This document shows positions 1 through 64,000 of a DNA stretch of 64,000 bases, piece after piece. This stretch comes from Shigella phage SH7. The DNA lies in the sequence record KX828711, one strand, 5' to 3'. How positions within the stretch are numbered: the stretch's first letter is position 1; each line of letters starts with the position of its first letter. The translations under genes were made by a program, and so were the position numbers. Below the pieces are notes generated by a model. That model was not told where the DNA came from and searched no databases. It worked only from the letters and a program-made list of their open reading frames with translations.

Positions 1-2178
1 TTAGGCCGCAAGGGCCTTCATAGTTTTAGCGATTTGGGAAACTTCATCATCACTTAAAGAGTTGCGATAACCGATGAAGTCGGAAACAATACGGAATTTC
101 TTGGTAAACTCAGCAACCATTTTATCACTATTTTTTGAAGCATTATTTGATAATACATCAAAAAGATTAGTTACTGTCCAGATGTCATGACCGATGGTAT
201 CTTTTCCACCATTAAAATATACACCCTGTAATGAACTAACCATATTAGCGAGTCGTGTATATTCTTCAGAAACTTCATCTACACTGAAGTACTTCATCAT
301 AAAATCTAATTCAGGATACTTGATAATTTTATCAATATATCGTTTAGCTGAACTTGAATAACCTACATACTTATCATAATCTACATCATCAAAAGCATCT
401 ACATATAAATCACGCAAAGCTTCAAAAATACATTGGCACTGACCGAGTTCTTTTACCTTTTTCTGTAAAAGCGGACGAATAACATAAAATTCATTAATGC
501 CAATAAGATTAGCCATACGAATCAAAATATTCATAGATGGATGACAAAGAGATGTAGTACCATCCATAGAGAAAATATCAGAACGATGCATATACGCTAC
601 ATAACCAGTAATTTCATCCGCTTCTGACGTAAGTGTAAATAGTTCCTCTTTTTCCCACCGCCCGTCTTTAATTTCAAACTTAAATGCTGTAGCAGCTTTA
701 GGACGAGGAGCTTTACTTTTAACTACCTTTGGAATATAGCTTTTAACTAAAGCTTCGATTTCTGACAAATAATGAATGTTAACTTCATCACTTTCAAACA
801 TCGCCATAATATCAGGAAGTAAATCAATCTGCGATTCTACTTCTGGATTAATAAACAGAAGACGTTCATTGTGATGAATATTCAAAGTGTTATTAAATTC
901 ACTATCATCTAACGCATGTGCTAATCCACGAACAATATTAACACGATTTTTAATATTATCAATAACGATATTAATTTTTGTTGTATTAATACCAAACAGA
1001 CGATAACTTGATGCAACGGCTGAAGTTTCATGACTTTGCTTAATGCGCTTCAGTCGAGGGTCAAGATTTACTTCATACACAACTCCCGCGTTGCATAACT
1101 TACTGTCAGGTTCAAACATGCTCTGCATCTTTTTATATGACAGATTTTTAGTCGTGAATTTGACTGAATTACTAATCATATAATCTCGAGCAGAATACCC
1201 CATCTTCATCAATTCACGATATGTGTGACGAGGAGATGTAGATTCTTTAAATCGTTTTACATCTTCATTAAATGCTTTCTCACTGAGTTCTTTAACTCGT
1301 TCAATAATATTTTTACGAGTGCGATCATCCAGTGAAAGAGCCTCGCGAGATGGAGCAATATCAAGTGAACCCATTGGAAACTTAATGTAATTCACTTCAT
1401 TGCGAATGCTTAGCCAGTTACGGTCTCTAATAACACCATCGATAGGATAAACAATACCGCCATAGATAGCATATAATCCACCACGATCAGGCCAGTATCT
1501 TTCTGGATTTACACCATAATAGTCATCAAAATCCGGAAAATAATCAATTTCGCGGTCAAGACCATTAATGATAGCCAAATCTTTGAACGGTCGCATGATA
1601 TAAGAAACCTCATAAGCAAAGTTTCTAAAGTCTTTTTCTTCAACTGGAACTACGATTTCAATACCAGTTTTATCGTCTGGACCCATTTCTTTCACGAATG
1701 TAAGTTTAATTTGTGGACCATCGCCATCCATGTAAGCTACATAACCACGAATTTCACCTTTATGATACGAAGTAATACTAAATGTATCAGTATAACTAAA
1801 CGGAGATTTAGAACCTAAACCAAATCCGCCAATGAAATCGTTAGATTCAGCCTTAGATGAACTGAAGTATGAATTATACAGACCAGGAGAATTATCATCA
1901 CCCTGAATATCAAAATCACTCATACCCGGACCAAAATCTCTACAAACAAATCGCGGATCTAAACGTCCAGGAACTTGTATAATAAATTTTTCAGGATTTC
2001 CATTAAGTGCATGAGCATCAATCATGTTAGTAATCAATTCACGGACTACTGCGCGAATCTTGTTTGTATACAAATCAGATGACAGAATTTTAAATACTTT
2101 AGGAGATGCTGTGATGCTAAATGCTTTTGATTTAGAACCATTACCAAGAATTGTTTCTTTTTCAGTGGTGATAATCAT
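1..2178 (-). CDS. rIIA: rIIA protein, complete 725 aa; window begins at its stop codon
   Basis: 725-aa ORF; GHKL-type ATPase N-box ([11 protein letters not shown]) and G-box (DFGPGM); length and position next to gene 39 match T-even rIIA. Confidence 0.85.
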
Positions 2179-2188
2179 AATTTCCTCA

Positions 2189-2392
2189 TTAATTCATATT
2201 ACGCTTAATAACTTCAGCAACTTCTAGTAGTTCATCTTTAGTTGCGGTGTCGGATTGAATTTTATCTCTAATATCCTTAAAGCGGTTTTTAAATTCTTCG
2301 GCTTCTCCCATATCGAAAAAGCGTTGAATGATTCTATATTCTCGATGAACTGCTTTATCAAAAAGTTCTAAATTTACTTTATATGATTTCAT
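2189..2392 (-). CDS. small hypothetical protein (rIIA.1 position)
   Basis: 67-aa ORF in track; early promoter immediately upstream. Confidence 0.45.
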
Positions 2393-2417
2393 TTCAATAT
2401 CCTCATTTGCCCAATTA

Positions 2418-2447
2418 ATTATACCACATCCTTGTGGTAAAGTAAAC
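2418..2447 (-). promoter_or_regulatory. early sigma70-type promoter (-35 TTTACT, 17 nt, -10 TATAAT)
   Basis: minus-strand reading GTTTACTTTACCACAAGGATGTGGTATAAT upstream of 2392 start. Confidence 0.6.
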
Positions 2448-4267
2448 TATTGGCTCATCCATTCTTTACGAAGGTCAGCGTTATCTCCCATGAGCATTTC
2501 AAAAAGCTCTTTCCAGTTCTCAGGAAGTTTAACAACATCATATACTGGGTTTTGAATCATCTCACGATATTCAGATTTTTCCAAAGAGCCAAGTCCCTTA
2601 ATATAACGGATGCTATGTTTAGGTAGAGCATCTTTGGCACTCTCATATTCAGCGACTGTATAAAACCATTCTTGTTTTTTACCGACCTGAGCGATGATTA
2701 CAGGAGTTTTGACGAAACGAATTCTTCCTTGTTCAAACAATTCTGGCCAATTACTAAAAAATCCGAGCAGAGAAGGATAAATGCTTCCTAGACCATCATG
2801 GTCAGCATCGGTCATAATAGCGATATTATGATAATTCAAGTTTTCAGCTTTTTCACCAAGAACTAATCCAGTGATTGCGCAAATATCAAACAGTTCTTTG
2901 TTTTTAAGCATATCAGCATATGACATACCCCAACTGTTGAGAACTTTACCGCGCAATGGATAACCACCATGAAGTTCTTTATCACGAACATCAATAAGAT
3001 ATCCGATAGCCGAATCACCCTCGGTTAAGAACAATGTAGTATCAGCATCTTTACCACAAAGATTCGCTTTAATATGTTTATGAACCTTAGCTTTAGAAGC
3101 CTTTTTAGCTGCTTTAGTTTCTGCCGCTTTTTCTGCCGCCAATTTACGAGCCAAGGCAGCTTCAATAATTGGCATCAAAATAGCTTCATTATTTAGAATA
3201 GCACGTGAAATCTTTTTAGCATCAAGCTGAATATGACTACGGATTTCACCAAATGGAGAAGTCAAACGCTCTTTAGTTTGAGAATCAAATCGCATGTTTT
3301 TCATATCACGGACAAACATAACGATAGTCAAACATTCTTTGACACGCGCTTTAGTTACATCAATTTTGAACTTACGTTTGATTTGTGGAATAAGGTCTTC
3401 ACAAATATCATCCATAACGCAGTCAATGTGATGGCCACCATTCTTAGTATGAATGTTATTCACATAAGTTAATTGACGAAATCCATCCGGTGAACGACCA
3501 ACCGCAATAGAACAATTTTCTTGTTCTTGAACAATAGCATGTTCATCATACTGTCGTGCATATTTCTTAAAATTGCCCTGAACCTTTTTACCATTAAAGG
3601 TAAATTGAATATCAGGATAAACAACAGCAAGTGTCTGGAGACGATCTAGTGTAATGTCAAGATAAACTTGGGACAGCTCATTAGTTTCAAATGACATAAA
3701 ATCAGGAATGAAAGTAACACGAGTTCCTTTCCATTTTCCAGGAATATCTTCCCATGATTTATTTTCCATGCCGTTTGAACAACGAACTACAATATTATTT
3801 TGACCGTCGCCAGTTTCACCAACAAACATCACAGAAAAAATGTTTGTCAAACTAGAACCAACACCATTCATACCGCCGGTGACACGTTCTTTATCATCAC
3901 CGAAGTTACCACCTGCTTTTGGAATAGTCCATGCAGCAACAGGACCAGGAATTTCTTCACCGGTAGGTGTTTTAACCATCGCCTGTGGAATACCACGACC
4001 GTTATCTTCAACTGTTACTTGATTGTTTTTAATAGTAACATTAATTTTATTTGCGAATTTAAACTTAGTACGAATACCTTCATCTACTGAGTTATCGATA
4101 ATTTCATCAATAAGCTTAACAAGACCAGGTACATACTGAACACTTTCCCATTTACCAAACAGAAAGCGCTCATGCATTTCATTAGCTGAAGAGCCAATAT
4201 ACATGCCGCTACGCTTTTTGATATGTTCAATATCGCTCAGAATTTTAATTTCATTCTTAATCATCAC
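2447..4267 (-). CDS. 39: DNA topoisomerase II large (ATPase) subunit, unsplit 606-aa form
   Basis: GyrB-like ATPase motifs (EIIDNSVDE, EDNGRGIP, GGMNGVGSS) and TOPRIM-like C-terminus in one ORF. Confidence 0.85.
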   Translation of the reverse strand: MMIKNEIKILSDIEHIKKRSGMYIGSSANEMHERFLFGKWESVQYVPGLVKLIDEIIDNSVDEGIRTKFKFANKINVTIKNNQVTVEDNGRGIPQAMVKTPTGEEIPGPVAAWTIPKAGGNFGDDKERVTGGMNGVGSSLTNIFSVMFVGETGDGQNNIVVRCSNGMENKSWEDIPGKWKGTRVTFIPDFMSFETNELSQVYLDITLDRLQTLAVVYPDIQFTFNGKKVQGNFKKYARQYDEHAIVQEQENCSIAVGRSPDGFRQLTYVNNIHTKNGGHHIDCVMDDICEDLIPQIKRKFKIDVTKARVKECLTIVMFVRDMKNMRFDSQTKERLTSPFGEIRSHIQLDAKKISRAILNNEAILMPIIEAALARKLAAEKAAETKAAKKASKAKVHKHIKANLCGKDADTTLFLTEGDSAIGYLIDVRDKELHGGYPLRGKVLNSWGMSYADMLKNKELFDICAITGLVLGEKAENLNYHNIAIMTDADHDGLGSIYPSLLGFFSNWPELFEQGRIRFVKTPVIIAQVGKKQEWFYTVAEYESAKDALPKHSIRYIKGLGSLEKSEYREMIQNPVYDVVKLPENWKELFEMLMGDNADLRKEWMSQ

Positions 4268-4291
4268 TTATCCTCGTTTGGTTTCGGGAAT

Positions 4292-4316
4292 ATTATACTC
4301 CGGTAATCATAAAGCT
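4292..4316 (-). promoter_or_regulatory. middle-type promoter (MotA-like box AGCTTTA, 12 nt, TATAAT) for gene 39
   Basis: minus strand ttAGCTTTAtgattaccggagTATAAT directly after the hairpin. Confidence 0.45.
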
Positions 4317-4334
4317 AAAGGCCCGAAGGCCTTT
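4317..4334 (-). terminator. GC-rich hairpin with UUCG tetraloop (RNA stability/terminator element)
   Basis: aaaggcc-cgaa-ggccttt; minus strand loop UUCG; immediately 3' of the 4334..4594 gene. Confidence 0.6.
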
Positions 4335-4594
4335 TATTTAAAACGGATAGTCGAATCCTTGAAGAATAGACCAGAACACACAGTTCCTTCTACTTTCTGC
4401 CCAGTAGGTCCAACAGCACGAAATCCAGTGTGTTGGAAATCATTTTCAGAGCAACCGAACCAATTGTATCCAGTGATTTCAATATTAGTAAACCCACTTG
4501 AAGACAAAACTTTGGTTGCATTATCAGCATCAGTACATCCTACTAAAGATACTGCTAATACTAATGCTGCGATAGAACGATTAATATATTTCAT
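4334..4594 (-). CDS. predicted lipoprotein (39.1 position)
   Basis: 86-aa ORF; N-terminal signal with lipobox LVGC. Confidence 0.5.
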   Translation of the reverse strand: MKYINRSIAALVLAVSLVGCTDADNATKVLSSSGFTNIEITGYNWFGCSENDFQHTGFRAVGPTGQKVEGTVCSGLFFKDSTIRFK

Positions 4595-4596
4595 AA

Positions 4597-4773
4597 TTAC
4601 CCTTTAAGCAAGTCGTAAAATCCGCCATTCACATGCTTAGGAGCGGAAACTAACCGAATAGCAATCCGATGACAATCAGGACATACATCAGTATCCCTTT
4701 CAGAAATTTTCTTGATTTTTTCGTATTCTTTTGCACAGTCTTTGGATTGGCATTTATAATCATAAAGCGGCAT
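4597..4773 (-). CDS. 58-aa zinc-ribbon protein (FmdB-like MPLYDYKC...CPDC), absent from ORF track (<60 aa)
   Basis: own translation MPLYDYKCQSKDCAKEYEKIKKISERDTDVCPDCHRIAIRLVSAPKHVNGGFYDLLKG; two CxxC pairs; fills the gap between flanking genes. Confidence 0.5.
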   Translation of the reverse strand: MPLYDYKCQSKDCAKEYEKIKKISERDTDVCPDCHRIAIRLVSAPKHVNGGFYDLLKG

Positions 4774-4775
4774 AA

Positions 4776-5195
4776 TTATTCCTTAAAGTGAGCTTTCAAC
4801 ATCTGATACAATGACCATGCCTGTTCATTATTTTCAATAGTAACTTTCATGACAGGAAATTCTGTGAAATCTTCTATTTGTTCTTGCTCTTCCTGCTCTT
4901 GTTCTTCAGCAGCCTGATATGGATTTTCCACTTCATCAAAGAACCCAGCTTCGTTAGTAGAGAGCCAGATAAAGTTTTCGTCAAGGATAACACCATGTGT
5001 TGCATATCCAAATGTGCCAGTAGATGTCACAATTTTAGTAGGACGACCAAGATGGTCAACATCTAAAATTTTAAAAGGTTCCATACCTAAACGTCGTGCG
5101 TAGATTCCGTTATCAGTATGGTCTTTAATAAAATTTTCTTGAGCTTGTTTATTTTTAAATTGATACCATTTATTAACTTCAAATTTAATAGCCAT
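4776..5195 (-). CDS. acidic hypothetical protein (goF position)
   Basis: 139-aa ORF; [13 protein letters not shown] acidic tract; position and size similar to T4 goF as recalled. Confidence 0.45.
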
Positions 5196-5410
5196 TAATA
5201 AATTTCCTTCCAGTAAGTTGTGCCATCTTCAGTAATTTCACGAAATACACCGTAAATTGCTTGTTTATCACCAACCTTTTCATACACATAAACCGAAGTC
5301 AAGTGAGTAAACTTAATGGTGTGTTCCTTTTGAACTACTACCAAATCTGGATCGAATAATACATCTTCAAATTCGTCATTAGTACAATTCTGAACAATTT
5401 TGTGTTTCAT
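5195..5410 (-). CDS. 71-aa protein (cef position)
   Basis: 71-aa ORF; size and position match T4 cef as recalled. Confidence 0.4.
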
Positions 5411-5423
5411 TACAATTTCCTCA

Positions 5424-5705
5424 TTAATTGAACAGTGGAGCGATGCGTTTCAGAAGAGTAGCAGCACCTTTGGCAAATTTTACATCATGAAAAACAGTTT
5501 CTTCTTCCGTTACAACACGAGCTTTAATGTTTTCACAATCCCAATTTTTGCGAACAATCTTCAAAAGCTGCAGTAAATCTTTGCATTCAGCAATATCGAT
5601 AACACATCCACGAGAATCTTCCATTATCGCACGATAACCGTAAGCCATACCATAATCGTTGAAAGATTGTTCGATGATAATTAAGTTTTCCATTTTATTC
5701 TCCAA
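5424..5705 (-). CDS. hypothetical protein
   Basis: 93-aa ORF. Confidence 0.4.
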   Translation of the reverse strand: MENKMENLIIIEQSFNDYGMAYGYRAIMEDSRGCVIDIAECKDLLQLLKIVRKNWDCENIKARVVTEEETVFHDVKFAKGAATLLKRIAPLFN

Positions 5706-5717
5706 GTTGTTTTCTGT

Positions 5718-5766
5718 ATCAGTAGTTGATATTGATATAGTACCATAATCAACTACTGATGTATAT
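5718..5766 (-). promoter_or_regulatory. promoter whose -10 (TACTAT) lies in the loop of a perfect 13-bp inverted repeat (atcagtagttgat / atcaactactgat)
   Basis: inverted repeat 5718..5730 and 5748..5760 read directly; -35-like TATACA 17 nt upstream of the -10. Confidence 0.45.
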
Positions 5767-5790
5767 AGTTTTATGAAAAAATTTTAAACT

Positions 5791-6288
5791 TTATGCACAA
5801 CGAGCTTTGCTATAGTGTTTAATCCAACTTTCAGGAATGACTTTGTATGTTCCTAAAAATACCGCGTTGTACAACTTAACGCCATCTTCTACCCATTGAT
5901 CGGTAATGTATGCACACATAGCACGAGTGCGATGTTTTTGAACAACCCCTTCCTCATCTTCGGTAAATTCGAATTCATAAGGAGCAATGAACTTAATAGC
6001 CTGACCGAGCTTCCACTTAAAGTCTACACCTACATGTGAAGTATCAATCGTTTCAATTCCTTTAGCAGGAACAGCTTTCAAAAACGCAGATTCAAGAAAT
6101 TTCGCACGAACATAGCCAAACTGAGGTTTAGACTTTCCATCTTTAGGAATGATACGCACTTTTACTTCAGAATCTTCATCTTTAACGCCATGTTTAAGCT
6201 GAATGCTTACAATTTCAACCAATTTTCCTGCTGCTTTAGAACGGGATTTATCAGATACACGAGCAATTTCACCAATATTAATAATCAT
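5791..6288 (-). CDS. MotB-position protein (165 aa)
   Basis: ORF; C-terminal ITDQWVEDGVKLYNAVF shared with the next gene. Confidence 0.45.
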   Translation of the reverse strand: MIINIGEIARVSDKSRSKAAGKLVEIVSIQLKHGVKDEDSEVKVRIIPKDGKSKPQFGYVRAKFLESAFLKAVPAKGIETIDTSHVGVDFKWKLGQAIKFIAPYEFEFTEDEEGVVQKHRTRAMCAYITDQWVEDGVKLYNAVFLGTYKVIPESWIKHYSKARCA

Positions 6289-6332
6289 AGTTATCTCTCA
6301 CTTGTTAAAAAGATTTTATACTCCACAGGACC

Positions 6333-6362
6333 ATTATACTCTGGTCCCAAGAGTTTGTAAAC
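6333..6362 (-). promoter_or_regulatory. early promoter (GTTTACA, 17 nt, TATAAT)
   Basis: sequence read on minus strand upstream of 6288. Confidence 0.6.
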
Positions 6363-6364
6363 TA

Positions 6365-6904
6365 TTAATTCAAAATAGCTACCACTGCACTACGAGGTAC
6401 TACGCTAAAATCACCTGCATGAACAACGTTCAGAAGTTCAACACCGTCTTCAATCCATTGGTCTGTTACCCAACCACAGACCGAAATAAATGGGGTCTTG
6501 ATAGCTACAGCACGAGTCAAAAGGTCAGTAGGATCGCATTCTTGGAAGAGGATAAGCTCTGCTTCAAAGACTATAGTTTTAATTACTTCATCATTATCTA
6601 AGCGATGTGCTCGAATCACATAAGCTTTATTCTTATCATGCCAATTACTTTTTGAAAAACTTTTAACCACAAACTCGCCTTCACCAAAAACACTGGTCAA
6701 TGCTTTATAACCCAAATTTAGTTCAGTAGTTTTAATTTCAGTTTCAACCAGTTTGTAGGTTTTGCCGATTTCAATAGCGGTAGTCATAGTAGGTTCCTTA
6801 ATTTCCAGTGGTTTAACAGGGCATACATAAGTGCTTACAACATCAAAATCAATCAGCTTAGCTACCGGATTTGGTGTGTATTCAGGATTATAATTAAATT
6901 TCAT
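6365..6904 (-). CDS. paralog of the 5791..6288 protein (179 aa)
   Basis: shared C-terminal motif VTDQWIEDGVELLNVVH. Confidence 0.45.
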   Translation of the reverse strand: MKFNYNPEYTPNPVAKLIDFDVVSTYVCPVKPLEIKEPTMTTAIEIGKTYKLVETEIKTTELNLGYKALTSVFGEGEFVVKSFSKSNWHDKNKAYVIRAHRLDNDEVIKTIVFEAELILFQECDPTDLLTRAVAIKTPFISVCGWVTDQWIEDGVELLNVVHAGDFSVVPRSAVVAILN

Positions 6905-6906
6905 AA

Positions 6907-7407
6907 TTATCTCATTTCAATAAAATCTACGAGTTCAGCATGCGATTTGCGGAACATTACTTGGTGCCCACCAATGATAACTTCATCTTCAGGAACTTCA
7001 TATATAGCAAGATAAAATCCTTTAGAAGCTAATTCTTCACGCTCTTCTCGTGTGAACCATCTCATCATATCATATTCACTAACGAAAGCAAAATGATAAA
7101 GAGCTATAAACCATCCTGGAATATGATATTCTACTCCAACATAATCTTTCTTGAACTTAGTATTAATTACTATATTAGCGTTTTTAACTAATAGTTTATC
7201 TTCGTGTGGTAAAGGAATTCTTTTATTATTATCGCTATGATGCATAAAATTAGGTCTGTCATAACCTACGTGTAATAGCCACTCTTCGCTCCATGAATCT
7301 ATTATACTCCTGTACGGCGTTATTTGAACACAAAGATTTCGACGTATTGTTATAGCATCTTCATAATCAAGAATACTAAACGATGATTCAACACGATAAA
7401 TTTTCAT
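6907..7407 (-). CDS. hypothetical protein
   Basis: 166-aa ORF. Confidence 0.4.
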   Translation of the reverse strand: MKIYRVESSFSILDYEDAITIRRNLCVQITPYRSIIDSWSEEWLLHVGYDRPNFMHHSDNNKRIPLPHEDKLLVKNANIVINTKFKKDYVGVEYHIPGWFIALYHFAFVSEYDMMRWFTREEREELASKGFYLAIYEVPEDEVIIGGHQVMFRKSHAELVDFIEMR

Positions 7408-7434
7408 TTTATTATCCTCAGTAGCTATGGTGTT

Positions 7435-7464
7435 ATAATACCATAACTAACCGAGGAAGTAAAC
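7435..7464 (-). promoter_or_regulatory. early promoter (TTTACT, 17 nt, TATTAT)
   Basis: sequence. Confidence 0.5.
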
Positions 7465-7470
7465 AACTTT

Positions 7471-8154
7471 TTATCGTTTAGTTGGAAGAGATAGAGGATC
7501 GCATTCTTCCTCTGATGGAGCGTCTTCAAGACCCATAGCATACCGCAAAGCATACTTCATCATCAGGATGTCTTTCGCACAGTCATGAATAGAATCATGC
7601 GCAACGAATCCATCTAAAGTTCCTTTTGGAAGAGGACACGTGGTCATATCACGAACAAGCAGAAGTGCTTCAATTCTGGTACGAATATCACGCTGATTCC
7701 AGAATTTACAAGGTTCTAACTTAAATGTATCAAGCTCATTCTCGGAAACGCCGTTAAGACGTTGAATATCGCGAATGAGATCGACTAAAATTGGAAAATC
7801 AAACGACATTCCACGGCACCAGCCTTGAGATTTCCAAGGATCGATATTATGTGCATTGATGTAATCATTAAATTTTGCAATACCGTCAATAGTGCTTACA
7901 TCTTCATCTGATGGTGCAATATTTTTTCGAGCTTCAGGAGATTGATTCTTCCACCATTCGATAGTGCTTTTAGTAAAAAGACGATGTCCTTTTTGGCTTT
8001 TTAAATCAAATTTGATTTTAATGCCACGTGAAACTAATTCATCAAATGTTTCAACTACTTCTGGATTAGGGTCAAAAGCAATTACAGCTAAATCAATAAC
8101 CGCTGCTTTTTCACCGCTTCCCATTGTTTCAAAATCTATAATAAAATCAAACAT
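7471..8154 (-). CDS. dexA: exonuclease A, DnaQ-like 3'-5' exonuclease
   Basis: 227 aa; N-terminal DFETMG exo motif; size and position match T4 DexA. Confidence 0.7.
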   Translation of the reverse strand: MFDFIIDFETMGSGEKAAVIDLAVIAFDPNPEVVETFDELVSRGIKIKFDLKSQKGHRLFTKSTIEWWKNQSPEARKNIAPSDEDVSTIDGIAKFNDYINAHNIDPWKSQGWCRGMSFDFPILVDLIRDIQRLNGVSENELDTFKLEPCKFWNQRDIRTRIEALLLVRDMTTCPLPKGTLDGFVAHDSIHDCAKDILMMKYALRYAMGLEDAPSEEECDPLSLPTKR

Positions 8155-8411
8155 TAAATTTTCCTTGCTAAATCGCGAATTTGACCTACAGTATAGTCTT
8201 GAATATAAACTTTATTAATAGGCTCATCAATAAATTTTGCCATAGATTCAATATCTTTTTGTATCTCTTCAAGACTGTATACTATCTTTAAAGCTTTTTC
8301 GCGAATAGTAATATTTTCAGGACCCGGATTTTCTTGAATGACAGCTTTAACATTTGTCATAAGAGATTTAAACTGGTACCAACTTAATTCAATCATTAAT
8401 AATCGCCTCAT
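8154..8411 (-). CDS. small helical protein
   Basis: 85-aa ORF; paralogous to the next ORF. Confidence 0.35.
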   Translation of the reverse strand: MRRLLMIELSWYQFKSLMTNVKAVIQENPGPENITIREKALKIVYSLEEIQKDIESMAKFIDEPINKVYIQDYTVGQIRDLARKI

Positions 8412-8649
8412 AAAGATAGCTAATTTCGCCTAAAACGTAATCATTGATTGTAACAGTTTTTACTTCACCACAAAAGAATTCTAACGCAATTAAATCTCGT
8501 TCAATTTCTTCTAATTGAAGCATCAACTTACTAGATTCAATTTTTACAGTTTCACGATTTTTACCATGAGCAATTTCATAAATTTCGCTAACTTTATCCT
8601 GAAGAAGATAAAACTGATCTTTAGTTATTTCCACGAATAGCTTCCTCAA
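8389..8649 (-). CDS. small helical protein (paralog)
   Basis: 86-aa ORF. Confidence 0.35.
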   Translation of the reverse strand: MRKLFVEITKDQFYLLQDKVSEIYEIAHGKNRETVKIESSKLMLQLEEIERDLIALEFFCGEVKTVTINDYVLGEISYLYEAIIND

Positions 8650-8881
8650 ATTTAATTAGTAATTTACAGACACTTTCATCTAGTGTAATTACCGTATCTG
8701 TATTACTGTGATATGATTGTTTTTCAATTCGTTTAATTGCTAATATAGTATCACTTATAAGATAAAGCTTATGAAGGAGCTCAGCTCCTGTTACCATAAC
8801 ATTAAGATTATCTTGCTTATTAGTATGCTTCCTTATACCATCTATTAGACGATTTAAATATTTTGAATTGATGTTAATCAT
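8621..8881 (-). CDS. small hypothetical protein
   Basis: 86-aa ORF. Confidence 0.35.
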   Translation of the reverse strand: MININSKYLNRLIDGIRKHTNKQDNLNVMVTGAELLHKLYLISDTILAIKRIEKQSYHSNTDTVITLDESVCKLLIKFEEAIRGNN

Positions 8882-8887
8882 ATAGCC

Positions 8888-10207
8888 TCACACATAAAAC
8901 ACATCATAACGACCACGGGTGACACCAACATAAAGAAGTTGTTGAGCCAATTCAGCATCTGCATAATGAATACAAGGCGTATAGATGAAAGCACGGTCTA
9001 CAGACATGCCCTGAGCTTTATGAAATGTCGATGCAGGAAGTGCTTTCACTTTACTAAACTGTGATTTAGCATCCCAAAAATCACTCCACGGAGCTTTTCC
9101 GCCTTTGTTCCAATTTTTATAAGTTTCTGCCGTTTTACCTAAAAATAGGTTAAACTTATACAGTTCTTCATCGGATGAAATTATTTTAATCTTTTCACGA
9201 TAATATTCATCATCGCCGTAAGTTTCTACTGTTAAATCCCAATGACGAATTAAGTATTCTCCAGGAACACCACGAGCTTTAACAAACGTTGATGTATACT
9301 CTGCTTCTATAATACGAACTAATTGTCCGTTATTAAAAATAATTTCTGACACAGGCTTTCCATCAATTTTATATGTTTTAATTAATGGTTCCTGCATTAC
9401 AATAATTTCACCGACAATAAAATCTTTATCAGTTTCAAAAATCTTTTTACGAATAATGCTATTTAACTTGTCAACAGATTTATTCGTAAATGCCATTACA
9501 CGATTTTCAAACAAATCATCTAGTGATTTGACGATTGAAAAATAATTTACCATAAAATCGCGTAAAGCGGTATCACCTGTAAATCCACGTACTCCATGCC
9601 CGTCAACAATTTTATCATAAATCCACTTACCGTTACGAACGTCAGTAGCTACATCAATAATAGGAGCATTACTGCGTTTAACTTCAGTGAGTTCACACTG
9701 ATAAAAATCTTTGTGTGTAAAGAATGGACTGATATAAGCAGTATTTTCTCCTGGGTCAACAGGTCTAATTTGCTTATTATCACCTATTCCAATTATAGTA
9801 CACCACGGCGGGATAGTTGAAAGCAGAATTTTAAATAGCTTTCTATCATACATTGACACTTCGTCGCAGATTAATACCCTGCATTTAGCTAAATCTGGTA
9901 CTTCTTTTTGTTCAAAAAGAACGTTTTCTTCATACGTAACTGGGTTAATTTTAAGAATACTGTGAATAGTACTCGCTTCTTTCCCCGACAGTTTTGAAAG
10001 AATCTTTTTAGCTGCATGAGTAGGAGCTGCTAAAATAATACCAGTTTCACCCGTAGATATTAAGGCTTCAATGATGAACTTAGTAAGAGTAGTCTTACCA
10101 GTACCGGCAGGTCCATTGATAGTTACATGATGTTTCTTTTCTTTAATAGCCCTCATAACAATGTTAAAGGCATTTTTCTGGCCTTCGGTCAAATCATCAA
10201 ATGTCAT
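8888..10207 (-). CDS. dda: Dda DNA helicase (SF1B)
   Basis: 439 aa; Walker A GPAGTGKTT; size identical to T4 Dda. Confidence 0.85.
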   Translation of the reverse strand: MTFDDLTEGQKNAFNIVMRAIKEKKHHVTINGPAGTGKTTLTKFIIEALISTGETGIILAAPTHAAKKILSKLSGKEASTIHSILKINPVTYEENVLFEQKEVPDLAKCRVLICDEVSMYDRKLFKILLSTIPPWCTIIGIGDNKQIRPVDPGENTAYISPFFTHKDFYQCELTEVKRSNAPIIDVATDVRNGKWIYDKIVDGHGVRGFTGDTALRDFMVNYFSIVKSLDDLFENRVMAFTNKSVDKLNSIIRKKIFETDKDFIVGEIIVMQEPLIKTYKIDGKPVSEIIFNNGQLVRIIEAEYTSTFVKARGVPGEYLIRHWDLTVETYGDDEYYREKIKIISSDEELYKFNLFLGKTAETYKNWNKGGKAPWSDFWDAKSQFSKVKALPASTFHKAQGMSVDRAFIYTPCIHYADAELAQQLLYVGVTRGRYDVFYV

Positions 10208-10515
10208 CGGAAAGTCCCTGCAATTGGTATACTAACAATACGACCAGTATCTAGAATTCGTTGATATAATCTTTGTGTATCTACATCAGGCTTAACATGT
10301 TTAACTTCTATTTTATTAAACCAAAACTTGCGTGGAGTCTCAACTAGTCTTGGAATTCCCATACCTAAAGCTAGTTTATATTGGTCTTTGAGAGTAGTAA
10401 AAACTCTATCAGCAATCTCTCTTTCAAAAAATACAGCAGGACGATGTTCATCAAGTGGAACTGGCGCAGTAAATCCATCTTTGTCTCGGTAAACTATCGC
10501 ATATACATAAACCAT
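10204..10515 (-). CDS. hypothetical protein (dda.1 position)
   Basis: 103-aa ORF. Confidence 0.4.
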   Translation of the reverse strand: MVYVYAIVYRDKDGFTAPVPLDEHRPAVFFEREIADRVFTTLKDQYKLALGMGIPRLVETPRKFWFNKIEVKHVKPDVDTQRLYQRILDTGRIVSIPIAGTFR

Positions 10516-10516
10516 A

Positions 10517-11263
10517 TTATCCTCGGATAAGTTTAAAAATTGAACAATTTAGCGGGTATCCTCTTTTCAGTTTAAGTTTATCAATAAAAGACAAGTTTTG
10601 ATACCGCTCTACACCTTGAATAATTTTATCACACATATCATATTGCATTTCTGCTTCTGACAACTTTTTCACAATTTTCCAATCCGAGCCTTTAAGAAGA
10701 ACGTTCAGTTTAACAACTTCAGCGCCTTCTGCTATGCGAGAACCATCAATACGAGCTTTAAGTGCTATAATCCTTAGCTTAATATCAGAGGTCTGTTTTG
10801 ATTTAGAAAGCTGAGAAATGTGTTCAATTCGGTTTTCACGTTTTTTCTGTATAGCTTTAATTTGATTATAAGTCTTTTTGATTTTAGCCCATTTCTTTTC
10901 ATCTAAATTTAGTTTATGAACTTTTTTCGCAGATGAACGACCAATTCGCAAAGCAAATAAATCACGCTTTTCAATTAACTCTTCTAAAGTATAATCAGAA
11001 CGAAATGTATTATACTTTTTCTTTACTGCAATAACATTTCCTTTAATGTATCCAACGTTATTATCAAAACGTTCTAATGATAATTTCTCTCCTTCAATAC
11101 GATTATCAAAAGGTTCTCCTGAGTAAGCGCAAACTTTCTGATCTAAAATGTTCTTAATGTAATTGAAGTCTAAGTTAAAATCTTTAGAACGTCTTTTAGC
11201 AGATGCCTGAGTATGCTCTAAACGACGTTTAATTTTACGAATTTGATTATTAGACAGCTTCAT
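10517..11263 (-). CDS. basic, Lys-rich protein (Srd position)
   Basis: 248-aa ORF; position between dda and modA. Confidence 0.4.
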   Translation of the reverse strand: MKLSNNQIRKIKRRLEHTQASAKRRSKDFNLDFNYIKNILDQKVCAYSGEPFDNRIEGEKLSLERFDNNVGYIKGNVIAVKKKYNTFRSDYTLEELIEKRDLFALRIGRSSAKKVHKLNLDEKKWAKIKKTYNQIKAIQKKRENRIEHISQLSKSKQTSDIKLRIIALKARIDGSRIAEGAEVVKLNVLLKGSDWKIVKKLSEAEMQYDMCDKIIQGVERYQNLSFIDKLKLKRGYPLNCSIFKLIRG

Positions 11264-11298
11264 ATTTTTCTCACATCTTACGGACGGTTGACTACTAT

Positions 11299-11328
11299 AC
11301 TATAACATTTTTACTTTAACTTGTAAAC
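11299..11328 (-). promoter_or_regulatory. early promoter (GTTTACA, 17 nt, TATAGT)
   Basis: sequence upstream of 11263. Confidence 0.55.
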
Positions 11329-11343
11329 AACTTTATGTAAAAA

Positions 11344-11368
11344 TGCTTTAAAACTTTCGTGGTATAAT
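11344..11368 (+). promoter_or_regulatory. plus-strand MotA-box-like element (TGCTTTA, 12 nt, TATAAT) pointing into modA antisense
   Basis: aaTGCTTTAaaactttcgtggTATAATg on plus strand. Confidence 0.3.
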
Positions 11369-11385
11369 GAATCTAAGTCCTTCCG

Positions 11386-11988
11386 TTATAGATTAAATCC
11401 TTCAAAATCAAGAGTATAGATAGTATATGTTGAATACTTTTTATACTCATATCTATCTGCAATTCTAAATACACTTCCAGCTGGTATCATTACTTCTTGT
11501 TCATCTGAAACTAATTCCATATTACGATAACGATGGCTATCCGGAAACTTAAAGTTTGGATTGTATTCTTTACAGCGTAGAGCTTTTATGGCATACTCCT
11601 GGAAATTGAATACCATAGGAGCTTTGAATTCAAAAATAACCTGTGTGTTATACTCTAAACCGGAAGCAAAATGTAGAGCTATATTTTTATCATATGAAGC
11701 TGATACGACTTTATCAAATGTAATAATATCAATTCCTTGATTTAACACCTGCTTAGTCTCAGCTGGAACACCTCTCCAAAGAGGTTTATCGTTTGGAACC
11801 AAACGAGATTTGATTATTTCATTTAACCAAGAATGATCGTCTGGCTTATTAGTAATACAATGAATTAAAAGTTCAATTTCGGATAAATTAAATCCTTCGG
11901 AAAGTAATTCTTCACGAATAGAAGCACGCACCGATGCATCCATTGATTTGATTTTAAAATCTTTTAATTGCATTGCTGAATATTTCAT
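11386..11988 (-). CDS. modA: ADP-ribosyltransferase ModA
   Basis: 200 aa; R / S-x-S / E-x-E ART triad (LWRG, SASYD, EQEVMIP); size and order match T4. Confidence 0.7.
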   Translation of the reverse strand: MKYSAMQLKDFKIKSMDASVRASIREELLSEGFNLSEIELLIHCITNKPDDHSWLNEIIKSRLVPNDKPLWRGVPAETKQVLNQGIDIITFDKVVSASYDKNIALHFASGLEYNTQVIFEFKAPMVFNFQEYAIKALRCKEYNPNFKFPDSHRYRNMELVSDEQEVMIPAGSVFRIADRYEYKKYSTYTIYTLDFEGFNL

Positions 11989-12608
11989 TCAACTACCTCA
12001 ATATCATAAACTTTAAATGTTCCAAATGAATCGTGTAATTTTTCTTTTGAAATAGAAGTTATTCTATACTTTCCAATTGGAATCATCCATTCCTGTTCAC
12101 GCACAATCATCATTAAGTTATCAGTACGCTCTGAATCTAATCCATCAGTATCTTCATACGTGTACTTAAACTCAGTATTAGGAGAAGAAAGTATAATATC
12201 GCTGATATGGTCAGAATAATTAAAAGCTTTATCAGTTTTTAAGCGAAGTATTATTTTAGTAAAATATTCAGCGTAAGAAAAAGAACATGCTGTGAGCAAA
12301 CTAGTAGTAAATGAATCTACTCTATTCGTTGAAAACACTTCTCCAACTTGTAAATCTTTAATAAGTTCTTCTGTTGATTTTGATATACCACGATATAACT
12401 GATATGGTGATTTAGTTAAATGCTTTTTAATGATTTTATTCAATTGCCGATGAAGAGCTTCATTCTTTTTGGCTTCCATACATTGCCAAAGAATTGACTG
12501 CTCAAAGTCAGTAAATTTTTCACAGACTTTTTTATACATATCATATTGAAAATCAACGCTTTCAGCTTTTATAGATAACTGTTCAACATCTGCAAGATTA
12601 ATAATCAT
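11985..12608 (-). CDS. modB: ADP-ribosyltransferase ModB
   Basis: 207 aa; paralog of ModA (LYRG, STNRVDS, EQEWMIP). Confidence 0.7.
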   Translation of the reverse strand: MIINLADVEQLSIKAESVDFQYDMYKKVCEKFTDFEQSILWQCMEAKKNEALHRQLNKIIKKHLTKSPYQLYRGISKSTEELIKDLQVGEVFSTNRVDSFTTSLLTACSFSYAEYFTKIILRLKTDKAFNYSDHISDIILSSPNTEFKYTYEDTDGLDSERTDNLMMIVREQEWMIPIGKYRITSISKEKLHDSFGTFKVYDIEVVE

Positions 12609-12634
12609 GATAGCCTCCGTATACTTCAGAAGCT

Positions 12635-12664
12635 ATCATATCATCGTTAGAAAGGAAAGTAAAC
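12635..12664 (-). promoter_or_regulatory. early promoter (TTTACT, 17 nt, TATGAT)
   Basis: sequence. Confidence 0.5.
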
Positions 12665-12675
12665 AACTTTTTGAA

Positions 12676-12858
12676 TTATTTTGCCCAGGGAGCCCAGGGC
12701 GGAGGGTCAAGATGGTATGAAGCTAGTTCTTCTAGAAGAGCATCTGGGGCTTCAATTCCATAATTCTGTAATACTATACGGTACTCTTTCTTATAATCAC
12801 TAGAATCATTCTGGATATTCGTAGAATGATTATCTTCTAACATCTCAAATAAATCCAT
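12676..12858 (-). CDS. small hypothetical protein
   Basis: 60-aa ORF. Confidence 0.3.
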   Translation of the reverse strand: MDLFEMLEDNHSTNIQNDSSDYKKEYRIVLQNYGIEAPDALLEELASYHLDPPPWAPWAK

Positions 12859-12866
12859 ATTAATTC

Positions 12867-13337
12867 CTAGCGATAAAAACCAAATTGACGATTAGCTTCA
12901 ATAATCTTTCTTTCTTCTTCTGACATTCTCCAGCGTAGTCCAACATCAAAATGAGCCCAGACCATCTTAACAAATGCATCTATATCTTTAATATCTTCAA
13001 TAATGAATGTTTTACTTTTAGAAGGTTGACTCACTAATTTAACTTTATCGTCTTCAAACATGTCAAAAAGACCATATTCATGAGCTCTTTTATAACCTTT
13101 AATAGTTAAAGCTTCAGAAGAAGAAAACGGCGAATCAGTATTCTGCAAAATATCTTCAGTATGCTTTATAATTAGAATAATATTTTCTGGATATTTTCTT
13201 TCTTTTATATCTTTAATTAAAAAATCCGGATTTTCTGCCAAAGGAATAATTAATGAGCATTTTTTATCAAGTGTATTTACTGATTTACCTTCTTTAGACA
13301 TAAATTCTATTGAATAATGTTTTGCTACTTCAATCAT
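12867..13337 (-). CDS. hypothetical protein
   Basis: 156-aa ORF. Confidence 0.4.
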
Positions 13338-13490
13338 GTGATTTCCTTTTGCCTACTAATGGACCATCGGGAATTTTGTTTTCCTGGATATATTTCTCAT
13401 TTTCTTCCATCATTTTACTGCCAATTTTAAGAAGCAAATCCATTGCTTCATTTACTTTAGCTTTAGCCTCTTCTAGCGTCATATCTCTGT

Positions 13491-13694
13491 TCATGATTTA
13501 TCCCCATAGATGTCTCTCATCAATTTAAGCGCCGAGCGTTCTAATTTCTTTTCTTTCTCAGCATTAATCATTGATTTCATCCATTCTTCCGATTCGTTCT
13601 GCATTTCTTTATTTGCTTGTTCAACCCAACCATCATCAATATACATTGAGTTTGGTCTATTGAACCATTCAAGCATTTTCTTCAGAACTTTCAT
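13491..13694 (-). CDS. small hypothetical protein
   Basis: 67-aa ORF. Confidence 0.35.
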
Positions 13695-14166
13695 TTGTTT
13701 TACCTAAAACAATAGTAGGAGCATCGTCAAATTCATGAATTTTTAGCAATTTTGGATTTAAATTATTCCATACATAATAAATGAAGTATGATAAAGCATC
13801 TTCACTCGCAATTATAAATTTATTTCCTTTATCTATTTTCCAGTCATATACTGAATCGTACGAATAAAAAGATAAAGGGTTATCATTATACTGTTCTGCG
13901 CTAACATTGATGTATTCGGATTTAGTAAATGCTTCAATTGCTCTAAACGGACTATTTGGAACAGTTTCAATAATTCCGATCTTTTTAAGTTTTATTTCAG
14001 CATCTTCTGGAACTGGCATTGAAACGAAATTTTCTACGAGATACATAGGATTACGATAACCCTTATCAATAATTACAGCTACAGTAATTGGAACATCTTT
14101 AGCAAATGACATGCTATTACTGCTAATATACATTTCAAACAAAATCGCTTCCATAATTTTCCTCAA
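13669..14166 (-). CDS. hypothetical protein
   Basis: 165-aa ORF. Confidence 0.4.
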
Positions 14167-14504
14167 TCACAAGATGTAGATGAACAGCTAGAATCACAAG
14201 AACTTCCGCATGAATCACCTGCCCATACATGAACAGGGACATTTGTATCATATGAATCAGAACTAGACTGTGTATTCTGTGTATTAGATGATGTAGTAGG
14301 TACTGACCAGCGCCAAGGATTTTTATAATATTCTTGGGCTTCTTCATAAGTCATAGTAACTGCTTCTACTGTTCCATCTCCCATATAAACATATTCAACT
14401 ACAGTTAAAGGGAGATAGTCATTTGAAATAGGAACTACACCTTCCCCAGGAGTTGTAGAGAAAAAATCCGTAAAGAAACTTTTAAACCAATTAAAGATAA
14501 ACAT
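14163..14504 (-). CDS. hypothetical protein with hydrophobic N-terminus and Cys/Ser-rich C-terminal tail
   Basis: 113-aa ORF ending [19 protein letters not shown]. Confidence 0.4.
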
Positions 14505-14710
14505 TACAAAAAGCCTCTTTTGAATTCGACTTGCTTTTCGCCATAATCATATCGAATTTCTGCATTAAATTCGACAGAACCATCTGCGTACATCATAAAT
14601 GAATGCACAACAACTTCTGTAGACCATGGTTGCAATTCATATTTCTTCATTACATGCCGTGAAATGATAATATCTAAATCTTCATTTGGTTTAATCCAGC
14701 GATTTAACAT
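14504..14710 (-). CDS. small hypothetical protein
   Basis: 68-aa ORF; early promoter upstream. Confidence 0.4.
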   Translation of the reverse strand: MLNRWIKPNEDLDIIISRHVMKKYELQPWSTEVVVHSFMMYADGSVEFNAEIRYDYGEKQVEFKRGFL

Positions 14711-14736
14711 AGTGCTCTCCTCTATAAGATAATTCT

Positions 14737-14766
14737 ATTATACCATACTCATTTTGGAAAGTAAAC
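14737..14766 (-). promoter_or_regulatory. early promoter (TTTACT, 17 nt, TATAAT)
   Basis: sequence. Confidence 0.55.
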
Positions 14767-14780
14767 CGTTTAAATGAAAA

Positions 14781-14800
14781 AGGACTCCCGAAGGAGTCCT
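14781..14800 (-). terminator. UUCG-tetraloop hairpin 3' of soc
   Basis: aggactcc-cgaa-ggagtcct. Confidence 0.6.
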
Positions 14801-14805
14801 TGAAT

Positions 14806-15051
14806 TTATTCACCAGTTACTTTCCACAAATCTTCATTTGCAGCAATCCATTCAGTACGTTGATTTTCTTCATATACTGTAGAATATGCTGCTTTTTCTG
14901 AAGGGAATGTCTGGTAATGAGCGCCAGAAATTTTGTGAACGTCAGAATAAAGAGGGAAAGCTACAGAAATTTCCTTTCCTTCAATTTTCTTATTTCCATC
15001 TAATTTCTGCTCAAATGTTTTGATATTAACATAACCGCGAGTACTAGCCAT
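14806..15051 (-). CDS. soc: small outer capsid protein
   Basis: 81 aa; late promoter upstream; recognised sequence. Confidence 0.8.
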   Translation of the reverse strand: MASTRGYVNIKTFEQKLDGNKKIEGKEISVAFPLYSDVHKISGAHYQTFPSEKAAYSTVYEENQRTEWIAANEDLWKVTGE

Positions 15052-15081
15052 GTAATTCTCCTTTTATTTAAATTACATGAT

Positions 15082-15089
15082 TATTTATA
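15082..15089 (-). promoter_or_regulatory. late promoter TATAAATA for soc
   Basis: plus-strand tatttata about 30 nt upstream of soc start. Confidence 0.6.
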
Positions 15090-15134
15090 ATAAATTCTCG
15101 CGGCTTTTAAGTCGTCGTTTATTTAAACGAGCTA

Positions 15135-15653
15135 TTAATAACCTCGATCTTGACGAGCGAAGTTTTCAGCATTTTTCAGATAATAAAGTTTAAAGATTTC
15201 CTCAGCTGACATTCCAAGAGCAATGAATTTATTCATGAAAAAGTGAAATTGGTCAATTAGTTCAAATTTAATTTCAAGTTGATCTTCAGGAGATAAATCT
15301 TGAATTTTCTTGGATTGCATTTCAGAATAACGTTTCTTCCAAGGTTTCCATACAGCAGAAGCTTCTTTTTCACCATTACTCATACCACCAAGAGAAGTAT
15401 ATAGCTCGCGAGTTTCGTCTGCGATATAATCGTCTTGGTTTCGCAGCCAAGCAAGAACTTCTCCTGCAGTTTCAAGTGAATCAGGATGACGATTTGTTTC
15501 TGGTTTATCATTAGCCAAACGAATCTGTAAATGCCGCTGCATGTCAAGCATAACCTGCAATGGGTCAATACTGTGCATAATATACTCAGCATATGCACGA
15601 TTTGCTTTATCAACACCTTCGATCAAATGAGCACATTCATTAAAGTAAGCCAT
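15135..15653 (-). CDS. 56: dCTP pyrophosphatase (MazG-like)
   Basis: start taken at internal Met (MAYFNE...); the 203-aa track ORF has a hydrophobic 31-aa read-through extension. Confidence 0.7.
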   Translation of the reverse strand: MAYFNECAHLIEGVDKANRAYAEYIMHSIDPLQVMLDMQRHLQIRLANDKPETNRHPDSLETAGEVLAWLRNQDDYIADETRELYTSLGGMSNGEKEASAVWKPWKKRYSEMQSKKIQDLSPEDQLEIKFELIDQFHFFMNKFIALGMSAEEIFKLYYLKNAENFARQDRGY

Positions 15654-15724
15654 TATTTTTCCTTTCAATTCATGGATTAGTAGATTAATTATACAATAAA
15701 TATATAAAGCAATAAGGAGGACAT

Positions 15725-15925
15725 ATGGTACAAAAATTAATGGCACTTGTTAATGCCATAAAAGGTAATAAGAAACGTATAGCTTTTACTATTTCTGCTA
15801 TGGTAGGAATTTTACTCTGGAACTTTATTTTATCACCTGTTGCAATTGCGCATGGTATTAATATTCCAGTAGTTACTCTTGATACATTCGTAGATTTAGC
15901 ATTTGCTTTAGTTGGGTTAATTTAA
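15725..15925 (+). CDS. plus-strand small membrane protein (66 aa, two hydrophobic segments)
   Basis: perfect SD AAGGAGG 5 nt before ATG; only convincing plus-strand gene in window; 3' end overlaps primase stop by 3-4 nt. Confidence 0.5.
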   Translation: MVQKLMALVNAIKGNKKRIAFTISAMVGILLWNFILSPVAIAHGINIPVVTLDTFVDLAFALVGLI

Positions 15926-16950
15926 ATCTTAGCATATTTAGATAGCCGCATTTTAGCCATCAACCCCTGGGCAATATTATTTTTCATATATTCCATAATT
16001 TGTTCAGGGGTTGCACCTTCCTTTCTAATCATATCATTAACATCTTTTGATTTCCAGGGAGATTTATCCCAAAACATAACCCTTTCTCCTGCATCAACTA
16101 ATTTAGTCATTCGTTTAATAGTGTCAGGGTGACGAGGTTCATTATCTAAAACCCACACACGTCTATCTTTAAATGGAACAATTTCTAGGTCTAATTGACC
16201 GCCAGTAATGGCTATACCATTTTCAATAAAAAGTGAATCGATAGGTCCTTCTAGAACATATACATCACCATCTTTAACCCGTTCGACACCATAGATTTTT
16301 GTTGCCTCAGGATAAGCTTTGATGGTGATATATTTTTGAGGAGCATCTTTCTTTAATGCACGTCCTTGAAAAGACTCAGCTTTTCCATTAGCATTATAAA
16401 TTGGAATAACAAGACGAGGCTCAGGTATTTCCTTTTTATATGTTCCTGGTGCTATGCTATTAACTAATTTAGGCCATTCAGTTGTAAACCAAAGATATTT
16501 CCATTTATCCTTTGGAATACAACGAGCTTTTACATATTTTATAATTGGATGGTCTTCCGTCAGTTTATCTAATCTAACACATGACGGAAGAGATTTAATT
16601 ATTTTCTTCTCAAGTTGTTTAGGAAGTTCTTTAGGTTTTTCTACTGGACGACTTTTACCTTTTTCTTTTCTTATTTCAAAGATATACTCACGATATAAAT
16701 CGGGTTCAAACTCCTTTAAATATATTCCGATTGGTGCATGATAGTTACAGTTATAACAATGAATATTTCCTTCATTATTATCGCCATAATACCATCCACG
16801 GGCTTTATTTTGGTCGGTTTTTGAATCTCCACAAACAGGGCATCTAAACCGTAATTTAAAAGTTGAACTATTATTTACTTGCGCGAATTTAGGTAAATGA
16901 GCTAATGCACGGTATGCAAACTCATTATCAATCCAAGGTATTGATGACAT
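15922..16950 (-). CDS. 61: DNA primase
   Basis: 342 aa; zinc ribbon CPVCGDS...HCYNCNYH; TOPRIM-like core; adjacent to helicase 41 cluster. Confidence 0.85.
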   Translation of the reverse strand: MSSIPWIDNEFAYRALAHLPKFAQVNNSSTFKLRFRCPVCGDSKTDQNKARGWYYGDNNEGNIHCYNCNYHAPIGIYLKEFEPDLYREYIFEIRKEKGKSRPVEKPKELPKQLEKKIIKSLPSCVRLDKLTEDHPIIKYVKARCIPKDKWKYLWFTTEWPKLVNSIAPGTYKKEIPEPRLVIPIYNANGKAESFQGRALKKDAPQKYITIKAYPEATKIYGVERVKDGDVYVLEGPIDSLFIENGIAITGGQLDLEIVPFKDRRVWVLDNEPRHPDTIKRMTKLVDAGERVMFWDKSPWKSKDVNDMIRKEGATPEQIMEYMKNNIAQGLMAKMRLSKYAKI

Positions 16951-16952
16951 TT

Positions 16953-17117
16953 TTACTCTTCTTTTTCTTTAGATTCCTCTTTCTTCTTTTTAGGAATCTG
17001 TTCAGGACCTTTATTTACTACAGCGCCTGACGTTGTTCCAGTAGAGATATTTTCAGGATTACCACCTGAATCTCCAGCTACCATATCTTCTTTAATAAAT
17101 TCTTTATATGTTTTCAT
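16953..17117 (-). CDS. 54-aa protein with internal-protein-like capsid-targeting N-terminus (MKTYKEFIKE) and Lys/Glu-rich tail
   Basis: own translation; not in ORF track; N-terminus near-identical to the MKTYQEFI(A/T)E starts of the two ip genes at 60.6-61.4 kb. Confidence 0.45.
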   Translation of the reverse strand: MKTYKEFIKEDMVAGDSGGNPENISTGTTSGAVVNKGPEQIPKKKKEESKEKEE

Positions 17118-17118
17118 A

Positions 17119-17475
17119 TTAACCTCTATTCATAAAAGCATTAAAAATTTGGTCATCAATAGATGGAATAGCAACCTTTTCTACATCATTTAACAAATCA
17201 TTAATTTCATCAGATAGCATAACGCATGTACCTTTATTTCCTGTAATTGTTACTGCACAATTACGAACGTTTTCTTTATCAAATTTTAGGTTAATATTTT
17301 CGTAGTGAAAATCCTTTAATGCCGAATATATTTTTAAAATGAAATTGTCTTTTACTACAATAAACCCAACCTCACTATTAAAACGCGGTTCATGGAAGCT
17401 GTAATAAATCTTTTCATCTATGAAATCGTATGAAATTTTTTCCATTTTTAAATATGAAAATTCAGAACTATACAT
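17119..17475 (-). CDS. hypothetical protein (61.x cluster)
   Basis: 118-aa ORF. Confidence 0.4.
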   Translation of the reverse strand: MYSSEFSYLKMEKISYDFIDEKIYYSFHEPRFNSEVGFIVVKDNFILKIYSALKDFHYENINLKFDKENVRNCAVTITGNKGTCVMLSDEINDLLNDVEKVAIPSIDDQIFNAFMNRG

Positions 17476-17487
17476 ACTAACCTCTAA

Positions 17488-17781
17488 TTACTCACCTACC
17501 ACTTCAGCGATGATATTTTTATTATTAAAGTTTTTATCGCAATACAGAACATAATTATACTGCATTACACCGCCAGACTTAAGCTGTTTTTGCACTTCAG
17601 CTTTCATTTCAGGACGATCACGCTCAACGATATTCATAATATCTGCTTCAATTTGAGTTTCAACTTCAGTCTGATCTGCAGTCATAGACCACTCACACAA
17701 ATCTTTGTCATAACCCGCCATAGCAGGCTGAGCAGCGCAAGAAGATAAGGCAAAAATTGTAGCAAAGATAAATTTTTTCAT
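17488..17781 (-). CDS. predicted lipoprotein
   Basis: 97-aa ORF; signal peptide with lipobox LSSC. Confidence 0.45.
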   Translation of the reverse strand: MKKFIFATIFALSSCAAQPAMAGYDKDLCEWSMTADQTEVETQIEADIMNIVERDRPEMKAEVQKQLKSGGVMQYNYVLYCDKNFNNKNIIAEVVGE

Positions 17782-17836
17782 GATAATCTCCTCAGTAGCT
17801 TATGTTTATAGTATCTCAATTTTCAACAAAAGCAAA

Positions 17837-18091
17837 CTATTTTATTTCCTCAAGTTCGTTAATCAATAAAAGTTCTCTGACGCTAAAAACAAAGAAAAAT
17901 GTGTTCCCATCAACCAGAGCATGACCGCTAATAGAACACCCTCTGCGGAATTTAGAAACTTCACAATCTAGAACTGTAAAGGGTTTTAATCCTATGACTT
18001 TAGCTGTGCGTCTATTCAGTTCACAACCACTTGCGAATTTTTCCAAATCTTCTTCTGATTTAAACTGATATTCTCTATTAACTAGCATCAT
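17837..18091 (-). CDS. hypothetical protein (61.x cluster)
   Basis: 84-aa ORF. Confidence 0.4.
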   Translation of the reverse strand: MMLVNREYQFKSEEDLEKFASGCELNRRTAKVIGLKPFTVLDCEVSKFRRGCSISGHALVDGNTFFFVFSVRELLLINELEEIK

Positions 18092-18122
18092 TTTCTTTTC
18101 TCCGCGATTAGCTGATAGAATT

Positions 18123-18152
18123 ACTATAACACAACTCTATCAGCTTGTAAAT
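18123..18152 (-). promoter_or_regulatory. early promoter (TTTACA, 17 nt, TATAGT)
   Basis: sequence. Confidence 0.5.
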
Positions 18153-18154
18153 TA

Positions 18155-18439
18155 CTATTTTACTATCATCAATAACTGTTTCTCTAACTTGACTATTTTA
18201 CGAAAGTATCTTTTGCATTGACGAATCTGTCGCTTCGTAGGGCGCACAGCAAACTTAATAAATTCCACTCGACCAAATGGAGGGCTTTCTTCTGCTGGAA
18301 TATCTAACACCAATTCCCACGTATCCGCAATAAGTGCCTTGAATTGAGTATTTTTCCTAACATTATACGGAGTAGGTTTAAATAAAACCGTATGCATATT
18401 ATCCTCGGCAATCCACTTCACATACTTTCTTGTCATCAA
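18155..18439 (-). CDS. hypothetical basic protein (61.x cluster)
   Basis: 94-aa ORF. Confidence 0.4.
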   Translation of the reverse strand: MMTRKYVKWIAEDNMHTVLFKPTPYNVRKNTQFKALIADTWELVLDIPAEESPPFGRVEFIKFAVRPTKRQIRQCKRYFRKIVKLEKQLLMIVK

Positions 18440-18581
18440 TGAAAGCTTTAACTAATGCTTTATTAACTTCAGCATATTGAGTAGTAGCCCATTGAACGTC
18501 ATCTTTCATCATTGTGATTTCTTTAGTAAACATGCTTTCATTCTTAAACCACCCCATAAAAACTACCTTTACCAATTCCAT
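18399..18581 (-). CDS. dmd: Dmd-like 60-aa protein (antitoxin against host RnlA/LsoA in T4)
   Basis: 60 aa; location just downstream of gene 41 with its own early promoter; assignment from recalled T4 gene order and size. Confidence 0.55.
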   Translation of the reverse strand: MELVKVVFMGWFKNESMFTKEITMMKDDVQWATTQYAEVNKALVKAFIDDKKVCEVDCRG

Positions 18582-18610
18582 AACAATCTCCTCATTTAAC
18601 CAACAAGACT

Positions 18611-18640
18611 ACTATACCATAGTCTTGTCAGCTTGTAAAC
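18611..18640 (-). promoter_or_regulatory. early promoter (TTTACA, 17 nt, TATAGT)
   Basis: sequence. Confidence 0.55.
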
Positions 18641-20067
18641 TAAAATTTTAATTCATTCGCCAAAGCATCTAACTGGGCTCGAGTGGATTCATTTCTTTGA
18701 TAGCGATTCTGTTCAGCCTGAATCTGCTGTGAACCTGCTACTTCGTTCACTTCAGTTGGAGTAGAATCTTGTTCAATTTCTACCCATTTTTGATTTCCTT
18801 TTTGAACACCCATCAAAAACTTATTCCACTTATTCTTATCACCGTATCGTGATTTGATTTGCTTAATGAGTTGTTGTTCAGCAGCTGCTAGCTCCTCGGT
18901 TTCAATGACCGCAAGCATAAAATCAGCTGTTGCTGGAAGACCGGCAGATTCTGCAATATCGCTCATGTTAACATCAGAAGAATCCCAAGCTTGCTTACCA
19001 ACCTGTGCTGCAGTCCAAAGAACGGTTTCGGTTTCAACAGCCAGAGCACGCAATTCCTCTGCGATAGCTTTAACAGTTGTGTAACTATTTTCTGAATAAA
19101 CTCTGATGCGGCAAGATTTACAAATACCTAGATAGTCAACAATAATGATTGTTGGAACAAAATTCTTCTTGAGCTTTAATTCATTTAAAAGCGACCGAAA
19201 TGTATTAGCGTCTGCTCCACCAGTAGGATACTGTTTAACGATTAAACGGCCGAGAGTAGATTTCTCACGCCATTTTTCCATTTTTCCTTTATACTCAGCG
19301 TAAGAAATATGCCCATCATCAATATCATCAAGAGAAACATCAAGCATATTAGCATCAATACGCTTAGCACAGACTTCTTCTGCCATTTCCATGGAAATGT
19401 AAAGAACATTATGTCCGAGCTGCAAATAATCTGCTGCTAATGAACACAATCCTAATGACTTACCAACGTTAACACCAGCCATTAAAACATTCAGTGTTCC
19501 AGTTTCAGCTCCGCCTTTAGTAATTTTATTTAGAATTTTGAGTTTAAATGGAACCTTACGAGCTTTATTCATATAAGATAGCCAACGTGCTTCGTAGTCA
19601 TCCATCCAATCATGGCCAACGTAACTATCAAATGAAATTGATAATGCTTGGCGCATGATGTCAGGAATAGCACCAACATCCGGCATTTTCTTATTTCGTT
19701 TTTCCGGAGGAAGCTCAGCATTAGTTTGAATTTCAATTATTTTAGATGTAGCATTAAACATCGCCCTTTGCTGAACATATTTTTCTGTTTCTTTTACTAA
19801 CCAGCTGTGGTCTTCTGGAGAATCGGCTAGTTTCGAAATAAGTGTTTTTACACCAGAATATTCTGTTTCAGTAAATGAACTATTTTCTAATGCAACATTT
19901 AACGCATTAATAGATGGAACGCTATGGTATTCATTAACATGAGATTTAATTAATTTGAATGTATTTTTAGCTGGACCACTTTCAAAATATTCTGAATCCA
20001 TATATGGCCAAACTTTTGAAAAATAAGCTTGATCAAATATGAGATGAGAAAGAATAATTTCTACCAC
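18640..20067 (-). CDS. 41: replicative DNA helicase (DnaB-like)
   Basis: 475 aa; Walker A GVNVGKS; recognised T4 gp41. Confidence 0.9.
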   Translation of the reverse strand: MVEIILSHLIFDQAYFSKVWPYMDSEYFESGPAKNTFKLIKSHVNEYHSVPSINALNVALENSSFTETEYSGVKTLISKLADSPEDHSWLVKETEKYVQQRAMFNATSKIIEIQTNAELPPEKRNKKMPDVGAIPDIMRQALSISFDSYVGHDWMDDYEARWLSYMNKARKVPFKLKILNKITKGGAETGTLNVLMAGVNVGKSLGLCSLAADYLQLGHNVLYISMEMAEEVCAKRIDANMLDVSLDDIDDGHISYAEYKGKMEKWREKSTLGRLIVKQYPTGGADANTFRSLLNELKLKKNFVPTIIIVDYLGICKSCRIRVYSENSYTTVKAIAEELRALAVETETVLWTAAQVGKQAWDSSDVNMSDIAESAGLPATADFMLAVIETEELAAAEQQLIKQIKSRYGDKNKWNKFLMGVQKGNQKWVEIEQDSTPTEVNEVAGSQQIQAEQNRYQRNESTRAQLDALANELKF

Positions 20068-20076
20068 ACTTACTCC

Positions 20077-20439
20077 TTAAAAGAATTTAAATTTTTTCTT
20101 TGACCTTTTATTAAATGCATCTTGTAGTTGCATTGTAATACATTTTTCTACATGAGGAGCTAACTCAGCTTTTCTTTCTTGGTCAAGAACAGCAAAGTCC
20201 ATTACAACCTTTCCATCAACCCAATCCAGTTTTGTTACATACACTATATGTGTAGAACCATCTTCTAGTTTAATGACAATCTCCTGGATAACATTTTCCA
20301 TAGCGGATTTAATTATCTTAAGAGACTCATTAAAAAGACGTTCTTTTCTTTCTTCTTCCCCCTCCGAAGAGGGGGATTCGTCGATAATTTCTAGATCTAA
20401 ATCTAAATCATCTTTATTCATTAAATTCTTCCATATCAC
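20077..20439 (-). CDS. 40: gp40-position protein
   Basis: 120-aa ORF; true start uncertain because a GC hairpin lies in the first 25 codons and the ORF overlaps the uvsX 3' end. Confidence 0.45.
   Translation of the reverse strand: MIWKNLMNKDDLDLDLEIIDESPSSEGEEERKERLFNESLKIIKSAMENVIQEIVIKLEDGSTHIVYVTKLDWVDGKVVMDFAVLDQERKAELAPHVEKCITMQLQDAFNKRSKKKFKFF
20358..20375 (-). terminator. UUCG-tetraloop GC hairpin 3' of uvsX, inside the annotated 5' part of gene 40
   Basis: ccccctc-cgaa-gaggggg. Confidence 0.45.
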
Positions 20440-21595
20440 TTAACTGTTCGAGGTCAGTTTCTAAATCAGCTGCTGATTTACTTTTACTTTCTGGAGATTT
20501 AAATTTTTCAACCTTTGAGTTAATCAATTCATCAACTTCAGCTTCAACAATTTCATTACTATCAATAGCACCTAACTGATAAGCACGTTTAATAGCATCT
20601 CGGAATGGTTGATGCTTAAATAAAGGACCCCAGAATGTAGTGCAGTTGGTATCTTTTGCACGCCAAGATTTTTCTTCACGAATCATCTCGCCGGTTTCTT
20701 CATCAAGAAATTCACGAGCATACCAGCCATTTTTAGGTTTTACCACGAATCCTAATTCTAGAGCCATATCTAACAATCCAGAATAAGGATCGATACCACC
20801 GTCAAATTTAACATCAATAAAGAATTTACTTTTTTCTTTAACGGTACGAGATTTTTCTACATTTAGAACAAATTGATACCCCTGAAGATCAGAACCATCT
20901 TTAATCTGACGCTTACCGATAATGAATACAGTATCAGCCGAATACATTACGCCTGTACCACCTGTCATCACGGTTTTACTAAACATTTCAATTGTTTCAA
21001 TTGTGTGGTTAACCGCAACACATGGAATATTTTTAATGCTAAAATAAGGAGTAACAATACGGAATAATGACTTCAGCGATTTAGCACGAGTCATATCTGC
21101 CACAGATTTTTCATTCAAGGCATCTTCAGTTTCTTTCTTAGAAGCCATATTACCAATTGAGTCGATGAATACTATAACCTTTTCACCACGCTCAATAGCT
21201 TCAAGCTGATTCACCATATCAATTTTCAGCTGTTCAACTGACTGAATTGGCGTATGAATTACTCGTTCCGGGTCAACTCCCATAGATCGCAAATAAGCTG
21301 GAGTAATACCAAATTCGCTATCATAGAATAGACAAACCGCGTCAGGATATTTGTTCAAATATGCCGCAACCATAGTCAAAGACATATTTGATTTAAAGTG
21401 TTTAGAAGGTCCTGCGAAAATAGTTAAACCAGACTGCATACCGCCATCAATCGCACCAGAAATAGCAATATTAAGCATTGGAATTTTTGTACGGATTACA
21501 TCCTTTTCATTAAAGAATTTAGATGTAGTCAGTTCAGCAGTCATTTTAGAAGTGGAAGCTTTAATCAAACGGGATTTTAAATCTGCAATAGACAT
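20414..21595 (-). CDS. uvsX: UvsX recombinase (RecA-like)
   Basis: 393 aa; Walker A GPSKHFKS; recognised. Confidence 0.9.
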   Translation of the reverse strand: MSIADLKSRLIKASTSKMTAELTTSKFFNEKDVIRTKIPMLNIAISGAIDGGMQSGLTIFAGPSKHFKSNMSLTMVAAYLNKYPDAVCLFYDSEFGITPAYLRSMGVDPERVIHTPIQSVEQLKIDMVNQLEAIERGEKVIVFIDSIGNMASKKETEDALNEKSVADMTRAKSLKSLFRIVTPYFSIKNIPCVAVNHTIETIEMFSKTVMTGGTGVMYSADTVFIIGKRQIKDGSDLQGYQFVLNVEKSRTVKEKSKFFIDVKFDGGIDPYSGLLDMALELGFVVKPKNGWYAREFLDEETGEMIREEKSWRAKDTNCTTFWGPLFKHQPFRDAIKRAYQLGAIDSNEIVEAEVDELINSKVEKFKSPESKSKSAADLETDLEQLSDMEEFNE

Positions 21596-21672
21596 TCATT
21601 TTTTCCATAGGCATCATTATATTTTCCTCACCGGTTAAAGATAGAGTAATTATAACACAATAAATTTAGGCA

Positions 21673-22521
21673 TTAATCAACTGCTATTGGATGAATAGCA
21701 TTAAACTTATGAAATGCTTCTGATTTTTCTTTACGCGAAACACACATACGAAGAACCTTTAATGGTTCATCTTCTTCACCCAACGATTTTCGTTTTTCAA
21801 TATTAGAAGTTTTCCAACGAGCTTGCTCTGGAAACTCTCTATTGATTTGTTCAAGTGCTCTATTATGTTTAGAATTACTGCGAATTGAACTGCACCCGCC
21901 AGGAGCTTGTGCTTTTCCAGATACAACTAGATATTTGAACAAGGCCAAATGCGGATAACCTTGATTAATTAAATTGAGAAATGCATACATATCTTCGCAT
22001 AAATCAATTTTTCCATACCCAATTTGTTCTGTAGTAAGTTTTCCGAGGTCATACCATGTATTCGTGAATCCATATGAATTTTCACGATAATTACCCCAAG
22101 ATGAAGTAATTTTAAAAATAGGTAGACGAGCATGGCCATGATAATACCCACAATCCATGGCATCCTCAACATATTGAATCAATTCATAGAACTGTTCACG
22201 AGTCAATTGATTGACTTTATCCACACAACGACGATCATCTCTTTTTCGCATTGAACTCATGCGAATAGTAGTATCATCGTCAATCATCCAGATTCGTTGA
22301 CCTGCATACATATCAGTAATTGCTTTACGAGTACCGGCAATTCCGTTTACATCATCAGGAATAGTTATAATTTTAGCTCTAGACCCATAGGCATCATAAT
22401 AAGCTTTTTCTTCATGTTCACGCACTACAATATGCGGTTCATAATCAGTCGGAAACATATCAAGGGCAGAAACTGCCCCTACACGCTGATAACTTGGAAT
22501 TACGAATTGAATCATTTCCAC
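21673..22521 (-). CDS. GT-A-type DNA glucosyltransferase in the beta-gt slot (282 aa, shorter than T4 beta-gt)
   Basis: DxD-type motif WMIDDDTT; position between uvsX and 42; size fits a T2/T6-type beta-alpha-glucosyltransferase as recalled. Confidence 0.5.
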   Translation of the reverse strand: MEMIQFVIPSYQRVGAVSALDMFPTDYEPHIVVREHEEKAYYDAYGSRAKIITIPDDVNGIAGTRKAITDMYAGQRIWMIDDDTTIRMSSMRKRDDRRCVDKVNQLTREQFYELIQYVEDAMDCGYYHGHARLPIFKITSSWGNYRENSYGFTNTWYDLGKLTTEQIGYGKIDLCEDMYAFLNLINQGYPHLALFKYLVVSGKAQAPGGCSSIRSNSKHNRALEQINREFPEQARWKTSNIEKRKSLGEEDEPLKVLRMCVSRKEKSEAFHKFNAIHPIAVD

Positions 22522-23252
22522 TCACCGTTATAATCTTTTTTCACAATATGAGTTTCGCCAGTATTCCACCAATGATCAACCAAGTAAAAATGACGAGAAT
22601 ATACATGAAGACTTCCAACATTCCATATAATAGAACCTGCTTTATACTGACGAGTTGAATCGCCTGCATTCAAATCAGATACTAATTTATCTAATACGTA
22701 TTTTTGCCATGCATAATCATTACGGAATCCGAAGACCACGTCATTTGAGCGCATGTTAACAACCGCATTGATTTTCTTGTCACGAATCAGATACTGTACG
22801 GTATTCGTACACATGAAATCTGACATACCATCTTTATTGTAGTCAAACTGCATAGATGGACGAGTATAAATCATGATACCACGCCGAGAATCAGGATTTT
22901 GACCAAGTTCAGCTAAACACATGTCATATTGAGCATAGTTATCTTCTGACCAGATAGCCCAACCATAATTCGAGTTAATTTCACCTTTAGAAGATGCTAC
23001 TTGTTGCCAAATCTTCGGTGTTTCACCTGGAATATCTTTAACAAACAAGCTCTTAGATTTATACCATTCAAGTTCACGCTGAATGTATTCATCATTAAGA
23101 GCGCCAAAAATAAACGGTTCATCTGCTACAAATGATGCGCCAATAATTTCAATAGTTTTAACACCAGTTTTATCAACTACGAAATCTTTTTCTTTTAATG
23201 CAAGCCCCAAATGAAGACGGATTTCTTCAACTGTCATAGAGTCACTAATCAT
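22512..23252 (-). CDS. 42: dCMP hydroxymethylase
   Basis: 246 aa; thymidylate-synthase-like fold motifs; size identical to T4 gp42. Confidence 0.85.
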   Translation of the reverse strand: MISDSMTVEEIRLHLGLALKEKDFVVDKTGVKTIEIIGASFVADEPFIFGALNDEYIQRELEWYKSKSLFVKDIPGETPKIWQQVASSKGEINSNYGWAIWSEDNYAQYDMCLAELGQNPDSRRGIMIYTRPSMQFDYNKDGMSDFMCTNTVQYLIRDKKINAVVNMRSNDVVFGFRNDYAWQKYVLDKLVSDLNAGDSTRQYKAGSIIWNVGSLHVYSRHFYLVDHWWNTGETHIVKKDYNGEWK

Positions 23253-23259
23253 TTAAACC

Positions 23260-23409
23260 TCAATTGATACATTCATATTTAACTTGTAACAGTAATAAAC
23301 CCCAACCTAAAATAATAGTTGGAATCATAAGAGGAACCGTTACACTATAGTATATACTTATTATAATCATCAAGATTAAAAGCAACACTGCTATAATTTT
23401 GCTTTTCAT
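23260..23409 (-). CDS. 49-aa hydrophobic peptide
   Basis: own translation MKSKIIAVLLLILMIIISIYY...; ATGA overlap with imm stop; not in ORF track. Confidence 0.3.
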   Translation of the reverse strand: MKSKIIAVLLLILMIIISIYYSVTVPLMIPTIILGWGLLLLQVKYECIN

Positions 23410-23657
23410 TCCTTCTCTCTGATGATAATTACCTGATTTGGCTGTGTAGACTTTTTAGTTTCACCCGCAATTGACCAAATAAATGTAATAAACCAACCAA
23501 TAATTGACCAGTTAAACAGTAAAGACGTGAAAAAGATTCCTACTGTCGATTTTGACCCACGCATCAAGGCGATGAACCATGGAAGCATGTATATAATAAT
23601 AGCCAACACGCCTGAAACTAAAACCATAAAAATTGAGCCTGCTACTAAAGTTTCCAT
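23406..23657 (-). CDS. imm: Imm superinfection immunity membrane protein
   Basis: 83 aa, two TM segments; size and position match T4 Imm. Confidence 0.6.
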   Translation of the reverse strand: METLVAGSIFMVLVSGVLAIIIYMLPWFIALMRGSKSTVGIFFTSLLFNWSIIGWFITFIWSIAGETKKSTQPNQVIIIREKE

Positions 23658-23664
23658 CTTTTCC

Positions 23665-24045
23665 TCACTTAGTTAAATTTTTTACGCATGAATTATAAGA
23701 ATTCACTACATACTCCATCGGAGCATTTTTACCGGTACGCCACTGGTAATTATTAGCCCAATTTGCCCAAAGTTCAGCGCAGTAGTTTTCAATTTTTTCT
23801 TCGCGTGTAATTACATCCGAATTACGATATGCTTGAGCAGATTCATCTGGACGAATAGCTTCGTCAAAATTCGCCTGCATTTGTTCTACTGTCTGTTTTG
23901 GAGCTTCTTTATAACACTTGACATTAGGATTATAAAATTTGCTTGAACAGTTTACAATTTTTCCTACATCAGACTGATTTACTACCGGTCCTTGAGCTAC
24001 ACAGCCAGTAAGACCTAATGCAATAACCAAAATAGCGATTTTCAT
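23665..24045 (-). CDS. lipoprotein (imm.1 position)
   Basis: start at internal Met MKIAILVIALGLTGC; the track's N-terminal extension is translated promoter sequence. Confidence 0.45.
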   Translation of the reverse strand: MKIAILVIALGLTGCVAQGPVVNQSDVGKIVNCSSKFYNPNVKCYKEAPKQTVEQMQANFDEAIRPDESAQAYRNSDVITREEKIENYCAELWANWANNYQWRTGKNAPMEYVVNSYNSCVKNLTK

Positions 24046-24079
24046 TTCATTCTCCAAATCCGTGTTAGTTGATAGTTGT

Positions 24080-24109
24080 ATAGTACCATGGAAGAACAGT
24101 CTTGTAAAC
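24080..24109 (-). promoter_or_regulatory. early promoter with conserved TGGTACTATACAACTATC core
   Basis: near-identical copies at 48812..48841 and 54085..54114. Confidence 0.6.
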
Positions 24110-24197
24110 AAGTTTTGTGAAAAATTTTTTAGGGAATTCTAAAGGTCCAGAATCATCTGTTTTTCATAAGTATAGATTTATATTACTTGTATGAAAA

Positions 24198-24215
24198 AGG
24201 GACCCGGAGGTCCCT
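24198..24215 (-). terminator. GC hairpin 3' of gene 43
   Basis: agggacc-cgga-ggtccct. Confidence 0.55.
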
Positions 24216-24227
24216 AGATTTATTCTA

Positions 24228-26924
24228 TCAGCCAAATAGGAAGTCTAACGAAGCTTTTTCTTCATAGTCCATACCAGCCGATTCACACATACCCGCAAGC
24301 GGTTTAACAAACGATTTTTGGAACAAAGTTGAGTAGTCAATCCAAGATAGTACATCAGAACGAATTTCTTTTGGAAGTTCTGTACCCGACGGCCAAGCAA
24401 TGCACTTATCACCAAATGGATTTCCTTCACGTAATGGAAGAACCATTACCTTATTTCCATCCAAAATTGGAGCTACACCCAGACCACTAACAGCTCGACG
24501 ATAAGTTAGCACACCACGAATATGGAATGGGCATTTAAATCCTGGCCAACCTTTATCATCATATTTCGCTATATCGTTCGCAGTTTTTACTTCAGCAATA
24601 ACTTTATAGTCGAGTTGACGATATTCTTTCTCGAAGTTCTTGTAATATTCTTGGACAGACTCTTCACCTTCCTGAAGAATACGACGAATACTTTCTTCGA
24701 GAGCTTCTTGCACTGCCTTTGGTGTTGAACTCTGCTGAGTTTCCATACCCATGATTTTTAGATGTGGTTCAGCAAATCGTTTATCTTCCATATCATAAAC
24801 GTTCAGAGCATAACGTTTTTTCGCTTTCCAAAATCCACCAACACCCTTTGAACCAAGCGGAGGGCAAGAAATAGCTTCACGGTCCATATGCATCAGATGC
24901 TCGCGGTTATTCATATAATCACATAACTCACGATATGCAACATCAATCATAGGTTCCATCTTTTTCTTACCGAACTGATTCATGAATTCAACCAAATCGT
25001 TCTGCTCTTTGAATCGGTCAAGACCAACTTTTTCAATAACTTTATCTACACAAACATATACCGAATCAGTATCACCTGCTGCAATGAAATCTTCATCATT
25101 AGTTCCGCATACTTTATTCAGATATTCATTAATTTTACGAGCAATCCACTGAATACCGACTTGGCCAAAAATTGTGATAGCAGTAGCATTTCGCAAATCA
25201 TAGTAACGGAAATGAATATTACCAAGAGCACCATAAAGACTGTTAATAAGAATTTTACGGTTCAGCTGATTTGTATTAGCGAGTGTAGCCGCTTTTTCAC
25301 ATTCTTCAATTAGACTATTGAGAACAGATTCAGTATAATTCGATAGTTCATTTAAGAAATCATCACTGAACTTAACATATCGTTCAACTTCTGGTTTAGT
25401 TGAACAAGACCCTGCGCCTTTCATAATAATCTTTTTAATAGCTTCGGCATTCATTTCTTCAGCGAACATTTTCTTTTTCCAGTCTTTACGCTGGAAAAAT
25501 ACTTTAGCGATTTCCTTTGGAATGATACCTTCTTGATGCTTATCATACATCCATCCATTCGGAGAACAAGAATATTCATCACTCGGTTTAGGAGCTGTTC
25601 CTGCGATATATTCATGAATTGGATGAACTTTAAACTGTCCACGAATAGTCTCAGGACTAATGTTAACTTGACGAATAATGCTCGGATACAGAGACGTCAA
25701 GTCAAAACTCATAATATATCGACGAGCAATTGGTTTAGGTTCAAATACAAATGCACCCGGAAAACTTTGTTTAACGTGCGAACCTTGTTGAGGAATAACC
25801 TTGTGTTCACCTTTCAATGAGTTAAAAATAATAGCATCCCAAGTTTTAATAGGACTCATTACACCAGAAAAAGGCATTTTAGCATAATAAGACATACTTA
25901 AAACTAGATCGATAAACCCGCGAATTTTATCAATTGCTTGAACTGATTCTACGTCAATGATGTTATAACTAATGTATCGTTGATGATTAGTCTCACGAAG
26001 TTTATTAATAGGACCGTCGTATGGTAATTTACCTTTTTTGGTTTCATGTTGAGCAACTGATTCCAAAGAGAATGACGGCAAATTAGTAAATGCGAATTTC
26101 TTATACAAATCTAAATAATCAAGAATAGATACGCCATCAATAGAATAAATTTCTTTGCTACCATACATATTTTGAATTAGTTTAGATTTTACTCGACCGA
26201 TTGGAGAGAAACGTTTCATACTGCGTTCGCCCAGAATCATTTTAACACGATTCATGATATATGGAACGTCAAACCCCTCAATATTCCAACCAGTAAAAAT
26301 AGCAGGTCGTTTCTGTTCCCAGAGATTGATATATTCCATGAGCATATCACGCTCATTATCGAATGGCATATAAATTACTCGGTCAAGAATTTCTTGAGGA
26401 ACTTCATCACCACCTTCACAGTCAAGCTTAGCAGCTAACTTTGCATCCCATTTTGATACTGAACCATACATTGAATTCAAAAGGTCGAAAACATAAAAAC
26501 GATCGTCAATTGAATCATAATGAGTGATAGCATCAATTTCATATTCTGCTTTCATTGGGTCAGGAAATTTATCACCAGTAACCTCAATGTCACAGTTAGC
26601 TACACGAACAAATTTTCGGTCATAAACAATTTCTGAACCATATGTATCACTGATATAAGCGAGTTTAAAATCGTTCATACCGAGAGCTTCGAGACCGATG
26701 TCTTCCATTCGCTTCATCCAATCTCGCGCATCTTTCATTGATGGAAATTTTTGAGGAGCACAGTTTTTACCATAGATGTCTTTGTATTTTGACTCTTCCT
26801 TACAATGCCTAAACATAGTCGGAAGATATTCTACTTCACGCGTACGTTCCTTTCCGTTTTCATCAATATAACGTTCAACAATATTATTTCCGACTGTTTC
26901 GATAGAGATATAAAATTCTTTCAT
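24228..26924 (-). CDS. 43: DNA polymerase (family B)
   Basis: 898 aa; exo motifs DIE, YGDTDS polymerase motif; recognised T4-type gp43. Confidence 0.95.
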   Translation of the reverse strand: MKEFYISIETVGNNIVERYIDENGKERTREVEYLPTMFRHCKEESKYKDIYGKNCAPQKFPSMKDARDWMKRMEDIGLEALGMNDFKLAYISDTYGSEIVYDRKFVRVANCDIEVTGDKFPDPMKAEYEIDAITHYDSIDDRFYVFDLLNSMYGSVSKWDAKLAAKLDCEGGDEVPQEILDRVIYMPFDNERDMLMEYINLWEQKRPAIFTGWNIEGFDVPYIMNRVKMILGERSMKRFSPIGRVKSKLIQNMYGSKEIYSIDGVSILDYLDLYKKFAFTNLPSFSLESVAQHETKKGKLPYDGPINKLRETNHQRYISYNIIDVESVQAIDKIRGFIDLVLSMSYYAKMPFSGVMSPIKTWDAIIFNSLKGEHKVIPQQGSHVKQSFPGAFVFEPKPIARRYIMSFDLTSLYPSIIRQVNISPETIRGQFKVHPIHEYIAGTAPKPSDEYSCSPNGWMYDKHQEGIIPKEIAKVFFQRKDWKKKMFAEEMNAEAIKKIIMKGAGSCSTKPEVERYVKFSDDFLNELSNYTESVLNSLIEECEKAATLANTNQLNRKILINSLYGALGNIHFRYYDLRNATAITIFGQVGIQWIARKINEYLNKVCGTNDEDFIAAGDTDSVYVCVDKVIEKVGLDRFKEQNDLVEFMNQFGKKKMEPMIDVAYRELCDYMNNREHLMHMDREAISCPPLGSKGVGGFWKAKKRYALNVYDMEDKRFAEPHLKIMGMETQQSSTPKAVQEALEESIRRILQEGEESVQEYYKNFEKEYRQLDYKVIAEVKTANDIAKYDDKGWPGFKCPFHIRGVLTYRRAVSGLGVAPILDGNKVMVLPLREGNPFGDKCIAWPSGTELPKEIRSDVLSWIDYSTLFQKSFVKPLAGMCESAGMDYEEKASLDFLFG

Positions 26925-26982
26925 AGATATTCCTTAGTTTATAGCCCGAGTTATTAGGCTCTTGATATATTATACTCCAAAT

Positions 26983-27000
26983 AAGGGGCCGAAGCCCCTT
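26983..27000 (-). terminator. UUCG-tetraloop hairpin 3' of regA
   Basis: aaggggc-cgaa-gcccctt. Confidence 0.6.
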
Positions 27001-27002
27001 GC

Positions 27003-27371
27003 TTAATTACCAATCGTATATTTAGGAACGAGTTTCCATTCATGTTTTTGTTTAAAAGAAATAACTCGGAAGTTATTAGTTAAATCTTTCATAAAAGTTC
27101 TTTGACCAGGAACGATTTCAATCAGTCCCCAATCTTCTAATAGCCATGCAATCGAATCACGACGAACTTCATCTTCTTCTGTCATTTCAACTTGGCGACC
27201 ATCCATACGAAGCATTTCTTTAAAATGAACGATATAGTATAGTCCTTTTTTCTGAAGAATATGACAGGACTGATACAGAACTTTATCTTTATTATTAGCA
27301 ATTCCCATACGAGTCAAAGTTTCTTTTACTTTCAGAAAATCTTCAGGTTTTTTAAGAGTAATTTCAATCAT
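27003..27371 (-). CDS. regA: RegA translational repressor
   Basis: 122 aa; position 3' of 62; size matches. Confidence 0.75.
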   Translation of the reverse strand: MIEITLKKPEDFLKVKETLTRMGIANNKDKVLYQSCHILQKKGLYYIVHFKEMLRMDGRQVEMTEEDEVRRDSIAWLLEDWGLIEIVPGQRTFMKDLTNNFRVISFKQKHEWKLVPKYTIGN

Positions 27372-27372
27372 T

Positions 27373-27957
27373 TTACCATTCCAATGCTAGTTTTTTGAGT
27401 TGTTTCTGTTCTTTTACGTTCTTAGTCACTTCTTTCAAAAAATCATCCGTGACTAAACCTTTTAGTTCTTTTAATACTAAAGGTAGTTTTCCGTTTTTAG
27501 TAAGAATTGATTTATAGTTAATTGCATCATTTGTATTAACTTGATACCGTTTAGCAAGTAACTTAATAATCAATACTTCGGTGGAATCTTCAACCAGTTT
27601 TGCCCATTTACCATATCTTTTACCACGAGGAACTGCAGCCATTAGATAATTAAAATGAGCTTCATCACTTAATCCAGAACCGATTAAATTCATTGCATAT
27701 ACAGCTGGCATGCACTCTGGAAATTGTGATAATGCATTTTCAACCATGAATTTTGAATAATCCTTTTGAGCAATAGAGCATTTAGTTTTATTATTAATAG
27801 CTCCAATTATTTCAAAAAATTCATTTTCAGCTTTTTCTTTAAAAGAATCAGCAGCGGATTGGACAGCTGTCCAATCTTTTGAATACCAAGCAATTTGATG
27901 CTCGTTTAATTGAATATCATCTTCAAATAAGCTCATATCACTTCCACTGCATTTCAC
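27373..27957 (-). CDS. 62: clamp-loader small subunit
   Basis: 194-aa ORF between 44 and regA. Confidence 0.75.
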
Positions 27958-28912
27958 ATGCTAATTGAATGAAAAGATAAGCTAGATGCAATTCAGTATT
28001 AGCTGCAATACCATGATACTGATTATTTTCGCCGACAATTTCGTACATACGAATAATACTCTGTGGAGTTACACGTGAATAAATTTCTTCGGCAAGTTTA
28101 CCCACGAACCACGAATAATCAGCTGCATATTTTGGTGCTAAAGCTCTGAGTTGTTTAACATCTTTATTTTTGAGAGACTCAAGAACATCATCAATAGCAC
28201 CACGATCGTTAGTAACCAGTGATAAAATACCAGCATCCAAAACACCTTTAGATGAATAACTATCGAGCTCGCCAATAGTTTTACGAAAATCAGGAAAATT
28301 CTTTTTAACCAAAGCTGCTACAACTTTCATATCAGCTATAGCAATTCCTTCACGCTTGCAGATTTCAGTCAATCGACGAATCATCTGCTTCATCATTTCA
28401 ATTTTATCTTCATCGGTCGGTTGACCGAATGTAATAACTCGACAGCGTGACTGAAGTGGTTTAATAATACCATCAATATTGTTAGCAGTAATAATAATAC
28501 TACAGTTTGAACTATAAGCTTCCATAAAGGAACGAAGATGTCGCTGAGACTCTGCTAGCCCTGAACGGTCAAATTCATCAATAACAATTACTTTTTGACG
28601 ACCATCAAATGAAGCGGCGCTGGCAAAATTAGTCAAAGGACCACGAACGAAATCAATTTTACAATCTGACCCATTCACAAACATCATATCAGCATTTACA
28701 TCATGACACAATGCTTTTGCTACAGTTGTTTTACCTGTTCCTGGAGAAGGAGAATGAAGAATAATATGTGGAATCTTACCTTTACTTGTAATAGATTTAA
28801 AGGTTTCTTTATCAAAGGCGGGAAGAATACATTCATCGATAGTAGATGGACGATATTTCTGTTCAAGAATGTGTTCTTTTTCATTTACGGTAATCATAAT
28901 TTCCTCATTCAA
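27938..28912 (-). CDS. 44: clamp-loader ATPase (RFC-like AAA+)
   Basis: Walker [11 protein letters not shown], Walker B VIVIDEFD. Confidence 0.9.
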
Positions 28913-28931
28913 GTTTTAGTGTAAATTATAA

Positions 28932-28945
28932 AGGGCCGAAGCCCT
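28932..28945 (-). terminator. UUCG-tetraloop hairpin 3' of gene 45
   Basis: agggc-cgaa-gccct. Confidence 0.55.
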
Positions 28946-28948
28946 CTA

Positions 28949-29635
28949 TTAAAAATCGTGGGTAGAATCAGCTTCAAGAGCTACTACATAATTCGCATGT
29001 TCACCTTCAAATTTAGCAGCACCTTGTTTACCTTTTGCCCAGAGCAGAAGTTTATAATTTCCTGGTTGCATTTTCATATTTGCCATATTGATAATGAAAT
29101 TAAATGTATTTTCACCATCATAATCACCAAGAGTCAAAGAATATTTAACACGGGTTAAAGCAGAATCTTCTACTTTATTAAAACCGTTGATTACGATTTT
29201 ACCTTCTTTTACCGTGATAGCAATTGTATCAATTTGCAGACCACGAGATACACGCAACAGTTGTTGAAGGTCTTCAGCTTTAATTTCAGTAACAACAGAT
29301 GCTACCGGGAATGGAATTGGTTTATTAGGAGCAACTACTGTACTCGGATCGGCTGCTGGCCAAAAAATTGTTGAGCGGGCATCAGCAATTTTAATATTTC
29401 CATCTTCTGACTGGGAAATTTCTGCATCATCATTAACCAGAGACAGAATACCGAGAAAACCGTTCAAATCGTAAATTGCTACATCAAAATCAATAACGTC
29501 AGAAATATTTGCTTCCGCATAAGTTGTACCATTAACTGCACGAGTCATAATAAATTGACCTGATTTAAGCATAATACCGGAGTTAATAGTAGCGAAATTT
29601 TTAAGCAGAGCAGTAGTATCTTTAGACAGTTTCAT
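28949..29635 (-). CDS. 45: sliding clamp
   Basis: 228 aa; recognised. Confidence 0.9.
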   Translation of the reverse strand: MKLSKDTTALLKNFATINSGIMLKSGQFIMTRAVNGTTYAEANISDVIDFDVAIYDLNGFLGILSLVNDDAEISQSEDGNIKIADARSTIFWPAADPSTVVAPNKPIPFPVASVVTEIKAEDLQQLLRVSRGLQIDTIAITVKEGKIVINGFNKVEDSALTRVKYSLTLGDYDGENTFNFIINMANMKMQPGNYKLLLWAKGKQGAAKFEGEHANYVVALEADSTHDF

Positions 29636-29664
29636 GTAATTTCCTTCAATTCAAATGAGATTTA

Positions 29665-29689
29665 ATTTTATAACTAATTTAATAAAGCA
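29665..29689 (-). promoter_or_regulatory. middle promoter (MotA box TGCTTTA plus -10 TATAAA) for gene 45
   Basis: minus strand ttGCTTTAttaaattagtTATAAAAT. Confidence 0.5.
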
Positions 29690-29690
29690 A

Positions 29691-30080
29691 TTAACGATTA
29701 AAATCAGCCGCAATTGTTTCCGCAACAATTTGAGCAGCAACAATTAGACGTTCATCTGCATTACCGCAATAATCATCTTCAAGGCGTTCACCGCATGAAG
29801 TCATAATAAATTTAGCACCGGCGTTTAGGGATTCTGTAGTATGTTTGCGCATTAGTTCAATCCATTTATTACTCACTTCACGATCGATAGCTTCATAATA
29901 CGCATGACGAGCAGGTGCAGATTTAATTTTGTTCTGAATAACTTCCATTGCGTTATCAGAAAGAGACAAAACCCATGCTCGACGAATTTTATTTTGGTTT
30001 TGTGGATTTGATTCAGAACGCACGTGTTTTGGCTGAATATCTTTTACATCAACAGTATAATTCACAGTAATTTTAGTCAT
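29691..30080 (-). CDS. rpbA: RNA polymerase binding protein
   Basis: 129-aa ORF between 45 and 46. Confidence 0.55.
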
Positions 30081-30089
30081 AATACACCT

Positions 30090-30290
30090 TTAGTCATAAT
30101 AATCAGTAACAGTCCAAGCTTCATTTCTATTGGACATTATTTTTGTATATTCTGCTTTAAATGCATTCCTAAGCATAGATTCAGTAACTATATGCTCTTC
30201 ATTAGAAAAATTATTTCTCAGAATATATCGTTTTATTTCAGGAATAGTTAATAGATGCTGTCCAGTTGAATATTCCATGTTTTCCTCCAT
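30090..30290 (-). CDS. small hypothetical protein
   Basis: 66-aa ORF. Confidence 0.4.
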   Translation of the reverse strand: MEENMEYSTGQHLLTIPEIKRYILRNNFSNEEHIVTESMLRNAFKAEYTKIMSNRNEAWTVTDYYD

Positions 30291-30332
30291 AGAGATTATA
30301 CTCTAATAAATTAAAGCATAATCTCTTATAAA

Positions 30333-32015
30333 TTAAACCATTACAGTAAATCGACCAACTTTCTTCATTTGAAGATGCTGACCATATGCTTGCGGGTCAT
30401 GGTCTCTATGCGAAATAACAAAAACATTAGTATTTTTTAAACTATCCAAAATAGTTGAAATAGCTTTTACACCTTCAACGTCGGTCGCTGAATCAAAAAC
30501 TTCATCAAGAATTAGTGTGTTTATTTTAACACCTGAAACTTTTTCAGCAATATCACGCCAAGTAAATAAAAGAGCAATATCAATTCGTGCTTTTTCACCT
30601 TGACTGAATGAAGCATAACTAAAATCTTCACGACCACGGGATTTAATTGTCTCATTAAATTCTTCATCTAATGTAAACACATAATCCGCTTCCATTATTT
30701 TAAGATAATGGTTAATCTGCTTATTAAATAATGGAATGTACTTTTTAATAATAGCACCTTTAATACCAGAATCTTTGAGCATATCAGTCAAAATTCCTCT
30801 GTGGTATTTTTCCATTACTAAATTAGTTTTTGTCTTAACAATTTTATCAAGTTCTTCTTGAAGCAGTGCTATTTCATCAGCATGGTCAATAAACTCAGAA
30901 GATGCTTTTTCTATAGCCGCTTTAACCTTTTTAGCTTTATCTACTGCTGCGATCAAAGATTGCTTTTTATTGCGAATATCATTTGCCAACGACTGCTGGG
31001 TTTTAATATTATCTCGGTATTCATCAACAAGAACTTTTAAATTATCACGGTGTGTTGAAAGCTGTTCAAACGAATGTGTACATTCAGAAACTTTATCTTT
31101 AATTTTAGAAACAACTTTATCACCGGAACTTAATTGTGACAAACAGGTTGGACATAATCCACCTTCATGATACATATTAATGACTTTATTATACGAGTCA
31201 ATTTTTGATTTAATTAAAACTGCTTCTTGACCGATTTTATTAAATGCATCAGTCGGGTCTTCATCTAAAACAATATTAACTAATCTTTCATTAGCTTCTT
31301 CTATTTCCGATTTTAGCGTTCTAGCTTCTTTTGCCAAATCATCATACATATTTTGTAGACGAGTAAGGTTGTCACCAGTTAATTTTTTCTGGCGTTCAAC
31401 GTTATCATTATATATTTTAATTTGTTGGATAATACTATCTTTTTTAACATCAAGCACTTGGTTTTGTGAATTTAATTCGCGTATTAGTGCTTTATTAAGC
31501 TTATCCATTTCAGCTAATGTTCCTACCTCAAGCAAGTCTTCCACAAGCTTTCTTCGCGCAGGGGTCGACAAACCCATGAAAGGGGTATACCCTGCTGTAC
31601 CAAGGACAACAATCTGCTTGAAACTGGCATATGACATTCCGATAAGCTGTTCAAATTCTGCTTGGAAATCTTTACTGCTGGCAGATTCATTAAGACGTGT
31701 ACCGTTAACGGTGATTTCGAAAACGTTCGGTTTTTGTCCTCTTTTGATATAGTACTTTTTCTCATCATATTCCATCCACAGTTCAACTAAAAGTTCTTTC
31801 TTATTTGTGCTGTTTATTAATTGACCTTTCTTTACATCACGAAATGGCTTTCCAAAAAGCCCAAATGTGATGGCTTCTAACATAGTAGACTTACCACCGC
31901 CATTTCGGCCAGTAATAAGAGTTTTTTGAACCTTATCTAATTGAATGTCAATAGGATTTCCACCTACTGACATTATATTTTGATACCTAACTCGGTTTAG
32001 TTTAAAATTCTTCAC
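30333..32015 (-). CDS. 46: recombination nuclease ATPase subunit (Rad50/SbcC-like)
   Basis: 560 aa; Walker A GRNGGGKST, coiled-coil zinc hook CPTC, signature LSQGE, Walker B LILDE. Confidence 0.9.
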   Translation of the reverse strand: MKNFKLNRVRYQNIMSVGGNPIDIQLDKVQKTLITGRNGGGKSTMLEAITFGLFGKPFRDVKKGQLINSTNKKELLVELWMEYDEKKYYIKRGQKPNVFEITVNGTRLNESASSKDFQAEFEQLIGMSYASFKQIVVLGTAGYTPFMGLSTPARRKLVEDLLEVGTLAEMDKLNKALIRELNSQNQVLDVKKDSIIQQIKIYNDNVERQKKLTGDNLTRLQNMYDDLAKEARTLKSEIEEANERLVNIVLDEDPTDAFNKIGQEAVLIKSKIDSYNKVINMYHEGGLCPTCLSQLSSGDKVVSKIKDKVSECTHSFEQLSTHRDNLKVLVDEYRDNIKTQQSLANDIRNKKQSLIAAVDKAKKVKAAIEKASSEFIDHADEIALLQEELDKIVKTKTNLVMEKYHRGILTDMLKDSGIKGAIIKKYIPLFNKQINHYLKIMEADYVFTLDEEFNETIKSRGREDFSYASFSQGEKARIDIALLFTWRDIAEKVSGVKINTLILDEVFDSATDVEGVKAISTILDSLKNTNVFVISHRDHDPQAYGQHLQMKKVGRFTVMV

Positions 32016-32275
32016 AAAAGATTCCTTTTAATGTATCTTTTAGACCATTCTATCATATCATCATAATCTAAAAAGTATTCATCAAATTCAGCCATGCAAA
32101 CAACACCTTGTGCTGCTTTTGATGTGATATAAATTATTCCAACATATCTAGAATCTTCTTCGGTGTAATCAATATTTGCTATGAATTCATCATTAATGTC
32201 AAATGTCGAAAACTTCACAGTATGCATCCTTAATACAAGATACAGCCATATCTTGTAATGATTTAGGTGTGTCAT
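32012..32275 (-). CDS. small hypothetical protein
   Basis: 87-aa ORF; partly overlaps next ORF. Confidence 0.35.
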   Translation of the reverse strand: MTHLNHYKIWLYLVLRMHTVKFSTFDINDEFIANIDYTEEDSRYVGIIYITSKAAQGVVCMAEFDEYFLDYDDMIEWSKRYIKRNLL

Positions 32276-32462
32276 TATCTAAAATGTTGAAGTTAAAAGA
32301 TACAGCCCAGTCAGTGCAGACTGTAACCTTTTTAATACAATTATCTTCAACCTCTAGCGGTTCAAACCAATATTCAATAATTTCTTTATGCCCAATATCA
32401 TCTTTTACTTCACATTCAAAATGCTGACTCATCATAACATTTTTAAATTCATCAAAAGTCAT
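32199..32462 (-). CDS. small hypothetical protein
   Basis: 87-aa ORF. Confidence 0.4.
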   Translation of the reverse strand: MTFDEFKNVMMSQHFECEVKDDIGHKEIIEYWFEPLEVEDNCIKKVTVCTDWAVSFNFNILDNDTPKSLQDMAVSCIKDAYCEVFDI

Positions 32463-33478
32463 TGTGTTGCCTCTACATATAGCTGATTTGCATATTGAAT
32501 AAGTGCTTCACGATCAGAATCAGTGATGTCTGGAATTGCATTAATATACTCTTCCATTAATGTCTGAAGCGATTGAACTTCAACTTCTTCACTGTCATCT
32601 GACTCGACAGAGTTATCAATCTTTGACACAACTCGTAATGAATGCACAACTTTCTCTAGTTCAGATTCGAACTTCGTCAGATTTTTGTCTACTTCAGTTA
32701 CTATAACACGTACTGATAGATTTGTAAAATCTTTATAGTCAATTTTTCCTTTAAATGGATAATGAATTCTACGGTGCCAGGTAGTATTGTTTGGAATAAA
32801 TTCCATTCGTTCTGTTTCTGTATCAAACATCCAGAACCCACGAGGGTCATTCTCGTCACCTGCAGTTAGTGTCCATGGTGTCCCAATATATCTGACGTTA
32901 GCAGCCTCAGAGATAGTATGGAAGTGACCAGACCACACCTCTTTATAAGTCTTAAGGAAATCAGGTTCAAGACCGTGAGATTTCATTCCTTTATAAAAAT
33001 AAAATCCATTCAGCTCCCAGTGACCAACACAAAAAGAAGCAGATGAAGTTTTGATATGCTCAAGAATTTCACCAGTATTTTCTTCGCACATCCAAGGAAT
33101 TAAATCAATTAAACATCCGTCAAAATCTACTGTAGTAGGCTTATCATATACTTTAACATTAGGATATTTAGCCAAAAGCTCAGTAGAGGCATTTGGAGTT
33201 AAAGTATTTTTAAAGTGCATATCATGGTTTCCTACAACAGTATGTAGGGTAATACCAGCATCATCAAGCATTTGAACTATTTCACGAGCGAATTCCATAG
33301 TTTTATGCGTGATTGCTTTTCGCACATCAAAAATATCGCCATATTGAATCCAGGTAGTAATTCCATTTTTCTTAGAATATTCTATGGCTTGTTTAATTCC
33401 ATCCAACTGAATGGATTGAACCCACTCATCATCAGCTTTAACGCCTAAATGCCAATCACCTAAATTTAAAATTTTCAT
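32459..33478 (-). CDS. 47: recombination nuclease (Mre11/SbcD-like phosphoesterase)
   Basis: 339 aa; metallophosphatase motifs DWHLG, GDIFD, GNHD. Confidence 0.85.
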   Translation of the reverse strand: MKILNLGDWHLGVKADDEWVQSIQLDGIKQAIEYSKKNGITTWIQYGDIFDVRKAITHKTMEFAREIVQMLDDAGITLHTVVGNHDMHFKNTLTPNASTELLAKYPNVKVYDKPTTVDFDGCLIDLIPWMCEENTGEILEHIKTSSASFCVGHWELNGFYFYKGMKSHGLEPDFLKTYKEVWSGHFHTISEAANVRYIGTPWTLTAGDENDPRGFWMFDTETERMEFIPNNTTWHRRIHYPFKGKIDYKDFTNLSVRVIVTEVDKNLTKFESELEKVVHSLRVVSKIDNSVESDDSEEVEVQSLQTLMEEYINAIPDITDSDREALIQYANQLYVEATQ

Positions 33479-33615
33479 ATATCAAGAACCGTCATTGAAA
33501 TGCAAAATAAAATTATTGAAATAAATCCATCTGGAGTGCTAAAGAACCCAATCCAACATGCTCTAGTGAATAGATAAAATGCAAGAAAAAGTATCACATA
33601 TCCAAAAAATATCAT
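33477..33615 (-). CDS. 46-aa hydrophobic peptide
   Basis: own translation MIFFGYVILFLAFYLF...; ATGA overlap with gene 47 start. Confidence 0.25.
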
Positions 33616-33638
33616 TATATCAAACTCCGTATAAAGCT
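33614..33638 (-). promoter_or_regulatory. middle-type promoter (AGCTTTA, 12 nt, TATAAT) directly after hairpin
   Basis: same hairpin-plus-promoter architecture as at 4292..4334. Confidence 0.4.
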
Positions 33639-33656
33639 AAAGGGCCGAAGCCCTTT
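33639..33656 (-). terminator. UUCG-tetraloop hairpin 3' of alpha-gt
   Basis: aaagggc-cgaa-gcccttt. Confidence 0.6.
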
Positions 33657-34857
33657 ATTTTGTAATAATGTCAAACTGTTCTTTAAAGCAGAAGCTTGAA
33701 TCTTGATGCTGATACAAAAATTCATATGCTTTTTCTCGCTCACGGTCATAAAGAGTTCGGTCAGATGACAGTTCTTTAATACGCTCGAATGTTGATTCCA
33801 TGTCATTTTCATCAAACCAAATGATACCGCTATCATGCGAGGTCAAAGGAGTATTATCAACACGGAATTTTAAATTTTCGCCAGTAGATTTCCAAAATAC
33901 CGGAATTGTTCCACATGCACCAAGCTCGAGATGAGTATATTCTAAAGAGCGCTGTAGATATTTTTTATCCAACTTACTCAACTGATAACCAAATCCGGAT
34001 TTACTCATGCGTTCAAGCATTTCGCTATTTACATAACGGTCAAGAATTTGCGTTGGCAAATTAGGAGCAATTTTAATTTGGTCTACTTGATGAAGACGAT
34101 AATACTCGTATGGAATTCCTTTTTCTTTAATAGGAATGAATGCTGGAGAACGTTCCAGACCTTCCATAATAGTACTTAGTCCTGCAGGTTTAAGATGTTT
34201 TTCGTGAAAATCAAACATCTGGTAAAAACCTTTCCATGTAGTCGTACGACCAATCCATCGATTGACATTCATGTTAATTTCAGAAACATCTTTCCAGTAG
34301 GTTGACCGAACCTTCGCAATATCCATAGGAGGCTGAAAGTTATATACGGTCGGCGCTTCTTCAATATCATCAAACAGAGAAACAGTTTCTGGATACCATT
34401 CTTTCATCAGAACTTTATTAAAATCACCATTATCAGAATGGCTAAAAATAACATCAGCTCGACGAACAGTTTCTTCTAATCCCAAATTTCGGCGCAAAGA
34501 AAGAGAAGAGTGGTCATGTTGATAAACTACAACACGAACCGAAGGTTTAATGTTATCAATAATTTTTTTATAGTTATTAATAGTGTCTTCTTCAACTGAA
34601 GTAGCAGGAACTGAATTGATAATTAGAATATCACAATCATTTACCAGCTTAAGTGTTTTATCGTATTCTTTTGCCAATAAAACCGGAATTGAAAATGATT
34701 TATAATCATGTGCACAGTTACGAGTAAATGATTTATCTTTAGCATAAACCAAAGTTACTTCATGACCATTTTTAATAAACCAATCACGTTGCTCAAGAGA
34801 AAATTTAGTTACACCACAACCTTCAAGACCCCGAGCCATAAAAATACATACTTTCAT
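33655..34857 (-). CDS. a-gt: DNA alpha-glucosyltransferase
   Basis: 400 aa; size identical to T4 alpha-gt; GT-B-like. Confidence 0.7.
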   Translation of the reverse strand: MKVCIFMARGLEGCGVTKFSLEQRDWFIKNGHEVTLVYAKDKSFTRNCAHDYKSFSIPVLLAKEYDKTLKLVNDCDILIINSVPATSVEEDTINNYKKIIDNIKPSVRVVVYQHDHSSLSLRRNLGLEETVRRADVIFSHSDNGDFNKVLMKEWYPETVSLFDDIEEAPTVYNFQPPMDIAKVRSTYWKDVSEINMNVNRWIGRTTTWKGFYQMFDFHEKHLKPAGLSTIMEGLERSPAFIPIKEKGIPYEYYRLHQVDQIKIAPNLPTQILDRYVNSEMLERMSKSGFGYQLSKLDKKYLQRSLEYTHLELGACGTIPVFWKSTGENLKFRVDNTPLTSHDSGIIWFDENDMESTFERIKELSSDRTLYDREREKAYEFLYQHQDSSFCFKEQFDIITK

Positions 34858-34881
34858 TTAATATCCTCATTGTTTTGGTTT

Positions 34882-34905
34882 ATTTTACCAAAAATTTATA
34901 AAGCA
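34882..34905 (-). promoter_or_regulatory. middle promoter (MotA box TGCTTTA, 11 nt, TAAAAT) for alpha-gt
   Basis: minus strand tATTGCTTTAtaaatttttggTAAAAT. Confidence 0.45.
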
Positions 34906-34910
34906 ATATA

Positions 34911-34924
34911 GGAGCCGAAGCTCC
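34911..34924 (-). terminator. UUCG-tetraloop hairpin
   Basis: ggagc-cgaa-gctcc. Confidence 0.55.
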
Positions 34925-35097
34925 TATCCGCATAATACGCCATACAAAGGCTCATTAGAGCTTCTAAATTTTCTGTGCTTATATGTTATAGTTCCTTCTG
35001 CTTTAGCTTTATCATGAGACTCTTTAAAGCGTCTCATCATTTCTACTTTAGAGGAACGAATTTTATTATAATCTATTTCAGAAGTCTGGGTGTTCAT
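34924..35097 (-). CDS. 57-aa basic peptide
   Basis: own translation MNTQTSEIDYNKIRSSKVEMMRRFKESHDK...; not in track. Confidence 0.3.
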   Translation of the reverse strand: MNTQTSEIDYNKIRSSKVEMMRRFKESHDKAKAEGTITYKHRKFRSSNEPLYGVLCG

Positions 35098-35100
35098 CTT

Positions 35101-35307
35101 TCATAACTGCCACCATTTTTTGACTTGATAAGAATCAACCCACACTTTCATATTAGGGTCTGCTCTTACAATAGGAGGATTAACTTCTTTAATTGAACTA
35201 TCATGGTATTCTTTTTCAGAAATTTTCACACAAAGATGACCATTCAAAGATTCAGTAAATCCTGCATTAATTTTAAGACGCTTGAATTTTACGTGTGTAA
35301 GCATCAA
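35101..35307 (-). CDS. small hypothetical protein
   Basis: 68-aa ORF. Confidence 0.35.
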   Translation of the reverse strand: MMLTHVKFKRLKINAGFTESLNGHLCVKISEKEYHDSSIKEVNPPIVRADPNMKVWVDSYQVKKWWQL

Positions 35308-35590
35308 TCATATCCTCAATTTGCGATCTAGTAGTCTTCCAAAGAATACTGATGAGTTCATCGTTATATGGCTGTTTTAGAATATCCCGACTTTTCTTGA
35401 TAGCATATTCGTATTGAGCAAAATTATTATTTTCAGCTGCGATCTGAGCGTGCTTATAAAGACGATTCAGTTCGCGTTTGTTTTTAGACAATAACTTATT
35501 TGCTTTTCTTTCTGCTTCAAGACGGTTCTTTTCTTCAATAGAAGAAATAAGCTTTTCCACTTCATCATTAATTTCGGGTTTATCAGTCAT
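35273..35590 (-). CDS. hypothetical helical protein
   Basis: 105-aa ORF. Confidence 0.4.
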   Translation of the reverse strand: MTDKPEINDEVEKLISSIEEKNRLEAERKANKLLSKNKRELNRLYKHAQIAAENNNFAQYEYAIKKSRDILKQPYNDELISILWKTTRSQIEDMIDAYTRKIQAS

Positions 35591-35591
35591 A

Positions 35592-35810
35592 TTATTTCTC
35601 TAATATAAAATAAAAATCATCATCTGTTAAATGATACCGATAATTTAATTCTACACCATTAGATTTAAAAGCGGTATCATACGGATTTTCTGGATCAATA
35701 TCAATGTCAAGAGCTAAAACTTCCCTGAGATACATTTTAAGTAAATAGGGAATAGCTTCAACTTCAGGTATTTCTTCCAAGAATCCGGAGAGGTTAATCG
35801 TTAGCCTCAT
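35592..35810 (-). CDS. small hypothetical protein
   Basis: 72-aa ORF. Confidence 0.4.
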
Positions 35811-36357
35811 ATAAAAAATCCAAACTAGGAGAATCGTCTACAACACTTTTCTTTTCAGCCCCCGGTGTTCTATAGGTTGATTCTTCGTAATGCGTCATTT
35901 TATCGTAGATGTCTTGAATAAAAGTTTCATCTACTAACGCAACCATATCGTCGTCACGACTGTCATAGACATTGTGAACGAAGTAACTATATTTCTTTGC
36001 AACTTCCTTACGTTCTTTTTTAATACGTTGGACGAATGCATTAAAACAAGCTTGAGTTATATACGCATGTGGGTTTTTATATTTCGTTTCATCAAAATTA
36101 TGAAGCCCCTTAATAGAAGCTTCTATACCATCTGCAATCATTTCTTGTTTCCAAGACTGGGTGTATCCTGAAAAGTTGAAACGTTTAGATAAGCCTTCTG
36201 CAATAAGCATAATGGCTAATCCGATAGTATCATTTTGACGAACTACTTTATTTGGGTCTTTATTATTTGCTAATTCTGTTTTCCAATCAATAATAGCTTG
36301 TAAAAGCTCTTTATTGTTTACGTAATTATATTTAGGCTTAGTTTCTGACATTTTCAC
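35794..36357 (-). CDS. 55: late-transcription sigma factor
   Basis: 187 aa; size and position match T4 gp55. Confidence 0.75.
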
Positions 36358-36429
36358 CTCTTAGCTCAATTCATAGATCTATTATATCATAATATTTGAA
36401 GATCTATCTTAAAGCATAGAGGATATCAG

Positions 36430-36699
36430 TTATCTAAGTAAGCAGTATGCTTGGAACACTTTCTCCATCATCTTTTTAAATTCATGAATATCTATATAAT
36501 GACTAGTTAAATCAGCATGATATAAAAAGTCTAAAAACTTTTCATGCGTGCTAACATATTCACTTTCATTTAATTCAGAAACATGACTTTCCCAATATCC
36601 AACACCAGTCTTATTTGGGAAAAATGAAATTTTCATGTATTGGTCAACATAGAAAATGCCATAATTTTCAATAGTAATAGAAATATTAATAAATTTCAT
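36430..36699 (-). CDS. hypothetical protein
   Basis: 89-aa ORF. Confidence 0.4.
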   Translation of the reverse strand: MKFINISITIENYGIFYVDQYMKISFFPNKTGVGYWESHVSELNESEYVSTHEKFLDFLYHADLTSHYIDIHEFKKMMEKVFQAYCLLR

Positions 36700-36917
36700 A
36701 CATTCATCAACTTAGCCGCTTCAAGAGCTGCATCTAGTGAATCAAATTGGTCAACATATTCAATCAATTCGCCATAATTGGCATATAACCACCATTGGCT
36801 AAATTCATACTCAAGGATGAATCCATTTCCTTCAATTTGAGTTAAACCAATGCCATTTGTATTTACTTCATATCCGGCAAGACGCAAATCGTTAATAAGA
36901 GCTTCGTTCATATTCAT
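36696..36917 (-). CDS. small hypothetical protein
   Basis: 73-aa ORF. Confidence 0.4.
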   Translation of the reverse strand: MNMNEALINDLRLAGYEVNTNGIGLTQIEGNGFILEYEFSQWWLYANYGELIEYVDQFDSLDAALEAAKLMNV

Positions 36918-37240
36918 ACCTTAGCAATTTTCAGGTCAGCAAATTTTTTCTTGCGTTGATTTTTCATACGACGAATAGTTTTATCGGAAATTTCATGCTT
37001 TTGATAAGCTTTAGATTCTACACCAAAAGCTTTAACATCAAATTCTGACAAGATATATTGAACCAACAATTCACGGACAGTATTGCGTCCAATCTTCTGA
37101 TCATTCTGTTTCATCGTCTGATGAAGCTCTTTTTCCCATTTATCCAAAATTTGAGGAGTTACAATATCGCCTTTTTCTAGCAAAGAAACTACTTTATCAT
37201 ATGCGTAAGAATTAATGACGTTTTTAATTTGAATAGTCAT
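36914..37240 (-). CDS. hypothetical protein
   Basis: 108-aa ORF. Confidence 0.4.
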   Translation of the reverse strand: MTIQIKNVINSYAYDKVVSLLEKGDIVTPQILDKWEKELHQTMKQNDQKIGRNTVRELLVQYILSEFDVKAFGVESKAYQKHEISDKTIRRMKNQRKKKFADLKIAKV

Positions 37241-37279
37241 ACATTATCCTCAATTACGTTAAAATTTTATTATCCAAAA

Positions 37280-37295
37280 AAGGGCCGAAGCCCTT
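37280..37295 (-). terminator. UUCG-tetraloop hairpin followed by U-run
   Basis: aagggc-cgaa-gccctt then T6 on minus strand. Confidence 0.6.
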
Positions 37296-37494
37296 AGCTA
37301 AACTTTTTTGCACCCTTCCAGCCTTCATACATCATTGCGGCTGATATTAATATTGCTCCTGAGCAACTTGAATATTTGTGATTCCAAAACCAGTTTAGAA
37401 AAACTTCGTCATCAATACCTTGTGCTATCATATTTTCAAAGAATTGACGACGAGCTTCGGCAATTCGCTGCGATAATTTAGATTCAGGATTCAT
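37294..37494 (-). CDS. small hypothetical protein
   Basis: 66-aa ORF. Confidence 0.4.
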   Translation of the reverse strand: MNPESKLSQRIAEARRQFFENMIAQGIDDEVFLNWFWNHKYSSCSGAILISAAMMYEGWKGAKKFS

Positions 37495-37626
37495 TTAAAT
37501 TTCCCAATTGCCATTTTCATCAATAAATTTAATCCAGTCATTTACTGACCACTTAGTTGTATCGCCTTTTGGAGTAACATTTAAAGTGTATAATCCTTGC
37601 TTAAAAAGCATTCGTTTGATATTCAT
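37495..37626 (-). CDS. 43-aa peptide
   Basis: own translation MNIKRMLFKQGLYTLNVTPKGD...; GAGG SD 7 nt upstream. Confidence 0.3.
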   Translation of the reverse strand: MNIKRMLFKQGLYTLNVTPKGDTTKWSVNDWIKFIDENGNWEI

Positions 37627-37633
37627 ATTTTCC

Positions 37634-37927
37634 TCAGCTGTAACGATAACACTCGTTTGATTTACGTTTAGCAACTAGTTGAGAAGTATTATAATCAAAA
37701 TCGTCATCAATGTAAACTGATTTTTTCAACTTTCTTACTTCACCACGTAATTGACGATTTAACTCATCTTTAACTTCTGAATCAATGCCTTTCATTCTAC
37801 GCCATTTATCTGAGCGAAAAATGTTTTCAACCATATCTTTATGACTTACACCATCAGGAGCTTTACGCTTTCCGAAATAGTCATAATCACGAACTTTCAA
37901 GTCTTTACGACGATACGTTTTACCCAT
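37634..37927 (-). CDS. basic hypothetical protein
   Basis: start at internal Met MGKTYRRK (ATGGGTAA overlap with upstream ORF stop). Confidence 0.4.
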   Translation of the reverse strand: MGKTYRRKDLKVRDYDYFGKRKAPDGVSHKDMVENIFRSDKWRRMKGIDSEVKDELNRQLRGEVRKLKKSVYIDDDFDYNTSQLVAKRKSNECYRYS

Positions 37928-38096
37928 GGAGTTTAATTTCCTTAGCAACTGAACTAAATACAGCACGATCGCAAATCATCTGTTTATTCCATTTAAGTAC
38001 AGTATAATGAACATCTAGATCATCTACTGCTGTAACAATAACAATATGTCCGTTAACACGATAATACTGATCTCTTTTAATCTCTTTATCAACCAT
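37920..38096 (-). CDS. 58-aa hypothetical protein
   Basis: own translation MVDKEIKRDQYYRVNGHIVIV...; early promoter upstream. Confidence 0.4.
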   Translation of the reverse strand: MVDKEIKRDQYYRVNGHIVIVTAVDDLDVHYTVLKWNKQMICDRAVFSSVAKEIKLHG

Positions 38097-38126
38097 ATCA
38101 AATCCTCAAAGGCAATTCATATGTTA

Positions 38127-38156
38127 ATAATACCACAGTTTGAACTTGTTGTAAAC
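38127..38156 (-). promoter_or_regulatory. early promoter (GTTTACA, 17 nt, TATTAT)
   Basis: sequence. Confidence 0.5.
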
Positions 38157-38237
38157 AACTTTGTGAAAATTATTTTAGGGAACGATAAGAAGGGAACGAT
38201 AGCTTAGAATGGTAATATACAGAATGTGAGAAAGAAA

Positions 38238-38251
38238 GGCCCAGAGGGCCC
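38238..38251 (-). terminator. GC hairpin followed by U-rich tract, 3' of nrdH
   Basis: ggccc-aga-gggcc. Confidence 0.5.
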
Positions 38252-38254
38252 GTC

Positions 38255-38563
38255 TTAATCTTCTATGATATCTCTATCATATCCAAGTGAAATGAGAGTT
38301 TCTTTGAAGTGTTTAATGTTCTTTTGTCTAGAATCATTAATGAAAATGACTGGATAACGAATGTTAAGAGATGTGAATCCAGCGCGTTTAGCAAGAGATA
38401 CAATCAGTGGACGATCATACTCAATCTTACCATTATTTGTAAGAACTTTATAGAAAGTAAAAGGAGCATTGAGCTCCTTTAGAAGTTTTGTAACTGATTG
38501 ACATCCAGGACAACGACCTACTTCATCTGGAATTCCATAGACTTCAATCTTGTTTTGTTTCAC
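38255..38563 (-). CDS. nrdH: glutaredoxin-like protein
   Basis: 102 aa; CPGC redox motif; adjacent to nrdG/nrdD. Confidence 0.65.
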   Translation of the reverse strand: MKQNKIEVYGIPDEVGRCPGCQSVTKLLKELNAPFTFYKVLTNNGKIEYDRPLIVSLAKRAGFTSLNIRYPVIFINDSRQKNIKHFKETLISLGYDRDIIED

Positions 38564-38565
38564 AA

Positions 38566-38802
38566 CTATTCCTTACTAAGAGCAGCATTCAGCTTGTTAG
38601 TAATTTTATCCAGACGCTCATTAAACTCGCTAGAAGATAAGCCTTTTTCTGGAGAAATTAAGCTAATCACGAAAAATATAGCAATAAAAGGAATAAGAAA
38701 AATAGCACCAACTGCCATAAACAAAAAGAACGTTACAGTTGTAAGAAAATCAGCTAAACCTTTACGAAATTTATACATATTTACCCTTAATTGATTAACC
38801 AA
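38566..38802 (-). CDS. small membrane protein
   Basis: 78-aa ORF, one strong TM segment. Confidence 0.4.
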   Translation of the reverse strand: MVNQLRVNMYKFRKGLADFLTTVTFFLFMAVGAIFLIPFIAIFFVISLISPEKGLSSSEFNERLDKITNKLNAALSKE

Positions 38803-38892
38803 GCATTGATAAGCACTAAACTATACTGCGAATAAAATTCTGGACCAAAATGAAAAATCATATCATTTATAGTGTCCATAATATAATTCAAT

Positions 38893-39363
38893 TTAATCAT
38901 GTTTCCACACCCCATCGGTATTTGACCAAAGTCGCTGATTATCTGATCCTCGCCACAACTTTTTGGTCGGAAGATTTTTCTCATATTTCCCATCAATAAT
39001 AACATCAACATATTTAAGCATTTCTAGTTGTTTAATATCTTCAAACTTATATCCTGTCCACAACCAAATGCTTTTATTGGGATAAAGATTTTTTACTGTT
39101 TGAACAATGCAATGAACAACATCTCGGTTATCAGGATAGAGAGGGTCTCCTCCAGTTATAGTTAATCCTTCTATATAATCATTATTCAAACATTCAATTA
39201 ATTGTTCCAGTGTTTCACCAGTGAATGGAACGCCATTTCTAGCATTCCACGTTGATTTATTATAACACCCTTCGCATTTATGCAAACAACCTGTAACGAA
39301 AAGAACGACCCTGCATCCAGGGCCATTCACAAAATCGCAAGGATAAAATCTATCATAATTCAT
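38893..39363 (-). CDS. nrdG: anaerobic ribonucleotide reductase activating protein (radical SAM)
   Basis: 156 aa; CLHKCEGC cluster. Confidence 0.85.
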   Translation of the reverse strand: MNYDRFYPCDFVNGPGCRVVLFVTGCLHKCEGCYNKSTWNARNGVPFTGETLEQLIECLNNDYIEGLTITGGDPLYPDNRDVVHCIVQTVKNLYPNKSIWLWTGYKFEDIKQLEMLKYVDVIIDGKYEKNLPTKKLWRGSDNQRLWSNTDGVWKHD

Positions 39364-41177
39364 TGGTGTTTAACCCTATGCATGATTTCTTTATTTTTGC
39401 CGAGATTAAATCCGCGTTCGTTCGGATTTCCCAAATAACCACATGTTCTTCTTATTGTATTCATCTTTTTAGGATCAGTTTCTCCACAAATAGAACAAAC
39501 AAATCCGTTTTCAGTAGGAGTCATCTCATGGGTACTTCCACATGTAAAACATTTATCTACTGGCATATTAACACCAAAATAATCTAAATGTTGTGCAGCA
39601 TAATCCCATACAGCCTCAAGACCTTTTAAGTTATTTTTCATATCAGGAAGTTCAACATAAGAAATGTGACCACCTGTCGCAATGAAATGATATGGCGCTT
39701 CACGAGAAATCTTTTCAAACGGAGTAATATTTTCTTCTACTGAAACGTGGAAACTATTAGTGTACCATCCTTTATCGGTAACATCTTTTACACTTCCATA
39801 TTTTTCGGTATCAAGTTTACAGAAGCGATAGCACAGGTTTTCAGCAGGAGTAGAATACAAACTAAAAGCAAAACCAGTTCTTTCAGTCCACTGCTTAAGA
39901 CGAGCATTCATTTTAGTTAAAATTTCCTGTCCAATATCACGACCGACAAGAATATTCAATTCGTGAATACCAATGTATCCTAAGGACACTGAACTTCTAC
40001 CGTTTTTAAATAACTCAATTATATCATCATCGGGTTTAAGACGAACCCCGAATGCACCTTCTTGGTAAAGAATAGGAGCAACAGTAGCTTTAACTCCTTT
40101 TAAGGAACTAATTCTACACATCAAAGCTTCAAAACACAAATCCATTCGCTCATTGAATAATTCAGTAAATTTCTGTTCATTGAACTGTGTTCCAATATAA
40201 GAATCTAACGCAATGCGAGGAAGATTCAGTGTTACAACGCCAAGATTATTACGTCCATCAAGAATTTCATTACCAGTCGAATCTTTCCATACGCTCAAGA
40301 AACTACGACAACCCATTGGAGAAACAGGAATAGATGAGCCGGTGATAGCTTTATTGTTCTTAGCTGAAATAATATCAGGATACATTCTTTTGCTTGCGCA
40401 CTCTAGAGCAAGCTGCTTAATATCATAGTTCGGATCATCTTTATAAAGATTAACACCCTCTTCAACGAACATAACAAGCTTAGGGAAAATAGGAGTTATC
40501 CCATCGCGACCCAGGCCTTTAATACGATTTTTCAGAATTGCTTTCTGAATCATTCGTTCAGTCCAGTCAGTTCCCGTACCAAATGTAATTGTTACAAAAG
40601 GAGTTTGTCCGTTTGAACTAAAGAGAGTATTTACTTCATATTCATAAGCTTGGAATGCATCGTATACGTCTTTTTCTGTTTTAGATTGAGCATAATTCAA
40701 CGCATCGGCGATTTGCCATTTTTCTGCATCCTCAATGTGTTTTGCATAGGTGCGTTTAACATAAGGAGAAAGTACTTTATCTACATTCGCAAAAGTCGTT
40801 CCGCCGTATTGGTGAGAAGCAACCTGTGCAGTAATTTGTGCCATAATTGCAGTAGCAACGCCAATTGATTTAGGAGTTTCAATCTGTGCATTACCAAGCT
40901 TAAATCCGTTTTCAAGCATTCCTTTTAAATCTACTAAACAGCAATTAGTAAATGGAAGAGCAGGGGAATAATCAATATCATGGAAATGGATAATTCCGCT
41001 TTCATGCGCTTTCATAATAAAAGACGGGACCATATTTTTGGCAATGTGTTTAGACACAATACCAGCCATAAGGTCCCGTTGAGTTGGAAAAACACGAGAA
41101 TCTTTATTAGCATTCTCGTTTAAAAGGTCTTTATTAGTTTTATGAATTAATCCTTCAATTTCTTTTTCAATTGTCAT
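39360..41177 (-). CDS. nrdD: anaerobic ribonucleoside-triphosphate reductase, uninterrupted (no intron)
   Basis: 605 aa; C-terminal Zn ribbon CFTCGS...CSICG and glycyl radical motif RTCGYLG. Confidence 0.9.
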   Translation of the reverse strand: MTIEKEIEGLIHKTNKDLLNENANKDSRVFPTQRDLMAGIVSKHIAKNMVPSFIMKAHESGIIHFHDIDYSPALPFTNCCLVDLKGMLENGFKLGNAQIETPKSIGVATAIMAQITAQVASHQYGGTTFANVDKVLSPYVKRTYAKHIEDAEKWQIADALNYAQSKTEKDVYDAFQAYEYEVNTLFSSNGQTPFVTITFGTGTDWTERMIQKAILKNRIKGLGRDGITPIFPKLVMFVEEGVNLYKDDPNYDIKQLALECASKRMYPDIISAKNNKAITGSSIPVSPMGCRSFLSVWKDSTGNEILDGRNNLGVVTLNLPRIALDSYIGTQFNEQKFTELFNERMDLCFEALMCRISSLKGVKATVAPILYQEGAFGVRLKPDDDIIELFKNGRSSVSLGYIGIHELNILVGRDIGQEILTKMNARLKQWTERTGFAFSLYSTPAENLCYRFCKLDTEKYGSVKDVTDKGWYTNSFHVSVEENITPFEKISREAPYHFIATGGHISYVELPDMKNNLKGLEAVWDYAAQHLDYFGVNMPVDKCFTCGSTHEMTPTENGFVCSICGETDPKKMNTIRRTCGYLGNPNERGFNLGKNKEIMHRVKHQ

Positions 41178-41647
41178 TTTAAACTCTTTCTAAGCTGCTT
41201 CTTGAATGAAGCTATTAACTGTGTTTTGGTATCAGATTCATTATATTCAAATCCTCTTTGAAGCATCTCGGCCATCATTTCCTCTTTTCCTAAACGAGAA
41301 AATTCCTTTGATTTATCTCCAACAAAGTTAGGGTGAATATTATTTTGGGTGTAATCGGATTTTAAATAAGTAAGTAAATTTTCTAACCATTCAAGATAAT
41401 CAACACCTTGTCCCTTTAAGCCAGAACGATTAAATTTATGTTTCATTTGACCTTCTGCGGCATTACAGAGATTGCAAAGCAATCCACGCACCTTTCCTGC
41501 TTTTGGTCCATTTAATTCATGGTCATGGTCAAGATGATTAGCTTGAACATCAGGATTTAGTTCTCGTTGGCAAATTAAGCATTTACCGTTTTGTGCATCA
41601 TAAAATTTCTGTTTTTCTTCTTTATATAATTTGCCAGTCAATAACAT
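41174..41647 (-). CDS. 49: endonuclease VII (Holliday junction resolvase)
   Basis: 157 aa; Zn-binding CLICQ...HLDHDH...CNLCN. Confidence 0.8.
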   Translation of the reverse strand: MLLTGKLYKEEKQKFYDAQNGKCLICQRELNPDVQANHLDHDHELNGPKAGKVRGLLCNLCNAAEGQMKHKFNRSGLKGQGVDYLEWLENLLTYLKSDYTQNNIHPNFVGDKSKEFSRLGKEEMMAEMLQRGFEYNESDTKTQLIASFKKQLRKSLK

Positions 41648-41689
41648 AATAAAACCCTTACCTTAAATAGATAAGGGTATTTATTATTT

Positions 41690-42193
41690 TCAAGTATTGT
41701 AAAACATTTGATTCAATCGCTTATATTGCCGAATCTTTTGGTCAGAAAAAGAAATTTGAGTTTCAAGCCATTCAATGTATTCTGCGGCAGCTTGCATCAA
41801 GTTACCTTCATAGCCATCGTTATTTTCTTGCGCAGCTAATTTAGCTAATGCGTATGGAATACGTTCACCTTGAAAATCGGCTTTAGGCTTCTGAACAACT
41901 TGATTAGTTCTCTCTACAACTTCCTCGATTTCACCATTTTCTACTGATTCAGTATTCCACAAGCACCAATACGTAATTGGCTTATCGTAGATGTTAATAA
42001 TCTTTCCATCAGAAAGTTCAATTTCAATAATTCCAGTATCAGGCTCTATATCATCTTCACATTCTTTTACAAGTTCACGAACTTTAAAGACAGTACCTGC
42101 ACTAAGTTCCGGCCAGTAATTACATAGCCCTGTATCAGCACGATTAATTCTAAACCACTTATCTACTGTAATCATGTCCCATCTCCATATCAA
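41690..42193 (-). CDS. hypothetical protein (pin / 49.1 position)
   Basis: 167-aa ORF. Confidence 0.4.
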   Translation of the reverse strand: MIWRWDMITVDKWFRINRADTGLCNYWPELSAGTVFKVRELVKECEDDIEPDTGIIEIELSDGKIINIYDKPITYWCLWNTESVENGEIEEVVERTNQVVQKPKADFQGERIPYALAKLAAQENNDGYEGNLMQAAAEYIEWLETQISFSDQKIRQYKRLNQMFYNT

Positions 42194-42298
42194 TTAAGTC
42201 ATTTATCGTTGGTTCATTATATACTGTTTCTTCATCAGTGTAAACCGGTTCTTCCGGCTCTGGCTCTACAGTTTCCCATCTAGCCGCCCACCAAGGTT

Positions 42299-42619
42299 TT
42301 ATAGCGTAATCCATTCTCGTACTGTCTGAGTTACTACACGTTCTCGAAGCTCAACCAGTTCAACAGTAGGAACTGCATAATACCAGTCAGAATGGTAAGA
42401 ACCTGAGCGAGATTCATTTACAGCCACATGAACGTTATGTTTTGGACTAAAATAAACACACTGACGATATTGACATTTACCATCTTGCACCCAGTCTTCT
42501 ATTTCGATAGGTTTAAGATAGTCGGAAAAATCGAAATCATAGTTTTCCGAAAATGCATCATGGTCTTCAATGATTTCGCTCAGAACTGCATCAACATCTA
42601 ATTTATTTTCAGTATTCAT
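42299..42619 (-). CDS. hypothetical acidic protein
   Basis: 106-aa ORF. Confidence 0.4.
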   Translation of the reverse strand: MNTENKLDVDAVLSEIIEDHDAFSENYDFDFSDYLKPIEIEDWVQDGKCQYRQCVYFSPKHNVHVAVNESRSGSYHSDWYYAVPTVELVELRERVVTQTVREWITL

Positions 42620-42630
42620 TTTTTCACCAA

Positions 42631-43020
42631 TTAATTTCGCAATTTATTAAGTTCTTCATAATCAATCCAGGATTCTAATCCTGATGGCAAATCAGATTCA
42701 ATTTCCCAAAGAAGTTCTTCAATTTTATGAAGACGATCTAATTCTTCGGCTGGAATAGTAACCATTGACGGAGTTCTTGATACACTAATATCGTAAATCA
42801 TATTTACCCCCAGTTTGACCATACAATCGCCGTATTTCCACTTAGAAATAGACTTTTCACCATTAGAATAATAAACTTCGAGTTTAGCACGATTATTTTT
42901 AATTTGAATAACCTTGGCTGTCATCAAAGTTCCATACCCATAATAAACTGCAACTTCATCACCTACATATACCGCGCTTCCGCGGTAATCATGAATATAG
43001 TCAGTTCCTTCGAGCATCAT
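42631..43020 (-). CDS. hypothetical protein
   Basis: 129-aa ORF. Confidence 0.4.
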   Translation of the reverse strand: MMLEGTDYIHDYRGSAVYVGDEVAVYYGYGTLMTAKVIQIKNNRAKLEVYYSNGEKSISKWKYGDCMVKLGVNMIYDISVSRTPSMVTIPAEELDRLHKIEELLWEIESDLPSGLESWIDYEELNKLRN

Positions 43021-43280
43021 TTAAAATATTCTCGCAGTTGGTCAAATCCACCAATATGACTTCCATCAGGAGCAAATACCTGGGGCATTGTCAAGCCGAT
43101 TTGAGTATCACGACCTAGTTTAGTCAGAAGCTCAGCGATTTTCTCATCATCAAAAACACCTTTTTCCGGCATAATGTTGATAAATTCAAACGGCTGTTTC
43201 TTCACGGTCAAAAGACGTTTTGCATTATCGCAATACACGCATTTATGGATGTTGCTATCATAACCATATACTTTAAACAT
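43017..43280 (-). CDS. nrdC: thioredoxin/glutaredoxin
   Basis: 87 aa; CVYC active site; recognised. Confidence 0.8.
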   Translation of the reverse strand: MFKVYGYDSNIHKCVYCDNAKRLLTVKKQPFEFINIMPEKGVFDDEKIAELLTKLGRDTQIGLTMPQVFAPDGSHIGGFDQLREYFK

Positions 43281-43281
43281 A

Positions 43282-43524
43282 TTATTCCTTAATTCCTAGT
43301 ACTTGTTTAAAAGTCTCGTCGTAATCAAGACTTTGGCCCGTTTGTTCTTTATGTTTGTATATAATATCACTTACTTCTGATAGCATATTTTTATATGAAC
43401 GAGTTAAAGCAGATTTAAGCACGCTGTATCTATCAGGAAATTTACCATGTTCATTATAATAAGCTATTGCTAATTCACGGACTGCCTTTTCAGCAGTCTC
43501 CATATATTCTTTACGCTTGGTCAT
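43282..43524 (-). CDS. small hypothetical protein
   Basis: start at internal Met MTKRKEYME. Confidence 0.35.
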
Positions 43525-43825
43525 TTTCTTCTCGGTCAAATCGGTGTTTACAATGACGACATTTATAACGAAGATTACTAGTCTGCCAATGGACCAATTG
43601 CACCTGTTCAGTTCCACATTCAGGGCAATTAGGAACGTTTTTAGAAGCACGTTCGCGGCGTTCAACCATGACCATTACAGAATCCCAATTAACAGGAGGG
43701 CTATAATCATCACAACCGTGAATCTTTCCACGCATTTCCAGATCGTCTTCTTCACCAGCCATAATAATTTTAATTAGACTAGAATTACTTGAAGCTGCAA
43801 TGTCTTCTAATAGACGCTTTTTCAT
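43511..43825 (-). CDS. zinc-ribbon protein
   Basis: 104 aa; CPECG...CRHCKH. Confidence 0.45.
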
Positions 43826-44751
43826 TTCAATACCTCAATAGCATTACGTAAACCATTTGCTTTTGCATTAAGAGCTTTTAACAATTTGGTGTGTTCTGCA
43901 ATCTGGGCTTCAACTTCAACCAGTCGAGATTTGAGATATTCGCGTTCTTCGCTCAAGTTATCAACCTTTTCTACTTTAGGTTCTTTTACAACTGGCTTAT
44001 ACGTATTAGGGTCCTTCAGTTTAATTAGAATGCGTGAACTGTATAACATTGAACCATTATCTTCGGTTTCATCATACATTTCTACTACGTCCATAATTTT
44101 TAACATCATGCGAAGTTTATAAGACAACGAACGAATAGTTTTGTTGTGCTTATTAATTTCTCTAGCTGTCATGGTGCCGAGATTACGTGAGTAATAATAA
44201 GGAACCTGGATATTAATTAATACTGATGAACCACCCGGCTTGTGTGTTACTTCATCAGCAATAACCCAGTCCTTAACATGAACTGTATTTGTACGGTCAT
44301 CGCCTGCGGTAAATAGTTTACGAGCATGCTTAAAAAGCATATTCACTTGGTCATTGAATTGACAAGCGAATTTATCAGCAAATTTAGTTTCAGGAATGGT
44401 AGATAACCAATCAGCCAAATGGGTCTTTTTAACATCGTTAACAATAGTAAATTCAACCAAATCGGTTATAGATGTCGCAGATTTAATGAAGCTCGGCTTC
44501 ATAAAGTTTTCAATGTTATCACGAGCTACAGTAGAAGATAACATACGAGAACGTTTAAACCATTCAAGCAAATTGCCTAACGAATGAGAATAAGCGTTCT
44601 GTGTATCTTTACAGATATGATTTTCCTGGCCAACATATTGAAGGAAATCACGAAGAATATTATTGATTACTGCTCTGTGTCCGATCTGATAATTACGGTG
44701 TTTAGTAATAAGACTGTCAAAATAATCAATATAATGTTTACGAGTTTTCAT
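43822..44751 (-). CDS. paralog-array protein 1 (309 aa, C-terminal coiled coil)
   Basis: ORF; heptad-like tail EREYLKSRLVEVEAQIAEHTKLLKALNAK. Confidence 0.5.
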   Translation of the reverse strand: MKTRKHYIDYFDSLITKHRNYQIGHRAVINNILRDFLQYVGQENHICKDTQNAYSHSLGNLLEWFKRSRMLSSTVARDNIENFMKPSFIKSATSITDLVEFTIVNDVKKTHLADWLSTIPETKFADKFACQFNDQVNMLFKHARKLFTAGDDRTNTVHVKDWVIADEVTHKPGGSSVLINIQVPYYYSRNLGTMTAREINKHNKTIRSLSYKLRMMLKIMDVVEMYDETEDNGSMLYSSRILIKLKDPNTYKPVVKEPKVEKVDNLSEEREYLKSRLVEVEAQIAEHTKLLKALNAKANGLRNAIEVLK

Positions 44752-44803
44752 GTTCTTCTCACTTGGTTAATGATTTATACTCCGAGCCATCCTTGGCTTT
44801 AAA

Positions 44804-45805
44804 TTACTTAATTAACTGTAAAGCTTGTTCCAAACGATCAAGGCGATTAACAGATTCTTCCCAAATCCTTTTAGCCTGCTCATATTCTTTCTGCGCTTTA
44901 TTAGAAATTTCTAGAACTTCTTTATAAGCTTTTTCTAGTGCAATAACTTCTGGACGAATTTCTACCGGTTCAGGTGAATCGTCAAGATTATCCATTAGTT
45001 CTTCAAGGGTAGTTTCTTCTTTAGGAGTATTCACAATTTCATCACATTTTTGCTGGTAAATTTCTTTATCAGTCGGTGAGTACGCACACTTTACTTCACG
45101 AAGACTAATTATAATTTTATATCCTTCCCAACCGCATATATTCTTAAAAGGATATGTATGAATATTTTCTACTGTTTCCATACAAAGTAATGCGGTCTCT
45201 AATTGACGAGTTATAGTGCTAGCAATTGAGAAAAATTTATTAATGTTCTTTTGGTTAGTTTCTGGTGTAAAAAATCCATAATTCACAAAAATAGCTACTT
45301 TATTTTTATCAAGTTCATATTCTTTTATGATAATCATATCAGAAGCCAAAGGATGAATTTGACGATAATCGCCATAACATAATTTAGAAGCTGATTTTAG
45401 AATTTGTTTCTTAAAAAGTCTGAAATTACTAATCCAACGACGAGTAAAAATATTCTCAGGGTCTTCTTTATTATTAAGATGATAAGAATTAACATCACCG
45501 AACCAATTATATCCTACTACATCTTTGGTTCGTTTAATTTCTTTCCCAAAATTACCAAGAATATCCCGATTAACCAAATATGAAAGAAGACGAGACTCTT
45601 TAAAGGTTTTCTTGATAACATCTTTATCTACACGGCTAGAAATTTTACGAATTTCATGAATAAATTTAGTAGAAGAAACAATACTTGCATCAACACTATT
45701 GAGCCATTGATTGATAATAGAAAGAACGATATTTTGACCAAACATCGGTATAGCTTTATCATCAATAACGCTATTGAATGATTTGATATATTCGTTACGA
45801 GTCAT
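44804..45805 (-). CDS. paralog-array protein 2 (about 333 aa, C-terminal coiled coil)
   Basis: start at Met 18 of track ORF; shared motif NFRLFKKQILKSASKL. Confidence 0.5.
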   Translation of the reverse strand: MTRNEYIKSFNSVIDDKAIPMFGQNIVLSIINQWLNSVDASIVSSTKFIHEIRKISSRVDKDVIKKTFKESRLLSYLVNRDILGNFGKEIKRTKDVVGYNWFGDVNSYHLNNKEDPENIFTRRWISNFRLFKKQILKSASKLCYGDYRQIHPLASDMIIIKEYELDKNKVAIFVNYGFFTPETNQKNINKFFSIASTITRQLETALLCMETVENIHTYPFKNICGWEGYKIIISLREVKCAYSPTDKEIYQQKCDEIVNTPKEETTLEELMDNLDDSPEPVEIRPEVIALEKAYKEVLEISNKAQKEYEQAKRIWEESVNRLDRLEQALQLIK

Positions 45806-45833
45806 ATTAATCTCCTCAGTAGAAAGTAAGAAC

Positions 45834-45863
45834 ATTATACCACATCCTTGTGGCAAAGTAAAC
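45834..45863 (-). promoter_or_regulatory. early promoter (TTTACT, 17 nt, TATAAT)
   Basis: sequence. Confidence 0.55.
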
Positions 45864-46885
45864 TAGTTCAGTGCATTTAGTGCATTGTTCAGTTTAGAAC
45901 GTTGCTTTGTCAGATTTTGAACCCTTGACTGAGCTTGTTCTAACACCTTTTCAGCTTCTAGCACTTCATTAGTTGCTTTAACGAGTTCATCATCTACTGC
46001 CTTGATAGACTTCTCAATCGCATCCGCGTGCCATTTTTCAACAGGTTTAAGACTCGGATTTTCAACAGGAAGAAAATTCGCTTTATTGAATTTCCATGCA
46101 TCCTTATTACCTGAACTATACATCCAAAATTTAGGATCGTTTGATGAGTAATTGGATAAATTTAAAATATCTTGCACTTCCTGCTTTTTCTCTTGCGGGA
46201 TTTCGTCCTTTCTCAAAAAATCGTATTTAAATGAAACGATCATATCAAGTTCATATGTTGTTGTGTCTAATTTAAATCGTTCGAAATGCTGTGAAATCTT
46301 AGACTGAACTGCAGCAACAACATCCATATACTTAAATGCTTCTGTCAACTGCGATTTAAGGCATTCACAAATTGAAAGAGAATTTTTTGTATTAGGTTTA
46401 AAGCTAATTCGTGCAGTTCTATTATTTTCTTTTAATGGTCTTACTTCCATCTGAAGAGTATAACCATCAAATTTCAGATTCTTTAAGTTAATATCAGAAC
46501 CTTTTAATCGACTAGCCGTCGACAAAATTTGCTTTAATTGTTTACGGAATAGAGCAATAAATCTCCATTCAATACGATAATGATTTGGATTGAAAAATCC
46601 AGATGATAAATCGACCTTACTCTGACCAACGCCTTGAACAAATAGAGGATTTTTATAATCAATAGTTTTACAGAAATCGGTGAGCTGTTCACGAGCAGTC
46701 ATTTGCGTAATATACCCCGCTTTACTAAAATGACGTAACCATTCACTGCTATTCAGATGTTTAAAGGCGTGAATGGAACAATTAACTTTACCAAGGTCTA
46801 AATTATTTTCGCACAAAAATGTCATAGCATCACGAGTATAGCTGGCATTACGAACCATATCTTCAATTTGAGAACGAGTTTTCAT
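45863..46885 (-). CDS. paralog-array protein 3 (340 aa, C-terminal coiled coil)
   Basis: shared motif RFIALFRKQLKQILSTASRL. Confidence 0.5.
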   Translation of the reverse strand: MKTRSQIEDMVRNASYTRDAMTFLCENNLDLGKVNCSIHAFKHLNSSEWLRHFSKAGYITQMTAREQLTDFCKTIDYKNPLFVQGVGQSKVDLSSGFFNPNHYRIEWRFIALFRKQLKQILSTASRLKGSDINLKNLKFDGYTLQMEVRPLKENNRTARISFKPNTKNSLSICECLKSQLTEAFKYMDVVAAVQSKISQHFERFKLDTTTYELDMIVSFKYDFLRKDEIPQEKKQEVQDILNLSNYSSNDPKFWMYSSGNKDAWKFNKANFLPVENPSLKPVEKWHADAIEKSIKAVDDELVKATNEVLEAEKVLEQAQSRVQNLTKQRSKLNNALNALN

Positions 46886-46893
46886 AGTGTTCC

Positions 46894-47799
46894 TTAAGAT
46901 TTAAGTAAATCAACAATTTTAATTAATTTTTCACGCTCAGATTTAGCTTTACTACTCAGTCCAGATAGTCTGAAAATTTCATCATCATATTGTTGAATAG
47001 AAATATTCAGCTCTTCAATTTGCTTATTAAAATAATCAATTTGCTCAGAATGTTTTTCGTTACTACGAACTGGTACAGGTTTTGTAGGCAATTTAGTTGA
47101 ACTGGATTCATCCGGGCGATAAATTAAAATACAACTTGAACCAATAGGGCATTTTGCACCAGATGAATATTCTAATGTTCCGGCTTCTTTTAAAACTTCA
47201 AAAGCTAAACAGAGATGATGCCCCATATTAACATAATCTGTAGAGCGAGCTCTGATATAATAATCATCTCCACGAGTACTAAATTTAAAGCATTTAAGGT
47301 CTTCTGTATTATTGGTCTTAAAAATCATTTGTTTATCTAGACCTTTAGCTAATCGAGCGCCTAATGCTAATAATCGTCGTTGATTTTCCCACAAATCTGC
47401 GATCATTTGGTCAAATGATAATTTCGGCATTAGTCGGCCATAAAGGTCATATCCTTTATTATAATTACGAAGAATTTCACTCGCGTTAATACGAGACAAT
47501 GCTCCAATTTTATTAAGGGCTTTCATAATGCGATTAGATAAACTCATTCCAGACCCGTTTGTTCGCTGTAAATGTTTTTCTAATCCAAATCCAATATCAA
47601 CTTTAAATTTATCTAAAATTTCTGCATGAACATCTCTGTCAATAACATTCAAATCCAAAGTTGAGTTAAATCTATGAAAAAATTTATCTGGCTCTCCACG
47701 ACGAAATACAGTCCATTCATTCATCATTTTTTTATTAACTAAAGATTTAATTACTGCATTGACATTATTAATTACTACTGACATATTTTCCTCACTCAA
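46894..47799 (-). CDS. paralog-array protein 4 (301 aa, C-terminal coiled coil)
   Basis: weaker motif match NQRRLLALGARLAKGL. Confidence 0.45.
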   Translation of the reverse strand: MSEENMSVVINNVNAVIKSLVNKKMMNEWTVFRRGEPDKFFHRFNSTLDLNVIDRDVHAEILDKFKVDIGFGLEKHLQRTNGSGMSLSNRIMKALNKIGALSRINASEILRNYNKGYDLYGRLMPKLSFDQMIADLWENQRRLLALGARLAKGLDKQMIFKTNNTEDLKCFKFSTRGDDYYIRARSTDYVNMGHHLCLAFEVLKEAGTLEYSSGAKCPIGSSCILIYRPDESSSTKLPTKPVPVRSNEKHSEQIDYFNKQIEELNISIQQYDDEIFRLSGLSSKAKSEREKLIKIVDLLKS

Positions 47800-48200
47800 T
47801 TTTCAATTTTACTAAATACGCAGAATATGATGGAAAAGACTATATAAGCACCGCACACAGATTGAACTAATACCATTCCAAAGAACCAAACAATATTATC
47901 AAACAATGTCTGTTTTACGTCGAAAGGACGTAAACTTACAGTAATATTATCACCTTTTTCTATTGAAGAATACATCTCTGGGGAAATATATTCACTAAAT
48001 CTATAACCGTCTTTTAGTTCATATACGGCAATAAACGATAAACTAGACCCTTTTCCTTGTGTTCCCGTAATGGTATTAACTACAGTAACATCATAATCTT
48101 TATAATGCATATAATCATTAATTGCGTAATAACCATATGCAACTACTGCACATAAACAACATATCAATAAATTCAATCTTTTAATTACCAACTGTTTCAT
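47796..48200 (-). CDS. membrane protein (two TM)
   Basis: 134-aa ORF. Confidence 0.45.
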   Translation of the reverse strand: MKQLVIKRLNLLICCLCAVVAYGYYAINDYMHYKDYDVTVVNTITGTQGKGSSLSFIAVYELKDGYRFSEYISPEMYSSIEKGDNITVSLRPFDVKQTLFDNIVWFFGMVLVQSVCGAYIVFSIIFCVFSKIEN

Positions 48201-48255
48201 AATAATCTCAATTAAAAGGGCTTAGAACCATTATACCATCCTTGGTATAAAGCGG

Positions 48256-48783
48256 TTATGCGAGTACCGTCTTTAACCGTTCTTCAAACTTCCGAAGAGT
48301 ATTCTGGCGTTCAGCTCTTTGCTTTTTGTAAGTTTCAATACGCTCTGAAATGAGAGTGTATCGTTCATTTACTGATTCTTTCATAAAATCAGGAATTTCA
48401 CGAGAAGCTTTAATCTCATCAAATTTATCAATAACAGCTTGCTCTTCAGCAATTAAGTTATCATACATCAAAATATCTTTCTTGATGAACTCAATATCTT
48501 CTTGAGTTACACGAGATAATTTAGATGCTTTATCCTTTTTGTACTGTTCGTTAGTATCACGAGACCAGTGTAATGTACGATTTTTATTCGTATTCTTATA
48601 AATTTCTACAATACCAATCTCATCAATAATAACGATCCAATTCCAACGGGATTTGTAAATTTGTCCTCCATCAACAGTGATTTCACCTCCGATTGAGATG
48701 TCATTAAAGAACTTGCTTTGTGCTTCAGATTTAAATTTACCATCGTTGTAATTTACCAGGTTGAAAATATCTTTAGCGTTCAT
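48256..48783 (-). CDS. hypothetical protein
   Basis: start at Met 21 (MNAKDIF); upstream residues are translated promoter. Confidence 0.45.
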   Translation of the reverse strand: MNAKDIFNLVNYNDGKFKSEAQSKFFNDISIGGEITVDGGQIYKSRWNWIVIIDEIGIVEIYKNTNKNRTLHWSRDTNEQYKKDKASKLSRVTQEDIEFIKKDILMYDNLIAEEQAVIDKFDEIKASREIPDFMKESVNERYTLISERIETYKKQRAERQNTLRKFEERLKTVLA

Positions 48784-48811
48784 TTTGTGTTCCTCCGTAG
48801 TTGATAGTTGT

Positions 48812-48841
48812 ATAGTACCACAGAGGAACGGTCTTGTAAAC
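48812..48841 (-). promoter_or_regulatory. early promoter, conserved TGGTACTATACAACTATCAACTA core
   Basis: near-identical to copy at 24080..24109. Confidence 0.6.
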
Positions 48842-48843
48842 AA

Positions 48844-49146
48844 CTAAAAGAAACTTCTTTCACAATTTTTTCCACTGAACCACGCACTCACTGCTTTCTT
48901 AGTCTCAGGAGCAGTGTTATCCATAAACCATTCAAAGGCAGCCTTTTTATGATTCTGGAGGGCTTCTCGGGCTTTAATCTGCTCACGGTCTATTAACACT
49001 AACATATGAGCCTTTCTTGTCACCAGGGGCTTCTTATGATTTTTTGAATACTCCCAATCATTTGTCCATCGCATCGTTGTTGCGAATTGAAGTACAGCTT
49101 CCTTAATCTTAGTTTCGTAAATTTCACGAGCCTTTGAGTATAACAT
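48844..49146 (-). CDS. hypothetical protein
   Basis: start at MLYSKAR with GGAGG SD. Confidence 0.4.
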   Translation of the reverse strand: MLYSKAREIYETKIKEAVLQFATTMRWTNDWEYSKNHKKPLVTRKAHMLVLIDREQIKAREALQNHKKAAFEWFMDNTAPETKKAVSAWFSGKNCERSFF

Positions 49147-49247
49147 CACTACCTCCATTTACCAGTTTAATTCTAATCATCTTTTTGATGGCAGTCCATA
49201 TAATCTATTTCTGAACTGCCTTTTTGTCATAGAAGGCCTCTTATGAA

Positions 49248-50216
49248 TTATTTCAGAAGAGTAACCTCAGCAATTTCTTCCCAACCGTTTTTGTCGGTCA
49301 TAATAAAGTCAGCAAGATAAAGTGCAGTACGCAGTGAAACATTGCGTAAACGATTAACATTAACTTTCATCCATGATAATGCTTTATAAGTTTCTTCATC
49401 AGAAAGACCACGTTTTTGCATCATGTCAGTTGAAAGAATAACATCTTCAACCCTGACCATAATTTCTTCATTAGTGTGAACACCCAAATCTAAATAAACT
49501 GAGCGGGACACTAATGCTTGTAAATGTGGAGCAAGTTTAGTACCACGGTCTAATTCGCGGTCAATGTCAACGTTTGTGATAAAAACAATCGTTCCTTTAA
49601 ATTCAAACTCACGCTCAATGCCTTTTTCTTCTAAGTAAGAAGATGCGGTGCTCCAGCAGACTTTACGGGTCTCTCCAGTGTCCAGAGCAGCTTTCAGAAG
49701 ATTAAGAATGTCCATATCAGAGAAAACATCCACATCATCAATCAAAAGGACAGAATTCTCTTCACGATTATTCCAAAGCTGTTCATAAAGACCGATACCA
49801 GAGATTTTACCATTAATGCTTTTATACTCAATGTATCCAATATCATTTGCTTTATTTAAAGCTTTATCTAAAGAATACGTTTTACCAATACCTGCTGCTC
49901 CCGAGATAATTAATGAACGAATGTTTCCGTTAATAATACCATTCGTCATCATTCCCATAACATTAAATCTTTTATTAATGCGGGTTTTCATATCTTCATA
50001 CGATTCTTTAACTTCTTCAACTTTTACACCATCATATGAAATGTCTGATTTGTAAACCCAAACACCGCGACGTTTACCGTCAATTTCAACAAAAACTTTA
50101 CCATCTCCTTGTGCATCTACCGGAGCATTATCTGGGAACCATTCGCCTAAGAGCTCAAAAGTTCCAGAGATTTCTTTACCGAAGTAGATACCCTTATTGA
50201 TAGTTACAGTTTTCAT
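49248..50216 (-). CDS. P-loop ATPase (AAA-like) with about 100-aa N-terminal domain
   Basis: Walker A SGAAGIGKT, Walker B VLLIDDVD. Confidence 0.55.
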   Translation of the reverse strand: MKTVTINKGIYFGKEISGTFELLGEWFPDNAPVDAQGDGKVFVEIDGKRRGVWVYKSDISYDGVKVEEVKESYEDMKTRINKRFNVMGMMTNGIINGNIRSLIISGAAGIGKTYSLDKALNKANDIGYIEYKSINGKISGIGLYEQLWNNREENSVLLIDDVDVFSDMDILNLLKAALDTGETRKVCWSTASSYLEEKGIEREFEFKGTIVFITNVDIDRELDRGTKLAPHLQALVSRSVYLDLGVHTNEEIMVRVEDVILSTDMMQKRGLSDEETYKALSWMKVNVNRLRNVSLRTALYLADFIMTDKNGWEEIAEVTLLK

Positions 50217-50273
50217 TTTATTCTCCTTTGATTTGATAGGACTACTATAACATAGTCCTATCAGTTTGTATAC

Positions 50274-50474
50274 TTATTTTGACATTTCTTCGATGTCACG
50301 ACGATACCCGTCACGAACTTCACGAAGAGCTTCAAGGCCACACATAGGCTCGATACCTGTAATGTGAACTTGATTAATCTGATACTCTACATCTTCTAAC
50401 TGAGCGAAAACATAACGACGTTCAGCTGCACAACCAGATTTAGCTTTACCGAAACGTTTATTCAAAGTAGTCAT
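50274..50474 (-). CDS. small hypothetical protein
   Basis: 66-aa ORF with own early promoter. Confidence 0.4.
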   Translation of the reverse strand: MTTLNKRFGKAKSGCAAERRYVFAQLEDVEYQINQVHITGIEPMCGLEALREVRDGYRRDIEEMSK

Positions 50475-50512
50475 TTTGTATCTCCAATTTACTCATTTGT
50501 TTTGATAGGTCT

Positions 50513-50542
50513 ATAGTATCAACAACTACAGACCATGTAAAC
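50513..50542 (-). promoter_or_regulatory. early promoter (TTTACA, 17 nt, TACTAT)
   Basis: sequence. Confidence 0.55.
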
Positions 50543-50569
50543 CGTTTTGTGAAAAATTTTTGAAATAAA

Positions 50570-50587
50570 AAAGGGAGCCCGAAGGCT
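50570..50587 (-). terminator. intrinsic terminator: UUCG-tetraloop hairpin plus U-run
   Basis: gggagcc-cgaa-ggctccc followed by T6 on minus strand. Confidence 0.65.
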
Positions 50588-50592
50588 CCCTA

Positions 50593-51606
50593 TCATTTAT
50601 AATAACTTCGATGGTTTTCAAGATAGACCTTCTCAAGGAAGTCATCCCAAAAACCCATGTCCACTTTTTGCTGCATACCGTTCTTAGAAGCTTCAGTAGA
50701 TGCTGCTTCTACTTGATCGACCACATCTTCCAAAAACTCTTGAACGGTTTTAAATGGATGTTTACCCAACTTCACGTCGAGAATAAATGGAGCATCTTGG
50801 AGTGGATAAACCAAGTCACCAGTTTTGTAAATTTCCAATAGTTGAAGTCCACCACGACAGGCATGGCTCAGAGCTTTCCAGTCAATGCCTTCGTTGGCTT
50901 CGGCCTTACGAGCACGTTCACCATATTCAGCATCTAATTTGTTCAGTGACTGCTTAAGCTCAATAAGAGAAAGCGTTGTCTGATATTTACGACCCAACAC
51001 AGTGTAAAACGTTTGTGGGCCTGTTTTCTCATGATTATGGAACACCCATTCACAGAATTCGTTTTCTGGAAGACGATGCTTAATATCTTCAACTTTGGTG
51101 TGACGCTGCTTAATAGAACCATCTTCTTGGTAATCAATCCACTGCTCAGGGATTTGATTAACTATTTTCAATACATCGCGTAATGCAGCCAAACGAGAAC
51201 CCTTGACACCGTATTTAGAAGCTTGCTTGCGAACATATCCTAAATAGGATTTCATGTTAGTCGTATAAAAACGAGAACGGTTGTCTTGAATAAACTTCCA
51301 CACATCAGGCAAATCAGATTTAACCACTAGTTCAGGTGGAGTGTGAAGCATATCCAATGCTACAGTTTCACCATCTGCTGCTAATTTAAAGAAATATTTA
51401 AGACTGTATAGTTCATGGTCAATATCATCTTTAGTGTTTTTAGATGATGTGTTGTTAGTGTTTTTACTCATGTGCTCTTTAACATTTCCAATAAGAATAT
51501 CACGAGCAGGAGGAACAAAAATTTCTTTAAAATCTACATCAGATTCTGGGGTAGAAGTTCCATAAAGATGACTACCAAAATAGCTTTTCATTACTGTTTT
51601 CATCAT
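50593..51606 (-). CDS. Pol-beta-superfamily nucleotidyltransferase-like protein (337 aa)
   Basis: N-terminal signature YFGSHLYGTSTPESDVDF (hGS-x9-SDxD); helical C-terminal domain; specific family undetermined. Confidence 0.5.
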   Translation of the reverse strand: MMKTVMKSYFGSHLYGTSTPESDVDFKEIFVPPARDILIGNVKEHMSKNTNNTSSKNTKDDIDHELYSLKYFFKLAADGETVALDMLHTPPELVVKSDLPDVWKFIQDNRSRFYTTNMKSYLGYVRKQASKYGVKGSRLAALRDVLKIVNQIPEQWIDYQEDGSIKQRHTKVEDIKHRLPENEFCEWVFHNHEKTGPQTFYTVLGRKYQTTLSLIELKQSLNKLDAEYGERARKAEANEGIDWKALSHACRGGLQLLEIYKTGDLVYPLQDAPFILDVKLGKHPFKTVQEFLEDVVDQVEAASTEASKNGMQQKVDMGFWDDFLEKVYLENHRSYYK

Positions 51607-52064
51607 TCAGCCTTATATTCAATAACAGGACATACTTTAGCTTTACGAGATTTTAAAAATTCAACGATAATCGATTTCTTGGGTTGAATAGGAGGTAAAC
51701 CTTTATACGCTCTATCAATATTTTCTACGTGTAAAGCATAATCCTTTTTCCATTTATAATCTTTATATTTTTCACGCAAATGTGCAGGAATAACAAATGA
51801 ACCGATAATAAGTAAAACAACCAAAAGCGCAAGTATAAATGCTGATGGAAGCAAAGTCCATAAACTACCAAAAATAAGCCAACGTTGTAGGCTTTCTGCA
51901 CAAATAATTGTTAGCCCTACGAGTATAGCACATCCAAAAATAGAAACGAAAAATGTAGGAATGGCAATAGACCAAAAATATGCGCATAGTGTCTTAGGTC
52001 GTTGCCATTCATCGTTAAACAATTTGAATAATTTATAGTGCCAAGAGTTTTCATTAATAATCAT
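51603..52064 (-). CDS. multi-pass membrane protein, translationally coupled to the NTase gene
   Basis: 153 aa; two long hydrophobic blocks; ATGA stop/start overlap. Confidence 0.45.
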   Translation of the reverse strand: MIINENSWHYKLFKLFNDEWQRPKTLCAYFWSIAIPTFFVSIFGCAILVGLTIICAESLQRWLIFGSLWTLLPSAFILALLVVLLIIGSFVIPAHLREKYKDYKWKKDYALHVENIDRAYKGLPPIQPKKSIIVEFLKSRKAKVCPVIEYKAE

Positions 52065-52066
52065 AA

Positions 52067-52588
52067 TTATCCTTTCATTGAAGGCGTAACAGTTGTTAAA
52101 TACTTAATCATAGCTTCAGCTTCTGATTTTGATAATGAAATTTCTCCATTGTTTTGACGAATAGAAATAAAATCCGGATGACGGTCACCACCAGCTTTTA
52201 AAACACACATATAAGTATCAACTTCATCTTCAATATTTGAAATGATTGAAGCAGTTCCACATGAATGCGGTTTTTGATAAATCAATGCAGCTTTTCTTCC
52301 GCCATTTGACTGTTCATAAACTTTTAATACATCAAACAAATCACTTCTTTTATCAATAGCTAAAATGTTATTTTCATCTTCAATGTTAAATCCTTCGGAT
52401 ACTTCATAAAGTGTCACCCATAAATCGCCAATATCAATAACAGCGTTCACTTTTCCATGACTTTCAAGAGCATGACAAATTTTCTTGATTTCGTCATAAC
52501 TCATTTTAATAATATCATCTCCTTGAATAAGAAAGATGTCATTTTTAAATTCAACACGAATTAAACCACTTCCACTTGAAATAAACAT
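52067..52588 (-). CDS. hypothetical protein, tandem paralog A
   Basis: 173-aa ORF; shared motifs with next gene. Confidence 0.45.
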   Translation of the reverse strand: MFISSGSGLIRVEFKNDIFLIQGDDIIKMSYDEIKKICHALESHGKVNAVIDIGDLWVTLYEVSEGFNIEDENNILAIDKRSDLFDVLKVYEQSNGGRKAALIYQKPHSCGTASIISNIEDEVDTYMCVLKAGGDRHPDFISIRQNNGEISLSKSEAEAMIKYLTTVTPSMKG

Positions 52589-52594
52589 ATTTCC

Positions 52595-53140
52595 TCACTT
52601 TGAAATCATAGTTGGAATGACAGAATCAAGATAAGTCTTTAGTGCAATAGCTTCGTCTTTGGTAAATGTGACAATATGTGCTCGAAAATCATCAATTTGA
52701 CGAATAGTTAAGACATCTCCATCTTCATAACATTTTGATACGTTTAAAACAGTTTCATCATTCTGATCGCAAGCGTTAGTAATAATAGCATTGCAATTTT
52801 TAAACCATTTTAAACTATGTTTTCTTTCATTAGAATAATAAAAATATTTAATCTTATCTATAAAACTATCCCAATGGATAACTGATAAGCATATTGACTC
52901 GCTTTCAATATTAAATCCTGGGCATGAAGAATAAAAATGAATTTTATGCTCATCATTAATGCTTACAATTTTATCAGTATAAGGATTTTCAATTTTGGTT
53001 AAATGAATGATTTCACTAGGCGTAAAATACAGCATATCGTCTTCTTGTGTCAAACGATACATATTATTTACTTTTTCTATAGCCAATTCACCAAAAAGTG
53101 AACTAACTTCTAATACTAATCGTTTCGCCGCTACCGTCAT
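52595..53140 (-). CDS. hypothetical protein, tandem paralog B
   Basis: 181-aa ORF. Confidence 0.45.
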   Translation of the reverse strand: MTVAAKRLVLEVSSLFGELAIEKVNNMYRLTQEDDMLYFTPSEIIHLTKIENPYTDKIVSINDEHKIHFYSSCPGFNIESESICLSVIHWDSFIDKIKYFYYSNERKHSLKWFKNCNAIITNACDQNDETVLNVSKCYEDGDVLTIRQIDDFRAHIVTFTKDEAIALKTYLDSVIPTMISK

Positions 53141-53272
53141 TACATACTCCTCTGAATCATATCAATAATGTTGTTCACCAGATTATAAGTAAACATTGGG
53201 TAATTATATTGAATCACCACATACACAACAAACAAAACTTTCATTCTCTTCTCCTTGGCAGTTGACAAGATT

Positions 53273-53302
53273 ACTATACCATAACCTTGCCAACTTGTAA
53301 AC
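53273..53302 (-). promoter_or_regulatory. early promoter (TTTACA, 17 nt, TATAGT) heading the 53.1-50.6 kb operon
   Basis: sequence. Confidence 0.55.
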
Positions 53303-53467
53303 CATTAAATGACGTTTTCGATAAAATTCTGAAGCTTTGTATGAGCATCAACCATGATTTTCATTTCTTCCTTTGCGAAAGCTGTACCTCTTTCACGAGA
53401 AGAACATTCATAGTCAGAAACTGCATTAGCATATTCTTCAATTAGCTTCATTAAAAACATCTGCTTT

Positions 53468-53662
53468 TCAGTTTTCATTATTCCACCTAATCATTTCAAG
53501 ATATTGAACTAACTTAGCTTTGGATTTATCCAAATCCTTTTTAGCTGCTTCTATACCGTCGTATGAATATCCTTCACAATGCTCAACTGCTAATTGATAT
53601 GAATCTATTTCAATATCACGTGCTAATTTAATGATTTTTTCAAACTGTTCGCGTGTTAGCAT
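53468..53662 (-). CDS. small helical protein (M-x-T/S-R/K-EQ family)
   Basis: 64-aa ORF. Confidence 0.4.
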   Translation of the reverse strand: MLTREQFEKIIKLARDIEIDSYQLAVEHCEGYSYDGIEAAKKDLDKSKAKLVQYLEMIRWNNEN

Positions 53663-53664
53663 AC

Positions 53665-53868
53665 TTAAACTCTCGTATTATGATCGATAATTTCATCAAG
53701 AAACATATCTAACGCTTCTACAGCATTATTAACTTTATCTTCAAGTTCTTCAATACTTTTATTTGCAATGCCTGACGAAAACCAAGCAAAGTCACTAAGT
53801 TCCTCATCTGCTTTACGAATTAAAGCTACCAATTCCTTAATTTTATCCGCTTGTTCGATACTAATCAT
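53665..53868 (-). CDS. small helical protein (same family)
   Basis: start at internal Met [13 protein letters not shown]. Confidence 0.4.
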   Translation of the reverse strand: MISIEQADKIKELVALIRKADEELSDFAWFSSGIANKSIEELEDKVNNAVEALDMFLDEIIDHNTRV

Positions 53869-54056
53869 TATTCCACCACATATGAAAGAGAGAATATTGC
53901 ACACGCCATGTGAGTTGCAACTTCATCACACATATTATAACGTTTCTTAAGAAATTCTACAAGTTCTTCACTAGTAACTTCATCCATGTCGACGAAAAAA
54001 TCACCATTAATGATGACGTAGATATTTCCTTCTTGATTAAGTGCTTCAATTTTCAT
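53868..54056 (-). CDS. small acidic protein
   Basis: start at Met 16 MKIEALNQ; upstream is promoter. Confidence 0.4.
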
Positions 54057-54084
54057 GATGTTCTCCTCTTTATCCGATAGTTGT

Positions 54085-54114
54085 ATAGTACCACAGCTCA
54101 AACGGAAAGTAAAC
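54085..54114 (-). promoter_or_regulatory. early promoter with conserved TGGTACTATACAACTATC core
   Basis: third copy of the conserved cassette. Confidence 0.6.
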
Positions 54115-54129
54115 CGGTAAAATGAAAAA

Positions 54130-54147
54130 AGTCTCCCGAAGGAGACT
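54130..54147 (-). terminator. intrinsic terminator: UUCG hairpin plus U-run
   Basis: agtctcc-cgaa-ggagact then T6. Confidence 0.65.
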
Positions 54148-54151
54148 AATG

Positions 54152-54538
54152 TTATTCGAGGGAAAGAAGATACTTACTCTGGTAAAACATTCCAGTAATA
54201 TCATCTATCGTGCTTTGGATGGCTGGAGGCATTTCTTTATAAATGCTGTTAGATTGGTCTAGTATGTGATCAATCATTTTAATTGTGTCGGTAGGAAGTT
54301 TACTGGCATCTGGAATTGAAGGTGTGTATTTTCTACCAGAATACCCCAAATATTGCTCACCAAATTTATCAATCAAATCTGGCAACTCGGAGAAAATAAA
54401 ATCGTATGCTTTGTGTCTAGCATAACTTTTAGTTTCAAAATGTGCAGAATGAAAATAAGCTTGTGCAGCCATTAATAAACCTAAGTATTCATCTGCCTTT
54501 GAAGGTTTTCCACTTTGTGAAAAGTCGCTGAATTTCAT
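54152..54538 (-). CDS. hypothetical protein (rI.-1 position)
   Basis: 128-aa ORF. Confidence 0.45.
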
Positions 54539-54828
54539 TCAGTCTCCAATTTAATGTTCATAATTCTAGCGTATGATTGTGCCATCTCCGCGCCTCGTTC
54601 TATACATTCAAAATCAGAAGAGCACGGGTCATTTTTATAGGTCGTTCTCATAAAACTATAGAATTGTTCAGACGATTCTACGCTTTTATTTTCAAAAAGC
54701 ATATAAACGTGCCTAATACCAGATTCCATAAATTTATCAAAATGAGGATCGACATTCGCTTCAATCGATGGAGATAAAACAAATGACAATCCTAGCATGG
54801 CAAATAGTGCCGTTGCTTTTAAGGCCAT
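54535..54828 (-). CDS. rI: lysis-inhibition regulator RI (antiholin)
   Basis: 97 aa; N-terminal signal-anchor segment; size and position match T4 RI. Confidence 0.7.
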   Translation of the reverse strand: MALKATALFAMLGLSFVLSPSIEANVDPHFDKFMESGIRHVYMLFENKSVESSEQFYSFMRTTYKNDPCSSDFECIERGAEMAQSYARIMNIKLETE

Positions 54829-54840
54829 AAAGGCCTCCTA

Positions 54841-55053
54841 TCATTTTTGTCCTGTATTTACTTTATGCCGATGCACGGCCTTAACTTTATCAAGGTATTT
54901 TTCAAAATTTCGCAATCTAGTATAGTCTGCCGGAGATTGGTTGAGTGATACTTCTCGACGCAAAGCTGAAATAACATTTCCAACTTCCCTACGAATTTCA
55001 TCTAATTGAAGCACAGTAAGATTGCGAAGTTGCTTTTCAGTTAATTGTAACAT
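54841..55053 (-). CDS. small hypothetical protein (rI.1 position)
   Basis: 70-aa ORF. Confidence 0.4.
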
Positions 55054-55095
55054 ATATACCCCTTTAGTTAGATAAACCTATTTATAACTTTTGCA

Positions 55096-55677
55096 CTAAC
55101 CGAGCTTTTTAGTTAATTCATTCCAATGTTTTCTACACAAAGAAACATAAATTTCATCGCCAATACAGATTTGATTACCCTCTTTAACTGGTGTTCCATC
55201 TTCCATTAATCGAGCTGTCATAATCGCTTTTTTACCACAATGACAAACTGCCTTTAGTTCAATAAGTTTATCTGCAATCGCTAAAAGTTCTTTAGAACCT
55301 TCAAACAATTTTCCAGCGAAATCAGTCCTTAATCCATAAGCCATAACAGGAACATTATATGTATCAACAATTCGGCTCAATTGATGCACCTGTTCAGTTT
55401 TTAAAAACTGAGCTTCATCTACAAATACGCAATGAATATCTTTTTGTGCTTCAGCCCATTTATAGAACTCGAAAATATCCATATCATCTGTAATAATATT
55501 CGCTTCCTGCTTAATTCCAATGCGAGAAACGACTTCACAGACAGAATCGCGAGTATCAATAGCAGGCTTAAGAACTAATACACTCATTCCACGTTCTTTA
55601 TAATTATGTGCAGCAGTCAAAAGAGAAGCAGATTTTCCAGCATTCATTGCTGCATAAGTAAAAATTAAACTCGCCAT
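55096..55677 (-). CDS. tk: thymidine kinase
   Basis: 193 aa; Walker A NAGKSA; C-terminal Zn motif CHCG...C. Confidence 0.85.
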   Translation of the reverse strand: MASLIFTYAAMNAGKSASLLTAAHNYKERGMSVLVLKPAIDTRDSVCEVVSRIGIKQEANIITDDMDIFEFYKWAEAQKDIHCVFVDEAQFLKTEQVHQLSRIVDTYNVPVMAYGLRTDFAGKLFEGSKELLAIADKLIELKAVCHCGKKAIMTARLMEDGTPVKEGNQICIGDEIYVSLCRKHWNELTKKLG

Positions 55678-55678
55678 C

Positions 55679-55867
55679 TTAGTCCTTAGTTAAATTTTCT
55701 AAATATGTTTCTAAATCATTTTCAACTTTATCGATAGATTTTACTAATTCGTAATATGTTTCGGCATCTCCATATTCAGAAGATATTTCAAAAGACAAAT
55801 CCTTTTCTAAACTAATAATTTCACCAACTAAAAATAATATTTCGTTCTTTTGTTCGCGAGTAATCAT
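55679..55867 (-). CDS. small helical protein (M-x-T/S-R/K-EQ family)
   Basis: 62-aa ORF. Confidence 0.4.
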   Translation of the reverse strand: MITREQKNEILFLVGEIISLEKDLSFEISSEYGDAETYYELVKSIDKVENDLETYLENLTKD

Positions 55868-56049
55868 AAGGAATTTATATAATTAATAAGTTCTTGTTCT
55901 TTATTATCGAATTCTTTAGAAAGTTCTTCGTACTCGTTTGCACTAAAAGGACCGCATTCATTACAAACTTTTTCCAATTCACTATTTTTATCCATAACTT
56001 CGTGGATAAGAGAAAAGAGTTTGTCTTTTTGTTCTTTGCTTAGGCTCAT
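55864..56049 (-). CDS. small helical protein (same family)
   Basis: 61-aa ORF. Confidence 0.4.
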   Translation of the reverse strand: MSLSKEQKDKLFSLIHEVMDKNSELEKVCNECGPFSANEYEELSKEFDNKEQELINYINSL

Positions 56050-56219
56050 ATATTAATTTCCAGAAGTTTTAAAATAATTCGCTTTTGCTTAAATATTTCC
56101 ACAGTTAAATGATCAGTATCTTTTTGACCAATTCCAATGGCAAAACCTTTATTAACAGCGAGTTCAATTAAATTATCAAGTTCACGTAACACTTCATATT
56201 GTAACTCAGAACTATTCAT
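56046..56219 (-). CDS. 57-aa hypothetical protein
   Basis: own translation MNSSELQYEVLRELDNLIEL...; ATGA overlaps at both ends. Confidence 0.35.
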   Translation of the reverse strand: MNSSELQYEVLRELDNLIELAVNKGFAIGIGQKDTDHLTVEIFKQKRIILKLLEINI

Positions 56220-56428
56220 TTCGGTTTACCTTCTTTAACGAAATCTGGATAAGGATAAAATCCCGAATAAAATCCTTCACCTTTATGATTGATGCATCCT
56301 TTATTAGAACAATAGCACCAATAATCGAAATCACAAACCATTTCATCGTTGCATAAAGCAAAAACAACCGGCCATTTACACTTTTCACAGTGGGCATTTT
56401 TAAGAATACTAGTTTGGCTCATAACCAT
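56216..56428 (-). CDS. Cys-rich small protein
   Basis: 70-aa ORF with 9 Cys (CEKCKW...CNDEMVCDFDYWCYCSNKGC). Confidence 0.4.
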   Translation of the reverse strand: MVMSQTSILKNAHCEKCKWPVVFALCNDEMVCDFDYWCYCSNKGCINHKGEGFYSGFYPYPDFVKEGKPK

Positions 56429-56646
56429 GTCACCTTTAAGCAGTATTCTTCTACATGCTGTTTACGACCTTTCTTATCAATAAAGGTATATTCAACGAAT
56501 GTTCCAATGTAGTCTTTATCTACATCATGTGGACTATTAATTGGACATTTAGTACGGCAAATGCGTTCCCATTGACGAATAATTACTGCCTTATTCTTTG
56601 GGTCATACGGATGTGGATAATGTATATTCATAATAACGGTTCCCAA
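56419..56646 (-). CDS. small hypothetical protein
   Basis: 75-aa ORF. Confidence 0.35.
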   Translation of the reverse strand: MGTVIMNIHYPHPYDPKNKAVIIRQWERICRTKCPINSPHDVDKDYIGTFVEYTFIDKKGRKQHVEEYCLKVTWL

Positions 56647-57095
56647 TCAACAATCACAATTTCTAATTTAGAGGAATATGTATCTAAAATCCCCTCAATA
56701 ATATCCCAGTTCCCTTTACCTATGCCTGCTCCAATCCTAGGCATATAAATTGTAGGTTTAATCAGTTTATTTTCACCAAACTCATTTAATTCTAACATAC
56801 AATTCATTAAAGCGGAATACTCAAAATTTGGCCCTGGTTGAAATTGAGTATAAAGATTAAAGCAATACGCTTTATGAGTCCTAAAGTATTTTTCATAGAC
56901 TGAGTAAGAACCGAGTTTAGTTACATCACCCCATTCAGTCTGTAATTTATCAGCTTCCAAAATTTTAGGGAAAGCTTTGGTTAATTGACCTGCGACTCCA
57001 GCTTTCATCGCGTGAAAACAATTACATCCATGCGCAATATTTTTACCTTCAGCGAAAAGGGCGACAATATCGCCCTTGATATATTTTACAATCAT
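56628..57095 (-). CDS. macro-domain-like protein
   Basis: 155 aa; GDI...AHGCNCFHAMKAGVAGQL and PRIGAGIGKGNW resemble macro-domain NAAN/GGGV and G-I-G-G loops. Confidence 0.45.
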   Translation of the reverse strand: MIVKYIKGDIVALFAEGKNIAHGCNCFHAMKAGVAGQLTKAFPKILEADKLQTEWGDVTKLGSYSVYEKYFRTHKAYCFNLYTQFQPGPNFEYSALMNCMLELNEFGENKLIKPTIYMPRIGAGIGKGNWDIIEGILDTYSSKLEIVIVDWEPLL

Positions 57096-57439
57096 CTAGT
57101 ACTCAATCCTCGATTATAAGAATCTACCAAACGGTCAACCATTGAATGACAAGCGGCTTTATCTTTCTCCTCCGCAACTGAACATTCTAAGGTATTCCAC
57201 TTTTTAGCATATCGTTTTAATAATGTATCGTTTTTGTATCTACTTGATTTATCTCTTTCTCCGTCTTTATATGCATATATTAATTTCTGTGCAAATTCAG
57301 CTTGACATGCTTTATTTTTCCCACAATAATCTGCCGCAGTGCGGTTTACATATTCTCTAATTTCAGTATATGATGTATCTGCTGATGCAGAAGCAGAAAA
57401 TGAAATTAATCCTATACATAAAACCAAAATTTTAGTCAT
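57092..57439 (-). CDS. secreted hypothetical protein
   Basis: 115 aa; cleavable signal peptide; conserved Cys pairs. Confidence 0.4.
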   Translation of the reverse strand: MTKILVLCIGLISFSASASADTSYTEIREYVNRTAADYCGKNKACQAEFAQKLIYAYKDGERDKSSRYKNDTLLKRYAKKWNTLECSVAEEKDKAACHSMVDRLVDSYNRGLSTR

Positions 57440-57977
57440 TTACTATTTCCAAAAGTTTATTATTTTTAAGGTAATTAGCCTTTTCTAGGACTTCAGAAGC
57501 ATATTTAGAACCAGCTTTAACATTCCATCCCGAATTATAAGAGGATATTGCTTTTCTTATATCGCCCTTATGTATATTTAACCAATAAGAAAGTTCAATG
57601 TACGCCCAGGAAGCTGAATTGGATCGTTTATTCAACATTCTTTTTATTTCAGCATCGGTCATATTATAACCAAGTTCCTTAACTCTTGCTCGCATAGTAG
57701 GCAAATAATTTTGGAACATTCCGTAGGCGTGATGCTTTGGTTTAGATTTTAAATTAACTCCGCCAGAGCTTTCTTGCCATAAAATAGCAGCCATTATATG
57801 ACCTAATCCGCTCTTGTGGATATTTTTGTGTGTTTTATATTTTCCATCCTTAGAAAATTGTTCCCCGAATTGATACGCGTAACGCATGTTATCGAGTTGG
57901 ACATTACTGAAAGTATGCTCGGAGCTATGTGCCATCATTGAAATGGCCAATAGACCAGCGAGTAGTGCTTTTCTCAT
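57432..57977 (-). CDS. periplasmic lytic-transglycosylase-like (SLT) protein
   Basis: 181 aa; signal peptide; catalytic-type WQESSGG and YGMFQ motifs. Confidence 0.55.
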   Translation of the reverse strand: MRKALLAGLLAISMMAHSSEHTFSNVQLDNMRYAYQFGEQFSKDGKYKTHKNIHKSGLGHIMAAILWQESSGGVNLKSKPKHHAYGMFQNYLPTMRARVKELGYNMTDAEIKRMLNKRSNSASWAYIELSYWLNIHKGDIRKAISSYNSGWNVKAGSKYASEVLEKANYLKNNKLLEIVND

Positions 57978-57984
57978 GCTTACC

Positions 57985-58446
57985 TCATTGAGTTTTAATT
58001 ACTGCTTTAGAAGCCTTTCCTGGTAAACGACGACTGTTGATAATTGCCATCCTACATTGAAGTGACGGGTCTTTGAACTTCTCGTTAGGTTTACAAACTG
58101 TAAATCCAAGCCAAAGATTTCCATCTGTGATTTCTAAACGTCCAGGACGATATTCAACCCCATCAATAAAATCCTCGTCAATGTCAGGACGCGGAGGCAT
58201 TCTCAGGAATTCATTAACTTCTAAAACATGGTCTTTTATTTTATGGAATAATTCAAAAACGTATGTCTCATCAATCTCCCGTTGAATTGCACGATCAAGA
58301 AGATGTTGAGAATATTTTAGATGAAACGATGAGACCCCTGCTGCTTTTGATGCCTCACGAATCTCATTGTTAATTTGACGAAACTCCGACTCAAAGTGAC
58401 GACGAAGCTTATTTCGACGGATAAAAACTTCAGTGTTGATAGTCAT
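57985..58446 (-). CDS. regB: RegB endoribonuclease
   Basis: 153 aa, size identical to T4 RegB; position between vs cluster and tk. Confidence 0.65.
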   Translation of the reverse strand: MTINTEVFIRRNKLRRHFESEFRQINNEIREASKAAGVSSFHLKYSQHLLDRAIQREIDETYVFELFHKIKDHVLEVNEFLRMPPRPDIDEDFIDGVEYRPGRLEITDGNLWLGFTVCKPNEKFKDPSLQCRMAIINSRRLPGKASKAVIKTQ

Positions 58447-58473
58447 GTTATTCTCCTCTTAACTGATAGAAAA

Positions 58474-58503
58474 ATTATACCACAGTCAAGAGGAAAAGTA
58501 AAC
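58474..58503 (-). promoter_or_regulatory. early promoter (TTTACT, 17 nt, TATAAT)
   Basis: sequence. Confidence 0.55.
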
Positions 58504-58505
58504 AG

Positions 58506-58784
58506 TTATTCTTTAAATCTAATCAATTTATTCATAGACTTTGAAACTTCGGCACGAACCTCATGTAGATTTTTGAGCTGTTCAAGACGCTGCGTATAGT
58601 AAGCAATTTCATCTTCTTCGAGACAGTCCTGCGAATCTTCTTTAAGATAACGTGCATAGTCCTGGAAAGCGTTACGGATTACTTCCTGGAAGTCATCAAG
58701 ACTTTGAATTTTCTTAGGAGCAGCAGATACACGACGAGGGGCAGTATAATACTCATAACCAAACCCTGCGCTTAATTGAGCCAT
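58506..58784 (-). CDS. small acidic protein (vs.3/vs.4 position)
   Basis: start at internal Met MAQLSAGF. Confidence 0.4.
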
Positions 58785-59050
58785 TAGTATTTTTCCTCTG
58801 GTTGGAACACTGCACGACAAGCCCACATACTGGCTTCTTTGAGTTTCGTTTTAGCAATAGTTAACTGATCGAGGCTTTCAGCATAATTCTTCGCGAATTC
58901 ACAGTCTTCACAATTATCTAGTGCTTCCCAGAATTCATCGTATAAAGCGTCAAAGATAAGTCCTAAACGAACTTCAGCGTCTTTGATAGCATTCACTTTA
59001 CCGATTTTCTCTTCAGTATGTGGCTTATAACCCTTAATGTCTTCAATCAT
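58784..59050 (-). CDS. small acidic protein (vs.4/vs.5 position)
   Basis: ORF; start chosen to minimise overlap. Confidence 0.35.
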
Positions 59051-59264
59051 ATTTAACTTCCTCACCAGTACATAAATCATATTCAACTAAACGAATAGGT
59101 TCATGAATGCCATATCCCTGAACAGAAATTTCTGTCGTAGGATAAATTCCACTAATATCACCCATATTCCACGCTTCATTAAATTGCTGTTCGCCTGAAT
59201 TACTAAACCATTCTGCGAAAGCATTTAGCACATCTTTAGAACCTTCAATAATTATCTTTGCCAT
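59043..59264 (-). CDS. small hypothetical protein
   Basis: 73-aa ORF. Confidence 0.4.
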   Translation of the reverse strand: MAKIIIEGSKDVLNAFAEWFSNSGEQQFNEAWNMGDISGIYPTTEISVQGYGIHEPIRLVEYDLCTGEEVKYD

Positions 59265-59626
59265 TACAGACTCTCAGTAAAGGTACGAGCGATAACGTCG
59301 CGCTGCTGTTCCGGAGTCAGAGAGTTAAAGCGAACTGCATAACCGGATACACGGATGGTCAGCTGCGGATATTTTTCCGGATGCTTAACTGCATCTTCCA
59401 GAGTTTCACGACGCAGAACGTTAACGTTCAGGTGTTGACCACCTTCAATTTTAACTGTAGGTTGTGTTTCAATTTCAATTTCACGGGCGTGCAAACCATA
59501 GAAAATTTCTGGGTCTACAAAAGAGTCCTCTTTAAAGGTTTTAGAGACAATAATTCGCGCTTGAATACCATCTTCAAAATAAATAGTACCTTTATGCGTG
59601 CCTTCAAGAATTTGATATGCTTTCAT
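59264..59626 (-). CDS. autonomous glycyl-radical cofactor (GrcA/YfiD-like)
   Basis: 120 aa; C-terminal glycyl-radical fingerprint RVSGYAVRF as in pyruvate formate-lyase. Confidence 0.7.
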
Positions 59627-59633
59627 ATAAACC

Positions 59634-59963
59634 TCAATTAGAAAATAAATTTATCCAAGATTGTTCTTTAATTAAAAATGGCTCAGAATCATATGCCATT
59701 AAACTTTGCGTAATTAATCCTTTAAAAGGTCCATCAATAAATTCCATGGTAAAATATGGAATTTTATTCATTAGCCGTGCATTAGGAGCCGTGCACAAAA
59801 CTCTGCATCCTTTGAATACGCCTTTTTGTAATTTGTATTGCTTAGGATAAAATTCACTTAAAATGTTATTTTTTGCCAAAATTTCAAAATGATTCACCAA
59901 TTTATTTTTAATAGTTTTTGGTGAAAAATAAAGATATTCAAAAAGTTGCGCATCTGTCATCAT
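59634..59963 (-). CDS. hypothetical protein
   Basis: start at MMTDAQ; ATGA overlap with upstream gene. Confidence 0.4.
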
Positions 59964-60499
59964 TGCATTCCGATTACGAAAAACTGTGGACGAGTAATAC
60001 CACCAATACAACATTTAATATTACAGCAGCAGTGTACAGTGTCAATATGGACGCTATAAATCTTATCCATATCAGGAGATTTGACAGGCTCATCAATTAT
60101 ATACAAAATTCGCGAAAGCGATAAACCTCTGAACTTGCTTCCTTTATTACCAATAAAACTGCGCACAGAATCAGTAAATAAACGAAAACGTATATCATCA
60201 TTAGAATAACGCGAAAATTCCTTTTTAATGTTATTTGCAGAAATTTTAGCGTAAGCTGAAGTATTAGAAAGAACAATAACTGTTCCGCCATCATACAGCC
60301 AATTAGCAGCAAAGTTAGTCACAGCAATTGATTTACCGGATTGACGTCCACCATCTAGTCGAAGTGTGCAATACTGTTTAAGTAATTCTTCAAATGGCGG
60401 AATATATTCGTTTTTACAAATTTCTTCTACTCTAGCATCAGAATGGTGTGTAAAAGCATTCATCAGGGATAGATAAGGACCAGTTAAAAATGTTCTCAT
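59960..60499 (-). CDS. P-loop protein with C-terminal Cys cluster
   Basis: 179 aa; Walker A-like GGRQSGKS; HCCCNIKCC near C-terminus. Confidence 0.45.
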   Translation of the reverse strand: MRTFLTGPYLSLMNAFTHHSDARVEEICKNEYIPPFEELLKQYCTLRLDGGRQSGKSIAVTNFAANWLYDGGTVIVLSNTSAYAKISANNIKKEFSRYSNDDIRFRLFTDSVRSFIGNKGSKFRGLSLSRILYIIDEPVKSPDMDKIYSVHIDTVHCCCNIKCCIGGITRPQFFVIGMQ

Positions 60500-60639
60500 T
60501 TCTTCTCTCTAAGTTTGGGCCATTCCGTGGCGCATGAATTGTCCATTTCTGTATTTACCCATTACCGCGCTTGGGCTCGACCTTATTACAGGTTGGCGGG
60601 AATCCCTCATAGAATCATGAGGTCCAGGTTGTTCCCATA

Positions 60640-61113
60640 TTATTTGAACGATTTAACGTACTGAATAGAACCTTTACTATTCACAAAGGCAATTTTACCA
60701 TTTTTGTTATACATAGTAGCAGTACGTTGATAGCCATAAGTTTGTTTACCAGATTGATAACCAACTAATGCGAAATTATCTTCACCCATTTTATTCTGTT
60801 TAGCGCGAATGCGTTCATGACCATGTGCCATAAGAACCTTAGCATCACCGGTTGCAATGGATCGACGAGTTTTTTCATCTTCAACTGTATTAACAAAGTC
60901 GTCAAATGAATCAAATTTAGCATGAGATTTATTATACAGTTTTCCATCTACTGCATAATTATATCCCTGTACATCCATCTCAACTTCTGTACCATCATCC
61001 AGTACAGCAGTGATTTTCTGTCCTTTTTTAAATTTCAAAAGATCAGTAAAAGATTCAGCAATAATTTGAGAATTAATAGCTGCTTCAGTAATAAATTCTT
61101 GATAGGTTTTCAT
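60640..61113 (-). CDS. internal (capsid-packaged) protein with CTS MKTYQEFITE
   Basis: 157 aa; N-terminal 10-mer matches the T4 internal-protein capsid targeting sequence; ipII/ipIII region. Confidence 0.65.
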   Translation of the reverse strand: MKTYQEFITEAAINSQIIAESFTDLLKFKKGQKITAVLDDGTEVEMDVQGYNYAVDGKLYNKSHAKFDSFDDFVNTVEDEKTRRSIATGDAKVLMAHGHERIRAKQNKMGEDNFALVGYQSGKQTYGYQRTATMYNKNGKIAFVNSKGSIQYVKSFK

Positions 61114-61129
61114 GTGTTTCCTTTAATTT

Positions 61130-61447
61130 TTATTCTTTAGGGAAGTTTTTAGAATATGCATCATAAAGCTTATTTCCAATACGGCGGAAAACTCTAGCCG
61201 CAAAACGATTTTCTGGGTTTTTAATCATGATTTGCATCATATAAGTACCCGCGTCAGAAAGAGCTTCTTCATAGTACCCGTTAATTTCTTTAAGAGTCCT
61301 ACGTTTACCACCAGGACCATCAACAGTGATTTTCCATTTACCTGTAGAAGTGCGACTTGGCGGCTCAACTTGTTCAATCCAGATATAACCGCCTTCTACA
61401 CGTTGTCCTGCAGCAGATTCTGCAATAAATTCTTGATAGGTTTTCAT
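61130..61447 (-). CDS. internal (capsid-packaged) protein with CTS MKTYQEFIAE
   Basis: 105 aa; same CTS. Confidence 0.65.
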   Translation of the reverse strand: MKTYQEFIAESAAGQRVEGGYIWIEQVEPPSRTSTGKWKITVDGPGGKRRTLKEINGYYEEALSDAGTYMMQIMIKNPENRFAARVFRRIGNKLYDAYSKNFPKE

Positions 61448-61501
61448 GTGTTTCCTTTAAATATTTTAATTAGTAATTTATCTATTCAAGTAACTGTGAA
61501 T

Positions 61502-61531
61502 ATACTATCACAATTCCAAGAGAAAGTAAAC
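61502..61531 (-). promoter_or_regulatory. early promoter (TTTACT, 17 nt, TAGTAT) for the ip genes
   Basis: sequence. Confidence 0.5.
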
Positions 61532-61535
61532 AGCT

Positions 61536-62504
<969 letters not shown>

Positions 62505-62523
<19 letters not shown>

Positions 62524-62993
62524 TCAGTGATAAAGTTATTTAAATTTTGAGTATATTTCTTTTCATCAAAAATCTTTTGTTGTCTGCGTAGCCGCCATGG
62601 CATTTCAATGAACGTGTACCATATCCCAGATAATATTGCTGCTGTAAAAATATTAACAAGTATGGTTAAAAGAATCCAATCTCCTATTCTGTCCATTGGA
62701 TTTTTTATAAAAAAGTAAAATACGAATGATGTCACAGGAAGACTAATAATATACCACAGAATCATAATTTTATCTGTGAACCAATCAGCGTTCGTTAACT
62801 TAGCGCGACCATTATGAATACACACGAATTTATCATCTGTTATAATAGATGGCTTAGCTGCTTGATATCCCATTCTAAACTCCCTAATCAACAAATTTTT
62901 CATATCTTCGGAACAACCATTCCAGTCAACTCTATCAACTGAAATGCCATCATCCCCATCATCTAAATCATACCAGCGAGTTTTTAAAATCAT
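62505..62993 (-). CDS. membrane protein, tandem paralog 1
   Basis: 162 aa; 2 TM; C-terminal tail FITECRKLK. Confidence 0.45.
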
Positions 62994-63352
62994 TTAATTT
63001 TCCTACAATCACTCACAAACTCTTCCATTGATTCTTTTTCAATATAAGACATGTAGCTATTATATTCTTTTAATTGTATTTTGTAATCTTTTTTTCTTTG
63101 CCAATTTATTTTAAAATTATCATAATGAAAATATAACATAGTACCAAAGAATGAAAATAATGAAATAATTTTAGTATAGTGAAGTTCACTCCAAACTTCT
63201 ATTATATCTACTGTGCCGTCAATGTTTAAAATAAGACAGTCAATTAACAATCCAAAAAGACTACCCGCAAGAGCTGCTGCCAACGCCACAGCAAAAATTA
63301 AAAATGACTCAGGAAGCGAATATTTGACTTTATTTAGTTTTGGCTTTTGCAT
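62990..63352 (-). CDS. membrane protein, tandem paralog 2
   Basis: 120 aa; tail FVSDCRKIK. Confidence 0.45.
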   Translation of the reverse strand: MQKPKLNKVKYSLPESFLIFAVALAAALAGSLFGLLIDCLILNIDGTVDIIEVWSELHYTKIISLFSFFGTMLYFHYDNFKINWQRKKDYKIQLKEYNSYMSYIEKESMEEFVSDCRKIK

Positions 63353-63747
63353 CGTGATTCCTTAACAAATTTCATAATTTCATCAAATTCATACGCAGCA
63401 AGTTTAAGCTGATGTTCCCTTTTAATCTTTTTACACTGTGCTTTCCAATCACGTACGCGTTTACGATAATGTCTTCCTTGATACCAGTATCCTACCCAAT
63501 TTACAGGTACTAATAAAAGTGGAACTATTAATGGAAGAATTAGCATTAACACAAGTATTTCGCCAGAATCAATATCAGTCATAACATCTAAAACACCTCC
63601 AATAATCAATAGAATTACAAATGATATGAGTATAACAGGACCTATTAATACATCAGTAGAAATTAGCTGGCGCTTTAATTCATACTTTAAGGGTTTACTT
63701 GGAAGGTATAGTGATGGCTTTGACATATTCTCTACATTCCTTAACAA
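63334..63747 (-). CDS. membrane protein, tandem paralog 3
   Basis: 137 aa; tail FVKESRCKSQN. Confidence 0.45.
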   Translation of the reverse strand: MLRNVENMSKPSLYLPSKPLKYELKRQLISTDVLIGPVILISFVILLIIGGVLDVMTDIDSGEILVLMLILPLIVPLLLVPVNWVGYWYQGRHYRKRVRDWKAQCKKIKREHQLKLAAYEFDEIMKFVKESRCKSQN

Positions 63748-64000
63748 ATTTTTCTAATAATAAATCGCTTTCAAAATTGGGATTTTCTACGAATTTATCA
63801 AAAAGATCATCAACAATAGTTAAGATATTCTTTTTACTAAGAATACGTTTATTTTCATGCTTCGTTTCAGAATCAACTATAAGAGTAAAGAAATATTTCT
63901 TGCCCTGAAATTTTACAGTAGTATCAATATAGAATAAATTTGATTTTTGTAAATTACGTTTAAACCATGCATCACTTAAACTATAAACGCCAAGATAATC

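What the first reader, a model, noticed from the sequence alone, without database searches (positions are those of the whole stretch)
53468..56049. Dispersed family of about-60-aa helical proteins with a shared N-terminal M-x-T/S-R/K-EQ signature
At least four small ORFs (53468..53662 MLTREQFEKI..., 53665..53868 [13 protein letters not shown]..., 55679..55867 MITREQKNEILFL..., 55864..56049 MSLSKEQKDKLFSL...) share start motif, length and acidic helical character. Two more possible members lie at 8154..8649. Repeated small single-helix-pair proteins in early regions are typical of host-takeover factors that bind host enzymes, and the multiplicity suggests diversification against different targets.
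Basis: seen in the sequence. Interest (0 to 1): 0.4.

Follow-up and report, generated by a model that had tools for sequence, protein, structure and literature searches.

The report
Known T4 small helical-hairpin gene family

Summary
The window is a Tequatrovirus, 99.5% identical to Shigella phage JK38 over this region. The four ORFs are orthologues of T4 mobD.3, mobD.4, tk.1 and tk.2. All four, plus an overlooked fifth (53305-53478, an intact mobD.2a), match Pfam DUF7438 at 52-69 bits against a cut-off of 25. Each is still retrieved when its own subfamily is left out of the profile. AlphaFold2 gives tk.2 a confident two-helix hairpin with no specific structural match. The two suggested extra members at 8154-8649 belong to a different family (PF26837) with a different predicted fold. 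They share only an N-terminal helix-start motif with DUF7438.

Published T4 data show early RNA for all four T4 orthologues, early protein for mobD.3 and mobD.4, and middle protein for tk.1 and tk.2. Orthologues are under purifying selection (dN/dS 0.07-0.46). Copy number varies among close relatives. The family is small (38 clusters among 1.84 billion representatives). It also occurs in N4-like and Kuravirus coliphages.

No function has been tested. The likeliest role is a set of small, paralogue-specific binders of host proteins. The family is already catalogued and interest is modest. One unverified lead is that two growth-inhibitory proteins in a 2026 Mosigvirus screen may be family members.

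The parts
55864..56049 (-). tk.2 orthologue, 61 aa, DUF7438 member. Its start overlaps the stop of the upstream 57-aa ORF (ATGA).
   Evidence: Pfam PF24219 at 69.2 bits and phrog_653 at E 4e-25. It is identical to T4 Tk.2 at 59 of 61 residues. AlphaFold2 predicts a hairpin with helices 5-30 and 37-60, pLDDT 89.9.
55679..55867 (-). tk.1 orthologue, 62 aa, DUF7438 member. It overlaps tk.2 by 4 nt (ATGA) and ends 1 nt before tk.
   Evidence: Pfam at 51.7 bits and phrog_653 at E 8e-22. It is identical to T4 Tk.1 at 61 of 62 residues. pI is 4.18 and net charge -10.
53665..53868 (-). mobD.4 orthologue, 67 aa, the long-loop allele. The true start is the ATG at 53868, not the upstream GTG at 53904. 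It overlaps the mobD.5 stop by 1 nt (TAATG).
   Evidence: Pfam at 56.7 bits. The family alignment places Met1 at 53868. T4 carries a 60-aa short-loop allele.
53468..53662 (-). mobD.3 orthologue, 64 aa, DUF7438 member.
   Evidence: Pfam at 64.1 bits. It is identical to T4 MobD.3 at 62 of 64 residues.
53305..53478 (-).
   Evidence: Pfam at 56.5 bits and phrog_2758 at E 6e-36. The leave-out profile gives E 3e-4. The T4 copy is split by a frameshift.
54130..54147 (-). Terminator-like hairpin followed by a T run, just after rI.-1. It separates the tk.2-tk.1-tk-rI unit from the mobD.5-mobD.2a unit. This is context, not part of the family.
   Evidence: Found by the consensus scan. The same site is annotated as a terminator in phage G2133.
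54085..54114 (-). Candidate T4-type early promoter for the mobD.5-mobD.4-mobD.3-mobD.2a unit: GTTTAC, an 18-nt spacer, then TGgTACTAT. A GGAG lies in the mobD.5 ribosome-binding site at 54063-54066. Inferred only.
   Evidence: Read directly from the sequence and compared with the T4 early-promoter consensus from my own knowledge. The simple scan did not report it.

Best explanation
The five genes are paralogues of one small, lineage-restricted phage family (Pfam DUF7438; PHROGs 653, 2758 and 4859). They are the T4 genes mobD.2a, mobD.3, mobD.4, tk.1 and tk.2.

Shown or strongly supported: each encodes an acidic protein of about 60 residues. tk.2 is predicted to fold as an antiparallel two-helix hairpin, and the others match the same full-length profile. 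The family-wide conserved positions are the heptad core, a helix-start motif (M-I/L-T/S-x-E-Q) and a loop glycine. The genes sit in two tightly packed, overlapping arrays on either side of tk-rI. Their T4 orthologues are transcribed early and detected as proteins. They are under purifying selection. At least mobD.2a and mobD.3 are dispensable in the laboratory.

Inferred: they act as stoichiometric protein binders, probably by packing their exposed hydrophobic stripe into a helical bundle, either with themselves or with a partner. Their targets are host (Enterobacteriaceae) proteins, either takeover targets or defence proteins. Each paralogue presents its own surface, so it would have its own target.
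For: Family membership is shown by the Pfam scores, the leave-one-subfamily-out retrieval and the finding of exactly five hits in the six-frame window.

The fold is a hairpin with helices 5-30 and 37-60, pLDDT 89.9 and pTM 0.70. Low-entropy columns 10, 13/14, 17, 20, 24 and 44, 47, 51, 54/55, 58 follow an a/d heptad spacing. Other columns differ between paralogues but vary little within each subfamily sampled.

Expression comes from the T4 supplement tables, where mobD.3 and mobD.4 are early RNA and early protein, and tk.1 and tk.2 are early RNA and middle protein (PMC9697503). PmobD.3 and Ptk.3 are listed among T4 middle promoters (PMC2988021).

dN/dS is 0.07-0.46, against 0.02 for tk.

Dispensability and plasticity: a T4 nrdC.11-mobD.3 deletion is viable (PMC9825161). 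T4's own mobD.2a is frameshifted, tk.1 is absent from RB3, REP2, ECO4, G2133 and KRT47, and T6, RB3, ECO4 and G2133 carry a sixth copy.

A host-directed role is suggested by Pfam-level members in three unrelated groups of coliphages. These are T4-like Tevenvirinae, the N4-like phage IME11 (51 bits, in the early left-end region) and the Kuravirus phiEc_1 (51.3 bits). In T4-like relatives the neighbouring genes include the Pfam Acb2_Tad1_hairpin family, which is named after counter-defence proteins, as well as a Macro-domain gene and RegB.
Against: No member has any experimental function, interaction or phenotype in the literature I could search. The hairpin fold is generic: the best Foldseek E-value against the PDB is 0.4, and all BFVD matches are uncharacterised phage proteins. 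NCBIfam and PADLOC gave nothing. Oligomerisation could not be modelled with these tools. The gene-neighbourhood argument is weak in T4-like genomes, where synteny is conserved anyway. Low variation within subfamilies partly reflects the short divergence of the sampled orthologues. Horizontal spread among coliphages is also compatible with a role that involves no host target.
Confidence: 0.4

Rival explanations
1. The proteins serve the phage itself. Adjacent, translationally coupled paralogues (tk.2 with tk.1; mobD.4, mobD.3 and mobD.2a) would assemble with each other into hetero-oligomeric helical bundles. These would act as adaptors or chaperones for phage proteins, for example in the nucleotide-metabolism or lysis-timing genes they flank.
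For: Start and stop codons overlap or nearly touch (ATGA, TAATG, an 11-nt overlap), which favours coupled, roughly equal synthesis. Natural tk.2/tk.1 chimeras (P0045 from phage UFV-AREG1, and P0076) join helix 1 of one paralogue to helix 2 of the other. This shows that the cores are compatible. The position next to tk is kept in Tequatrovirus, Mosigvirus, Gelderlandvirus, Dhakavirus and Gaprivervirus.
Against: Many Tequatroviruses have only one gene upstream of tk, so a tk.2-tk.1 heterodimer cannot be obligatory. The IME11 and phiEc_1 loci examined showed a single detectable copy and no tk-rI block. Karamvirus, Krischvirus, Winklervirus and Bragavirus keep tk-rI, yet no member was detected within about 8-9 kb of tk.
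Confidence: 0.2
2. The proteins form Rop-like nucleic-acid-binding four-helix bundles that regulate phage or host RNA or DNA.
For: They have the same size class and hairpin architecture as Rop; this comparison is from my own knowledge. Some Foldseek neighbours are DNA-binding or dimeric hairpin regulators (CsoR, FrmR, PadR), but all at E of 1 or weaker.
Against: All five are acidic, with net charge -2 to -10 and pI 4.2-5.3, and have no conserved basic surface. No significant structural or sequence match to any nucleic-acid-binding family was found.
Confidence: 0.07
3. The genes are largely functionless duplicated filler in a hyperplastic region and persist by drift and recombination.
For: Copy number varies between close relatives, T4 mobD.2a is frameshifted, and chimeras exist. 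Part of the cluster can be deleted without loss of viability (PMC9825161).
Against: dN/dS is well below 1 for all five. The proteins are detected in T4 infection. Orthologues are kept across five Tevenvirinae genera at low DNA identity, and members occur in two other phage groups.
Confidence: 0.05

Closest known systems
Pfam PF24219 (DUF7438); PHROGs 653, 2758 and 4859; T4 MobD.2a, MobD.3, MobD.4, Tk.1 and Tk.2
   Same: This is the family itself. All five ORFs pass the Pfam cut-off over the whole 57-position model and are 90-98% identical to the T4 proteins over aligned residues.
   Different: Nothing fundamental differs. Compared with T4, this phage has an intact mobD.2a and the long-loop mobD.4 allele. 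The family has no assigned function. The labels attached to members in public records are not supported by any evidence I found, and they disagree with one another.
Pfam PF26837: the T4-like dexA.1/dexA.2-type proteins, here the ORFs at 8154-8411 and 8389-8649, with a more distant third copy at 8621-8881
   Same: These are also small, tandemly repeated early-region proteins. They have a similar helix-start motif (ITKDQF... against ITxEQ...).
   Different: They are 85-86 aa with a predicted strand-helix-helix-strand-helix fold. hhalign probability against DUF7438 is 10% over 25 columns. They give no DUF7438 hit.
WXG100 (EsxA/EsxB-type) helical hairpins (comparison from my own knowledge, not tested by search)
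   Same: They are small helix-turn-helix hairpins encoded by adjacent paralogous genes that pair into four-helix bundles. DUF7438 also has a conserved loop glycine.
   Different: DUF7438 proteins are about 60 aa rather than about 100 aa. They lack the W-x-G motif and any secretion context, no sequence or Foldseek match was seen, and pairing is unproven.
Characterised small early phage proteins that bind host proteins, such as T4 AsiA, T7 Gp0.6 and T5 Hdi (the last two as summarised in bioRxiv 10.64898/2026.09.14.751387)
   Same: They are small, made early, dispensable in the laboratory, and act by stoichiometric binding.
   Different: There is no sequence or fold relationship, and no target is known for any DUF7438 member.

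Membership tests
Pfam DUF7438 (PF24219) | Score at or above the curated gathering cut-off (25 bits) over the full 57-position model, for the four reported ORFs and 53305-53478 | tested here: met
   Scores are 64.1, 56.7, 51.7, 69.2 and 56.5 bits, covering model positions 1-57 or 1-56. Leave-one-subfamily-out profiles confirm each member.
Pfam DUF7438 (PF24219) | The same criterion applied to the suggested extra members at 8154-8411 and 8389-8649 | tested here: not met
   There is no Pfam hit at E up to 1 and no hit with my own profiles at E up to 10. hhalign probability is 10%.
Pfam DUF7438 (PF24219) | Single-domain protein of about 60 aa built as two helices joined by a short loop | tested here: met
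   The AlphaFold2 model of tk.2 has helices 5-30 and 37-60 at pLDDT 89.9. The heptad pattern of conserved columns agrees. Only tk.2 was modelled.
PHROG 653 | Profile match over the whole protein | tested here: met
   E-values are 2e-25, 1e-21, 8e-22 and 4e-25 for the four reported ORFs. The fifth goes to phrog_2758 (E 6e-36) with a weak phrog_653 hit at E 0.02.
Pfam PF26837 (for the ORFs at 8154-8649) | Membership of the family carried by their close homologues | tested here: met
   Homologues up to 99% identical to 8154-8411, and homologues of 8389-8649, carry a precomputed PF26837 match. My local Pfam copy lacks this model. Homologues of the third copy, 8621-8881, carry no Pfam match (P0216, P0219).
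Host-takeover factor (functional class) | Expression in the early phase of infection | tested here: met
   This rests on orthology only. T4 mobD.3 and mobD.4 show early RNA and early protein; tk.1 and tk.2 show early RNA and middle protein (PMC9697503 supplement).
Host-takeover factor (functional class) | Direct binding to a host protein, or growth inhibition on expression | not testable with these tools
   No published data were found. There is an unverified lead in the AV110 screen.
WXG100 / Rop-like four-helix-bundle hairpins | W-x-G loop motif (WXG100), or a significant sequence or structure match to Rop or WXG100 | tested here: not met
   The alignment shows no W-x-G. No such Pfam hit was found. 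The best Foldseek E-value against the PDB is 0.4, to designed hairpins and unrelated proteins.

The most novel reading that the evidence does not exclude
DUF7438 proteins could be a modular hairpin toolkit. Translationally coupled neighbours would pair into homo- or heteromeric four-helix bundles whose variable outer faces inhibit different Enterobacteriaceae proteins, either takeover targets or defence proteins. The module would move horizontally between unrelated coliphages (T4-like, N4-like, Kuravirus). Two of the six growth-inhibitory early proteins in the 2026 Mosigvirus AV110 screen (Gp204 and Gp208) would be members.
Probability: 0.12. Interest if true: 0.55.

Novelty: already known. 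Interest (0 to 1): 0.25.

Why it matters
T4 is the best-studied virulent phage, yet five of its early-region genes, four of them with products detected during infection, still have no function. Showing that they form one family with a shared core and paralogue-specific surfaces reduces five unknowns to one tractable question: what do the hairpins bind? It also suggests deleting all five together in knock-out experiments, because paralogues may mask each other's phenotypes. The practical value here is mostly in cleaning up annotation. Several names attached to members in public records are unfounded, and T4's own mobD.2a is a frameshifted copy of a gene that is intact in most relatives examined.

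Tried and rejected
1. Structure search. Foldseek of the tk.2 model against the PDB gave a best E of 0.4. Against BFVD it returned only uncharacterised phage proteins. The hairpin is too generic to be informative.

2. Sequence search against the PDB. A profile hit to an 'anti-CRISPR protein' (23aa_A, E 0.0024) fell apart into two out-of-order fragments with individual E-values of 0.59 and 9.2. I rejected it as compositional.

3. NCBIfam and PADLOC gave nothing meaningful.

4. Neighbouring small ORFs as hidden members. The 57-aa ORF at 56046-56219 gave hhalign probability 0.7%. It, rI.1 and mobD.5 gave no hit with my own profiles, and the first two gave no DUF7438 Pfam hit.

5. Context of the most divergent members. 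Three scans of viral contigs and one of metagenome contigs found nothing. tblastn of P0121 and P0117 against the phage collection found nothing.

6. Literature. 'DUF7438', the gene names, and T4 toxicity or overexpression terms gave no functional study of any member.

7. Metal binding through the CxxC in the tk.2 loop. I rejected this because the cysteines are absent from the RB3-type allele and from the other paralogues.

8. Resolving the AV110 gene numbering. The supplement is not held and the cited companion paper was not found.
Full report
IDENTITY OF THE REGION

Bases 53200-56300 of the window are 99.5% identical to Shigella phage JK38. They match 466 phage records over at least 80% of their length, nearly all of them Tequatroviruses. 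Aligned to the T4 map, the region reads as follows on the minus strand: tk.3, two extra small genes, tk.2, tk.1, tk, rI.1, rI, rI.-1, a terminator, then mobD.5, mobD.4, mobD.3, mobD.2a and mobD.1.

The four reported ORFs are the orthologues of these T4 genes:
- 53468-53662 is mobD.3.
- 53665-53868 is mobD.4.
- 55679-55867 is tk.1.
- 55864-56049 is tk.2.

Identity to the T4 proteins is 62/64 for mobD.3, 61/62 for tk.1 and 59/61 for tk.2. For mobD.4 it is 54 of 60 aligned residues, with a 7-residue longer loop in this phage.

CHECK OF THE OBSERVATION

The ORFs exist as described. They are acidic, with pI 4.2-5.0 and net charge -3 to -10.

Pairwise similarity is weak. Identity is 25-34%, and the best BLASTP E-values are 1.5e-4 for mobD.3 against tk.1 and 0.002 for mobD.4 against tk.2. 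A reader working by eye could therefore fairly doubt the relationship.

Profiles settle the question:
- All four match Pfam PF24219 (DUF7438) end to end, at 51.7-69.2 bits against a gathering cut-off of 25.
- All four match PHROG 653 at E 1e-21 to 2e-25.
- To avoid circularity I built profiles from 108 family sequences with one subfamily removed at a time and searched all 1194 six-frame segments of the window. The removed member was always the best non-training hit: tk.2 at 4.5e-12, tk.1 at 6.8e-12, mobD.4 at 4.5e-12 and mobD.3 at 1.2e-8, with background at 0.08 or weaker.

TWO CORRECTIONS

First, there is a fifth member. ORF 53305-53478 (57 aa, MKTEKQMFLMKLIEE...) scores 56.5 bits on DUF7438 and E 3e-4 in the leave-out test. 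It is the intact form of T4 mobD.2a. A six-frame profile scan finds exactly five members in the 64-kb window. The next best segment scores E 0.6 with one profile and 0.2 with the other.

Second, the 'possible members' at 8154-8649 are a different family:
- They lie between dda and dexA and are part of a tandem trio at 8154-8411, 8389-8649 and 8621-8881.
- They give no DUF7438 signal.
- Near-identical homologues carry a different Pfam family, PF26837.
- With a 15-sequence alignment, hhalign against DUF7438 reaches only 10% probability, over 25 N-terminal columns.
- Their AlphaFold2 model (pLDDT 91.3) is strand-helix-helix-strand-helix, not a two-helix hairpin.

What the two families share is the helix-start motif (I-T-x-E/D-Q-f-x-x-L). 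I read this as a common way to begin an amphipathic helix rather than as evidence of common descent. In the window a strict form of the motif occurs at 7 of 657 candidate starts, 4 of which are family members.

ANATOMY OF THE PROTEINS

AlphaFold2, run on a 14-sequence alignment, gives tk.2 a confident hairpin: helix 5-30, loop 31-36, helix 37-60, with pLDDT 89.9 and pTM 0.70. Only tk.2 was modelled.

Column analysis of 108 members shows three classes of family-wide conserved position:
- Met1, Ile/Leu2, Thr/Ser3, Glu5 and Gln6, which form the helix start.
- A heptad-spaced hydrophobic core at columns 10, 13/14, 17, 20, 24 and 44, 47, 51, 54/55, 58.
- A loop glycine at column 31.

The remaining columns, which should face outwards, differ between paralogues but vary little within each subfamily sampled. 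The doubled hydrophobic positions (13/14 and 54/55) widen the apolar stripe. That is what one would expect if the hairpin packs against another hairpin or a partner helix. This is inference, because multimers could not be modelled here.

The fold is too generic to point to a function. The best Foldseek E-value against the PDB is 0.4, to designed hairpins, ZraP, CsoR/FrmR and histidine-kinase DHp helices. BFVD returns only uncharacterised phage proteins. A profile hit to an anti-CRISPR chain (E 0.0024) consists of two out-of-order fragments and was discarded. NCBIfam and PADLOC gave nothing.

GENE ORGANISATION AND EXPRESSION

The genes are packed head to tail with overlapping or abutting stops and starts:
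- ATGA at the junction of the 57-aa ORF with tk.2, and again at tk.2/tk.1.
- TAATG at mobD.5/mobD.4.
- A 2-nt gap at mobD.4/mobD.3.
- An 11-nt overlap at mobD.3/mobD.2a.

A terminator-like hairpin at 54130-54147 follows rI.-1. The same site is annotated as a terminator in phage G2133. Downstream lies a plausible T4-type early promoter (GTTTAC, 18 nt, TGgTACTAT, at 54085-54114), and a GGAG sits in the mobD.5 ribosome-binding site. Both features are inferred from the sequence alone.

For T4 itself, published time-resolved RNA and protein data class mobD.3 and mobD.4 as early RNA and early protein, and tk.1 and tk.2 as early RNA and middle protein. MobD.2a protein was not detected (PMC9697503 supplement). 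That last result fits the frameshift in T4 mobD.2a. PmobD.3 and Ptk.3 are listed among T4 middle promoters (PMC2988021).

EVOLUTION AND DISTRIBUTION

Across ten Tevenvirinae loci, nine of them Tequatrovirus, dN/dS for the five genes is 0.07-0.46. The highest value, for tk.1, rests on few substitutions. tk gives 0.02 and rI 0.09. The genes are therefore real and constrained coding genes, but less constrained than the enzyme next to them.

The clusters are plastic:
- RB3, REP2, ECO4, G2133 and KRT47 carry a single, divergent tk.2 allele and no tk.1.
- mobD.4 exists as long-loop (67 aa) and short-loop (60 aa) alleles.
- T4's mobD.2a is frameshifted.
- T6, RB3, ECO4 and G2133 carry a sixth member, which scores 57.8 bits on DUF7438.

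Natural tk.2/tk.1 chimeras join helix 1 of one paralogue to helix 2 of the other (P0045 from phage UFV-AREG1, and P0076).

A viable T4 deletion spans nrdC.11 to mobD.3 (PMC9825161).

The family is small. An exhaustive profile search of 1.84 billion representative proteins found 38 clusters at E up to 0.001, three of which are long proteins that are probably coiled-coil noise.

Members were found in these groups:
- Tequatrovirus: 4-6 copies in the loci examined.
- Mosigvirus: 3-4 copies.
- Gelderlandvirus: 2, plus one weak hit.
- Dhakavirus: 3 copies.
- Gaprivervirus: 3 copies.

Source names in the homologue search also list Edwardsiella phage PEi20 and Citrobacter phage Moon.

No member was detected within about 8-9 kb of tk in the Karamvirus, Krischvirus, Winklervirus, Bragavirus, Klebsiella phage Clarke_MM3 or Aeromonas phage loci examined.

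Outside the T4-like phages, Pfam-level members occur in two groups:
- The N4-like phage IME11, at 51 bits, in the early left-end region next to the gp1 homologue.
- The Kuravirus phiEc_1, at 51.3 bits.

Three unrelated virion types that share enterobacterial hosts is the best, though indirect, argument that the target belongs to the host rather than to the phage.

MECHANISM

No experiment addresses any member.

My preferred reading, at about 0.4, is a set of small stoichiometric binders of host proteins, one target per paralogue, acting in takeover or counter-defence. The rivals are:
- Self-assembling adaptors for phage proteins, at 0.2. The coupled gene pairs and the chimeras support this. 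Phages with a single copy argue against it.
- Rop-like nucleic-acid binders, at 0.07. The acidic charge argues against this.
- Drifting filler, at 0.05. Purifying selection and detected protein argue against this.

A LEAD THAT COULD NOT BE CLOSED

A 2026 preprint (bioRxiv 10.64898/2026.09.14.751387) expressed 45 early proteins of Mosigvirus AV110 in E. coli and found six to be growth-inhibitory. Among them were Gp204 ('described elsewhere') and Gp208 (mild and strain-specific).

AV110 has three DUF7438 genes, which are GenBank CDS numbers 199, 201 and 205 (WPK34044, WPK34046 and WPK34050). The paper's Gp94 and Gp95 (MotA) correspond to GenBank CDS 91 and 92, an offset of +3.

If that offset holds across the genome, Gp204 and Gp208 are family members. 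Numbering by GenBank order can be excluded, because it would make them tk and tk.4, which the paper's selection rule omits. However, the same +3 offset would make Gp214 the well-known RegB, which should also have been excluded, so the mapping remains uncertain. The supplement is not held.

VERDICT

The structural and timing parts of the interpretation hold, while the host-target part is plausible but untested. The family is already catalogued (Pfam DUF7438, PHROG 653) in a phage nearly identical to sequenced ones, so novelty is 'already known' and interest is modest.

Noticed in passing
window 53305-53478; L003 (T4) 3997-4178: T4's annotated 38-aa mobD.2a is a frameshifted remnant. The two halves of the 57-aa protein lie in different frames in T4, whereas the gene is intact in this window and in T6, T2, slur07, RB3, REP2, ECO4, G2133 and KRT47. 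This fits the absence of detected MobD.2a protein in published T4 proteomics.
   Followed up: partly
window 8154-8881 (minus strand, between dda and dexA): Three tandem ORFs of 85-86 aa are paralogues of each other. The first two share 30% identity (BLASTP E 1e-10), and all three give weak hits to phrog_5263. The first two match the two halves of the 160-position phrog_1700 profile, so they appear to be fused in some phages. Homologues of the first two carry PF26837. The predicted fold is strand-helix-helix-strand-helix (pLDDT 91) with no PDB match. Public names for homologues ('dextranase', 'exonuclease', 'tail sheath stabilizer') look unfounded.
   Followed up: partly
L003 (T4) mobD.4; L002 (slur07); P0006, P0058, P0078, P0093: Several records name these 60-67 aa proteins 'molybdopterin-guanine dinucleotide biosynthesis protein MobD'. 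This looks like a collision with the T4 gene name mobD (a homing endonuclease) and not a functional assignment. The sixth paralogue (phrog_4859) is variously labelled 'helicase loader' and 'kilA anti-repressor', with no supporting evidence found.
   Followed up: partly
P0045 (Escherichia phage UFV-AREG1) and P0076, relative to window 55679-56049: Single genes occur whose N-terminal helix is tk.2 and whose C-terminal helix is tk.1. They are recombinants between the adjacent paralogues with the crossover in or near the loop.
   Followed up: no
window 56046-56219 and 56216-56422 (minus strand): Two small genes lie between tk.2 and tk.3 that T4 lacks. One is a 57-aa ORF (phrog_3452, no Pfam match, not a DUF7438 member by hhalign). 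The other is a 68-aa cysteine-rich protein whose counterpart in phage phiE142 carries PF23895 (Phage_zn_bind).
   Followed up: partly
window 53665-53868 compared with L003, L015, L016 and L020: mobD.4 occurs as two loop-length alleles among Tequatroviruses: 67 aa (...ELSDFAWFSSGIANKSIEE...) and 60-63 aa (...ERINFALSGIEE...). The two helices are nearly unchanged between them.
   Followed up: no
whole window, both strands: The MotA-box core TGCTTNA occurs 94 times, against 58 +/- 7.6 expected from shuffles. None of 100 shuffles reached 94. Many MotA-dependent middle promoters would be one explanation, but the excess is spread over both strands and was not analysed by position.
   Followed up: no
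L021 (phiE142) 1248-1514; L023 3589-3861: In T4-like relatives, a gene carrying the Pfam Acb2_Tad1_hairpin family lies roughly 2.2-2.7 kb from the tk-proximal DUF7438 genes, in the same gene block as a Macro-domain gene and RegB. This block therefore mixes counter-defence and takeover functions. The corresponding genes in this window were not examined.
   Followed up: no

Follow-up and report, generated by a model that had tools for sequence, protein, structure and literature searches.

The locus considered here raises the question of what a 155-aa protein with macro-domain-like loops is doing within a chain of small, overlapping phage genes. It lies in a 64-kb window (the whole stretch of DNA that was analysed, 64,000 nt) from a T-even phage (Tequatrovirus), and over the eight-gene stretch the identity is 99.1% to JK38 and 98.5% to T2 and T6. 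A reading of the sequence alone had placed eight chained genes downstream of tk and had offered two functions for the protein in question, either tuning the phage's own ADP-ribosylation programme or countering DarT-type toxins. The chain itself was borne out when the sequence was read directly along with the ORF list, all eight genes being on the minus strand and linked by short overlaps; its placement has to be corrected, as the chain lies 5' of tk along transcription, i.e., upstream. In order, the genes are vs.1, vs, tk.4, tk.3, two small genes absent from T4, tk.2, and tk.1, flanked by regB and tk:

58474..58502, minus strand: promoter-like site just upstream of regB (TTTACT, 17 nt, TATAAT, with TG; consensus scan only)
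57985..58446, minus strand: regB, endoribonuclease, first gene of the run (PF10715, E 9e-69)
57432..57977, minus strand: vs.1, 181 aa, signal-peptide-like N-terminus and SLT lytic-transglycosylase domain
57092..57439, minus strand: vs, 115-aa valyl-tRNA synthetase modifier, signal-peptide-like N-terminus (phrog_1256, E 1.7e-39)
56628..57095, minus strand: tk.4 (adfM), 155 aa, stand-alone macro domain, anti-DarTG2 factor
56419..56631, minus strand: tk.3, 70 aa, DUF7202 (PF23832, E 2e-38), ATGA overlap with tk.4
56216..56428 (70 aa) or 56216-56422 (68 aa), minus strand: small Cys-rich gene, Pfam "Phage zinc binding domain" (PF23895, E 2.4e-29)
56046..56219, minus strand: 57-aa gene absent from T4 (phrog_3452, E 2.8e-33)
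55864..56049, minus strand: tk.2, 61 aa, DUF7438 (PF24219, E 3.9e-19; phrog_653)
55679..55867, minus strand: tk.1, 62 aa, DUF7438 (PF24219, E 1.1e-13; phrog_653)
55096..55677, minus strand: tk, thymidine kinase, last gene of the run (PF00265, E 6e-61)

The vs.1/vs overlap is 8 nt (ATGACTAA), and ATGA overlaps join vs to tk.4, tk.4 to tk.3, tk.3 to the zinc-binding gene, the latter to the 57-aa gene, the 57-aa gene to tk.2, and tk.2 to tk.1, the tk.3/zinc-binding junction being an ATGA overlap on condition that translation starts with the ATG at 56422. Since the gap between tk.1 and tk is 1 nt and that between regB and vs.1 is 7 nt, the run spans regB to tk. About 27 candidate ATGA junctions emerged from a mechanical scan of the minus strand of the whole window, and the six consecutive junctions found here form its longest run, the others being of two at most. 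The promoter-like site is a candidate start of a regB-to-tk transcript, and the same consensus scan gave no minus-strand terminator-like site from regB to tk.

The neighbors of tk.4 are a mixed group. The SLT-type transglycosylase domain that had been recognized in the chain belongs to vs.1, which scores 25.1 bits against Pfam SLT (cut-off 21.3) and whose translation contains WQESSGG, GMFQ, and SYNSG, with the catalytic Glu-Ser motif in place; its activity and its periplasmic location are predicted ones. Both vs.1 and vs bear these names in the T2 and T4 records. The N-terminus of Vs reads MTKILVLCIGLISFSASASA/DTSY, searching the literature for Vs and this signal-like segment returned nothing useful, and NCBIfam gave no match for Vs, Vs.1, ModA, or ModB. 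The eighth member of the chain, which had been left undescribed, is tk.3. The zinc-binding protein, once credited with nine cysteines, has seven Cys and two His; its start is probably at 56422, giving 68 aa, a choice favored by the spacing to the Shine-Dalgarno sequence, by a Pfam match that sets in at residue 3 of the longer ORF, and by the annotation of JK38. T4 lacks the two small genes that this phage has between tk.3 and tk.2: window positions 56051-56417 (367 nt), which contain the 57-aa gene, have no T4 counterpart, and the zinc-binding gene is likewise missing there. Through common Pfam and PHROG profiles, and only through these, tk.1 is identified as a distant paralogue of tk.2; a BLASTP comparison of Tk.1 with Tk.2 gave no match, and no Shine-Dalgarno sequence is visible upstream of the tk.1 start.

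By its sequence and position, the 155-aa protein is Tk.4, the orthologue of T4 Tk.4/AdfM, an anti-DarT factor with a macrodomain. The two proteins are identical at 152 of 155 residues (98%, full length), and each gene has vs on one side and tk.3 on the other. The call of a macro domain, made earlier from the letters alone, has held up well. Tk.4 scores 24.3 bits against Pfam Macro (PF01661; cut-off 22, residues 22-132), and an AlphaFold model, built on an alignment from which the T4 sequence was left out, has a pLDDT of 95.6 and, compared with solved structures, a predicted macro fold. When the family profile was searched against the PDB, matches were obtained to BT1257 (6e-21), SCO6735 (2e-17), TARG1 (2e-17), Poa1p (7e-15), and DarG (4e-14). 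The nearest structures are all ALC1-like (TARG1/DarG/SCO6735/Poa1p), with the other macro classes clearly apart, and Tk.4 is a stand-alone macro domain of this class. The Gly-rich phosphate-binding loops, on whose presence the original call had been made to depend, are both there, loop 1 being M30-x-x-G33-[VI]-A35 and loop 2 P119-x-I-G122-x-G124-x-x-x-G128; across 87 homologues, G33, A35, P119, and G122 are invariant and G124 and G128 nearly so.

None of this opens a new question, as the macro domain and the anti-DarTG2 role of tk.4 are already known. DarTG systems halt phages by ADP-ribosylating phage DNA. An A1pp/macro match of tk.4 has been in print since 2006 (PMC1524935), and some GenBank records label its product "macro domain-containing protein" or "phosphatase". 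It was also known that something other than AdfA and AdfN, then unidentified, makes T-even phages resistant to DarTG2 (PMC11257639). In a 2025 preprint, a T4 transposon library plated on a DarTG2 host singled out tk.4 as the one significant match, and cleanly knocking out T4 tk.4 sensitized the phage to DarTG2, whereupon the gene was renamed adfM; on a host without DarTG2, tk.4 is dispensable (bioRxiv 10.1101/2025.11.20.689424). The knockout on DarTG hosts that the sequence-only reading had proposed is therefore published for T4, and its idea of a counter to DarT-type toxins was right and already known, given that deletion of a gene whose product is 98% identical sensitizes T4.

What can be added concerns the active site and the class of enzyme, and hinges on one codon:

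56844..56846, minus strand: Gln84 codon (NLYTQ motif); the residue corresponds to the catalytic Lys in DarG (K80) and TARG1 (K84) and to Gln85, which is essential in SCO6735

Every one of the 251 aligned relatives keeps Q84, and there is little or no variation at N25, G33, A35, and G122. With hhalign, Q84 falls opposite K80 of M. tuberculosis DarG (the Lys of NFPTK), while against SCO6735, Q84 corresponds to Q85, N25 to N27, and H22 to H24. The assignment of the active site rests on these two alignments, which are cleaner than that with PhiKZ gp104, where NLYTQ lies one residue off the FPTK register in a low-confidence stretch. SCO6735 strips from DNA the thymidine-ADP-ribose that DarT makes, and cells exposed to DarT are rescued by it; the enzyme is inactive with Q85A and nearly so with N27S (PMC9411070). 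Tk.4 shares with the Gln-type proteins SCO6735 (PDB 5e3b; S. coelicolor) and BT1257 (PDB 2afc, 2fg1; Bacteroides) both the Gln at the TARG1/DarG Lys position and the supporting Asn. Judged from sequence and analogy, its chemistry is probably like that of Streptomyces SCO6735 rather than DarG and proceeds without a catalytic lysine. The likeness has its limits, however. SCO6735 and BT1257 are bacterial proteins with about 20-29% identity to the phage-encoded Tk.4; SCO6735 has Val25 and the DNA-binding Lys34, where Tk.4 has Gly23 and Ala32 (Ser in T4), and the mobile loop of SCO6735, which carries Lys89, is five residues longer than that of Tk.4.

The differences from DarG (PDB 5m3i, 5m31, 7omu) are greater. 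Besides having Lys80 where Tk.4 has Gln84, DarG binds DarT through a C-terminal domain and has darT next to it, whereas Tk.4 is a macro domain of 155 aa with vs and tk.3 as neighbors; against the NCBIfam DarG model (NF048014), it reaches 24.9 bits, with a cut-off of 250, and matches positions 2-146 of 338. Sequence comparison thus supplies one new detail, namely that Tk.4 is not a DarG orthologue and has an invariant Q84 in place of the catalytic Lys. The same distinction applies within phages. PhiKZ gp104, also named AdfM, is, like Tk.4, a stand-alone phage macro domain acting against DarTG2, and it is DarG-like and strips thymidine-ADP-ribose in vitro (Cell Rep 2026, PMC13309987). However, gp104 scores 132.9 bits with the PADLOC DarG model and Tk.4 29.5; gp104 matches M. 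tuberculosis DarG at E 9e-25, keeps the FPTK lysine, and has about 20% identity to the Tk.4 family. By these comparisons the two proteins named AdfM belong to different subfamilies.

Taken together, these results are best explained if Tk.4/AdfM is a macro domain that protects the phage from DarTG2, likely through hydrolysis of thymidine-ADP-ribose, an explanation that we hold to be very probable. In this model, Tk.4 would be made early in infection with its neighbors, from a regB-to-tk transcript. Once host DarT2 is released and places ADP-ribose on thymidines of single-stranded phage DNA, the two Gly-rich loops of Tk.4 would bind the ADP-ribose, and the distal ribose would be oriented by Gln84, itself steadied by Asn25. 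Hydrolysis of the thymine-ribose bond would then restore normal DNA, so that replication could continue. The variant tk.4 allele of this phage, described below, would be active as well.

The substrate range may be wider. As an addition to protection from DarTG2, Tk.4 might act on further substrates, such as uracil-linked ADP-ribose on RNA, and so counter more than one ADP-ribosylating defence. TARG1, DarG, and SCO6735 all strip uracil-linked ADP-ribose from RNA, SCO6735 efficiently (PMC13036486), and the latter also acts on Glu/Asp-linked protein ADP-ribose (PMC9411070). On the other hand, a bacterial defence producing ADP-ribose linked to uracil did not emerge from our literature search, and CmdTAC, a system that ADP-ribosylates mRNA, still acts against T-even phages (PMC11618068), from which it follows that Tk.4 does not neutralize CmdTAC. 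Such an extension is therefore possible but doubtful.

Hydrolysis need not be the sole mode of action, since catalytically dead SCO6735 still inhibits DarT via binding, and in vitro the inactive Q85A protein does so more than inactive DarG or TARG1 (PMC9411070). If Tk.4 behaved in this way, it would mainly bind and block DarT2 or shield the modified DNA. The literature search found no enzyme assay of Tk.4 itself, hydrolase assays included, and in the T4 preprint hydrolysis is inferred from structural similarity only (bioRxiv 10.1101/2025.11.20.689424), both of which leave room for blocking. However, the residues kept in 251 relatives (Q84, N25, G33, A35, G122) are those of the active site in the ADP-ribose pocket, the pattern expected of an enzyme, and Tk.4, at 155 aa, has no equivalent of the C-terminal domain by which DarG binds DarT, the NCBIfam model of DarG having 338 positions. 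Blocking as the main activity is consequently quite unlikely.

Less likely again, to the point of being very improbable, is a role of Tk.4 as a phosphatase of ADP-ribose 1''-phosphate or as an enzyme of ADP-ribose metabolites in general, like yeast Poa1p. The "phosphatase" or "A1pp motif" label in GenBank comes from the domain name rather than from an assay, and the only tk.4 phenotype that we found is sensitivity to DarTG2 (bioRxiv 10.1101/2025.11.20.689424). In addition, the family conserves no single residue at the position of Poa1p Ser30, which is mutated in PDB 6lft (the counts are Thr 32, Ala 22, Val 10, Leu 7), and this phage has Ala there.

Finally, ModA and ModB are indeed encoded by the same phage, as had been pointed out (11386-11988 and 11985-12608, both matching phrog_832, "RNA polymerase ADP-ribosylase"), and the tk.4 programme, like that of ModA/ModB, would run early in infection. 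The targets of Alt, ModA, and ModB are arginine side chains, and ADP-ribose in this linkage is taken off by enzymes of the ARH/DraG type; we know of no macro domain that cleaves it. Given a linkage not known as a macro-domain substrate, a distance of about 44 kb between tk.4 and modA/modB, and the dispensability of tk.4 on a DarTG2-free host (bioRxiv 10.1101/2025.11.20.689424), it is hardly credible that Tk.4 removes or recognizes ADP-ribose marks made by the phage itself, and this half of the earlier proposal finds no support.

Within the preferred reading of Tk.4 as an anti-DarTG2 hydrolase, loop 1 deserves separate comment:

56991..57012, minus strand: 22-nt loop-1 patch, H-A-M-K-A-G in this phage and H-T-M-G-S-G in T4 and T2

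Eleven of the 18 nt differences from T4 tk.4 fall inside this patch, and the change of T, G, and S to A29, K31, and A32 accounts for all three residue differences between the proteins. When IMG/VR was scanned for exact copies of the two loop-1 patterns, the matches numbered 1 and 0, too sparse for an allele frequency; BLAST against the GenBank phage set was therefore used, where about 40 of the 612 phage records carried the allele of the window. At the first Gly of loop 1, where this phage has Lys, 200 of 252 relatives have Gly and 12 have Lys. That this phage carries a minority loop-1 allele is a further new detail. It is unlikely that G31K makes this copy inactive: Lys occurs in those 12 relatives, G33 and A35 are intact, and the same allele is present in the isolated phage JK38. 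With the change from G-S-G to K-A-G, the lysine comes to stand beside the counterpart of Lys34, a DNA-binding residue in SCO6735. One could imagine that the patch is a specificity switch carried by recombination, with T-even phages swapping substrate-binding-loop alleles of a Gln-type hydrolase, but we consider this unlikely. If true, loop swaps would let the phages keep up with differing DarT2 proteins or with further ADP-ribosyltransferases of nucleic acids. Still weaker is the idea that some of the small genes (tk.1, tk.2, tk.3, and those for the zinc-binding and 57-aa proteins) might provide further counter-defence factors.

Tk.4 is not the only T-even protein of this kind. AdfN (T4 gp30.3, NADAR) and AdfA (T4 gp61.2) also counter DarT toxins, and AdfN, as Tk.4 is predicted to be, is an orphan antitoxin-like hydrolase; both nevertheless have other folds and target DarTG1, which modifies guanosine, and neither guards against DarTG2 (PMC11257639). 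Compared with T4, this phage lacks adfA (61.2). An "orphan antitoxin" origin was also pursued through bacterial homologues adjacent to darT, but the two "bacterial" MAG homologues examined (P0053 and P0076) sit on T4-like phage contigs, which carry Rnl1, Dda, PNKP, and dCMP deaminase and are uninformative on bacterial context.

T-even phages thus have layered countermeasures in AdfA, AdfN, and AdfM, and the presence of adfM together with the absence of adfA in this phage helps to predict which hosts it can infect. In practical terms, catalytically dead controls for Tk.4 call for mutation of Q84 or N25, not of a lysine. The new point is a modest one: the Tk.4 of T-even phages appears to be of the Gln type, like SCO6735, and not of the DarG type, like the PhiKZ protein of the same name. 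If so, phages would have recruited two branches of one macro class against the same toxin.

The 155-aa product of tk.4 (56628..57095, minus strand) is a macro domain. As a single sequence it scores 24.3 bits against Pfam Macro (cut-off 22) and matches the solved structures of BT1257, Poa1p, TARG1, and DarG; an 86-homologue profile matches BT1257 at 6e-21, SCO6735 (a Streptomyces coelicolor macro domain) and TARG1 at 2e-17, Poa1p at 7e-15, and DarG at 4e-14. The AlphaFold2 model has a mean pLDDT of 95.6, and loop residues G33, A35, P119, and G122 are invariant across 87 sequences. Thus, Pfam, the structure-profile matches, and the model place Tk.4 inside the macro-domain superfamily, as the sequence-only reading had proposed, and the Gly-rich loops it had noticed are present and conserved on alignment.

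Much of this is already on record. Tk.4 is identical to T4 Tk.4 at 152 of 155 residues; a 2006 publication had already given an A1pp/macro match for tk.4 and an SLT match for vs.1 (PMC1524935), and GenBank labels tk.4 either 'phosphatase' or 'macro domain-containing protein'. In 2024-25, T-even phages were noted to resist DarTG2 through some factor, not then identified, other than AdfA (61.2) or AdfN (30.3) (PMC11257639). According to the HIDEN-SEQ preprint of November 2025, tk.4 was the sole significant hit when a T4 transposon library was grown on a host carrying DarTG2; a clean T4 tk.4 knockout was sensitised to DarTG2, and the authors renamed the gene adfM (bioRxiv 10.1101/2025.11.20.689424). 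The suggestion that this protein counters DarT-type toxins is supported, for the T4 gene, by the very experiment that had been proposed. PhiKZ gp104, which removes ADP-ribose from DNA thymidine in vitro, was independently named AdfM (2026 Cell Reports, PMC13309987).

The 3.5 kb around tk.4 match 664 phage records, Tequatrovirus nearly throughout; identity is 99.1% with Shigella phage JK38 and about 98.5% with T6 and T2. Because of this near-identity, gene names follow the T2 and T4 records, giving the minus-strand order regB, vs.1, vs, tk.4, tk.3, a 68/70-aa Zn-binding gene, a 57-aa gene, tk.2, tk.1, tk:

57432-57977, minus strand: vs.1, whose product is signal-like at the N-terminus and carries the three SLT motifs (WQESSGG, GMFQ, SYNSG)
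57092-57439, minus strand: vs, 'valyl-tRNA synthetase modifier'
56628-57095, minus strand: tk.4
between tk.4 and the next segment, minus strand: tk.3 (DUF7202), left undescribed in the sequence-only reading
56051-56417, minus strand: 367-nt segment with the 68/70-aa gene (PF23895, 'phage zinc binding') and the 57-aa gene
55679-56049, minus strand: tk.2 and tk.1

The minus strand was read directly from 58010 to 55660 for junctions. An 8-nt overlap (ATGACTAA) joins vs.1 to vs, and ATGA overlaps follow at six consecutive junctions, vs/tk.4 through tk.2/tk.1. The tk.3/Zn-gene junction is ATGA only with a Zn-gene start at 56422. Shine-Dalgarno spacing favours this start, as do the JK38 annotation and the Pfam match, which sets in at residue 3 when the longer ORF is used. 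Gaps of 7 nt (regB end to vs.1) and 1 nt (tk.1 to the tk start) flank the chain. In a mechanical scan of the entire window, the minus strand has about 27 candidate ATGA junctions, and these six form the longest run, other runs being of two at most. Consensus scans gave a candidate promoter-like site directly upstream of regB and no terminator-like site on the minus strand from regB to tk. The overlapping eight-gene chain stands, but it lies transcriptionally upstream of tk rather than downstream, and the small protein credited with nine Cys has seven Cys and two His.

The 367-nt segment is present in T2, T6, and JK38 and absent from T4. By their common matches to DUF7438 and phrog_653, Tk.1 and Tk.2 are distant tandem paralogues, although BLASTP shows no similarity of one to the other. 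No Shine-Dalgarno sequence is visible before tk.1, and its translation may depend on coupling to tk.2. The N-terminus of Vs resembles a Sec signal peptide that could be cleaved (MTKILVLCIGLISFSASASA/DTSY), which is unexpected for a protein whose stated target is an enzyme of the cytoplasm; T4 is reported to require vs for growth in minimal medium (bioRxiv 10.1101/2025.11.20.689424). In a distant T4-like contig (L006), a macro gene and an SLT gene are likewise just two genes apart.

The anti-DarTG1 gene adfA (61.2) is missing at 17475-17490, between 61.1 (17119-17475) and sp (17488-17781), where about 648 bp of JK38 (record L004, 16340-16987) have no counterpart. A 49-nt repeat common to the 3' ends of 61.1 and 61.2, encoding SIDDQIFNAFMN[KR]G, could have mediated the deletion. 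By blastn of the region, about 330 nt at 17845-18174 have no JK38 counterpart; a 94-aa ORF (18155-18439) adjoins them.

At E <=0.001 the Tk.4 profile recovers 19,623 cluster representatives, of which 1,366 reach <=1e-30. Named close relatives belong to T4-like phages of Escherichia, Salmonella, Acinetobacter, and Vibrio, and two homologues filed as bacterial MAG both lie on T4-like phage contigs. Eleven of the 18 nucleotide differences from T4 tk.4 are concentrated in a 22-nt patch (56991-57012) that changes loop 1 from H-T-M-G-S-G (T4) to H-A-M-K-A-G; since synonymous changes are included, the patch looks like a small recombination tract. Among 612 phage records, about 40 carry this allele and about 207 the T4-like one.

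DarG is the comparison used for Tk.4 in the HIDEN-SEQ preprint (bioRxiv 10.1101/2025.11.20.689424). Judged by its sequence, however, Tk.4 is no orthologue of DarG: its score is 24.9 bits against the NCBIfam DarG model (cut-off 250) and 29.5 against that of PADLOC, where PhiKZ gp104 reaches 132.9, and it lacks the C-terminal DarT-binding domain. In profile alignments, Gln84 (NLYTQ motif), kept in 251 of 251 aligned relatives, aligns with the catalytic Lys80 in DarG and with Gln85 in SCO6735; Asn25 and His22 align with Asn27 and His24 of the latter. SCO6735 strips off the thymidine-ADP-ribose that DarT makes and can rescue cells from this toxin; its activity is abolished by Q85A and nearly abolished by N27S (PMC9411070). 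From these alignments and this biochemistry we infer that the T-even AdfM would use an SCO6735-type, lysine-free mechanism and that it and PhiKZ AdfM belong to separate subfamilies. Nevertheless, Tk.4 departs from SCO6735 in some features: Gly23 stands where SCO6735 has Val25, the DNA-binding Lys34 is replaced by Ala32 (Ser in T4), and the mobile loop is shorter by 5 residues.

Besides the predicted hydrolysis, binding of DarT may contribute to protection by Tk.4, because inactive SCO6735 likewise blocks DarT through binding (PMC9411070). More speculatively, Tk.4 might have extra substrates such as uracil-linked ADP-ribose on RNA, which TARG1-like enzymes including SCO6735 also remove (PMC13036486). 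ModA and ModB do lie at 11.4-12.6 kb, as the sequence-only reading had it, but nothing links Tk.4 to that programme of the phage. Both modify arginine, and arginine-linked ADP-ribose is handled by ARH/DraG-type enzymes and is not known to be a macro-domain substrate. Furthermore, tk.4 is dispensable where the host lacks DarTG2 (bioRxiv 10.1101/2025.11.20.689424).

Taken together, the observation is confirmed and its interpretation supported; the gene is known and its function recently published, so the finding is not novel. What is added here, the Gln-type classification and the loop-1 allele, refines the picture only slightly. One name, AdfM, coming from two unrelated papers, covers both the Gln-type protein of the T-even phages and the DarG-like, Lys-type gp104 of PhiKZ.

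Follow-up and report, generated by a model that had tools for sequence, protein, structure and literature searches.

A GrcA-like gene of Shigella phage SH7 and a tract of E. coli-identical DNA in its glycyl-radical domain

Only two spare-part proteins, YfiD (GrcA) of Escherichia coli and Y06I of phage T4, both of ~14 kDa, are described as validated in a 2021 JBC paper (PMC8683613). That article, together with PMC13450708, states that the activating enzyme of pyruvate formate-lyase (PFL), i.e., PFL-AE, puts a glycyl radical on YfiD and on T4 Y06I, and that both proteins form a complex with oxygen-cleaved PFL, the activity of which is restored; the source cited for these observations is Wagner et al. 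2001 (BBRC 285:456). According to a 2026 review (PMC13450708), YfiD is helped in radical installation by its N-terminal region, and spare parts for other glycyl-radical enzymes are considered conceivable (PMC8683613). T4 Y06I is probably the product of vs.6 (NP_049730), since vs.6 is the sole GrcA-like gene annotated in the T4 stretch that we examined and the size of its product (13.8 kDa) agrees with ~14 kDa. This gene was found in 6/6 T4-like genomes in 2006 (PMC1524935), and RefSeq labels it "autonomous glycyl radical cofactor GrcA" in both T4 and T2. Given this label and a function that was reported in 2001, vs.6 as a GrcA-type spare-part gene is already known.

Here, we describe vs.6 of Shigella phage SH7 (sequence record KX828711) in a stretch of 64,000 nucleotides that was analysed as a whole and is called the window. 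The mosaic pattern of its DNA is the one possibly new point: the literature searched, which excluded key subscription papers, gave the functional work and annotation at the Pfam level but no description of the host-identical tract or of its Klebsiella counterpart, and an earlier mention is possible. Our overall reading, which we consider very probable, is that vs.6 is a GrcA-like PFL spare part and an old phage gene, the radical-domain part of which was recently overwritten by E. coli grcA.

Locus and family assignment of vs.6

Judged from its sequence, the window is that of a Tequatrovirus (T4/T2-type phage), and the 2-kb stretch around vs.6 has 97-98% identity with many genomes of this genus, T2, T4-type phages, and KAW1E185 among them. 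In T2 and T4 the syntenic gene, flanked by vs.7 and vs.5 and located downstream of regB, is vs.6. The original prediction had placed at 59264-59626 a 120-aa GrcA/YfiD-like protein carrying RVSGYAVRF, the pyruvate formate-lyase glycyl-radical fingerprint; the frame was recovered there on the minus strand with an ATG start, and the fingerprint occupies residues 92-100 with the radical glycine at G95. The features of the gene and of its surroundings are listed in Table 1.

Table 1. Features of the vs.6 region and of the nrdD/nrdG region in the window.
Feature	Position	Strand	Basis or remark
vs.6 CDS, 120 aa, 13.8 kDa	59264..59626	(-)	ATG-initiated ORF; family matches
5' part of vs.6, phage-type; residues 1-59 plus one base of codon 60 (the first)	59449..59626	(-)	probable, strongly diverged homologue of GrcA N-terminal region
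Host-identical tract, 175 nt, gene nt 179-353 = E. coli grcA nt 200-374, 100% identity	59274..59448	(-)	longest exact run
Gly95 GGT codon, predicted radical site (= GrcA G102, PFL G734)	59342..59344	(-)	sequence and PFL alignment offset
Last 10 nt of vs.6, phage-type synonymous bases, right edge of tract	59264..59273	(-)	base comparison
Shine-Dalgarno GAGG, 5 nt 5' of vs.6 ATG	59632..59635	(-)	read from sequence
vs.7, upstream of vs.6	59634-60014	(-)
Promoter-like site TTGACA-16-TAATAT, 5' of vs.7	60045-60018	(-)
vs.5-like next gene	59043-59264
nrdD, 605 aa	39360-41177	(-)	Pfam NRDD 1.7e-171; also matches Gly_radical
nrdG	38893-39363		Fer4_12 1.4e-48 and Radical_SAM
157-aa ORF directly upstream of nrdD	41174-41647	(-)	carries HLDHDH...CNLCN

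The gene is tightly packed with its neighbours. Its Shine-Dalgarno sequence overlaps the TGA stop of vs.7, so vs.7 and vs.6 are probably co-transcribed, and its TAA stop overlaps the ATG of the vs.5-like gene as TAATG. The promoter-like site 5' of vs.7 is the sole one nearby on this strand; a scan for promoters and terminators around vs.6 gave nothing above the expectation from shuffled sequences. Further upstream, the stretch 59634-61113 on the minus strand holds vs.7, then a 179-aa ORF, and then a 157-aa ORF, with no denV visible in it. T2 holds at the matching upstream position a 474-nt gene annotated ipIV (internal virion protein), and the gene order on the vs.7 side matches that of T2 and KAW1E185, unlike that of T4 (vs.8, denV, ipII).

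By homology, vs.6 is a stand-alone copy of the C-terminal glycyl-radical domain of PFL and a relative of bacterial GrcA/YfiD. Its sole Pfam domain is Gly_radical (PF01228; residues 60-101), matched with E=2.2e-18 and 67.2 bits against a gathering threshold of 22.2 bits. The top match is TIGR04365, the NCBIfam model of GrcA, with 1.4e-45 and 154.6 bits, where residues 20-120 align to model positions 25-126. The equivalog cut-off of 170 bits is not reached because the N-terminal half of vs.6 is shorter than that of GrcA and has diverged from it (15/60 residues identical); an ..ARxIVxK..F.ED.. patch can be made out in the alignment of the two N-terminal regions, which at just 25% identity are putative homologues. 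Among structures, the E. coli autonomous glycyl radical cofactor YfiD/GrcA (PDB 6owr) matches residues 22-120 with E=4.6e-42, and E. coli PFL (PDB 1h16) matches residues 58-120 over its own residues 697-759 with E=4.8e-26, an alignment that sets G95 opposite PFL G734. From E61 to the C-terminus, all 60 residues are identical to E. coli GrcA (60/60), so that 6owr is an NMR structure of a domain identical to the radical domain of vs.6. The proposal of a GrcA/YfiD-like protein is thus confirmed by the Pfam and 6owr matches and by the C-terminal identity, and the alignment to GrcA that had been put forward as a check extends over the whole radical domain rather than the Gly motif alone. The family is also widespread in phages: phrog_1209 (PHROG 1209) matches vs.6 over its full length (residues 1-120, 5.4e-63), and 1514 phage records, among which are T5-like, Aeromonas, and jumbo phages, have DNA matches to vs.6.

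A host-identical tract within one reading frame

At the DNA level, vs.6 is made of two kinds of sequence. The 175 nt in common with E. coli grcA code for the structured glycyl-radical domain, and the first 178 nt of the gene are about 45-50% identical to E. coli grcA; all similarity stops at the stop codon. The composition follows the same division, i.e., GC is 46-51% in the tract and ~30% in the flanks, and GC3 is 0.43 in the tract, like the host gene, and 0.22 in the 5' half, like the phage. This 5' half is conserved among Tequatro-, Mosig-, and Jiaodavirus. When gene nt 179-363 were compared with 5426 complete E. coli genomes, the best match fell in the 95-99% identity band in every genome, and identity was 98.9% in the ten matches listed. 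For scale, the longest exact run is 36 nt between the grcA genes of E. coli and Citrobacter, and 11-20 nt for phages with an unreplaced tract.

The right edge of the tract lies inside the gene. Two synonymous mismatches to E. coli are present in the last 10 nt (GAG AGT in the phage, GAA AGC in the host), and the phage bases are common to the distant phage homologues Lemur and leB; such a phage-type right edge is expected if an internal patch was replaced within a pre-existing phage gene. The last 10-20 nt keep phage-specific synonymous bases in every lineage of phage homologues. It may be that the right edge resists replacement owing to the TAATG overlap with the start of the downstream gene.

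Constraint on the protein cannot explain the identity of the tract DNA, since Cronobacter phage leB encodes the identical 60-aa domain with DNA that departs from E. coli grcA at 29/183 nt. At 17/18 tract codons that are non-preferred in E. coli (e.g., CAA, AAG, CAT, TAT, TTT, GTA), the window has the same codon as E. coli, where the table of preferred codons was taken from general knowledge. Convergence of codon usage was rejected on these 17/18 matched non-preferred codons, on the GC3 of 0.22 in the 5' half, and on the 29 nt differences of leB. A transfer from phage to host was likewise rejected, since the tract in E. coli agrees with the pattern of enterobacterial species and with the GC3 of the 5' half of the host gene; over tract nt 1-160, E. 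coli grcA has 13 differences from Citrobacter and 28 from Salmonella. As far as these base comparisons go, the direction of transfer is from host to phage.

Distribution and origin of the tract

The comparison covered 79 IMG/VR loci and 17 GenBank phage genes against 80 species-representative host grcA genes, and differences between phage tracts and host grcA were counted over tract nt 1-160. Tequatrovirus and Mosigvirus have 0-6 differences from E. coli grcA and 21 or more from Klebsiella grcA. For Jiaodavirus the relation is reversed, with 17-22 differences from E. coli grcA and 3-12 from Klebsiella grcA. All other phage lineages (Pseudotevenvirus, Krischvirus, T5-like, Biquartavirus, Alcyoneusvirus, and 70-odd IMG/VR loci) have 24-65 differences from every host allele tested, and their radical domains are conserved by selection alone. 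The host-like tract is therefore confined, among these 79 IMG/VR loci and 17 GenBank genes, to the Tevenvirinae genera Tequatro-, Mosig-, and Jiaodavirus. No such tract was seen in the Cronobacter, Citrobacter, Salmonella (T5-like), and Aeromonas phages, in E. coli phage ECD7, in Klebsiella phage Lemur, or in the jumbo phage Muenster. Host tracking as a general property of phage grcA genes was rejected, as the tract is limited to three Tevenvirinae genera.

The Klebsiella counterpart was found in the Jiaodaviruses JD18, Shinkou, RCIP0102, AM_K4, and W1W2-10, which have the orthologous phage-type 5' half with GC3 of 0.18 and a 3' half with GC3 of 0.59; JD18 has the Klebsiella-specific Ser in LTSEQQ. 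With a host panel that lacked the K. pneumoniae complex, the best match of the Jiaodavirus tract was 88.5%, and Klebsiella references were then added by means of a protein search and three contigs. Please note that the Klebsiella reference alleles are 2-6 positions apart and were taken from contigs that encode two closely related GrcA proteins; NCBI names one of these proteins GrcA of Klebsiella variicola.

Several records stand beside this pattern. In Escherichia phage OES_C-2 (PQ642263, 329-685), the 5' half of vs.6 has lost 6 nt in frame, by which EIEIE becomes EIE, and no tract comes nearer to E. coli grcA than that of this phage (99.5% over 185 nt). Klebsiella sp. WOUb02 "plasmid unnamed4" (NZ_CP170105.1, 37554-38934), a 275-kb replicon, holds a host-type full-length grcA, the tract of which differs from the chromosomal Klebsiella alleles. 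The IMG/VR locus L121 is a Yersinia-like full-length grcA, 91% identical to L070 in the tract, and the IMG/VR loci L162-L172 are pflB/tdcE-type C-termini on "viral" contigs; L121 and L162-L172 probably represent host DNA, or the flanks of prophages, that was binned as viral.

Within the E. coli phages, the two parts of the gene differ in age. Between the window and the IMG/VR locus L098, the 5' half of which has the pattern of Mosigvirus O157 typing phage 6, the base differences amount to 17/180 for the 5' half and 0/173 for the tract (Fisher p=1e-5); between the window and O157 typing phage 6 itself they amount to 22/180 and 4/173, respectively (p=4e-4). On these difference counts, the tract is younger than the 5' half. 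Its edges are constant: the left one is at grcA nt 199/200 in every record listed among ~640 with a match of >=95% identity, and the right one is at the last ~10 nt in the Tequatro- and Mosigviruses examined.

T-even phages fragment host DNA, and their UvsX-dependent recombination is very active. In the model that we propose, the whole vs.6 gene would be an old phage homologue of grcA, kept by purifying selection similar enough in its radical domain for recombination with the host gene; the ~84% identity of the conserved domain to the host gene would permit strand invasion. In the T-even lineage of E. coli phages, the radical-domain part would recently have been overwritten by E. coli grcA through homologous recombination, and in the Klebsiella Jiaodaviruses a parallel overwriting by Klebsiella grcA would have taken place. 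Since the two tracts are host-specific, one of E. coli type and one of Klebsiella type, the data point to host-to-phage gene conversion on at least two independent occasions, in E. coli and in Klebsiella. We think it likely that the radical-domain half has been overwritten by the grcA of the current host, by recombination in lytic infection, and that it tracks the host species, i.e., E. coli type in Tequatro- and Mosigvirus and Klebsiella type in Jiaodavirus.

Another course of events has to be weighed here. E. coli grcA may have been captured once, recently, in one ancestor and then spread from phage to phage among the T-even phages, with a second single event in Klebsiella. T-even phages recombine freely with one another, and the private substitutions in the tract are scattered singletons, as such a spread would have it. 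The constant edges described above were counted on the same side, although they do not discriminate, because any conversion that followed the first replacement would be limited to that homologous block; for the E. coli phages, one transfer followed by phage-phage spread fits the constant edges as well as repeated conversion does. The two host-specific tracts, which show at least two occurrences, speak against a single capture, and we regard it as plausible while leaning somewhat against it.

If host-tracking overwriting is true, the tract is a clear and datable case of host-to-virulent-phage gene conversion within a single reading frame. A perfect host tract of 175 nt in an AT-rich phage gene, with an independent Klebsiella counterpart, would be a natural and easily sequenced recombination marker, and it would report the recombination of host chromosome fragments with a virulent phage genome. 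It would also mean that the radical domain is so strictly constrained that phage and host copies stay recombination-compatible.

Function and relation to described proteins

By analogy with T4 Y06I, we infer that this vs.6 has carried over the PFL-repair function. Following the T4 vs.6 match, host PflA (the PFL-activating enzyme, a radical-SAM protein) would install the radical on Gly95. Oxygen would cut host PFL at Gly734 and destroy its radical domain; activated vs.6 would dock onto the truncated PFL and supply a new radical loop, by which PFL activity, i.e., the conversion of pyruvate to acetyl-CoA and formate, would be restored. The fermentative energy and carbon supply of the infected cell could in this way be sustained under microaerobic or fluctuating-oxygen conditions. 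The activation kinetics of vs.6 could differ from those of GrcA, because its N-terminal half, the part that in YfiD aids the installation of the radical, has diverged. As the literature searched gave no in-vivo phenotype for a knockout of vs.6, a benefit to the phage is presumed; it would imply an investment by T-even phages in continued host fermentation (PFL) during oxygen fluctuations such as those of the gut.

Two other roles were considered, and both seem to us improbable. Phage-encoded mimics that titrate host factors are common, and vs.6 might be a decoy or modulator of this kind, competing with host PFL, GrcA, or TdcE for PflA, or binding intact PFL, and thereby redirecting fermentation (e.g., towards lower formate) with no rescue. 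The divergence of its N-terminal half from GrcA, in a region that influences radical installation in YfiD (PMC13450708), could be taken in this sense. A pure decoy, however, would not need a functional glycine, so a radical domain that is identical to that of the host, glycine included, across hundreds of phages speaks against it, and the effect published for Y06I (PMC8683613) is restored PFL activity, not inhibition. We consider such a role very unlikely.

The original prediction had left two enzymes as candidates for repair, host PFL and the phage NrdD, and had noted that the window encodes NrdD and NrdG at 38.9-41.2 kb. The latter is correct by the Pfam matches in Table 1. As to the target, the PFL part stands on the biochemistry of T4 Y06I, presumably the product of T4 vs.6, from which this vs.6 differs at 2/120 residues, and the NrdD part does not stand, on the BLASTP result and the distance between the genes. 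NrdG would, under the NrdD proposal, activate vs.6, which would replace the oxygen-cleaved radical domain of NrdD; both genes are encoded in the window, NrdD is itself a glycyl-radical enzyme that matches Pfam Gly_radical, the grcA-like gene of the jumbo Klebsiella phage Muenster has nrdD and nrdG on either side, a role in nucleotide metabolism has been speculated on (PMC1524935), and spare parts for further glycyl-radical enzymes are conceivable (PMC8683613). Against this, BLASTP of vs.6 with the NrdD of the window gave no similarity (best E=2.6, away from the NrdD glycine region), the radical motifs differ (RRTCGYLG in NrdD, RVSGYAVRF in vs.6), nrdD and nrdG do not adjoin vs.6 in this genome but lie 18 kb away, and the activity published (PMC8683613) is that with PFL and PFL-AE, so that the NrdD spare-part reading was rejected for this phage and is, in our estimate, scarcely credible. 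A domain that is identical to GrcA and tracks host grcA DNA is fitted to PFL, and we retain PFL as the presumed target.

Muenster (MT708547, 347 kb) has its grcA-like gene between nrdD and nrdG in positions 1-2504, with an NrdA.1-like ORF intervening; it is the only linkage seen of a phage GrcA with anaerobic RNR genes, and a simpler reading of the arrangement is that of an "anaerobic" gene cluster. In the window, nrdD is a single uninterrupted 605-aa ORF, the stop of which is overlapped by nrdG by 4 nt. T4 nrdD (sunY) carries a group I intron, and the window phage would be intron-less at that site. The 157-aa ORF directly upstream of nrdD may be the counterpart of T4 endonuclease VII (gp49).

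For vs.6 as a PFL spare part, the closest described protein is its T4 namesake. T4 vs.6 (NP_049730) has the same length of 120 aa and is identical at 118/120 residues; the two substitutions are T54P and R73H, the radical domain is otherwise the same, and the T4 locus regB - vs.3 - vs.4 - vs.5 - vs.6 - vs.7 is orthologous to that of the window. E. coli GrcA is, like vs.6, a stand-alone glycyl-radical domain of ~14 kDa, with 175 nt of DNA identical between the genes and with the same presumed activase (PflA) and the same presumed target (PFL). The N-terminal half of vs.6 is 7 residues shorter than that of GrcA, with 15/60 residues identical, and vs.6 is a phage gene with AT-rich 5' codons in a cluster of early genes, whereas host grcA adjoins ung. 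The C-terminal radical domain of PflB (1h16, 697-759) is ~78% identical to vs.6 over 63 residues, as counted by eye, and has in common with it the fold-defining residues around G734; vs.6 is without the catalytic barrel of PFL, including the Cys418/Cys419 active site, and is therefore no enzyme by itself. The GrcA-like genes of Tequintavirus (T5-like), Pseudotevenvirus, Krischvirus, Aeromonas Biquartavirus, and jumbo Alcyoneusvirus have the same architecture as vs.6, i.e., a short variable N-terminal half and a conserved ...RVSGYAVRF domain, and, unlike vs.6, they have no recent host-derived tract, in keeping with the 24-65 bases per 160 nt at which they differ from each host allele compared.
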